In this document: in pieces, positions 1 through 4,310 of the stretch | Layout: every line of letters starts with the position of its first letter | Position numbering within the stretch: the stretch's first letter is position 1 | Origin: a virus | Lineage: Duplodnaviria > Heunggongvirae > Uroviricota > Caudoviricetes | Length of the DNA: 4,310 nucleotides | Virus record (IMG/VR): IMGVR_UViG_3300029437_000178 | Reading direction: 5' to 3' (one strand) | Position numbers and translations under genes: made by a program | Notes under the pieces: model-generated | Database searches by the model: none | Told to the model about the DNA's origin: nothing | The model's input: the letters and a program-made list of their open reading frames with translations, nothing else

Positions 1-196
1 CTTTGTTAGCAGCATTCAGGAAGAAATTGCCGGGGAAGCCTTCATACTCTGCTTTTTCATCACCATCATGCAGGCACAGCTTGAGTTTTTTCTCCAGTTG
101 GTTATAAATGGGCTCCCACTTCTCTCCCCATTTTTCCTTCGCTACCTGCTTCATAGCTTTACGGATTTCTTCCAGTTGTGGGTGTTTGGGTGACAT
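1..196 (-). CDS. Hypothetical phage protein, N-terminal 65 codons; gene runs off the window start. Tentatively ssDNA-binding-like.
   Basis: My own translation of the minus strand from ATG at 196..194: MSPKHPQLEEIRKAMKQVAKEKWGEKWEPIYNQLEKKLKLCLHDGDEKAEYEGFPGNFFLNAANK..., open to position 1 with no stop. Same orientation as, and 78 bp downstream of, the nuclease gene. The K..WG.K / L.DGDE / Y.G.FFLNA pattern resembles, from memory only, phage Gp2.5-like ssDNA-binding proteins that often accompany Cas4-like nucleases. No SD is evident before this ATG (see findings). Confidence 0.5.
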   Translation of the reverse strand, partial: MSPKHPQLEEIRKAMKQVAKEKWGEKWEPIYNQLEKKLKLCLHDGDEKAEYEGFPGNFFLNAANK

Positions 197-273
197 TAAA
201 AATACTGCGGAGAAACGTGGATCGCCTTCGCCGTTTACAGTTTCAGCTTCAGTTTCATGGGTATTTCCTTAAA

Positions 274-1575
274 TCAGATGAGGTCTGCGGTTAGCGTATC
301 GTCGGATACGTCGTCGAAATCATTTACAGGGTTGATATTGAGTGCGGGGCGTGGGTCTGACTCGGGAACGATGGTGGGTTTACCATCAGCTCGTGTTATC
401 AGTGCCTCGACTTTTGACCAACGGCGCGGACTGGCCTTTTTGATAAGTTTTTCGGCTTTTGTGGGGCTAATAAGTTTAAAGTCGAATACTTCTTCAGTTT
501 TGTACCTGAACTGGTCCTTCAGAAGTGCGCGAGCTGCCTCTTCATCACTCCAGGCCCGGTTACCTTGTTTTCCTGTTACCAGTTTAAACCCCGGTACCGG
601 ATGTCCGGCATTGAGTTCATTGTGAACCCGGTCTCGTACTGCCTTTAGCCAGGATTCAATAAAGTCGGCCTGGCTATAGATCTCCGCAAGCTGCTCAATG
701 GTTAACAGAGGTACACGTGCGCTGGCATTGGAGATTATTTCGCTGACAGGCTTTGTCAGATCTTCAAAATCGCTGGCCGCTGTTTGTAAATGCTGCATTT
801 TCTGGGCAGTGCAAATAGCTTTTGCTTTACAGAAGCGGCACTGTTTTTCTCCAGGTATGAAGTTTTCCAGCGGTAGTGTCTCAATGCCTTCGCATTCAGC
901 AATATTGAGAACAAGGATCGCACTGGTTGCGGCCTCCAGTGCCCGTTCACCGAAAGACTGAAGTTCCTGTACGGTTAACGACCATTCTGAAACGTGGTTG
1001 AGCCTTGGCTGGTGAATAAATAATCTTACAGTCTCAAAGTCATACAGCATGCTGAATTGTTCGAGCGCACCCAGAGCATACAGTTGTAGTTGCTCATTTT
1101 GTTCTGCATCAATGCGGACGCCTTTGCCATATTTCAGGTCGTGGATTTGTAATTCGCTACCAGCAATGATTATGCCGTCGGCAGTTCCGAAAGATTCTTC
1201 CACACCCGTTATATGTGAGAAATCAACACGTTGTTCAACCAATAGTTCATTATTCTGTGCAAGAGTCCAGACCGTATCAACATACCGGCCAACGGCTTCG
1301 ACCATTTCATCATCCACCTGTGGGCCAGATGTATCATTAGGATTTTCGCGAAGGGGGTATGAGCCGAGAAACATAGAAACATTGCATCCGGCGTAGTGTT
1401 CCGGGTAGCTTTGCCTGTTTCGTAGAACTTTTTCAGCAAGCGCGTGCGCTGCAGTGCCCTCGATTGCAAAAGTTGTTTCTTTATCCGGTTGTGTGGCCTC
1501 CAGCGCCAGACTTCCTGGGCAGCGCATCCATCGATGCGCTGATGATGGAGAAAGTTGTGCATGAACGTCTGGCAT
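274..1575 (-). CDS. PD-(D/E)XK nuclease of the RecB/Cas4 type with Fe-S cluster cysteines (phage Cas4-like exonuclease) plus a ~170-aa C-terminal extension
   Basis: 433-aa ORF with SD GGAGG 7 nt upstream of the ATG. Motifs read from the translation: Cys19 (RCPGS), GTAD133G, IHD146-L-K148-YG (DxK motif III), Q162-LQL-Y166, and C246-x2-C249-x5-C255. One N-terminal Cys plus a C-terminal CX2CX5C triad is the Fe-S arrangement of Cas4/AddB-type nuclease domains. The [13 protein letters not shown]-terminus matches my recollection of phage DUF2800-type nucleases (not searched). Stop TAA of the upstream gene lies 2 nt before this ATG. Confidence 0.85.
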
Positions 1576-1577
1576 GA

Positions 1578-2480
1578 TTAACCCTCCAGTGCTTTTTCAG
1601 CCAGGGTGATTACTTCAGCGAGATTTTCATCCGTTACTTCACCAAGTTTCCTGGCTCCCTGTTTTTCCAGAATTGCAATAGCTTCTGCCCGGTAACCCCC
1701 TTTTGCTAACTGGAGGATCAACCCTTCAGCTTGTTTGCGTAGTGCCGCGAAATCAATTGTATGGTCATCTTTGGCGTCATGATTCTGGCTGGAATTTGCT
1801 GCGTCTCTGCGTGCAAATTCTTCTTGCAGCTGAAGGTACTCAACACGGTTGATCTCGATATGGCCTTTTTTCAGCATCTCGTTCAACTTGCGTAAGGTGT
1901 GGAGTTCACTGGCTGCTGTGCCGGATACATTTTTGACGTAAAACGGCCCCGTGCGTTCTCCATCTTTGTTACTGGCCTTTTTCGGCTTAACTTCATCACG
2001 CCCATCCGCAGGTGCATCAAGTAGCTGCTCGGCAAAAACACGTCGCTCGCCGATGGTTGGCAGGTCGTCCCAGAACTTAAGGATGTTACGGGACAGGTCC
2101 AGGAGAGCAGGTTTAAGCAGCGCCCTGGCTCGTTTGACGCCCTGCAATGCGCTGTCGAGAGCATCAATCTGAACTACTCGTTTATCGCCTTCAGCATCAC
2201 GGTAGGCAACAGCACGTTGCAGCATGTCTTCTGTGATAGGGGTGGCTACCGGGTAGAAACCAGCCAGTGCGATAACGTCGCTGAACTCCAGATCATCCAG
2301 TGTCATTGCCGCTGACATATTTTCAGTTTCAGTTGCTGTATCCCGACATTCCTGCACTCGTGAAATCGTGTCAGGATGCATAACAATGCCTGATGCCATT
2401 GTGCGGATAAGACGTTCAAGCAGCGCATTATGTTGTGCCAGAAGTTGATTATTAAGTTCGAGACTGGTTTCTAAACTCAT
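1578..2480 (-). CDS. Hypothetical phage protein, 300 aa, acidic and predicted largely helical; likely functional partner of the downstream nuclease
   Basis: 300-aa ORF with SD GAGG 8 nt upstream of the ATG. Its ATG overlaps the stop of the upstream small ORF (ATGA) and its stop sits 2 nt before the nuclease ATG, indicating translational coupling. No Walker A motif and no family signature I recognise. Confidence 0.75.
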
Positions 2481-2647
2481 ACTGTGGTCCTCGCTACAAG
2501 GAGAATGAAAGTGATGATCAGACCGAGCGCAGTGGCAACGGCCAGACCGGTCATCAAATCGAAGTTTTTACGGCGATAACGGAGAACATCGCGCCCCGTC
2601 AGTCGATGGAGGTATTCAGGTTTCATCGGTTGTATTCCTTTTTTCAT
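2477..2647 (-). CDS. Small protein with a C-terminal transmembrane helix (49-69 aa depending on start)
   Basis: The ORF track gives 2477..2686, which begins at a GTG. In-frame ATGs at 2647 and 2626 are more plausible, the latter with AAGGA about 9 nt upstream. The C-terminus DLMTGLAVATALGLIITFILLVA is a clear hydrophobic helix preceded by a basic stretch (RYRRK). Its stop overlaps the ATG of the 300-aa gene. Confidence 0.5.
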   Translation of the reverse strand: MKKGIQPMKPEYLHRLTGRDVLRYRRKNFDLMTGLAVATALGLIITFILLVARTTV

Positions 2648-2743
2648 ATCGGGGAGCACGCTGTGAGGCGGGCAAAGGCTACACACAGCAATTACTTGGA
2701 TGTCAGCGAATGCCTGCTTTTAACCACGTCAGACGAGATGGCT

Positions 2744-2806
2744 CTCTCTGTACCCCTACAGCGAGAATTCGGCTAATATCTCTTTACCCCTATAGTTTTA
2801 GAGAGA
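2744..2806. promoter_or_regulatory. Direct ~18-bp repeats and candidate -10 elements upstream of the 174-aa gene
   Basis: CTCTCTGTACCCCTACAG (2744-2761) and ATCTCTTTACCCCTATAG (2778-2795) match at 15 of 18 positions, 34 bp apart. Candidate -10 hexamers TAATAT (2774-2779) and TATAGT (2791-2796) have poor -35 matches. TTTTAGAGAGA follows the second repeat. Confidence 0.3.
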
Positions 2807-2812
2807 ATTAAG

Positions 2813-3337
2813 ATGTCTGAAGAAAAAGGACTTGTACGGCGTATAACTGAGGCGGCCACTAGTGCTGGTGGTGCTTTGAAAGGTGCTGTTGATTTAGCAA
2901 AAGAAGTTAATGCGTTGCAGGTGGATTACAATGTTAAAAGTAAAACTATCGATCTACTTGATAAACTAATTGATGCGCGTACTGGACAATTCGCACTAAC
3001 GGAGCTTTTGAACGAAGCTAAACAGCGCATTGTTGAACTCGAATCCCTTCTGGAAAAGAAACAGGATTGGGATAGTGAGAAAATGAACTATGAAATGTAC
3101 CACCCGATTACCAATACGGTGGTCTATGTACTGAAGCCTACTGACGATCCTGAGTTCAAGCCTCATTATCTTTGTACTACATGCTATGAGTCGGGTATGA
3201 AGTCTATACTTCAATACCATACTTCTAATGCCGCTTATAAAATTCTCAAGTGTCATAAATGCTCCGCTGAATATAAATTTCCCCGAAATATAGAAGTCAG
3301 TGGCAAAACTCCTGCACCGTTACAACCTGCCAGATGA
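2813..3337 (+). CDS. Hypothetical protein, 174 aa: N-terminal coiled-coil-like region plus C-terminal C4 zinc-ribbon-like motif (CTTC...CHKC)
   Basis: Clean 525-nt ORF on the strand opposite to all neighbouring genes, with a weak SD-like GAGAG 7 nt before the ATG. It is visibly AT-richer than the flanks (~40% GC versus ~50% by eye). Heptad-like charged and leucine-rich stretch (LLDKLIDARTGQFALTELLNEAKQRIVELESLLEKKQ) followed by CxxC-x22-CxxC. No similarity I can name. Confidence 0.7.
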   Translation: MSEEKGLVRRITEAATSAGGALKGAVDLAKEVNALQVDYNVKSKTIDLLDKLIDARTGQFALTELLNEAKQRIVELESLLEKKQDWDSEKMNYEMYHPITNTVVYVLKPTDDPEFKPHYLCTTCYESGMKSILQYHTSNAAYKILKCHKCSAEYKFPRNIEVSGKTPAPLQPAR

Positions 3338-3430
3338 TTAGCAGTTCTCTTTGGTGGTGGTGTAGTGGTAGATGCTGAACTTCGGATTGACTCAATGGAC
3401 TGATCTTCACCCCACCCCAAAAGGAACTAA

Positions 3431-3448
3431 GCGCCCCATCGTCGGGGC
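3431..3448. terminator. GC-rich hairpin between the converging 174-aa gene and the leftward leader; possible weak or bidirectional terminator
   Basis: CGCCCC-atcgtc-GGGGCG, a 6-bp GC stem. It is followed by TTTCAACTT on the plus strand and CTTAGTTCCTTTT on the minus strand; neither is a strong U-tract. Confidence 0.3.
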
Positions 3449-3493
3449 GTTTCAACTTGCGTGACTTATCAGTTTGTCGCGGTGTTGTCCTCT

Positions 3494-3578
3494 ACGCTTA
3501 CCGTACGCATACGGACTCGGCGCTTACCTCGATCCCATCGGGTGCTATTTCGTTTTGCCAGGAGTACTGCGGCTTACC
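3494..3578. repeat. Three direct copies of GCTTACC (plus strand) in the ORF-free leader
   Basis: GCTTACC at 3495-3501, 3521-3527 and 3571-3577 (8-mers CGCTTACC twice, GCTTACCT twice); spacing 26 and 50 bp. A palindromic hairpin CCGTA-CGCA-TACGG at 3500-3513 overlaps the first copy. Confidence 0.4.
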
Positions 3579-3593
3579 TGTCACGCGGTTCAG

Positions 3594-3606
3594 TTTGTTA
3601 AAGAGC
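3594..3606 (-). promoter_or_regulatory. boxA-like element in the leader RNA
   Basis: Minus-strand GCTCTTTTAACAA, about 30 nt downstream of the predicted start. It resembles the boxA core (CGCTCTT / rrn-type GCTCTTTAACAA) of Nus-dependent antitermination sites, with one extra T. Confidence 0.3.
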
Positions 3607-3619
3607 CAGTATTAAAAAA

Positions 3620-3652
3620 CGCATTAATTATGCGATATCGTATTTATATGCG
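3620..3652. promoter_or_regulatory. Operator-like palindromes overlapping the -10 and start site of the leftward promoter
   Basis: 15-bp near-palindrome CGCATTAATTATGCG (3620-3634; 6 of 7 symmetric pairs around a central A) and a weaker related site CGTATTTATATGCG (3639-3652) sharing the ATGCG half-site. Confidence 0.35.
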
Positions 3653-3671
3653 TTATGGGATTTTGTGTCAA
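3643..3671 (-). promoter_or_regulatory. Near-consensus sigma70 promoter reading leftward (candidate early-left, pL-like promoter)
   Basis: On the minus strand: -35 TTGACA (plus coordinates 3666-3671), exactly 17-bp spacer, -10 TATAAA (3643-3648). An AT-rich UP-like tract lies upstream (3672-3695). Predicted start near 3636. Confidence 0.55.
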
Positions 3672-3700
3672 TACGAAAATGAATTATTTTGCAAATAAGA

Positions 3701-3725
3701 AAACCGCCCTTGTGGAGAGCGGTTT
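3701..3725 (-). terminator. Intrinsic terminator of the repressor transcript
   Basis: Perfect 7-bp stem AAACCGC / GCGGTTT with an 11-nt loop. On the minus strand it is followed by a U-rich tract (TCTTATTTGC...). It lies 30 nt downstream of the repressor stop. Confidence 0.55.
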
Positions 3726-3755
3726 GATCAGAAGTAAGTTATCAGACTGTAAAGG

Positions 3756-4310
3756 TTAGTACATACGTAGCGCGGATTTGGCGATCCCCGCCACGTAATG
3801 GATTTTTTCAATGTTTTCGCGTGGTACTCTGACTGGTGGATGATCTTCATTTACAGACATTAGATGGAACAGGCCATCGCGTTCGAACAAGAAGGTTTTA
3901 ACCATGACCTCACCTTCCCGGGTAACCACAAGTACTTCATCACCAGNNNNNNNNNNAGTCGTGGTTGGGTTCGACGATTACGAACTCCCCCTCTTTGATT
4001 CTAGGCATCATTGAATCACCAACACATTTCAGGGCGTATGCATCTTCATCCTTTGTCGGCCAGTATATGAAACCATCACTGCTACCTACTGAATATTGGG
4101 TGTCGCTCCAAAGTCCTCCAACGCCTAGCTGAGTGTTTCCCAAAACAGGTACTTTATTAAACCTAAGAGAAATATACGTTTTTATACCTGTCGCGTCCTC
4201 TTTCTCCATTTCTTGAAGGCTCCTTTCTGCCAAGTCTATTGGTGACACGTGGAAGTAGTCGGCGATCTGCTTTAACGTTGCGTATTTCGGATCTTTCACC
4301 TCTCCTGATA
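3756..4310 (-). CDS. LexA/CI-type repressor (S24 peptidase family); interrupted by a 10-N gap, and the 5' end probably lies beyond the window
   Basis: Minus-strand ORF 3940..4299 translates to an N-terminal HTH-like segment (TLKQIADYFHVSPIDLAE), a linker (VPVLGNTQLGVGG), then GDSMMP (Ser nucleophile motif) and EGEFVIVEP. After the N-run the other frame continues GDEVLVVTREGEVMVKTF...IHYVAGIAKSALRMY to TAA at 3758..3756, carrying the Lys of the Ser-Lys dyad and aligning by eye with LexA (DGDLLAVHK...VTVKRL). The track's stop at 3940 is an artefact of the gap. The start in the track is a GTG at 4299, and the frame stays open to the window end. Confidence 0.85.
3947..3956. other. Assembly gap (10 N) inside the repressor gene
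   Basis: Run of n characters. Flanking coding frames differ by one position, so the true gap length is not a multiple of 3 or is not exactly 10. Confidence 0.95.

What the first reader, a model, noticed from the sequence alone, without database searches (positions are those of the whole stretch)
274..2686. Tightly coupled operon ending in an Fe-S Cas4/RecB-type nuclease, with an unassigned 300-aa partner
Three ORFs are packed with overlapping or 2-nt-spaced start and stop codons (ATGA at 2480..2477; TAA-tc-ATG at 1580..1573), with a fourth gene following after 78 bp. The nuclease carries DxK and QxxxY motifs and the C...CX2CX5C cysteine arrangement, so it is probably a phage recombination exonuclease. 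The 300-aa acidic protein directly upstream has no Walker motif and no signature I recognise; by position it may be an annealase, an accessory factor or an inhibitor of host nucleases. The nuclease's ~170-aa C-terminal extension is also unassigned.
Basis: partly seen in the sequence, partly recalled or inferred. Interest (0 to 1): 0.5.

Follow-up and report, generated by a model that had tools for sequence, protein, structure and literature searches.

The report
Phage nuclease operon with conserved partner
This is the early recombination/replication operon of a common E. coli prophage: a known type of iron-sulfur DNA-end nuclease (DUF2800), and directly upstream of it an enlarged member of an unnamed protein family that sits next to this nuclease in very diverse phages and probably works as its partner.

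Summary
The ORFs, their coupled junctions and the nuclease motifs are real. The window is 99.7% identical to a prophage of E. coli ETEC H10407.

- **Nuclease.** The 433-aa protein is a full-length DUF2800 / PD-(D/E)XK nuclease. Its four cysteines and catalytic residues are invariant in 45/45 diverse homologs. The "C-terminal extension" is part of the family model.
- **Operon extent.** The operon does not end at the nuclease. In intact relatives a DUF2815 (Enc34/T7 gp2.5-like) SSB/annealase starts 15 nt downstream, followed by DNA polymerase A. This is the published duf2800-gp2.5-polA module.
- **300-aa protein.** It is not an annealase. It has no Pfam or PDB match. The model (pLDDT 88) shows an N-terminal helix, a helical domain, a small beta module and a C-terminal three-helix bundle.
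- **Family and synteny.** Shorter relatives (107-170 aa; PHROG 408) have only the helix, a linker and the bundle. A family member lies upstream of DUF2800 in 30 of 40 non-redundant loci, and in 8 of 8 context look-ups.
- **Shared tail.** The nuclease and its cognate SSB carry co-varying acidic C-terminal tails.

My best reading is that the 300-aa protein is a nuclease-bound adaptor. This is inferred, not shown.

The parts
2477..2626 (-). Small basic membrane protein, 49 aa (MKPEYLH...; one C-terminal transmembrane helix). Its stop overlaps the start of the next gene (ATGA).
   Evidence: PHROG 11981, E 6e-35, covers only residues 21-69 of the 69-aa version; RefSeq annotation, 49 aa
1578..2480 (-). 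300-aa partner protein (PHROG 6784). It is an enlarged member of an unnamed family found upstream of DUF2800 nucleases.
2394..2474 (-). Partner: N-terminal helix (aa 3-29). The MSLE start is conserved even in distant short relatives.
1986..2303 (-). Partner: central helical domain (aa 60-165). It is absent from the short relatives. Residues 108-223 are shared with a YdfE-like prophage protein.
1776..1958 (-). Partner: small beta-beta-alpha-beta-alpha module (aa 175-235; GPFY...VEYLQLQ). It lies elsewhere in some relatives and is absent from many.
1584..1751 (-). Partner: C-terminal three-helix bundle (aa 244-299). This is the most widely conserved part of the family.
   Evidence: (PHROG 408, E 4e-5)
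274..1575 (-). 433-aa DUF2800 nuclease (PD-(D/E)XK, RecB/AddB/Cas4-like).
   Evidence: PF10926 E 2.9e-110; PF12705 E 1.6e-9; PHROG 69 'exonuclease' E 2.5e-135
811..840 (-). Nuclease: C246-X2-C249-X5-C255. Together with C19 (nt 1519-1521) this gives the four cysteines of the presumed Fe-S site.
1078..1179 (-). Nuclease: catalytic stretch from D133 to Y166 (D133, D146-L-K148, Q162xxxY166).
346..768 (-). Nuclease: DUF2800-specific C-terminal domain (aa 270-410). G329, K331, R340 and D407 are invariant in 45/45 homologs. It has no solved relative by sequence.
277..324 (-). Nuclease: acidic C-terminal tail [16 protein letters not shown]. It resembles the tail of the cognate DUF2815 SSB.
1..258 (-). 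5' part of the DUF2815 (Enc34 / gp2.5-like) SSB gene. ATG at 258..256, 15 nt after the nuclease stop. Here a 40-bp deletion (junction about 242-250) shifts the frame, and the gene is cut by the window edge.
   Evidence: PF10991 E 7e-11; PHROG 112

Best explanation
The region is the promoter-proximal part of the early leftward recombination/replication operon of a temperate E. coli myophage-type prophage. In intact relatives the gene order is: 49-aa membrane protein, 300-aa partner, DUF2800 nuclease, DUF2815 SSB, DNA polymerase A, and further on VRR-NUC and an SNF2 helicase.

The DUF2800 protein is a RecB/AddB/Cas4-like PD-(D/E)XK nuclease. Its four invariant cysteines most likely hold a 4Fe-4S cluster. 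It most likely processes double-stranded DNA ends into single strands. Those strands would be taken over by the gp2.5-like SSB/annealase encoded next to it, for recombination-dependent replication and repair.

The 300-aa protein is an enlarged member of a family whose minimal form has three parts: an N-terminal amphipathic helix, a flexible Pro/Ala/Glu/Lys-rich linker, and a C-terminal three-helix bundle. I propose that it binds the nuclease, is made with it by translational coupling, and acts as a two-ended tether or adaptor. It would link or regulate the nuclease relative to the other replication proteins.

The nuclease and the SSB carry the same phage-specific acidic C-terminal tail. They therefore probably dock, in turn or in competition, on one common site: the polymerase, the primase-helicase, the SSB groove or the partner's bundle.

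Shown: gene identities, motif conservation, synteny, coupling, domain architecture and tail co-variation. Inferred: Fe-S binding, nuclease polarity, physical binding of the partner, and the tail receptor.
For: **Identity and context**
- 99.7% identical to an ETEC H10407 prophage. Matches in 157 of 5426 complete E. coli genomes, and 98.5% identical to phage vB_EcoM-606R2.
- The duf2800-gp2.5-polA module is described in PMC8093625. DUF2800 is listed as RecB-like in PMC3424549.
- Enc34 ORF6 (DUF2815) is an experimentally shown SSB with a gp2.5 fold and an acidic tail (PMC5686142).

**Nuclease**
- Pfam, PHROG and PADLOC hits.
- D133, D146, K148, Q162, Y166 and C19/C246/C249/C255 are invariant in 45/45 homologs.
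- In a homolog from phage Bas14, the D-x-K residues are required for its in vivo effect of triggering a retron (bioRxiv 10.64898/2026.07.14.737667).

**Partner**
- A family member lies upstream on the same strand in 87 of 99 DUF2800 loci. After clustering the nucleases below 60% identity, this is 30 of 40 clusters: 24 directly adjacent or overlapping and 6 within 700 nt.
- A C-terminal-domain-only profile adds candidates in Salvo, Dhillonvirus and Jerseyvirus phages.
- In the reverse direction, 8 of 8 family members found by profile search alone lie directly upstream of DUF2800. This holds even where DUF2815 is more than 2 kb away.
- APSE-1 P53/P51/P50 and Yersinia phage YeP5 have the same layout.
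- The protein directly upstream of the Streptococcus phage Javan239 nuclease is PHROG 408 (E 1.8e-37). This family also matches the C-terminal part of the 300-aa protein.
- Architecture comes from a confident model (pLDDT 88) and from alignments A2, A4 and A5.

**Tails**
- Nuclease tails match the cognate SSB tail better than non-cognate tails in 31 clusters (0 of 10,000 permutations for the last 3-6 residues).
- The coding DNA of the two tails is only 30/54 identical, and no other protein of the module has the tail.
Against: - There is no direct evidence of binding between the partner and the nuclease. No partner-nuclease gene fusion was found.
- Ten of the 40 non-redundant DUF2800 clusters have no detectable partner with the main profile, so the partner may not be needed for nuclease activity.
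- The viral loci were chosen as the best matches to this nuclease, so the sample leans towards its relatives.
- In Bas14 the DUF2800 gene tolerates truncation, so the module is not always essential.
- In this window the SSB gene is frameshifted. In H10407 the polymerase and SNF2 genes are pseudogenes. This copy may therefore no longer function as a unit.
Confidence: 0.55

Rival explanations
1. The 300-aa protein is a Gam-like inhibitor of host end-processing nucleases (RecBCD/AddAB). It would protect linear phage DNA while the phage's own nuclease works.
For: It occupies the promoter-proximal position in an early leftward operon next to the exonuclease, as gam does in lambda. It is acidic and largely helical with a long N-terminal helix.
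Against: - The family accompanies DUF2800 in phages of Gram-negative and Gram-positive hosts, whose end-processing enzymes differ.
- It stays attached to DUF2800 even when other genes of the module move away.
- It has no Pfam hit, including Gam, and Gam is not among the top fold matches.
Confidence: 0.12
2. The 300-aa protein is the single-strand annealing protein (recombinase) of the operon.
For: It is encoded directly upstream of, and coupled to, an exonuclease, as bet is to exo. [quoted passage not shown]
Against: - No hit to RecT/Red beta, Erf, Rad52, Sak3, Sak4 or gp2.5 models.
- The predicted fold lacks an SSAP core.
- Short family members are only about 110 aa, made of a helix, a linker and a bundle.
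- A gp2.5-like SSB/annealase is encoded two genes on.
- hhalign against lambda Bet and NinB gives probability below 1%.
Confidence: 0.04
3. The partner is a DNA-binding replication or regulatory protein, for example an origin or end-binding factor. It would use the three-helix bundle as a DNA-binding module and would be only co-regulated with the nuclease, not bound to it.
For: It is the first conserved gene of a replication module. Three-helix bundles often bind DNA. The bundle has a widely, though not universally, conserved Arg/Lys pair (R264, K278).
Against: - No HTH or other DNA-binding family hit.
- The protein is acidic overall.
- Overlapping stop/start codons with the nuclease across very distant phages suggest stoichiometric co-production rather than mere co-regulation.
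Confidence: 0.15
4. The partner restrains the nuclease as an inhibitor or timing device, rather than recruiting it.
For: It is made just before the nuclease from the same message. A potent end-processing nuclease is potentially harmful to the phage's own DNA.
Against: Nothing here separates activation from inhibition. Ten of 40 nuclease clusters appear to manage without a detectable partner.
Confidence: 0.12

Closest known systems
duf2800-gp2.5-polA replication/recombination module of phages (PMC8093625); Enc34 / 'Nazgul-like' phage replication module (PMC5686142)
   Same: The gene order DUF2800 nuclease, DUF2815 SSB, DNA polymerase A is the same. A divergent Prim-Pol/VapE primase-helicase is also present, with VRR-NUC and SNF2 genes further on.
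   Different: The published descriptions read here do not mention the upstream partner family. This copy has the enlarged 300-aa version, a disrupted SSB gene and a temperate lambdoid-style setting (CI-like repressor, Cro-like protein, Q).
[quoted passage not shown]
   Same: It is an early operon with a coupled exonuclease. The protein encoded upstream ends in a three-helix bundle. In lambda that bundle binds both the exonuclease and the acidic SSB tail, which is the kind of role proposed here.
   Different: The exonuclease family differs: lambda Exo/YqaJ versus Fe-S RecB-like DUF2800. There is no sequence relation between the bundles (hhalign probability below 1%). The structural match is no better than to designed helical bundles. 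The partner has no annealase domain.
T7 gp2.5 and its acidic C-terminal tail
   Same: The adjacent SSB belongs to the gp2.5 structural class. Its acidic tail is known to contact the polymerase and the primase-helicase in T7 (as summarised in PMC5686142).
   Different: Here the nuclease carries a copy of the SSB-type tail that co-varies with it. I did not find this described in the papers read.
AddB / AdnA / RecB nuclease domains and Cas4
   Same: The PD-(D/E)XK core, the QxxxY motif and the C...CX2CX5C cysteines are shared. A DUF2800 homolog was compared with AdnA and RecB in bioRxiv 10.64898/2026.07.14.737667.
   Different: It is a stand-alone phage protein without a helicase domain. It has a DUF2800-specific C-terminal domain and an acidic tail. 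There are no cas genes or CRISPR array nearby.
Hamiltonella phage APSE-1 P53-P51-P50
   Same: The layout is the same: a 307-aa partner homolog (PHROG 33976, which also hits PHROG 6784) overlaps the start of the DUF2800 exonuclease and is followed by a gp2.5-like SSB.
   Different: Only the central and C-terminal parts are recognisably similar. The host and the phage type differ.

Membership tests
DUF2800 (Pfam PF10926) | Full-length match to the family model above its curated cut-off | tested here: met
   369.4 bits against a cut-off of 21, E 2.9e-110. Residues 5-410 align to model positions 1-368 of 368.
Fe-S PD-(D/E)XK nucleases (RecB/AddB/Cas4-like, PF12705) | Catalytic D...(D/E)xK motif and QxxxY motif | tested here: met
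   D133, D146-L-K148 and Q162xxxY166 are invariant in 45/45 homologs. PF12705 E 1.6e-9.
Fe-S PD-(D/E)XK nucleases (RecB/AddB/Cas4-like, PF12705) | Four cysteines: one N-terminal plus CX2CX5C after the core | tested here: met
   C19, C246, C249 and C255 are invariant in 45/45 homologs. The other cysteines are not conserved.
Fe-S PD-(D/E)XK nucleases (RecB/AddB/Cas4-like, PF12705) | Bound iron-sulfur cluster and nuclease activity | not testable with these tools
   This needs purified protein. For a Bas14 homolog only an in vivo requirement for the D-x-K residues is reported.
CRISPR-associated Cas4 | Genomic association with cas1/cas2 or a CRISPR array, and a match to a Cas4 model | tested here: not met
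   There are no cas genes in 44 kb around the H10407 copy. The PADLOC Cas4 match is weak (E 0.004, residues 129-255).
duf2800-gp2.5-polA module | DUF2800 followed by DUF2815 and DNA polymerase A on the same strand | tested here: met
   DUF2815 lies directly downstream in the window (PF10991 E 7e-11). The polymerase is seen in the H10407 and phage copies. In this window the DUF2815 gene is frameshifted.
Single-strand annealing proteins (RecT/Red beta, Erf, Rad52/Sak, Sak3, Sak4, gp2.5), tested for the 300-aa protein | Match to a family model or to the corresponding core fold | tested here: not met
   No Pfam hit for any of the 30 aligned family members tested. No PDB sequence hit. The model is helical with one small beta module. 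SSAP structures appear only as poor superpositions.
Lambda Gam-type host nuclease inhibitors, tested for the 300-aa protein | Match to the Gam family model or fold | tested here: not met
Red beta C-terminal domain / lambda Orf three-helix bundle | Specific structural or sequence relation beyond a generic three-helix bundle | tested here: inconclusive
DUF2800-associated partner family (PHROGs 6784, 33976, 408; no Pfam entry) | N-terminal helix (often starting MSLE) plus a C-terminal three-helix bundle, encoded upstream of DUF2800 on the same strand | tested here: met
   PHROG 6784 E 1.5e-178, PHROG 33976 E 1.8e-22, PHROG 408 E 4.3e-5. Architecture. Position.

The most novel reading that the evidence does not exclude
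The unnamed partner family is a missing third component of one of the most widespread phage recombination/replication modules. It would be a flexible tether whose C-terminal bundle reads the phage-specific acidic tail that the DUF2800 nuclease shares with its SSB. Resected DNA would thus be handed from nuclease to SSB/annealase. [quoted passage not shown]
Probability: 0.15. Interest if true: 0.65.

Novelty: new variant of a known kind. Interest (0 to 1): 0.45.

Why it matters
DUF2800 nucleases occur in 1749 of 50,697 deposited phage genomes. One of them was recently reported to trigger a retron defence system. Yet their biochemistry and their partners are essentially unstudied.

Two observations give concrete handles on how this module is assembled:
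- An unnamed protein family is genetically attached to the nuclease across Gram-negative and Gram-positive phages.
- The nuclease copies the interaction tail of its SSB.

Both could guide recombineering tools built from gp2.5-type systems. For this particular window the practical message is more modest.

Tried and rejected
- **Sequence searches for the 300-aa protein.** Pfam, NCBIfam, PADLOC and PDB-sequence searches, with single sequences and with profiles, found nothing.
- **Red beta C-terminal domain / Orf link.** Tested with hhalign and not supported at the sequence level.
- **Partner-nuclease fusions.** None found.
- **PDB relatives of the nuclease.** None found, either with the single sequence or with the profile.
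- **RNA genes.** Rfam and tRNA scans of the window found nothing credible.
- **Operon promoter.** The promoter scan found no convincing promoter immediately upstream of the operon.
- **The 40-bp deletion.** A search for another genome sharing it found none in 145 E. coli genomes or in the viral contigs.
Full report
**1. What the window is**

The 4310-base window is 99.7% identical to a prophage of E. coli ETEC H10407. That prophage lies between the yfhL side of the chromosome and phage structural genes. The window matches 157 of 5426 complete E. coli genomes and is 98.5% identical to the sequenced phage vB_EcoM-606R2.

In H10407 the minus-strand gene order is: 49-aa protein, 300-aa protein, DUF2800, DUF2815, a plus-strand hypothetical gene, DNA polymerase (frameshifted), ANR, DUF4406, VRR-NUC, Dcm methylase, a hypothetical gene, SNF2 (internal stop), integrase. 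On the other side lie a plus-strand 174-aa gene, a CI-like S24 repressor, a Cro-like protein, a Prim-Pol/VapE primase-helicase, Q, lysis genes and myovirus-type structural genes. The finding is therefore the promoter-proximal part of an early leftward operon of a temperate phage.

**2. Check of the observation**

The 300-aa ORF (2480..1578) and the 433-aa ORF (1575..274) exist as described. So do the ATGA overlap at 2480..2477 and the TAA-tc-ATG junction at 1580..1573. Both starts have good ribosome-binding sites. Four points need correction.

- *First ORF.* It most likely begins at ATG 2626 (49 aa; AAGGAA 8 nt upstream), not at GTG 2686. RefSeq calls it that way, and PHROG 11981 aligns only to residues 21-69 of the long version.
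- *Fourth gene.* Compared with H10407 the window lacks 40 bp just inside the 5' end of the DUF2815 gene. The deletion is flanked by the near-repeat GAAGCTGAA / GAAGCTAAA. The true start (ATG 258..256, 15 nt after the nuclease stop) now reads MKLKLKL-stop, and the rest of the gene continues in another frame. None of 145 matching E. coli genomes, and no viral contig, shares the junction. It is private to this source or an assembly error.
- *Operon end.* The operon does not end at the nuclease.
- *C-terminal region.* The nuclease's C-terminal region is not an extension (section 3).

**3. The nuclease**

The protein matches Pfam DUF2800 over its whole length (E 2.9e-110; residues 5-410 align to the full 368-position model). 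Residues 7-255 match PDDEXK_1 (E 1.6e-9). It also matches PHROG 69 'exonuclease' (E 2.5e-135), and weakly a Cas4 model over residues 129-255.

In an alignment of 45 diverse homologs, the following are invariant: D133, D146, K148, Q162, Y166, H44, E114 and the four cysteines C19, C246, C249, C255. The two other cysteines are not conserved.

The C-terminal half is also conserved. G329, K331, R340 and D407 are invariant from Streptococcus phages to E. coli prophages. It is therefore a family-defining domain of unknown fold. No solved structure is related to it by sequence.

From the literature:
- DUF2800 is classed as RecB-like (PMC3424549).
- The duf2800-gp2.5-polA module is noted in Firmicutes phages and in phages of Gram-negative hosts (PMC8093625).
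- A Bas14 DUF2800 protein resembles AdnA/RecB. Its D-x-K residues are needed for it to trigger a type IX retron. Its gene tolerates truncation in escape mutants (bioRxiv 10.64898/2026.07.14.737667).

Homologs occur in 1749 of 50,697 phage records. Fe-S binding and nuclease polarity remain inferred.

**4. The 300-aa protein**

It has no Pfam, NCBIfam, PADLOC or PDB-sequence match. All 120 listed homologs (of 587 found) in a 5.8-billion-protein database are unnamed. A full HMMER scan of 1.84 billion cluster representatives found only 77 related clusters.

With a diverse alignment the AlphaFold model is confident (mean pLDDT 88). It shows:
- an N-terminal helix (residues 3-29);
- a disordered linker;
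- a helical domain (60-165);
- a small beta-beta-alpha-beta-alpha module (175-235);
- a C-terminal three-helix bundle (244-299).

The low pTM (0.50) reflects flexible links between the domains.

The beta module (GPFY...VEYLQLQ) sits at a different place in some relatives and is absent from many. Together with part of the helical domain it is shared with a 513-aa YdfE-like prophage protein (31% identity, E 1e-12).

Fold searches gave only weak, generic matches.

**5. The partner family and its link to DUF2800**

I collected 99 loci carrying DUF2800, with nuclease identity to the window ranging from 34 to 99%. In 87 of them a member of the 300-aa family lies upstream on the same strand, usually with 0-6 nt between the genes or with overlapping codons.

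After clustering the nucleases below 60% identity there are 40 clusters:
- 24 have the partner directly adjacent;
- 6 have it within 700 nt;
- 10 show none with the main profile.

A profile of the C-terminal bundle alone adds candidates in three of those ten: Xylella phage Salvo gp69 (E 7e-6), a Dhillonvirus (E 9e-4) and a Jerseyvirus (E 2e-3). These E-values are relative to a small ORF set.

In distant phages the partner is short (107-170 aa). It consists of an N-terminal helix, often starting MSLE, then a Pro/Ala/Glu/Lys-rich linker, then the three-helix bundle. The Streptococcus phage Javan239 example is PHROG 408 (E 1.8e-37). This family also matches the C-terminal part of the window protein. 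APSE-1 P53-P51-P50 and Yersinia phage YeP5 show the same layout.

The association holds in the reverse direction too. Eight of eight family members found by profile searches alone lie directly upstream of DUF2800. This is so even where DUF2815 has been separated by more than 2 kb of other genes.

No source names the short proteins, and none carries a Pfam domain. The 80 viral loci were the best matches to this nuclease, so the proportions are biased towards its relatives. An unbiased census is still needed.

**6. Shared tails**

The nuclease ends in [16 protein letters not shown]. The cognate SSB (read from H10407, since the window ends inside the gene) ends in DDFDDISEGADAEALI. The resemblance recurs in other phages and changes together:

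| Nuclease ends | Cognate SSB ends |
|---|---|
| ...AESLI | ...AESLI |
| ...EFI | ...EFV |
| ...ISLL | ...TGLL |
| ...EGLV | ...EGLV |
| ...SEFA | ...EEFA |

In 31 clusters, the last 3-6 residues of the nuclease score better against the cognate SSB tail than against non-cognate tails in all 10,000 permutations. The two tail-coding DNA segments are only 30/54 identical, so this is selection on the protein rather than recent gene conversion. No other protein of the module carries the tail.

In T7-type SSBs the acidic tail mediates contacts with the polymerase and the primase-helicase (summarised in PMC5686142). A shared tail suggests that the nuclease and the SSB use one docking site.

**7. Most likely mechanism**

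- *Shown.* This is a DUF2800-DUF2815-PolA module. The nuclease keeps all residues of an Fe-S RecB/Cas4-type active site. An unnamed protein family is genetically, and probably translationally, coupled to it. The nuclease mimics the SSB tail.
- *Inferred.* The nuclease resects DNA ends. The gp2.5-like protein coats and anneals the single strands. The partner binds the nuclease and acts as a flexible tether or regulator.

**8. Rivals**

- *Gam-like host-nuclease inhibitor.* This fits the gene's position. It fits poorly with conservation across hosts that have different end-processing enzymes, and with the tight linkage to DUF2800.
- *Annealase.* Rejected on family, fold and size, and because a gp2.5-like protein is already present.
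- *DNA-binding replication factor, or inhibitor of the nuclease.* Both remain possible.

**9. Novelty and score**

The nuclease and the module are known kinds. This copy is a common, partly decayed prophage. What is new here is the recognition of the partner family, its near-constant position next to DUF2800, its enlarged form in enterobacterial prophages, and the nuclease-SSB tail mimicry. I rate the finding as a new variant of a known kind, interest 0.45.

Noticed in passing
window 242-258 (compare L001 20250-20300): A 40-bp deletion relative to all 145 matching E. coli genomes. It is flanked by the near-repeat GAAGCTGAA/GAAGCTAAA and frameshifts the DUF2815 SSB gene after codon 6 (MKLKLKL-stop). 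It is either a private mutation or an assembly error.
   Followed up: yes
window about 2664 (compare L001 22700-22745): A 38-bp deletion relative to H10407. It lies about 40 nt upstream of the 49-aa ORF in the window (about 60 nt in H10407). It removes most of a hairpin followed by a T-run (GCCCGCCTCAAGTGACGGGCTTTTTT) on the operon strand. The role of this terminator-like element in front of the operon is unknown.
   Followed up: partly
window 3947-3956: Ten N bases replace six bases (GAGTGT in H10407) inside the S24-peptidase domain of the CI-like repressor gene. They split it into two apparent ORFs.
   Followed up: partly
window 277-324; L001 19750-19800: The nuclease and the neighbouring SSB end in the same kind of acidic tail (..DFDD[VI]S....A[DE][AL]LI). 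The tails co-vary between phages (0 of 10,000 permutations) although their DNA is only 56% identical.
   Followed up: yes
window 2813-3337 (+): A 174-aa gene antisense to the operon direction, between the repressor and the operon. GC is about 40-44%, against about 49% in the operon. It has a coiled-coil N-terminus and two CxxC pairs (zinc-ribbon-like). It matches PHROG 1244 (unknown function) and has no defence-system hit. It looks like an inserted moron, and the region differs in phage vB_EcoM-606R2.
   Followed up: partly
window 3671-3620 (-): A near-consensus sigma-70 promoter, TTGACA-17 nt-TATAAA (3671..3643), pointing towards the operon. It is followed immediately by the 15-bp palindrome CGCATAATTAATGCG (3634..3620) and a T-run. 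It is a candidate early-left promoter with operator, about 1 kb upstream of the first ORF. The scan's rules missed it because the last base of the -10 hexamer is A.
   Followed up: no
window 3425-3600 (-): A stretch with no convincing ORF on the operon strand. It contains a GC-rich hairpin (GCCCCGACGATGGGGC) followed by a T-rich run. There was no Rfam match. It could be a leader or a small RNA.
   Followed up: partly
L027:2990-3508, also L026, L045, L006, L052, L042: In some otherwise near-identical prophages, a 172-aa HNH homing endonuclease (NUMOD4 + HNH_3) is inserted exactly between the 300-aa gene and the nuclease gene. It overlaps the nuclease start by 8 nt.
   Followed up: partly
window 1776-1958; L015:5001-6542: The small beta module GPFY...VEYLQLQ behaves as a mobile unit. 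It is N-terminal in some relatives, absent in many, and shared with a 513-aa YdfE-like protein of a Rac/Qin-type prophage.
   Followed up: partly
L001 12724-19021: In the H10407 copy the DNA polymerase is frameshifted and the SNF2 helicase has an internal stop. That prophage's replication module is therefore decaying as well.
   Followed up: no
L103:5296-5553: In one metagenomic relative, a gene with an Acb2/Tad1-hairpin domain (anti-defence sponge family) is inserted between the nuclease and the SSB genes.
   Followed up: no

What the first reader, a model, noticed from the sequence alone, without database searches (positions are those of the whole stretch)
2813..3337. Orphan, AT-rich, opposite-strand gene (174 aa, coiled coil plus C4 zinc ribbon) between the repressor and the early operon
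This gene is the only plus-strand gene in the window, is AT-richer than both flanks, and sits between the repressor/early promoter and the recombination-type operon. In temperate phages that position classically carries lysogen-expressed cargo such as exclusion or abortive-infection genes (lambda rexAB and sieB are the textbook case). The protein combines a heptad-like helical N-terminus with CxxC-x22-CxxC and matches nothing I can name. It is also transcribed head-on against the strong leftward promoter at 3643-3671, so its expression would be antagonised when early transcription fires, as expected for a lysogeny-phase gene. Candidate single-gene defence, exclusion or regulatory protein.
Basis: partly seen in the sequence, partly recalled or inferred. 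Interest (0 to 1): 0.7.

Follow-up and report, generated by a model that had tools for sequence, protein, structure and literature searches.

The report
Prophage Rip1 pore-forming anti-phage gene
The 174-residue opposite-strand gene is a real, intact member of the recently described Rip1 family, a one-protein prophage defence that detects ring-shaped assembly proteins of an invading phage and punches holes in the cell membrane; it sits in the slot, and behind the promoter, that phages lambda and P22 use for their exclusion gene sieB.

Summary
The ORF at 2813-3337 (+) is real: 174 aa, exactly four Cys (CxxC-x22-CxxC), GC 0.41 against 0.49/0.45 in the flanks, and the only credible plus-strand gene in the window. 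It is not an orphan. It matches HK446 Rip1 ("ring interacting pore 1", PDB 9oox, bound to T6 small terminase) at E=8.4e-45 and 47% identity, and the predicted fold matches at Foldseek probability 1.0. An exhaustive profile search finds about 2,700 clusters of similar 150-175 aa proteins. These include the gene between terS and terL in Pseudomonas Mu-like phages, where Rip1 was discovered (Patel et al., Nature 2026).

The 100 nt upstream are homologous to the lambda/P22 sieB promoter, which places a likely start site near 2786. SieB-family genes follow the same element in other phages.

In related E. coli prophages the flanks are 98-99% identical. The slot between them holds this allele, a 45%-identical Rip1 allele, an unrelated short ORF, or nothing annotated.

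The gene is a new member of a known kind, with modest interest. Its trigger specificity and expression are untested.

The parts
2702..3428 (+). Swappable cassette occupying a slot between conserved prophage flanks: promoter element, rip1 CDS and an allele-specific 3' UTR.
   Evidence: Six related prophages were aligned. Identity is kept up to about window 2701 and resumes at the hairpin near 3429. Against phage 689R2, nucleotide identity is 98-99% in the flanks, 84% in the promoter element, 53% in the CDS and 40% in the 3' UTR.
2711..2748 (+). Upstream part of the sieB-type element: tGCCTG..AACCAC(2722-2727)..TCAGaCG..aTGGcT(2738-2743). In most phages this is a potential hairpin; it is degenerate in this copy.
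   Evidence: Conserved in front of rip1 and sieB genes of unrelated phages. There is one compensatory change in L036 but several uncompensated ones, and the window copy has 3 arm substitutions. RNA structure is therefore not established.
2749..2779 (+). Promoter homologous to P22/lambda PsieB: -35-like TGTACC at 2749-2754 and -10 TAATAT at 2774-2779.
   Evidence: It aligns column for column with the annotated P22 sieB promoter (BK000583 29690-29720). The -10 position is kept as TAATAT, TAAAAT or TATAAT in other alleles. The consensus scanner did not call it because of the poor -35.
2752..2761 (+). Direct repeat 1, ACCCCTACAG, overlapping the -35 region.
   Evidence: L036 keeps the same layout with a different repeat (CCGCAACGTAA, two copies).
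2786..2795 (+). Direct repeat 2, ACCCCTATAG. Its first base corresponds to the mapped P22 sieB RNA start, giving a predicted TSS near 2786 and a 27-nt 5' UTR with Shine-Dalgarno GAGAGA at 2801-2806.
   Evidence: The P22 annotation 'sieB RNA start site' (BK000583 29727) was transferred through alignment A6. This is inferred by homology and was not measured here.
2813..3337 (+). rip1 homologue, 174 aa (RefSeq WP_001288046.1, annotated 'hypothetical protein').
   Evidence: phmmer against PDB 9oox (HK446 Rip1): E=8.4e-45 over residues 3-159. Foldseek probability 1.00, E=4.9e-11. PHROG 1244.
2813..3088 (+). N-terminal helical half (aa 1-92): Ala/Gly-rich helices at 4-16 and 21-34, then a long helix at 39-92. 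In Rip1 this half is the proposed pore-forming part.
   Evidence: AF2 model. The role is taken from the review of Patel et al.. A simple hydrophobic-moment test was inconclusive.
3089..3292 (+). C-terminal beta-rich Cys4 (zinc-ribbon-like) domain, aa 93-160. Cys codons lie at 3173-3175, 3182-3184, 3251-3253 and 3260-3262. In Rip1 this half is the proposed ring-contacting sensor.
   Evidence: AF2 pLDDT is 87-91 in this region. Across 20 diverse family members, including HK446, HK620 and the Pseudomonas proteins, C121 and C124 are invariant and C147 and C150 are at least 90% conserved.
3429..3452 (.). 9-bp GC-rich hairpin (AAGCGCCCC-ATCGTC-GGGGCGTTT). It is the right boundary of the slot and a likely weak or bidirectional terminator for rip1.
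   Evidence: Fold. It is conserved in prophages with different slot contents. The T-tract is too weak for the scanner.
3643..3671 (-). pL-like early-left promoter, TTGACA-17-TATAAA, convergent with rip1. Two 17-nt direct repeats at 3629-3645 and 3647-3663 are candidate operators.
   Evidence: This block (about 3608-3700) changes together with the repressor type in L006 and L008, while the leader to its left stays conserved.
3701..3725 (-). Intrinsic terminator after the repressor gene.
   Evidence: 10-bp stem followed by TCTTATTT.
3756..4310 (-). CI/LexA-type S24 repressor gene. It is partial at the window end and interrupted by an N-run at 3947-3956.
   Evidence: Pfam Peptidase_S24 and PHROG 4. 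Full length is 224 aa in the reference genomes.
2477..2626 (-). 49-aa first gene of the leftward replication/recombination operon; it forms the left neighbour of the slot.
   Evidence: RefSeq annotation in H10407 and PHROG 11981.

Best explanation
The gene encodes a Rip1-family (ring interacting pore 1) abortive-infection protein carried by a temperate myovirus-type prophage of E. coli.

Proposed mechanism:
1. In the lysogen, the gene is transcribed rightward from its own sieB-type promoter (start near 2786) and ends at the hairpin at 3429-3452. The protein is harmless on its own.
2. When another phage infects and makes its oligomeric ring proteins late in infection (small terminase, or portal), the C-terminal Cys4 domain of about twelve Rip1 copies docks around the ring.
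3. The N-terminal helices are thereby brought together into a membrane pore.
4. The inner membrane is breached before progeny are finished, so the infected cell dies without releasing phage.

Basis of each step:
- Shown here: homology, fold, conserved motifs, genomic slot, promoter homology, and allelic and presence/absence variation.
- Taken from the literature on HK446 and Pseudomonas Rip1: trigger, stoichiometry and pore formation.
- Inferred: that this 47%-identical allele works the same way, that it is expressed in the lysogen, and that convergent transcription from the pL-like promoter at 3671-3643 turns it down during the prophage's own lytic growth.
For: Homology and fold:
- Sequence: E=8.4e-45 and 47% identity to HK446 Rip1 over 157 of 164 residues.
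- Fold: Foldseek probability 1.00, TM 0.60 normalised to the target, against chains of 9oox, the Rip1-T6 small terminase complex.
- Same size and two-part architecture across about 2,689 clusters.
- The Cys4 motif plus W86, Y93 and H118 are conserved from E. coli to the Pseudomonas members.
- Homologues at E=1e-13 in D3112, JBD30 and DMS3 lie between the DNA-binding/small-terminase gene and terL on the opposite strand. This is the location reported for the original Pseudomonas Rip1.

Genomic setting:
- HK446 Rip1 and HK620 HkaP sit between N and ral/cIII, antisense to pL. Here the gene sits just downstream of a pL-like promoter, also antisense.
- The upstream element is homologous to the lambda/P22 sieB promoter, which has a mapped RNA start.
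- The slot is variable and mosaic, as expected for a defence gene under diversifying pressure.
- The gene is intact in ETEC H10407, whose prophage carries a frameshifted DNA polymerase gene and an SNF2 gene with an internal stop.

Mechanistic description: review PMC13434031 section 5, PMC12908700, and the citation in the Avs2/Upx paper.
Against: - No experiment exists for this allele, and 47% identity leaves room for a different trigger or none.
- The primary paper (Patel et al. 2026, Nature 651:1060) could not be read here, so mechanistic details rest on a review and a PDB title.
- The hydrophobic-moment test did not single out an amphipathic helix above shuffled controls (306 of 1000 shuffles did as well), and there is no classical transmembrane segment.
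- No sigma-70 promoter passes the consensus scan upstream of the gene. The promoter call rests on homology to P22.
- The window copy of the upstream element carries three substitutions in the conserved hairpin arms.
- PADLOC (2023) has no model for the protein, so no independent defence-database call is available.
Confidence: 0.85

Rival explanations
1. It is a Rip1-fold protein that has diverged to another job for the prophage itself, for example timing lysis or controlling terminase/packaging by binding the phage's own small terminase ring, rather than defending against other phages.
For: The family binds terminase or portal rings. In Pseudomonas Mu-like phages the gene lies between terS and terL. 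The allele here is only 45-47% identical to its nearest characterised or neighbouring alleles.
Against: - The gene is antisense to every lytic operon it sits in.
- It is dispensable: closely related prophages lack it.
- It shares a promoter with sieB, a lysogen-expressed exclusion gene.
- The characterised members act against other phages.
Confidence: 0.06
2. It is a zinc-ribbon nucleic-acid-binding regulator (transcriptional or translational), which is the 'regulatory protein' option of the first reader.
For: Cys4 zinc ribbons are common in small phage regulators such as Ogr/Delta and Com (general knowledge, not tested here). There are weak sub-threshold hits to CxxC zinc-binding families. 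Unexplained direct repeats flank its own promoter.
Against: - No regulator family is matched.
- The only significant structural and sequence relative is Rip1.
- The repeats are also present upstream of the unrelated sieB genes, so they do not track this protein.
Confidence: 0.03
3. It is an inert remnant: a gene carried along in a decaying prophage, not expressed and without phenotype.
For: The H10407 prophage has pseudogenes. The window copy has deletions in DUF2815 and in the intergenic terminator. The hairpin part of the upstream element is degenerate in this allele.
Against: - The ORF is intact and 99-100% conserved in 26 complete genomes from different hosts.
- All family-invariant residues are present.
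- The core promoter, the repeats and the Shine-Dalgarno sequence are intact.
Confidence: 0.06

Closest known systems
Rip1 (ring interacting pore 1) of Escherichia phage HK446, gp37; PDB 9oox with T6 small terminase; Patel et al., Nature 2026
   Same: - 47% identity over the whole length, with the same fold.
- Same Cys4, W, Y and H motifs.
- Same upstream sieB-type promoter element.
- Same orientation, antisense to the early-left operon just downstream of pL.
   Different: - A different phage backbone: a myovirus-type prophage with DUF2800/DUF2815/DNA polymerase replication genes, against the lambdoid siphovirus HK446.
- No N gene between pL and the cassette.
- 10 residues longer at the C-terminus.
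- About half of the residues differ, including in the sensor half (46% identity for aa 93-160), so the trigger range may differ.
- This allele has not been tested.
Rip1 of Pseudomonas aeruginosa Mu-like prophages (homologues D3112 orf25, JBD30 gp30, DMS3)
   Same: The same family (tblastn 1e-13, 29-31% identity) with conserved Cys4. A single gene on the strand opposite to the surrounding lytic genes.
   Different: It is located in the late region between terS and terL rather than next to the immunity region. It lacks the sieB-type promoter. The reported escape mutations are in the portal rather than the small terminase.
SieB of phages lambda and P22 (Pfam PF14163)
   Same: - The same slot and orientation, antisense within or next to the pL operon.
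- A homologous promoter element with two ACCCCTACAG repeats.
- The same kind of role, a prophage-expressed abortive-infection or exclusion gene (annotations; sas/Esc literature).
   Different: The proteins are unrelated. There is no PF14163 match and no hydrophobic membrane segments. No in-frame Esc-like second product or sas antisense RNA was identified.
HkaP of phage HK620 / HK630
   Same: A distant Rip1-family member (27% identity, E=4e-4 by tblastn) behind a nearly identical promoter element (98% to HK446). RefSeq annotates it 'putative superinfection exclusion protein'.
   Different: A much more divergent protein, and uncharacterised.

Membership tests
Rip1 (ring interacting pore 1) | Significant sequence similarity over the full length to an experimentally characterised Rip1 | tested here: met
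   phmmer against PDB: 9oox chain L (HK446 Rip1), E=8.4e-45, query 3-159 against target 3-160 of 164. tblastn: 47.5% identity to HK446.
Rip1 (ring interacting pore 1) | Fold: N-terminal helical part plus a compact C-terminal domain, superposable on solved Rip1 | tested here: met
   AF2 model at pLDDT 77. Foldseek against PDB: 9oox_M, E=4.9e-11, probability 1.00, TM 0.47 (query) / 0.60 (target) over 121 columns. The next hit has E=0.13.
Rip1 (ring interacting pore 1) | Family-wide conserved residues (CxxC...CxxC, W86, Y93, H118) | tested here: met
   In a 20-sequence alignment including HK446, HK620, D3112, JBD30 and 14 distant representatives, Y93, C121 and C124 are invariant, and W86, H118, C147 and C150 are at least 90% conserved. 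Zinc binding itself was not tested.
Rip1 (ring interacting pore 1) | Stand-alone single gene of about 150-175 aa in a prophage, with no partner gene | tested here: met
   Prophage context in ETEC H10407. It is a lone plus-strand gene between minus-strand genes here and in 689R2, HK446, HK620, D3112 and JBD30. By crude ORF calling, both nearest neighbours of at least 90 aa are on the opposite strand in 10 of 18 informative IMG/VR loci.
Rip1 (ring interacting pore 1) | N-terminal amphipathic helix able to form the pore | tested here: inconclusive
   Helices are predicted at 4-16, 21-34 and 39-92. The maximum hydrophobic moment is 0.49 at residues 5-24, but 306 of 1000 shuffles reach this value, and HK446 Rip1 itself does no better.
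Rip1 (ring interacting pore 1) | Not toxic alone; activated by binding an oligomeric phage ring (small terminase 11-mer or portal) as a 12-mer; permeabilises the membrane | not testable with these tools
   Known for HK446 and Pseudomonas Rip1 from the literature only. Testing needs co-expression, liposome assays or cryo-EM.
Rip1 (ring interacting pore 1) | Confers resistance to heterologous phages | not testable with these tools
   Needs plaque assays with the cloned cassette.
SieB (PF14163) | Match to the SieB Pfam domain | tested here: not met
   There is no PF14163 hit at E<=0.1. Proteins behind the same promoter element in L042 and L045 do hit it, at 4e-15 and 1.5e-17.
SieB (PF14163) | Hydrophobic membrane-spanning segments | tested here: not met
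   The maximum 19-residue Kyte-Doolittle mean is 0.67.
SieB (PF14163) | Genomic slot and PsieB promoter | tested here: met
   The upstream element aligns with lambda 34396-34481 and with P22 29652-29736, which is annotated as the sieB promoter and RNA start. This shows a shared expression module, not protein family membership.
PADLOC-catalogued defence systems (2023) | Match to any PADLOC model | tested here: not met
   The only hit is a chance-level one (PDC-M27A, E=0.035). The library predates Rip1.

The most novel reading that the evidence does not exclude
The sieB-type element is made of a promoter bracketed by two ACCCCTACAG direct repeats (one at the -35, one at the RNA start) and a conserved upstream TCAGGCG/hairpin block. 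It may be a portable control module shared by at least two unrelated abortive-infection effectors, SieB and several Rip1 lineages, and by several phage backbones.

Its conservation is higher than that of the proteins it drives: about 84-98% nucleotide identity against 27-47% amino-acid identity. This would mean that an as yet unidentified factor, or an antisense mechanism like P22 sas, gates these suicide genes so that the prophage's own lytic cycle does not set them off. It would also mean that recombination within the module swaps effector alleles with different trigger ranges, for example the 174-aa against the 189-aa Rip1 in otherwise 98-99% identical prophages.
Probability: 0.25. Interest if true: 0.55.

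Novelty: new member of a known kind. Interest (0 to 1): 0.3.

Why it matters
The result names the function of a gene that RefSeq still labels 'hypothetical' in enterotoxigenic (H10407) and Shiga-toxin-group (O103:H2, O45:H2) E. coli. It predicts that these lysogens abort infections by phages whose terminase or portal rings the protein recognises. That is relevant to phage therapy and phage typing of these strains.

It also shows that Rip1 and SieB are interchangeable cargo behind one conserved promoter module, and that nearly identical prophages carry different Rip1 alleles or none. This offers a natural allele series for working out what sets Rip1 trigger specificity.

Tried and rejected
Searches that gave nothing useful for the protein:
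- Pfam, NCBIfam and PADLOC: only a sub-threshold coiled-coil hit and chance CxxC hits.
- Rfam over the whole window: nothing credible.

Tests that were inconclusive or negative:
- The hydrophobic-moment and Kyte-Doolittle analysis of the N-terminus was inconclusive.
- The conserved 150-nt leader between the pL-like promoter and the hairpin (3455-3607, minus strand) was folded. It is no more stable than shuffles (z=+0.55), so there is no support for a put-like antiterminator RNA.
- A 32-codon Arg-rich minus-strand ORF in that leader, seen in L005, was rejected because its GTG start is GTA in the window and no such ORF is listed there.
- The hairpin upstream of the promoter was checked for covariation across about 25 distinct copies. 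There is one compensatory pair in L036 but several uncompensated changes, so it is not claimed as an RNA structure.

Ideas dropped:
- A resemblance of ACCCCTATAG..GAGAGA to T3/T7-type promoters was considered and dropped as too weak. It was an inspection only; other alleles read CTACAG.

Technical failures and limits:
- The search for related loci with the diverse alignment A5 failed for lack of a conserved stretch; A1 was used instead.
- The first pattern scan used a gap of 25-35 nt and therefore missed copies with a 24-nt spacer. About two thirds of its 28 hits were unrelated Thr/Pro-rich repeat coding sequence.
- The primary Rip1 paper is not in the library, and no preprint was found.

Full report
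**1. The observation**

The window contains an ATG-started ORF at 2813-3337 on the + strand encoding 174 aa. It has exactly four cysteines, at residues 121, 124, 147 and 150, which gives CxxC-x22-CxxC. Its GC content is 0.41 (GC3 0.34), against 0.487 for the leftward operon and 0.453 for the right flank.

All other credible genes in the window are on the minus strand:
- DUF2815 (partial)
- a DUF2800 / PD-(D/E)XK exonuclease
- a 300-aa protein (PHROG 6784)
- a 49-aa protein
- a CI/LexA-type S24 repressor

On the minus strand it reads TTGACA (3671-3666), 17 nt, TATAAA (3648-3643). Two 17-nt direct repeats overlap it.

The description is therefore accurate. The word 'orphan' is not.

**2. Where the window comes from**

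The window is 99.7% identical to a prophage integrated next to yfhL in E. coli ETEC H10407, O103:H2 12009, O45:H2 and others. In total, 157 of 5,426 complete genomes carry a relative.

The prophage layout, is:
- integrase;
- a long leftward operon: SNF2, Dcm methylase, VRR-NUC, DNA polymerase, DUF2815, DUF2800, the 300-aa gene and the 49-aa gene;
- the gene in question, on the opposite strand;
- repressor (leftward) and cro (rightward);
- VapE primase, Q, lysis genes and myovirus-type structural genes.

RefSeq calls the gene 'hypothetical protein' (WP_001288046.1).

**3. What the protein is**

Pfam, NCBIfam and PADLOC give nothing useful. PHROGs places it in family 1244, of unknown function, at 1.8e-43.

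A word-indexed search found 17 close relatives in Escherichia, Citrobacter, Edwardsiella, Tatumella, Pantoea, Providencia and Arsenophonus. A profile of these, searched exhaustively, found 2,689 clusters at E<=1e-3 and 1,089 at E<=1e-10. Nearly all are 150-175 aa and match end to end.

An AlphaFold model built on the alignment has mean pLDDT 77. It shows short helices at 4-16 and 21-34, one long helix at 39-92, and a compact beta-rich domain at 93-157 that holds the four cysteines.

Foldseek against the PDB returned one significant target: chains of 9oox, 'Cryo-EM structure of the Escherichia phage HK446 Rip1 in complex with the Enterobacteria phage T6 small terminase'. The match has E=4.9e-11, probability 1.00 and 47% identity. 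The next hit has E=0.13. Sequence search of the PDB confirms the match at E=8.4e-45, residues 3-159 against 3-160 of 164; the molecule name is 'ring interacting pore 1 (Rip1)'.

**4. What Rip1 does, from the literature**

The primary paper is Patel, McCarthy, Taylor et al., Nature 651:1060-1067 (2026), doi 10.1038/s41586-025-10075-1. It is not in the library.

A 2026 review summarises it (PMC13434031, section 5):
- A P. aeruginosa prophage gene between the small and large terminase genes protects the lysogen.
- Infected cells round up.
- Rip1 alone is not toxic.
- Escape mutants map to the portal (Pseudomonas phages) or the small terminase (E. coli phages).
- An 11-mer terminase ring is surrounded by 12 Rip1 subunits.
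- The N-terminal part is an amphipathic helix, and the C-terminal half contacts the ring.
- The assembly forms a pore that releases dye from liposomes and makes holes in cells.
- Homologues are widespread in proteobacterial prophages.

A conference report and a terminase-sensing paper (the Avs2/Upx paper, read here as its bioRxiv version) agree.

**5. Membership**

tblastn against phage genomes finds the family in these places:

| Phage(s) | Identity to the window protein |
|---|---|
| HK446, ev099, vB_EcoP-720R6 | 47-48% |
| vB_EcoM-689R2 group | 44% |
| HK620, HK630, HK629 (HkaP) | 27% |
| An Stx1a phage | 27.9% |
| Rhodobacter phage RcWaterboi | 30.3% |
| 31 Pseudomonas phage records, mostly Mu-like (D3112 orf25, DMS3, JBD30 gp30, MP38) | 25-31% |

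In D3112 and JBD30 the gene lies between the DNA-binding (small terminase) gene and terL, on the opposite strand. That is the location reported for the original Rip1.

An alignment of 20 diverse members shows Y93, C121 and C124 invariant, and W86, H118, C147 and C150 at least 90% conserved.

The one defining feature I could not confirm computationally is amphipathicity of the N-terminus. The highest hydrophobic moment (0.49, residues 5-24) is matched by 31% of shuffles, and HK446 Rip1 does no better in the same test. Trigger binding, oligomerisation, pore formation and protection cannot be tested with these tools.

**6. The slot and the promoter**

In HK446 the rip1 gene lies between N and ral/cIII, antisense to the pL operon. 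HK620 hkaP is in the same place and is annotated 'putative superinfection exclusion protein'.

Comparing the 130 nt upstream of the start codon across loci showed that this stretch is far better conserved than the proteins. Searching phage genomes with the HK446 copy hit 143 records. They include lambda at 34396-34481, immediately upstream of sieB, and P22 at 29652-29736, annotated 'sieB: promoter | sieB RNA start site'.

Alignment A6 transfers the P22 features to the window:

| Feature | Window coordinates |
|---|---|
| -35-like TGTACC | 2749-2754 |
| -10 TAATAT | 2774-2779 |
| RNA start (predicted) | about 2786 |
| Shine-Dalgarno GAGAGA | 2801-2806 |
| ATG | 2813 |

Two ACCCCTAYAG direct repeats sit on the -35 region (2752-2761) and on the start site (2786-2795). 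A diverged locus, L036, keeps the same layout with a different repeat and a perfect TATAAT.

In three IMG/VR contigs the same element precedes another gene: bona fide SieB-family ORFs in L042 and L045 (PF14163, E=4e-15 and 1.5e-17) and, in L046, an ORF whose first 41 residues are identical to the L042 protein.

Rip1 and SieB are therefore alternative cargo behind one promoter module. Expression in the lysogen is inferred from this homology. It was not measured.

**7. Variation at the locus**

Against phage 689R2, nucleotide identity by segment is:

| Segment | Identity |
|---|---|
| 300-aa gene | 99.2% |
| 49-aa gene | 98.7% |
| Promoter element | 83.7% |
| rip1 CDS | 53.2% (45% at protein level) |
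| 3' UTR | 40.2% |
| Hairpin plus leader | 97.7% |
| pL block | 98.0% |
| Repressor | 99.1% |

Among 152 E. coli genomes with the left flank, 26 carry this allele. Others carry:
- the 189-aa allele (L007);
- a 68-69 aa minus-strand ORF instead (L005, L009);
- no annotated gene and no Rip1 remnant (L006, L008).

The slot is bounded on the left near window 2701. On the right it is bounded by a conserved 9-bp GC-rich hairpin at 3429-3452, which folds as the obvious rip1 terminator.

**8. Relation to early transcription**

The block containing the TTGACA-17-TATAAA promoter and its repeats (about 3608-3700) changes together with the repressor allele. The leader to its left does not. This supports its role as the repressor-controlled early-left promoter.

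Transcripts from it must cross the hairpin, the whole rip1 cassette in antisense, and, in reference genomes, a strong minus-strand terminator (GCCCGCC-TCAAGT-GACGGGC-TTTTTTAT) before reaching the 49-aa gene. How read-through is achieved is unknown. The leader shows no unusual folding and no Rfam match.

It is plausible that lytic transcription silences rip1. In P22 an antisense RNA, sas, switches off SieB. For rip1 this is untested.

**9. Verdict**

The family was described in 2026 with a structure and a mechanism, so this gene is a new, untested member of a known kind.

What may go beyond the published summary available to me:
- the shared sieB-type promoter module with its direct repeats;
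- the allele and presence/absence polymorphism between near-identical prophages;
- the placement of the cassette in a non-lambdoid replication-module context.

Confidence that it is a Rip1-type abortive-infection gene is 0.85. Interest is 0.3.

Noticed in passing
window after ~241, after ~2663, and 3947-3956: The window differs from every close E. coli genome in three places. It lacks 40 bp in the 5' end of the DUF2815 gene, which shifts the frame, and the site is flanked by a near-repeat TT(T/C)AGCTTCA. It lacks 38 bp in the intergenic region left of the rip1 cassette. A 10-N run stands for 6 nt of the repressor gene (codons Y-T-P). These could be real deletions in the source strain or assembly or masking artefacts.
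   Followed up: partly
window 2650-2690 (reference: L002 22700-22745): The missing 38 bp hold one arm of a strong minus-strand intrinsic terminator (GCCCGCC-TCAAGT-GACGGGC-TTTTTTAT). It lies between the rip1 cassette and the first gene of the leftward operon and is conserved in all six related prophages compared. Early-left transcription from the pL-like promoter would need antitermination or a second promoter to pass it. In the window copy the terminator is destroyed.
   Followed up: partly
window 2711-2812; also L004, L010, L021-L038, L042, L045, L060, L069, L070: The sieB-type promoter element has two ACCCCTACAG direct repeats (one at the -35, one at the RNA start) and an upstream TCAGGCG/hairpin block. 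It is shared by rip1 and sieB genes in 143 phage records and is more conserved than the proteins. No binding factor is known to me. L036 keeps the architecture with a different repeat sequence.
   Followed up: partly
window 3455-3607 (minus strand): About 150 nt of leader between the pL-like promoter and the hairpin is 98% conserved whatever the immunity type or slot content. It has no conserved ORF, no Rfam hit and no unusual folding energy. Its function is unexplained.
   Followed up: partly
window 3629-3663: Two 17-nt direct repeats (TATGCGATATCGTATTT and TATGCGTTATGGGATTT, 18 nt apart) overlap the -10 and spacer of the pL-like promoter. A short hairpin plus T-run lies at 3634-3620 on the minus strand, right at the expected transcript start. 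The repeats are probably repressor operators, because the block co-varies with the repressor allele.
   Followed up: partly
L005 1955-2164 (-) and L009 1907-2113 (-): In some sister prophages the slot holds a 68-69 aa minus-strand ORF (MRNHKMPKYKLVNDLAIGDKIEF...) instead of rip1. It has no Pfam match and no known function.
   Followed up: partly
L002 19068-19697 (+) and 14229-15158 (+): Two further opposite-strand genes (209 aa and 309 aa) are embedded in the leftward operon of the same prophage. Neither has a Pfam hit. The 209-aa one has no PADLOC hit and only sub-threshold NCBIfam hits. They are candidate additional morons or defence genes.
   Followed up: partly
L002 12724-14118 and 16947-19021: In ETEC H10407 the prophage's SNF2 gene has an internal stop and its DNA polymerase gene is frameshifted, while rip1 is intact. 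This is consistent with retention of host-beneficial cargo in a decaying prophage.
   Followed up: no
hits H22/H94 (E. coli JNEC-KY208): An IS2 element appears to be inserted just downstream of the rip1 stop codon (query position ~1062 of 2300-3760, window ~3361) in one genome.
   Followed up: no
L006 258-776 (-): One sister prophage has a NUMOD4-domain gene, probably a homing endonuclease, inserted between the DUF2800 gene and the 300-aa gene.
   Followed up: no

What the first reader, a model, noticed from the sequence alone, without database searches (positions are those of the whole stretch)
3431..3640. Possible ~200-nt non-coding transcript between the leftward promoter and the GC hairpin
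If the hairpin at 3431-3448 terminates leftward transcription, the promoter at 3643-3671 would make a ~200-nt RNA. Its longest ORFs are only 10-13 codons by my reading, and it contains stable hairpins, including CCGUA-UGCG-UACGG with a UNCG-type tetraloop, plus the repeated heptamer. It would end where the 174-aa gene's transcript arrives from the other side. Candidate phage small RNA or cis-regulatory leader.
Basis: inference. Interest (0 to 1): 0.45.

Follow-up and report, generated by a model that had tools for sequence, protein, structure and literature searches.

The report
Phage early-leader antiterminator RNA with boxA
The interval is not a free-standing small RNA but the conserved, folded leader RNA of a prophage's early-left operon; it starts with a ribosomal-type boxA and sits exactly where sister phages carry the HK022-type put antiterminator RNA, so it is probably a second, undescribed kind of RNA that makes RNA polymerase ignore terminators.

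Summary

They belong to one conserved cassette (window 3432-3606, minus strand):
- a perfect boxA, GCTCTTTAACA
- a ~130-nt four-helix domain (P1-P4)
- a GC hairpin (P5)

The cassette occurs in about 170 related prophage loci from Enterobacterales. 27 of 35 base pairs show compensatory changes.

In every locus it follows a sigma-70-type early promoter. In most relatives a strong intrinsic terminator directly precedes the first gene of the replication operon.

In sister phages with the same flanking DNA, a homologue of HK022/HK639 putL occupies the same slot. This holds in two unrelated phage backgrounds.

Best reading: a cis-acting processive antiterminator leader RNA, probably helped by host Nus factors. 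It is not a put member and not a lambda nut site. It is absent from Rfam, and neither of two diagnostic stretches of its sequence occurs in the searchable paper library.

The GC hairpin is part of the cassette and is not a convincing terminator. A discrete ~200-nt RNA is possible but unproven.

Activity is inferred, not shown.

The parts
3643..3671 (-). Early-left (PL-like) promoter: -35 TTGACA at 3666-3671, 17-nt spacer, -10 TATAAA at 3643-3648. The inferred start of transcription is near 3636.
   Evidence: Sequence. Relatives with unrelated immunity regions each have a TTGAC(A/G/C)-17-nt promoter 45-110 nt upstream of boxA. The tool's scan did not list the site because the last -10 base is A.
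3620..3634 (.). 15-bp palindrome CGCATTAATTATGCG at about +2 to +16, followed by T6 on the minus strand. Probably a repressor or Cro operator. As RNA it would form a weak hairpin with a U6 tail.
   Evidence: The motif TTATGCG(A/T)TAT recurs in the repressor-cro intergenic region of phage 689R2. This is inference only.
3595..3606 (-). boxA, GCTCTTTAACAA. It is a perfect match to the gamma-proteobacterial consensus GYTCTTTAANA.
   Evidence: Sequence. Consensus from PMC5725501. Invariant in alignments A1 and A2. Yersinia phages have GCTCTTTAACAATTT at this position, which from memory is identical to the E. coli rrn boxA. Mosaic junctions between immunity modules fall right at boxA.
3580..3586 (-). 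P1, 5' strand (GCGUGAC). It pairs with 3459-3465.
   Evidence: Six of 7 pairs show compensatory changes: GCAUGAC/GUCAUGC, GAGUGAC/GUCACUC, GCACUG/CAGUGC and GCACCGG/CCGGUGC.
3566..3573 (-). P2, 5' strand (GCCGCAGU). It pairs with 3476-3483, with two mismatches in this copy.
   Evidence: Six of 8 pairs covary. Types C and D keep the helix with different sequences. It is recovered de novo in type D as UYGCAU/AUGCRA.
3544..3562 (-). Most conserved stretch, CCUGGCAAAACGAAAUAGC. The first bases (UCCU, 3560-3563) pair with AGGA at 3488-3491 to form P2a. The rest is an A-rich junction strand.
   Evidence: Identical in E. coli and Yersinia phages. Used as a search pattern. Variants are listed. P2a was predicted independently.
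3526..3543 (-). P3 hairpin ACC-CGAU-GGG-AUCG-A-GGU, with a conserved bulged A.
   Evidence: All 7 pairs covary, with 99.8% of cells paired. Examples: GCC-GCGA..UCGC-A-GGC, GCC-GGUA..UACC-A-GGC, GGC-CAAUCC..GGAUUG-A-GUC.
3494..3523 (-). P4 is absent in type D.
   Evidence: Compensatory changes: GCAC/GUGU in L046 and CCGUG-UGCG-CACGG in L056.
3476..3491 (-). AGGA (3488-3491, P2a 3' strand, within the conserved AGAGGAC at 3487-3493) and the P2 3' strand (3476-3483).
3459..3465 (-). P1, 3' strand (GUCACGC).
3432..3449 (-). It is the last element of the exchangeable cassette. It may also stop the convergent 174-aa gene.
   Evidence: Conserved at a fixed distance in types A and B. Type D has its own covarying hairpin at this position. 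Homology to relatives carrying other inserted genes starts at 3420. No adequate U-tract.
2813..3337 (+). 174-aa gene on the opposite strand. It is a swappable insertion (a 'moron', a non-essential gene carried in a phage operon) between the leader cassette and the operon.
   Evidence: Absent in Yersinia phage YeP4 and in minimal loci. Other + strand genes replace it in 689R2 and L046. No family match.
2651..2695 (-). Remnant of the intrinsic terminator that precedes the operon in relatives. Only the 5' half (UUGCUGUGUGUAGCCUUUGCCCGCCUCA) is present. A 38-nt deletion, with its junction between 2663 and 2664, removed the 3' half and the U-tract.
   Evidence: Comparison with L019, L155 and 40 other loci. 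All E. coli genomes that match across this junction carry the extra 38 nt.
2477..2626 (-). First gene of the early-left operon: a 49-aa protein with a C-terminal hydrophobic segment that looks like a transmembrane helix (by eye). It is followed by the 300-aa gene and the DUF2800 nuclease gene.
   Evidence: DUF2800 match.
3701..3725 (-). Intrinsic terminator of the repressor gene, just upstream of the early-left promoter.
   Evidence: S24 repressor.

Best explanation
Window 3432-3606 (minus strand) is a cis-acting antiterminator RNA cassette in the leader of the prophage's early-left (PL-like) operon.

Proposed sequence of events:
1. When the S24-type repressor is removed, sigma-70 RNA polymerase starts near 3636.
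2. The nascent RNA first exposes a consensus boxA. By analogy with rrn, suhB and CRISPR leaders, boxA recruits the host proteins NusB and NusE(S10), together with NusG, NusA and SuhB.
3. The RNA then folds into a conserved four-helix domain (P1, P2/P2a, P3, P4) followed by hairpin P5.
4. The modified elongation complex becomes resistant to termination. It reads through the hairpins and the strong intrinsic terminator that precede the first operon gene in relatives.
5. It also reads through Rho-sensitive untranslated RNA. In this window that is about 1 kb, including the antisense of the inserted 174-aa gene. The replication genes (49-aa protein, 300-aa protein, DUF2800 nuclease, DUF2815, DNA polymerase) are then expressed.

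Shown here:
- conservation of the cassette and covariation in its helices
- the boxA match to consensus
- a promoter-like site upstream in every immunity type
- terminators downstream in relatives
- clean replacement of the cassette by put in sister phages

Inferred, not shown:
- the antitermination activity itself
- dependence on Nus factors
- persistence of the RNA on the polymerase
For: 1. Family and structure.
- The element was found in about 90 viral contigs, 41 metagenome contigs and 104 of 5426 complete E. coli genomes. It also occurs in Trabulsiella, Pantoea, Sodalis and Yersinia phages.
- There are four sequence types.
- 93.3% of cells are paired, against 21-37% when partners are slid by 1-3 columns. 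27 of 35 pairs have compensatory changes, and 0 of 500 shuffles reach the observed values.
- The same architecture was recovered de novo from a MAFFT alignment of type D sequences.

2. boxA.
- GCTCTTTAACA matches GYTCTTTAANA exactly and is invariant.

3. Promoters.
- Unrelated immunity modules each place a TTGAC-17-nt promoter 45-110 nt upstream. The mosaic junction falls at boxA.

4. Terminators.
- In 52 of 62 distinct relatives a hairpin followed by a T-tract lies downstream of the element on the sense strand. In most of the loci aligned this is a strong canonical terminator just before the first gene.
- In minimal loci the T-tract directly abuts the Shine-Dalgarno sequence and ATG of the first gene. 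This leaves no room for another promoter.
- The distance from the element to the terminator ranges from about 100 to more than 800 nt. Action over such varying distances points to processive action.

5. Replacement by put.
- 79 loci encode a DUF2800 protein at least 80% identical to the window's. Of these, 50 carry the boxA cassette and 22 carry a putL homologue in the same slot.
- L215 (put) and L018 (boxA) share 89.6% identity over 695 nt, ending 4-5 nt before the cassettes.
- The same swap occurs in a lambdoid background. Phage HK639 has an annotated putL-like antiterminator RNA. The prophage in E. coli ABWA45 has the boxA cassette between homologous flanks.

6. No partner protein.
- No protein-coding gene within about 5 kb is specific to the boxA type.
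- No N-like gene is evident.
Against: - There is no experimental or transcript evidence for a start site, for read-through or for Nus-factor binding.
- From memory, boxA/Nus complexes without lambda N are reported to act mainly against Rho and poorly on intrinsic terminators. The key step therefore rests on the uncharacterised RNA domain.
- In this particular window the downstream terminator is deleted, so the local need for antitermination is reduced to Rho-dependent events and the weak P5 hairpin.
- The -10 hexamer ends in A rather than T.
- The single-sequence fold is not unusually stable.
- The large covariation count was made on an alignment fitted to the model, which leans towards the modelled structure.
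- A distal phage-encoded partner protein cannot be excluded.
Confidence: 0.7

Rival explanations
1. The promoter produces a discrete ~190-210-nt non-coding RNA that ends at the GC hairpin. This RNA is the functional product: a trans-acting small RNA, or a countertranscript that affects the 174-aa gene.
For: - The GC hairpin is conserved at a fixed distance from P1.
- In relatives, transcripts that fail to antiterminate would end at nearby terminators and could accumulate. From memory, lambda 6S RNA made from PR' is a comparable case.
- There is no sense-strand ORF.
Against: - The hairpin lacks a U-tract here and in most relatives.
- The 174-aa gene is a swappable insertion, absent from many relatives.
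- The element is always found in cis, upstream of the early operon.
- It is interchangeable with put, a cis-acting element.
- It begins with boxA, a signal that acts during transcription.
Confidence: 0.08
2. boxA alone provides Nus-factor protection against Rho in the long untranslated leader. The structured domain has a different job, such as RNA stability, processing, or binding a host or phage factor that times lytic development.
For: - boxA alone is sufficient to prevent Rho termination in rrn-derived constructs and CRISPR leaders (PMC5725501 and PMC7665894).
- The untranslated stretch here is about 1 kb.
- Deletion variants between the GGTAAGC repeats keep boxA (L025, L065, L078).
Against: - Strong intrinsic terminators sit directly before the first gene in relatives. 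From memory, boxA-only complexes handle intrinsic terminators poorly.
- The whole cassette, boxA through P5, is exchanged as one unit for put.
- Strong purifying selection and covariation act on about 130 nt of structure.
Confidence: 0.14
3. A riboswitch-like or protein-responsive attenuator. The domain senses a ligand or protein and controls formation of the adjacent hairpin or terminator locally.
For: - It is a multi-helix junction with a highly conserved single-stranded segment closed by P1, followed within 8 nt by a GC hairpin.
Against: - There is no conserved alternative pairing between P1 and P5.
- P5 is not a terminator in most relatives.
- The real terminators lie 100-800 nt away, and the sequence in between varies.
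- No Rfam family matches.
Confidence: 0.05
4. A protein-coding or DNA-level feature: the 46-74-codon ORFs on the + strand, or iterons or binding sites formed by the heptamer.
For: - One + strand ORF is annotated in phage 689R2.
- The heptamer occurs three times.
Against: - The reading frame is not conserved between types, and indels are not multiples of three.
- The heptamers are not conserved in types B-D.
- Compensatory base changes indicate selection on RNA pairing.
Confidence: 0.02

Closest known systems
put RNAs of phages HK022 and HK639 (putL, putR)
   Same: - Sits directly behind the early-left promoter.
- Cis-acting, structured and non-coding.
- Followed by terminators and a long operon.
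- No N-like protein gene nearby.
- In two phage backgrounds the two elements occupy the identical slot between homologous flanks.
   Different: - No sequence or structure similarity. Model R1 scores below 11 bits on HK022 and HK639.
- About 175 nt with four helices plus P5, against about 70 nt with two stems (PMC9378689).
- It begins with a consensus boxA. The put cassettes read here contain no boxA.
- From memory, put is reported to work without Nus factors.
boxA/Nus-factor antitermination of rrn operons, suhB and CRISPR arrays
   Same: - Perfect boxA consensus.
- Placed early in a long untranslated transcript.
- Expected to bind NusB and NusE and to protect against Rho (PMC5725501, PMC7665894).
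   Different: - The phage boxA is fused to a conserved 130-nt domain not seen in those leaders.
- The boxB-before-boxA and boxC-after-boxA arrangement recalled for rrn leaders was not seen on reading the sequence. No search was run for it.
- The downstream obstacles include strong intrinsic terminators.
Lambda-type nut sites with N protein (nutL)
   Same: - Position in a PL-type leader.
- boxA comes first, followed by RNA structure.
- The logic is processive antitermination. In a lambdoid prophage (L046) the cassette lies where N and nutL would be.
   Different: - There is no 15-nt boxB hairpin with a GNRA-like loop.
- No arginine-rich N-like gene was found in the window or in related loci.
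Short terminated leader transcripts of phages (lambda 6S RNA from PR', oop RNA)
   Same: If antitermination fails, a short RNA of about 200-270 nt ending at a leader terminator would be produced from a strong phage promoter.
   Different: From memory, those RNAs are not known to carry a large covarying domain. The conserved structure here suggests the RNA itself is the effector.

Membership tests
HK022-type put antiterminator RNA | Conserved put sequence and two-stem structure of about 70 nt | tested here: not met
   The HK022 and HK639 put sequences were read directly and show no similarity. Model R1 gives no hit on either (best scores 9.9 and 10.9 bits, both at other positions). The architecture here is four helices plus P5.
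HK022-type put antiterminator RNA | Location just downstream of an early promoter and upstream of terminators and an early operon | tested here: met
   It occupies the same slot as put in sister phages.
HK022-type put antiterminator RNA | Factor-independent read-through that depends on the zinc-binding domain of the RNA polymerase beta' subunit | not testable with these tools
   This needs in vitro transcription or rpoC (Y75N) genetics.
Lambda-type nut site | boxA element | tested here: met
   GCTCTTTAACA at 3596-3606 matches the consensus GYTCTTTAANA.
Lambda-type nut site | boxB hairpin (about 15 nt, purine-rich pentaloop) a few nucleotides after boxA | tested here: not met
   The next structure after boxA is P1 of a multi-helix domain, 16 nt downstream.
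Lambda-type nut site | A cognate arginine-rich N-type protein encoded by the phage | tested here: not met
   No such gene appears in the window, in annotated relatives or among protein clusters associated with the cassette. Only about 5 kb on each side was examined.
boxA/Nus-factor targets (rrn, suhB, CRISPR leaders) | Consensus boxA in the transcribed, untranslated 5' region | tested here: met
   boxA lies about 30 nt after the inferred start of transcription. There is no credible sense-strand ORF for about 1 kb.
boxA/Nus-factor targets (rrn, suhB, CRISPR leaders) | NusB/NusE/SuhB association and boxA-dependent suppression of Rho termination | not testable with these tools
   This needs ChIP or reporter assays with boxA mutants and bicyclomycin.
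   The stem is present. The tail is CUUAGUUC on the minus strand and UUUCAACU on the + strand, and the scan did not call it. Relatives lack a U-tract after the same hairpin.
Any Rfam 15 family | A covariance-model match | tested here: not met
   No match in 3431-3640 even at E <= 10. Rfam also has no match at gathering threshold in HK022 or HK639. Absence from Rfam is therefore weak evidence about phage antiterminator RNAs.

The most novel reading that the evidence does not exclude
The cassette is a new class of antiterminator RNA that does the job of lambda N protein using RNA alone. A consensus boxA tethers the host Nus complex, and the attached four-helix domain makes the complex resistant to intrinsic as well as Rho-dependent terminators. 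No phage protein is needed. Evolution has used it interchangeably with the Nus-independent put RNA.
Probability: 0.45. Interest if true: 0.85.

Novelty: new variant of a known kind. Interest (0 to 1): 0.75.

Why it matters
- From memory, RNA-only processive antiterminators are very rare; put is the paradigm. A second, structurally unrelated RNA in the same genomic slot would be a natural comparison for how nascent RNA can reprogram RNA polymerase.
- This RNA carries a ribosomal-type boxA. It could link the put mechanism to the Nus/rrn antitermination complex.
- It would show how a host complex that acts against Rho can be upgraded to defeat intrinsic terminators.
- It explains how a common family of E. 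coli and Enterobacterales prophages, with DUF2800, DUF2815 and DNA polymerase replication modules and no N gene, turns on early genes.
- It explains how opposite-strand genes can be tolerated inside that leader.
- It offers a compact, portable genetic part.
- It also corrects annotation: the "hypothetical protein" called across this region in deposited phage genomes is very likely spurious.

Tried and rejected
- **Rfam and tRNA scans.** An Rfam scan of the whole window at E <= 10 found nothing in the interval. ARAGORN found no tRNA or tmRNA.
- **Single-sequence folding.** The fold is not more stable than shuffles, so energy was dropped as evidence.
- **First consensus fold.** RNAalifold on the first mixed MAFFT alignment failed to find the helices because types C and D were misaligned. 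This was replaced by a hand-derived structure, a covariance model and a separate fold of type D alone.
- **Possible boxA pairing.** A pairing between boxA (GCUCUUU) and the conserved AAAUAGC was suggested. It involves only invariant or transition-variable bases and was left undecided.
- **blastn of types A, B and C against isolated phages.** Only 4 E. coli and 3 Yersinia phages matched.
- **mEp021-group phages (Nus-dependent, non-lambdoid).** These were considered. They use an N-like protein, Gp17, with nut sites (PMC11893012). They were not among the records found by the blastn searches of the phage collection.
- **Second copy in the same phage.** A search for a putR-like second copy found none within the loci held.
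- **Cassette-specific partner protein.** None found. The only associated "proteins" are spurious ORFs that overlap the cassettes.
- **Genome contigs pattern scan.** Mostly chance matches; only 3 of 58 were true members.
- **Literature.** No paper holds either of the two sequence stretches searched. Topic searches found nothing on this element. King et al. 2011 (PMC3187212) is not held, so its content is cited from memory only.
Full report
**Context**

The window comes from an E. coli prophage. Positions 3400-3760 are 100% identical to strain IAI1 and others, and 104 of 5426 complete genomes carry a match. Isolated phages vB_EcoM-689R2, -606R2, -611R5 and -683R1 are 98% identical from position 3420 rightwards.

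Gene layout of the window:

| Coordinates | Strand | Feature |
|---|---|---|
| 274-1575 | minus | DUF2800 PD-(D/E)XK nuclease |
| 1578-2480 | minus | 300-aa protein |
| 2477-2626 | minus | 49-aa protein with a hydrophobic C-terminal segment |
| 2813-3337 | plus | 174-aa gene |
| 3431-3640 | minus | the interval in question |
| 3701-3725 | minus | intrinsic terminator of the repressor gene |
| 3756 onwards | minus | S24/LexA-type repressor gene |

In annotated relatives the minus-strand operon continues into DUF2815 and a DNA polymerase. To the right of the repressor lie a cro-like gene, a primase and a Q antiterminator.

**Checking the observation**

On the minus strand the sequence reads TTGACA (3671-3666), a 17-nt spacer, then TATAAA (3648-3643). 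Transcription would therefore start near 3636. The scan tool did not report this site, but only because its rule demands T at the last -10 position.

- The GC hairpin is real: stem 3432-3437 with 3444-3449.
- Its tail is not a proper U-tract on either strand, and the scan did not call it.
- The CCGUA-UGCG-UACGG hairpin lies at 3501-3514.
- The heptamer occurs three times within 83 nt. Only 0.42 copies are expected in the whole window.
- Sense-strand ORFs: ATG ORFs of 8 and 13 codons, plus a 28-codon GTG ORF without a Shine-Dalgarno sequence.
- The + strand ORFs of 46-74 codons change frame between sequence types. Indels of 1 and 2 nt occur among variants. They are not coding.
- The predicted fold of the single sequence is no more stable than shuffled controls.

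**What the interval is**

Read as RNA, the leader contains GCUCUUUAACAA at 3606-3595. This is a perfect match to the boxA consensus GYTCTTTAANA derived by Baniulyte et al. (PMC5725501).

Yersinia phages YeP4-6 have no 174-aa gene. The homologous leader there lies directly between the repressor and the first operon gene. It carries GCTCTTTAACAATTT, which from memory is identical to the E. coli rrn boxA. It also carries an identical 19-mer, CCTGGCAAAACGAAATAGC.

Pattern searches anchored on these two motifs recovered:
- about 90 IMG/VR contigs
- 41 metagenome contigs, all confirmed by the covariance model
- species representatives of Trabulsiella, Sodalis and Pantoea

The sequences fall into four types (A-D) that differ extensively yet keep the same helices.

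**Structure**

I derived the structure by hand from compensatory differences. In window coordinates, minus strand:

| Element | Coordinates |
|---|---|
| P1 | 3580-3586 with 3459-3465 |
| P2 | 3566-3573 with 3476-3483 |
| P2a | 3560-3563 with 3488-3491 |
| Conserved A-rich junction | within 3544-3562 |
| P3, with a bulged A | 3526-3543 |
| P4 | 3494-3523 |
| P5 | 3432-3449 |

A covariance model was built from 30 type-A sequences with this structure.
- It found exactly one copy per locus.
- It recovered types B, C and D, at 105-116, 82-95 and 28-31 bits respectively.

On the resulting alignment:
- 93.3% of cells are paired, against 21-37% when partners are slid by 1-3 columns.
- 27 of 35 pairs carry compensatory changes.
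- No shuffle out of 500 reaches the observed values.

That alignment is fitted to the model, so I checked independently. RNAalifold on a plain MAFFT alignment of seven type-D sequences predicts the same P1, P2, P2a, P3 with bulged A, and P5.

Individual examples:
- P1: GCGUGAC/GUCACGC, GCAUGAC/GUCAUGC, GAGUGAC/GUCACUC, GCACCGG/CCGGUGC
- P3: ACC/GGU changed to ACU/AGU
- P4: CCGUA..UACGG changed to CCGUG..CACGG

The heptamers are the junctions that follow P1, P3 and the P4 tip in type A only; they are not conserved in the other types. Deletion variants exist between the heptamer copies (L025, L065, L078).

**Which strand is the RNA**

Every immunity type supplies its own TTGAC-17-nt promoter 45-110 nt upstream of boxA on this strand. 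boxA itself is directional. G-U pairs, such as the common G-U at the base of P4, also fit the minus strand. P2 alone would pair slightly better on the other strand. I consider the minus strand settled by the promoters and boxA.

**What lies downstream**

In 52 of 62 distinct relatives a hairpin followed by a T-tract lies downstream of the element on the sense strand. In most of the loci aligned this is a strong canonical terminator: UUUGCCCGCC..GGCGGGCUUUUUU or GCCCCUCGCAAGAGGGGCUCUUUUUU.

In the shortest architectures (for example L028, L048, L061) the order is promoter, boxA, domain, P5, a second hairpin, then the terminator. The terminator's T-tract directly abuts GGAG and the ATG of the 49-aa gene, about 275 nt from boxA. 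No separate promoter can fit there, so the operon can be expressed only by read-through.

In other relatives, inserted genes stretch this distance to more than 800 nt. A local alternative-pairing attenuator is therefore unlikely, and processive modification of the polymerase is the likelier mechanism.

In the window itself a 38-nt deletion (junction 2663/2664) has removed the terminator's 3' half and T-tract. None of the E. coli genomes that match across the junction shares this deletion.

**The decisive comparison**

I fetched 79 viral loci encoding a DUF2800 protein at least 80% identical to the window's.
- 50 carry the boxA cassette.
- 22 carry instead, in the same slot, TCGAACGGCGCGACTCTAAACCATGCGTCGGGACCGTGGCGGGACAGGATGTCGGCAATACGGG.
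- This is plainly homologous to HK022 putL, GACGAACGGCGCGTCTTTAAACCATGCGTCGGGAGCGCGGCGGGTTCAGGATGAACGGCAATGC.

The flanks are shared.
- L215 (put) and L018 (boxA) are 89.6% identical over 695 nt, ending 4-5 nt before the cassettes. Homology resumes downstream. L204 and L061 behave the same way.
- The 3' boundary of the exchanged block lies just after P5. P5 therefore belongs to the cassette.

The same swap occurs in an unrelated, lambdoid background.
- Phage HK639's GenBank record annotates a "putative pL" and a "putL-like antiterminator RNA".
- The prophage of E. coli ABWA45 carries exo, bet and gam and has no N gene.
- The two share the promoter region (76% over 388 nt) and the downstream region (98.3% over 476 nt). 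The ABWA45 prophage has the boxA cassette where HK639 has put.

No real protein within about 5 kb correlates with cassette type.

**Interpretation**

The put RNA is a cis-acting antiterminator that binds the zinc-binding domain of the RNA polymerase beta' subunit. It suppresses both intrinsic and Rho-dependent termination without protein factors (PMC9378689).

Two elements that replace each other cleanly between the same promoter and the same terminator-guarded operon most likely do the same job. I therefore conclude that the interval encodes a processive antiterminator leader RNA.

Its invariant consensus boxA suggests that, unlike put, it uses the host NusB/NusE complex. That complex protects untranslated RNA from Rho in rrn-type and CRISPR leaders (PMC5725501, PMC7665894). 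From memory, such complexes are poor against intrinsic terminators. The covarying four-helix domain would then supply that extra activity, much as N bound to boxB does in lambda. This last step is inference.

**Comparison with known families**

- It works like put, but it is not a member. Model R1 finds nothing in HK022 or HK639, and the architectures differ.
- It is not a lambda-type nut site. There is no boxB and no N gene.
- It shares only boxA with rrn, suhB and CRISPR leaders.
- Rfam 15 has no match. Rfam also lacks put, so that absence says little.
- Neither of the two sequence stretches I searched occurs in the searchable paper library, and topic searches found no description.
- King et al. 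2011, which reported put-like RNAs in prophages and HK639, could not be read. From memory it concerns put homologues only.

**Verdict**

The "small RNA ended by the hairpin" reading is not supported. The "cis-regulatory leader" reading is supported and can be sharpened: a boxA-linked antiterminator RNA cassette, apparently undescribed, that alternates with put in Enterobacterales prophages.

All functional claims remain computational.

Noticed in passing
window 2651-2695 (junction 2663/2664): Relative to all related loci and all matching E. coli genomes, this window lacks 38 nt (AGTGACGGGCTTTTTTATGTCTGAAAGCGCACTCGCAA on the minus strand). These 38 nt form the 3' half and T-tract of the strong terminator in front of the 49-aa gene. 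This may be a natural terminator-loss variant or a peculiarity of the source sequence.
   Followed up: partly
L046 about 3960-4000; L006, L004, L063, L140, L142 (after hairpin P5): Several relatives have a strong Shine-Dalgarno sequence and a mini-ORF of 1-3 codons just after the cassette, often followed by a small hairpin (AGCGGACAGACCGC). Examples: AGGAG..ATG AAG AAC TAA; ATG CAG CAG TAA; ATG TAG. The window lacks this feature.
   Followed up: no
window 3948-3957: A run of ten N lies inside the S24 repressor gene. It is a masked or unresolved stretch and interrupts the ORF calls.
   Followed up: no
window 2813-3337 (+): The 174-aa gene is a swappable insertion, convergent with the early-left transcript. 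Its C-terminus has CxxC...CxxC. It has no Pfam or NCBIfam match. Relatives carry other + strand genes in the same place, including an 'ECs_2282 family putative zinc-binding protein' in L046. The early transcript must run antisense through it.
   Followed up: partly
L025, L065, L078: These are natural deletion variants of the element. Their end points lie at the repeated GGTAAGC heptamers, which suggests recombination between the repeats. boxA, P1 and P5 are retained.
   Followed up: no
window 3620-3660; L001 7040-7130: The motif TTATGCG(A/T)TAT(C/G)G occurs twice around the early-left promoter, including the 15-bp palindrome at 3620-3634. It occurs once in the repressor-cro intergenic region of phage 689R2. 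These are candidate operators.
   Followed up: partly
many type A, B and C loci, about 20 nt after P5 (e.g. L005, L008, L028): A second conserved hairpin module follows P5 in many relatives but not in the window. It has two forms: GCAGTGAATTAATCAAAGGCTTCGGGCCTTTTACTAATCC and GCAGTGAGCTTATATAGCGTCGTTTCGGCGCTTCATTAAGCCC. The same module follows put in L191 and L215.
   Followed up: no
window 3544-3551 and 3600-3606: boxA (GCUCUUU) is complementary to the invariant AAAUAGC of the junction strand, at 6 of 7 positions. RNAalifold proposed this pairing. Variation (A/G opposite U) is compatible with it but not diagnostic. It could be a switch that sequesters boxA.
   Followed up: partly
L233 12911-12970 (HK639 record 37910-37969): The HK639 GenBank record annotates an 'M3-like RNA' in the right operon after cII. 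It shows no similarity to the boxA cassette.
   Followed up: no
L001 6136-6279 (window about 3555-3698, + strand): Deposited phage genomes annotate a 47-aa 'uncharacterized protein' across the promoter, boxA and 5' part of the domain. The frame is not conserved, so this is very likely a false gene call.
   Followed up: yes

What the first reader, a model, noticed from the sequence alone, without database searches (positions are those of the whole stretch)
3594..3725. Early-left control region: terminator, near-consensus leftward promoter with operator-like palindromes, boxA-like leader element, and no N-like gene
Directly after the repressor terminator lies a TTGACA-17-TATAAA promoter on the same strand. 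Two related palindromes (CGCATTAATTATGCG and CGTATTTATATGCG) overlap its -10 and start site, as repressor operators do. About 30 nt into the transcript is GCTCTTTTAACAA, which resembles boxA. There is no antiterminator ORF downstream; instead a ~300-nt ORF-free leader precedes the opposite-strand gene and then the operon. This suggests either RNA-based (put-like) or host Nus-based antitermination, or that the leader is itself the product.
Basis: partly seen in the sequence, partly recalled or inferred. Interest (0 to 1): 0.55.

Follow-up and report, generated by a model that had tools for sequence, protein, structure and literature searches.

The report
Candidate phage antitermination RNA with boxA
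Just after the repressor gene of this E. coli prophage lies a repressor-controlled leftward promoter whose transcript starts with a perfect host "boxA" signal fused to a conserved, previously unlisted ~130-nt folded RNA, which sibling phages replace with the known HK022 put antiterminator RNA, so it is probably a new way for phages to make RNA polymerase ignore stop signals.

Summary
There is no N gene.

Two corrections. Its core (3586-3459) is a structured domain.

- Structure: 96-97% of cells paired versus 22-40% in slid controls, with 19-23 compensatory pairs.
- Distribution: five sequence classes, behind ~25 unrelated promoter/operator sets, and downstream of an HTH+S24 repressor in all nine other loci tested.
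- Not known: no Rfam 15 match, unannotated in 104 E. coli genomes, and no paper found.

Among 54 related phage loci, 28 carry this cassette and 22 carry an HK022 putL-like RNA in the same slot. None has both, and the other four are cut short upstream.

Best reading: a cis-acting processive antitermination cassette (boxA/Nus factors plus a structured RNA). The function is inferred, not shown.

The parts
3756..4310 (-). 3' part of the cI-type repressor gene. It runs off the window, and its ORF is broken by a run of 10 N at 3948-3957.
   Evidence: The full-length copy in E. coli IAI1 (L001 12417-13091) has HTH_26/HTH_3 plus Peptidase_S24 domains. It is 61% identical to the annotated repressor of Yersinia phage YeP4.
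3691..3725 (-). Intrinsic terminator of the repressor gene.
   Evidence: The terminator scan gives a 10-pair stem with 5 G-C pairs, a loop of 5 and the tail TCTTATTTGC.
3643..3671 (-). PL-type sigma-70 promoter: TTGACA (3671-3666), 17 nt, TATAAA (3648-3643). The predicted start is near 3636.
   Evidence: It matches 11 of 12 consensus positions. It is the only such site in the window, against 0.03 expected. TTGACC-18-TATAAA is kept in the related immunity regions of YeP4, L010, L155 and L199. It lacks the T at -7, so the tool scan does not list it.
3648..3661 (.). Operator OL1, ATGCGTTATGGGAT. It lies in the promoter spacer and touches the -10.
   Evidence: One mismatch to ATnCG-N4-CGnAT. Nearly identical to the OR site ATGCGTTATCGGAT at L001 13128.
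3630..3643 (.). Operator OL2, ATGCGATATCGTAT. It covers the predicted start site.
   Evidence: Exact match to ATnCG-N4-CGnAT. Three of the four exact matches in the 24.4-kb locus L001 lie in the OL or OR regions.
3611..3624 (.). Probable weak operator OL3, ATTAAAAAACGCAT, with 2 mismatches. A further 1-mismatch site lies at 3671-3684, upstream of the -35.
   Evidence: The spacing of 18-19 bp between sites matches the three-site array in YeP4 OL at L003 5080, 5100 and 5118.
3595..3606 (-). boxA, GCTCTTTAACAA. It is the 5' boundary of the mobile RNA cassette.
   Evidence: Exact match, with 0.01 expected by chance. It equals the boxA in the rrn leader, which occurs a median of 7 times per E. coli genome and lies upstream of 16S rRNA. 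It fits the gamma-proteobacterial consensus GYTCTTTAANA (PMC5725501). It was found in every class A-D leader by a scan that did not require it; only L080, whose 5' part has been replaced, lacks it. Pairwise identity among 24 upstream families jumps from about 0.3 to 1.0 exactly here.
3459..3586 (-). Core structured RNA domain. The helix strands are:
- P1: 3586-3580 with 3465-3459
- P2a: 3578-3576 with 3473-3471
- P2b: 3571-3569 with 3480-3478
- P3a: 3567-3565 with 3484-3482
- P3b: 3563-3560 with 3491-3488
- near-invariant single strand GGCAAAACGAAAUAGC: 3559-3544
- P4 hairpin with a bulged A: 3543-3526
- optional P5 hairpin: 3514-3501
   Evidence: On the hand-made alignment A2, 97.5% of cells are paired versus 22-37% when slid, 23 of 30 pairs show compensatory change, and 0 of 500 shuffles reach the observed values. 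On the Infernal alignment A3, 96.4% are paired versus 24-40%, with 19 of 27 compensatory pairs. RNAalifold on a plain MAFFT alignment finds P1-P3 on its own. G-U pairs fit only the leftward strand.
3432..3449 (-). G+C-rich hairpin CGCCCCGACGAUGGGGCG. It is the 3' end of the cassette and has a weak, displaced U tract.
   Evidence: Conserved in classes A and C and predicted in every fold. Sequences downstream of it diverge into many families.
3340..3426 (-). Long imperfect hairpin (GGGGUGGGGUG...CACCACCACCAAAG). It is a separate leader module, shared by put-carrying and boxA-RNA-carrying siblings.
   Evidence: RNAalifold consensus energy is -37.8 kcal/mol on 5 sequences, with little covariation. 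The same module follows the put RNA in L331-L366.
2813..3337 (+). Opposite-strand 174-aa 'moron' gene inserted between the leader and the operon. The leftward transcript must cross it as untranslated antisense RNA.
   Evidence: ORF. It matches phrog_1244 (unknown function) and has no Pfam or PADLOC match. Siblings carry a different 181-189-aa gene or none at this place.
2477..2626 (-). First ORF of the leftward operon: 49 aa with a basic N-terminus and a hydrophobic C-terminus. It is followed by the 300-aa (2480-1578) and DUF2800 (1575-274) genes.
   Evidence: RefSeq calls the 49-aa form. It matches phrog_11981. The 49-aa ORF is present in both put-carrying and boxA-RNA-carrying siblings.

Best explanation
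The region is the early-left promoter/operator (PL/OL analogue) of an N-less lambdoid-type prophage. Its transcript begins with a self-contained cis-acting processive antitermination cassette.

Shown:
- A cI-type HTH+S24 repressor gene ends in a terminator.
- A near-consensus sigma-70 promoter follows, overlapped by 14-bp operators of the type also found between cI and cro.
- About 30 nt into the transcript there is a perfect boxA.
- Eight nt later comes a ~128-nt domain with strong covariation support, then a GC hairpin.
- The cassette is a mosaic unit found behind about 25 unrelated promoter/operator sets.
- In sibling phages with the same promoter, the same downstream leader hairpin and the same operon, the cassette's slot is occupied by an HK022 putL-type RNA instead. 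No locus has both.

Inferred:
- When the repressor leaves OL, RNA polymerase transcribes the cassette.
- boxA recruits host NusB/NusE (S10), and through them NusG/NusA.
- The adjoining structured domain takes the place of the N-boxB unit of lambda nut sites, or acts on polymerase as put does.
- The elongation complex then becomes resistant to Rho and to intrinsic terminators. It can cross the ~950 nt of untranslated leader and antisense RNA. In siblings it can also cross a strong intrinsic terminator placed just before the first ORF, and so express the ~12-kb replication/recombination operon.
For: Control-region anatomy:
- Terminator, promoter and boxA are confirmed.
- Operators: 3 of the 4 exact ATnCG-N4-CGnAT sites in 24 kb lie in OL or OR. 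YeP4, whose repressor is 61% identical, shows the same three-plus-three layout.
- The repressor is HTH+Peptidase_S24 here and in 9 of 9 other loci tested.

A real structured RNA:
- Searches give 96-97% paired cells, 19-23 compensatory pairs and slid controls of 22-40%.
- A covariance model built from classes A-C alone finds class E (E about 1e-23) and class D (E about 1e-5 to 1e-6), with exactly one hit in every locus that carries an intact cassette.

A mosaic unit starting exactly at boxA:
-.

Exchange with put:
- Of 54 loci that encode the same first-operon protein, 28 carry this cassette and 22 carry a put RNA that aligns with HK022 putL/putR.
- None has both, and the 4 with neither are truncated upstream.
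- The same promoter families occur with either cassette.

Terminators to be read through:
- Canonical intrinsic terminators lie between the cassette and the first RBS in at least 5 downstream families and in IAI1. There is no room for another promoter.

Precedents:
- boxA/Nus complexes protect long untranslated RNA from Rho (PMC7665894).
- put is a factor-independent antiterminator RNA placed just downstream of PL (PMC9378689).
Against: - There are no transcript or functional data of any kind, and the start site is only predicted.
- The -10 lacks the usually invariant final T.
- The single-sequence fold is no more stable than shuffles (z = +0.35), so the structure rests on covariation alone.
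- Class E keeps the domain but has a degenerate boxA (GCTCATTAAGAA or GCACATTAAAAA), so boxA may not be essential.
- From my own knowledge, rrn-type boxA complexes act mainly against Rho, not against intrinsic terminators. The extra activity assigned to the domain is therefore conjecture.
- In this window the strong terminator before the first ORF is deleted.
- Sharing a slot with put shows interchangeability of position, not identity of function.
Confidence: 0.65

Rival explanations
1. It is a nut-type site that needs a phage-encoded N-like protein. boxA binds NusB/E, and the structured domain is an oversized boxB that binds an antiterminator protein encoded elsewhere in the phage.
For: Consensus boxA sequences occur in the nut sites of P22- and 21-type phages (own knowledge). 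The 8-nt boxA-to-structure spacing resembles the boxA-boxB spacing. The first ORF (49 aa) has an arginine-rich N-terminus, RLTGRDVLRYRRKNF.
Against: There is no small boxB-type hairpin after boxA. No ORF is consistently linked to the cassette, which is followed by 43 different downstream families. The 49-aa ORF has a hydrophobic C-terminal segment and is also present in the put-carrying siblings, so it is not a cassette-specific partner. The cassette swaps cleanly with factor-independent put in otherwise collinear phages. RefSeq annotates no N gene.
Confidence: 0.1
2. It is a riboswitch-like conditional attenuator. The domain senses a metabolite, ion or host factor and decides whether the downstream hairpins or terminators stop transcription.
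For: It is a ~130-nt multi-helix junction with near-invariant unpaired nucleotides (GGCAAAnnGAAAUAGC and GAGGA), followed by hairpins and, in many loci, terminators.
Against: No alternative pairing links the domain to a terminator. The terminators lie in separate, exchangeable modules 100-1000 nt away. The domain is interchangeable with put, which is constitutive. There is no Rfam riboswitch match.
Confidence: 0.08
3. The leader is itself the product: a ~200-350-nt non-coding RNA made from PL that ends at the GC hairpin or a downstream terminator and acts in trans.
For: It is a conserved structured RNA that ends in a GC hairpin, and some loci have a canonical terminator 100 nt further on.
Against: The GC hairpin lacks an adjacent U tract. 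In siblings the first RBS abuts the terminator, which leaves no room for a promoter, so the whole replication operon would be silent. put occupies the same slot.
Confidence: 0.05
4. boxA acts negatively, as in suhB. Nus factors bound at boxA repress translation or promote Rho termination to keep the left operon low, and the structure is an unrelated processing or stability element.
For: Nus-dependent repression at a leader boxA is documented for suhB (PMC5725501).
Against: In suhB the boxA lies close to the RBS. Here it is more than 250 nt from any start codon, and about 980 nt in this window. The tight boxA-domain linkage across five classes and the exchange with an antiterminator RNA argue for a positive role.
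Confidence: 0.04

Closest known systems
HK022 putL/putR antiterminator RNAs (and put-like RNAs of prophages)
   Same: It is a cis-acting structured RNA placed just downstream of the early-left promoter of an N-less lambdoid phage. In sibling phages it occupies the same genomic slot as a genuine putL-type RNA, and the two are mutually exclusive.
   Different: There is no sequence or structural homology. put is ~70 nt with two stem-loops (PMC9378689), whereas this is a ~128-nt domain with a long closing helix and a three-way junction. The covariance model gives no hit on the HK022 locus L005, which holds putL and putR. put has no boxA and needs no host factor, whereas this cassette starts with a perfect boxA. 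HK022 has a left and a right copy, whereas only one copy per locus is found here.
Lambda/P22/21 nut sites (boxA + boxB + N protein)
   Same: It lies in the PL leader. boxA comes first, followed after about 8 nt by a structured RNA. Host Nus factors are implied.
   Different: There is no 15-nt boxB hairpin and no N gene. boxA is the full rrn consensus, not lambda's shortened CGCUCUUA (own knowledge). The structure is about 130 nt.
rrn leader antitermination (boxB-boxA-boxC with NusA/B/E/G, S4, SuhB) and boxA upstream of CRISPR arrays
   Same: The boxA core is identical to the rrn leader. It lies at the start of a long untranslated transcript that Rho would otherwise terminate (PMC7665894).
   Different: This is a phage early operon that mostly encodes proteins. 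A large, unrelated structured domain is fused to boxA. In siblings, intrinsic terminators must also be passed, which rrn-type complexes do poorly (own knowledge).
Lambda OL/PL operator-promoter region
   Same: The repressor gene is transcribed towards the promoter. Several related palindromic operators overlap the -35/-10 and start site and recur between cI and cro. The repressor is of the HTH + S24 self-cleaving type.
   Different: The operators are 14 bp (ATnCG-N4-CGnAT) spaced 18-19 bp apart, compared with 17-bp sites spaced 23-24 bp apart in lambda (own knowledge). There are no rex genes between cI and PL.

Membership tests
HK022 put antiterminator RNA family | Sequence and structure homology to putL/putR: two stem-loops of ~70 nt with the conserved core GAACGGC...GTCGGG...GGCG...AGGATG...CAATG. 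| tested here: not met
   The window leader has no resemblance to HK022 putL/putR read from L005. The put pattern matches 22 sibling loci and HK022, but none of the cassette-bearing loci. Model R1 gives no hit in L005.
HK022 put antiterminator RNA family | Located in the nascent transcript just downstream of the early promoter of an N-less phage. | tested here: met
   boxA starts about 30 nt after the predicted start here. The -10 ends 17-50 nt upstream of boxA in most of the 25 upstream families. It occupies the same slot as put in siblings.
HK022 put antiterminator RNA family | Factor-independent suppression of terminators through binding to the RNA polymerase beta' zinc-binding domain. | not testable with these tools
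   This needs in vitro transcription and rpoC mutants. The presence of boxA suggests factor dependence instead.
Lambda-type nut site | A boxA sequence in the leader. | tested here: met
   GCTCTTTAACAA at 3606-3595.
Lambda-type nut site | A boxB hairpin (~15 nt, 5-bp stem, purine-rich pentaloop) a few nt downstream of boxA. | tested here: not met
   The 8 nt after boxA lead into the 5' strand of the long-range helix P1. No small hairpin is predicted there.
Lambda-type nut site | A cognate N-family protein encoded downstream. | tested here: not met
   There is no conserved ORF in the leader. The downstream ORFs have no Pfam N-family match and are of unknown function in PHROGs. RefSeq annotates none in the 24-kb locus. 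A very divergent N cannot be formally excluded.
rrn-type (Nus factor) antitermination signal | boxA matching the gamma-proteobacterial consensus GYTCTTTAANA. | tested here: met
   Exact match (consensus from PMC5725501). It is identical to the rrn leader copy.
rrn-type (Nus factor) antitermination signal | NusB/NusE binding and Nus/SuhB-dependent resistance to Rho. | not testable with these tools
   This needs ChIP, EMSA or genetics in nusB, nusE or suhB mutants.
rrn-type (Nus factor) antitermination signal | Flanking boxB hairpin upstream and GU-rich boxC downstream. | tested here: inconclusive
   There is no hairpin upstream of boxA in classes A-D, because the promoter is there. Class E has one, GGCGGAC...GTCGCC. 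A GU-rich CUGUGUGUAG is conserved, but it lies far downstream, next to the first ORF.
cI/LexA-type repressor-operator switch (OL/PL) | Several related palindromic operators overlapping the promoter and repeated at the divergent cI/cro promoters. | tested here: met
   Exact and near matches at 3630-3643 and 3648-3661, and at L001 13128 and 13184. YeP4 has the same layout.
cI/LexA-type repressor-operator switch (OL/PL) | The repressor binds these sites. | not testable with these tools
   This needs EMSA or footprinting.
Any Rfam 15 family | Covariance-model match. | tested here: not met
   Nothing matches in 3340-3700 at E up to 10, and nothing matches on the leaders of classes B-E at E up to 1. 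One sub-threshold hit overlaps the YeP4 region: MicX, 23 bits against a gathering score of 75, E = 0.57.

The most novel reading that the evidence does not exclude
This is a third kind of RNA-based processive antiterminator. A phage-borne ~130-nt structured RNA, fused to a consensus boxA, assembles the host Nus-factor complex on RNA polymerase without any N protein and makes it resistant to both Rho and intrinsic terminators. That would be a protein-free hybrid of the lambda-N, rrn and put mechanisms, carried as an exchangeable cassette among enterobacterial temperate phages.
Probability: 0.4. Interest if true: 0.9.

Novelty: new variant of a known kind. Interest (0 to 1): 0.8.

Why it matters
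Processive antitermination has few known solutions: the N, Q and RfaH/LoaP proteins, the rrn Nus complex, and the put and EAR RNAs (this list is from my own knowledge). A new RNA family that sits where put sits but carries a perfect boxA would link the RNA-only and the Nus-factor routes. It would show what can replace N-boxB, and it would give a compact cassette for terminator-proof expression.

It is directly testable because nature has already made the swap. Near-isogenic prophages carry either put or this cassette. The cassette is also present, unannotated, in about 2% of complete E. coli genomes, including ETEC H10407 and O103:H2 strain 12009. It therefore bears on how these prophages switch on after induction.

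Tried and rejected
- **Rfam:** scans of the window and of five other loci found nothing relevant.
- **tRNA/tmRNA:** ARAGORN on the window and on nine loci found no tRNA or tmRNA in the leaders, although one variant (L137) has a tRNA-like 3' end.
- **Thermodynamic test:** the window RNA is no more stable than shuffles (z = +0.35), so stability is not evidence here.
- **Automatic alignment:** MAFFT plus RNAalifold on all five classes together gave no structure because classes D and E were misaligned. On classes A-C it found P1-P3 but mis-drew P4 and P5. I therefore made a block alignment by hand, with gaps written as N so that MAFFT kept it. I checked it with an Infernal alignment from a model that had not seen classes D and E.
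- **Collection scan:** the single genome-contig scan was wasted.
- **Plasmids:** no match.
- **Literature:** searches on put-like RNAs, boxA plus prophage, and the conserved sequence strings found no description. King et al. 2011 on put-like RNAs is not held.
- **Rejected readings:**
  - The hairpin CGCAUAAUUAAUGCG-U6 (3634-3620), flagged by the scan, as a functional terminator. It is made of operator half-sites and is broken in L051.
  - The plus-strand ORFs in the leader as genes. They are not conserved across classes, and a 26-nt deletion is tolerated in L119.
Full report
**1. What the window is**

The 4310-bp window is 98-100% identical to prophages in 92 complete E. coli genomes, including IAI1, ETEC H10407 and O103:H2 12009. 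It is 98.5% identical to Escherichia phage vB_EcoM-606R2.

In IAI1 (locus L001) the gene order is as follows:
- integrase
- a long leftward operon: helicase, VRR-NUC, TIR protein, DNA polymerase, DUF2815, DUF2800, a 300-aa protein and a 49-aa protein
- an opposite-strand gene
- an unannotated 420-bp gap
- the repressor gene
- rightward: cro-like gene, VapE primase, Q antiterminator, lysis and head genes

The finding lies in the unannotated gap, read on the minus strand.

**2. Check of the observation**

- Repressor: the full copy has HTH + Peptidase_S24 domains. It stops at 3758-3756.
- Terminator: stem-loop at 3725-3701 with a T-rich tail.
- Promoter: TTGACA (3671-3666), 17 nt, TATAAA (3648-3643). 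It is the only site in the window within one mismatch of TTGACA-N17-TATAAT, against 0.03 expected. The -10 lacks the final T, so the tool's stricter scan omits it.
- Palindromes: both exist at 3620-3634 and 3639-3652.
It is an exact copy of the rrn boxA core, with 0.01 expected by chance. A 41-nt rrn leader string containing it occurs a median of seven times per E. coli genome and lies upstream of 16S rRNA. It also fits the published consensus GYTCTTTAANA (PMC5725501).
- N gene: none. There is only one boxA in the 24-kb locus.

**3. Operators**

- The motif is ATnCG-N4-CGnAT.
- Exact matches in 24.4 kb number four. One is OL2 (window 3630-3643) and two lie between cI and cro.
- OL1 (3648-3661) differs from one of the OR sites by a single base.
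- A weaker OL3 (3611-3624) and a site at 3671-3684 complete an array spaced 18-23 bp apart.
- Yersinia phage YeP4 has a repressor 61% identical. It has three related sites over its PL-like promoter and three between its repressor and cro genes.

Isolated sites of this register occur in OR, so this is the operator unit. Binding of the repressor is inferred.

**4. The leader is a conserved, structured, mobile RNA**

*Discovery.* A distant search showed that YeP4 and Enterobacter phage ENT1 share a stretch of the leader. Two scans of IMG/VR followed.
- The first scan used a pattern from an invariant stretch only.
- The second used boxA plus that stretch.
- Together they gave about 100 true loci in five sequence classes, A to E.
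- In the first scan, which did not require boxA, every class A-D member had the exact boxA. The only exception was L080, whose 5' part has been replaced. Class E has a degenerate version.

*Boundaries and neighbours.*
- Upstream of boxA the loci fall into about 25 unrelated promoter/operator families. Most have a recognisable sigma-70 promoter ending 17-50 nt before boxA.
- Pairwise identity jumps from about 0.3 to 1.0 at the first base of boxA.
- In nine of nine further loci tested, the gene upstream on the same strand is an HTH+S24 repressor.
- Downstream of a GC hairpin the loci again diverge, into 43 families.
- boxA through the GC hairpin (window 3606-3432) is therefore a mosaic cassette.

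*Structure.*
- The core is a long irregular closing helix (P1, P2a, P2b, P3a, P3b).
- The helix opens into a junction with a near-invariant 16-nt single strand (GGCAAAnnGAAAUAGC).
- P4 is a hairpin with a conserved bulged A.
- P5 is an optional hairpin, absent in class D and in L119.
- The junction also carries a conserved GAGGA.

*Evidence for the structure.*
- RNAalifold on a plain MAFFT alignment of classes A-C finds P1-P3, with 7 pairs showing compensatory change.
- On my hand-made alignment of 44 distinct sequences, 97.5% of cells pair, against 22-37% when partners are slid. 23 of 30 pairs have changes on both sides, and no shuffle of 500 reaches the observed values.
- That alignment was fitted to the structure, so I also built a covariance model from classes A-C only. 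It finds class E at E about 1e-23 and class D at about 1e-5 to 1e-6, with exactly one hit in every locus that carries an intact cassette. The two sources without a hit are the HK022 locus and L080, whose boxA and P1 5' strand are replaced.
- On the Infernal alignment the figures are 96.4% against 24-40%, with 19 of 27 compensatory pairs.
- P1 is rebuilt from entirely different sequences in classes D and E.
- The G-U pairs fit only the leftward transcript.
- Against this, the single sequence is no more stable than shuffles (z = +0.35).

**5. Is it known?**

- No Rfam 15 family matches any class.
- RefSeq annotates nothing under it in 104 of 5426 complete E. coli genomes.
- It is absent from plasmids.
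- Among 50,697 GenBank phage records, only ten recent and unstudied ones carry it.
- No paper in the library contains its conserved strings.
- It bears no resemblance to HK022 putL or putR.

**6. What it does: the decisive comparison**

I fetched 54 IMG/VR loci that encode relatives of the 300-aa protein of the operon, each with up to 4 kb of upstream sequence.
- The model finds the cassette in 28 of them.
- In 22 others the same slot holds a ~70-nt sequence that aligns along its length with HK022 putL and putR and keeps their invariant core. The slot lies immediately after the PL-type -10 and before a shared long leader hairpin (window 3426-3340).
- No locus has both.
- The four with neither are cut off less than 1.4 kb upstream.
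- The put-carrying loci have no boxA.
- The same promoter/operator families occur with either occupant. For example...GTTTACAnAATACAACTCAAATTGTAGATTTAAyCCCAAG is followed by put in L367 and by the boxA cassette in L198.

put is an experimentally established, factor-independent processive antiterminator located just downstream of PL (PMC9378689). A non-homologous element that replaces it in otherwise collinear phages most likely supplies the same function.

The need for such a function is visible.
- In IAI1 and many siblings, a canonical intrinsic terminator (GCCCGCC...GACGGGCUUUUUUAU or GCCCCUCGCAAGAGGGGCUCUUUUUU) lies directly before the RBS of the first ORF, with no room for another promoter.
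- In this window the transcript must run about 950 nt untranslated, including 525 nt antisense to a convergent gene. This is the kind of RNA that Rho terminates unless boxA/Nus complexes protect it (PMC7665894).

**7. Mechanism, and what is inferred**

Shown: the anatomy, the conservation, the covariation, the mosaic boundaries and the exchange with put.

Inferred:
- After repressor loss, polymerase starting near 3636 transcribes boxA.
- boxA recruits NusB/NusE and, with them, NusG/NusA.
- The structured domain, placed 8 nt downstream where boxB lies in nut sites, replaces the N-boxB unit or contacts polymerase as put does.
- The result is a termination-resistant complex for the whole left operon.

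I put this at 0.65.

Rivals:
- An N-like partner protein (0.10). This is weakened because no ORF travels with the cassette, and because the arginine-rich 49-aa first ORF is also present in the put-carrying siblings.
- A ligand-sensing attenuator (0.08).
- A stand-alone RNA product (0.05).
- suhB-like negative control (0.04).

Points against my reading: class E has a degenerate boxA, and rrn-type complexes are poor against intrinsic terminators (own knowledge).

**8. Verdict**

Its interpretation is largely right but needs correction on the operators, the boxA sequence and the location of the key feature.

The feature is best described as a new, apparently undescribed family of candidate antiterminator RNA that combines a consensus boxA with a structured domain. 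It is a new variant of a known kind of system. Its interest is high because the put-or-cassette natural swap makes the hypothesis immediately testable.

Noticed in passing
window 3948-3957: A run of 10 N splits the repressor ORF into two mechanical ORFs. The IAI1 copy has 6 bases (GAGTGT) there, so the run is a mask or gap of arbitrary length, not a real frameshift.
   Followed up: partly
window 2813-3337 (+): A 174-aa gene is inserted convergently between the leader and the left operon. It has a coiled-coil N-terminal half and a C-terminal CxxC...CxxC. It matches phrog_1244 (unknown function) and has no significant Pfam match and no PADLOC match. Siblings carry a related 181-189-aa gene on the opposite strand, a small same-strand ORF, or nothing at this place, so it behaves as a moron. 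It could be an exclusion or defence gene.
   Followed up: partly
window about 2655-2677, compared with L001 11270-11330: IAI1 and many siblings have a canonical intrinsic terminator (GCCCGCCUCAAGUGACGGGCUUUUUUAU) just before the first ORF of the left operon. In this window a deletion of about 40 bp removes its 3' half and the U tract.
   Followed up: partly
window 2678-2691 (-): The GU-rich string AUUGCUGUGUGUAG is conserved just upstream of that terminator in many loci. It recalls the rrn boxC (UCUGUGUGGG, from memory). It is far from boxA here, and its meaning is unknown.
   Followed up: no
window 3340-3426 (-); L137, about 170-320 nt downstream of its boxA: A long imperfect hairpin module follows the cassette and is shared with the put-carrying siblings. 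In L137 it is expanded and ends in GGUUCAACUCCCGCCCGCACCACCA, which looks like a T-arm, acceptor stem and CCA. ARAGORN calls no tRNA or tmRNA there.
   Followed up: partly
window 3620-3634 (-): The scan flags CGCAUAAUUAAUGCG followed by U6 as terminator-like, at about +3 to +17 of the transcript. It is formed by the half-sites of OL2 and OL3, and its stem is broken in the close relative L051, so it is probably incidental.
   Followed up: partly
window 2477-2626 (-): The first ORF of the operon is a 49-aa protein with a basic N-terminus (RLTGRDVLRYRRKNF) and a hydrophobic C-terminal segment (phrog_11981, unknown function). YeP4 has a similar small ORF in the same position.
   Followed up: partly
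L004 (Enterobacter phage ENT1), minus strand about 4085-4120; also L017, L023, L070: Class E leaders have a degenerate boxA (GCUCAUUAAGAA) preceded by a hairpin (GGCGGAC...GUCGCC). This is the rrn-like order of boxB then boxA. Their transcript start lies about 65-70 nt further upstream than in the other classes.
   Followed up: no
L001 4726-5487 and neighbours: The left operon of the IAI1 prophage encodes a TIR-domain protein between the DNA polymerase gene and a frameshifted ANR-family regulator gene. It also has two further opposite-strand inserts (3200-3997 and 7662-8291).
   Followed up: no
L127, L136, L139, L142, L143, L146 and others: A recurrent false positive of the boxA pattern: GCTCTTTAACAATCTGGATGACTTA...CTGGCAAAAGAGGAGG occurs in about 15 viral contigs. 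It appears to lie inside a coding region and is unrelated to the leader RNA.
   Followed up: no
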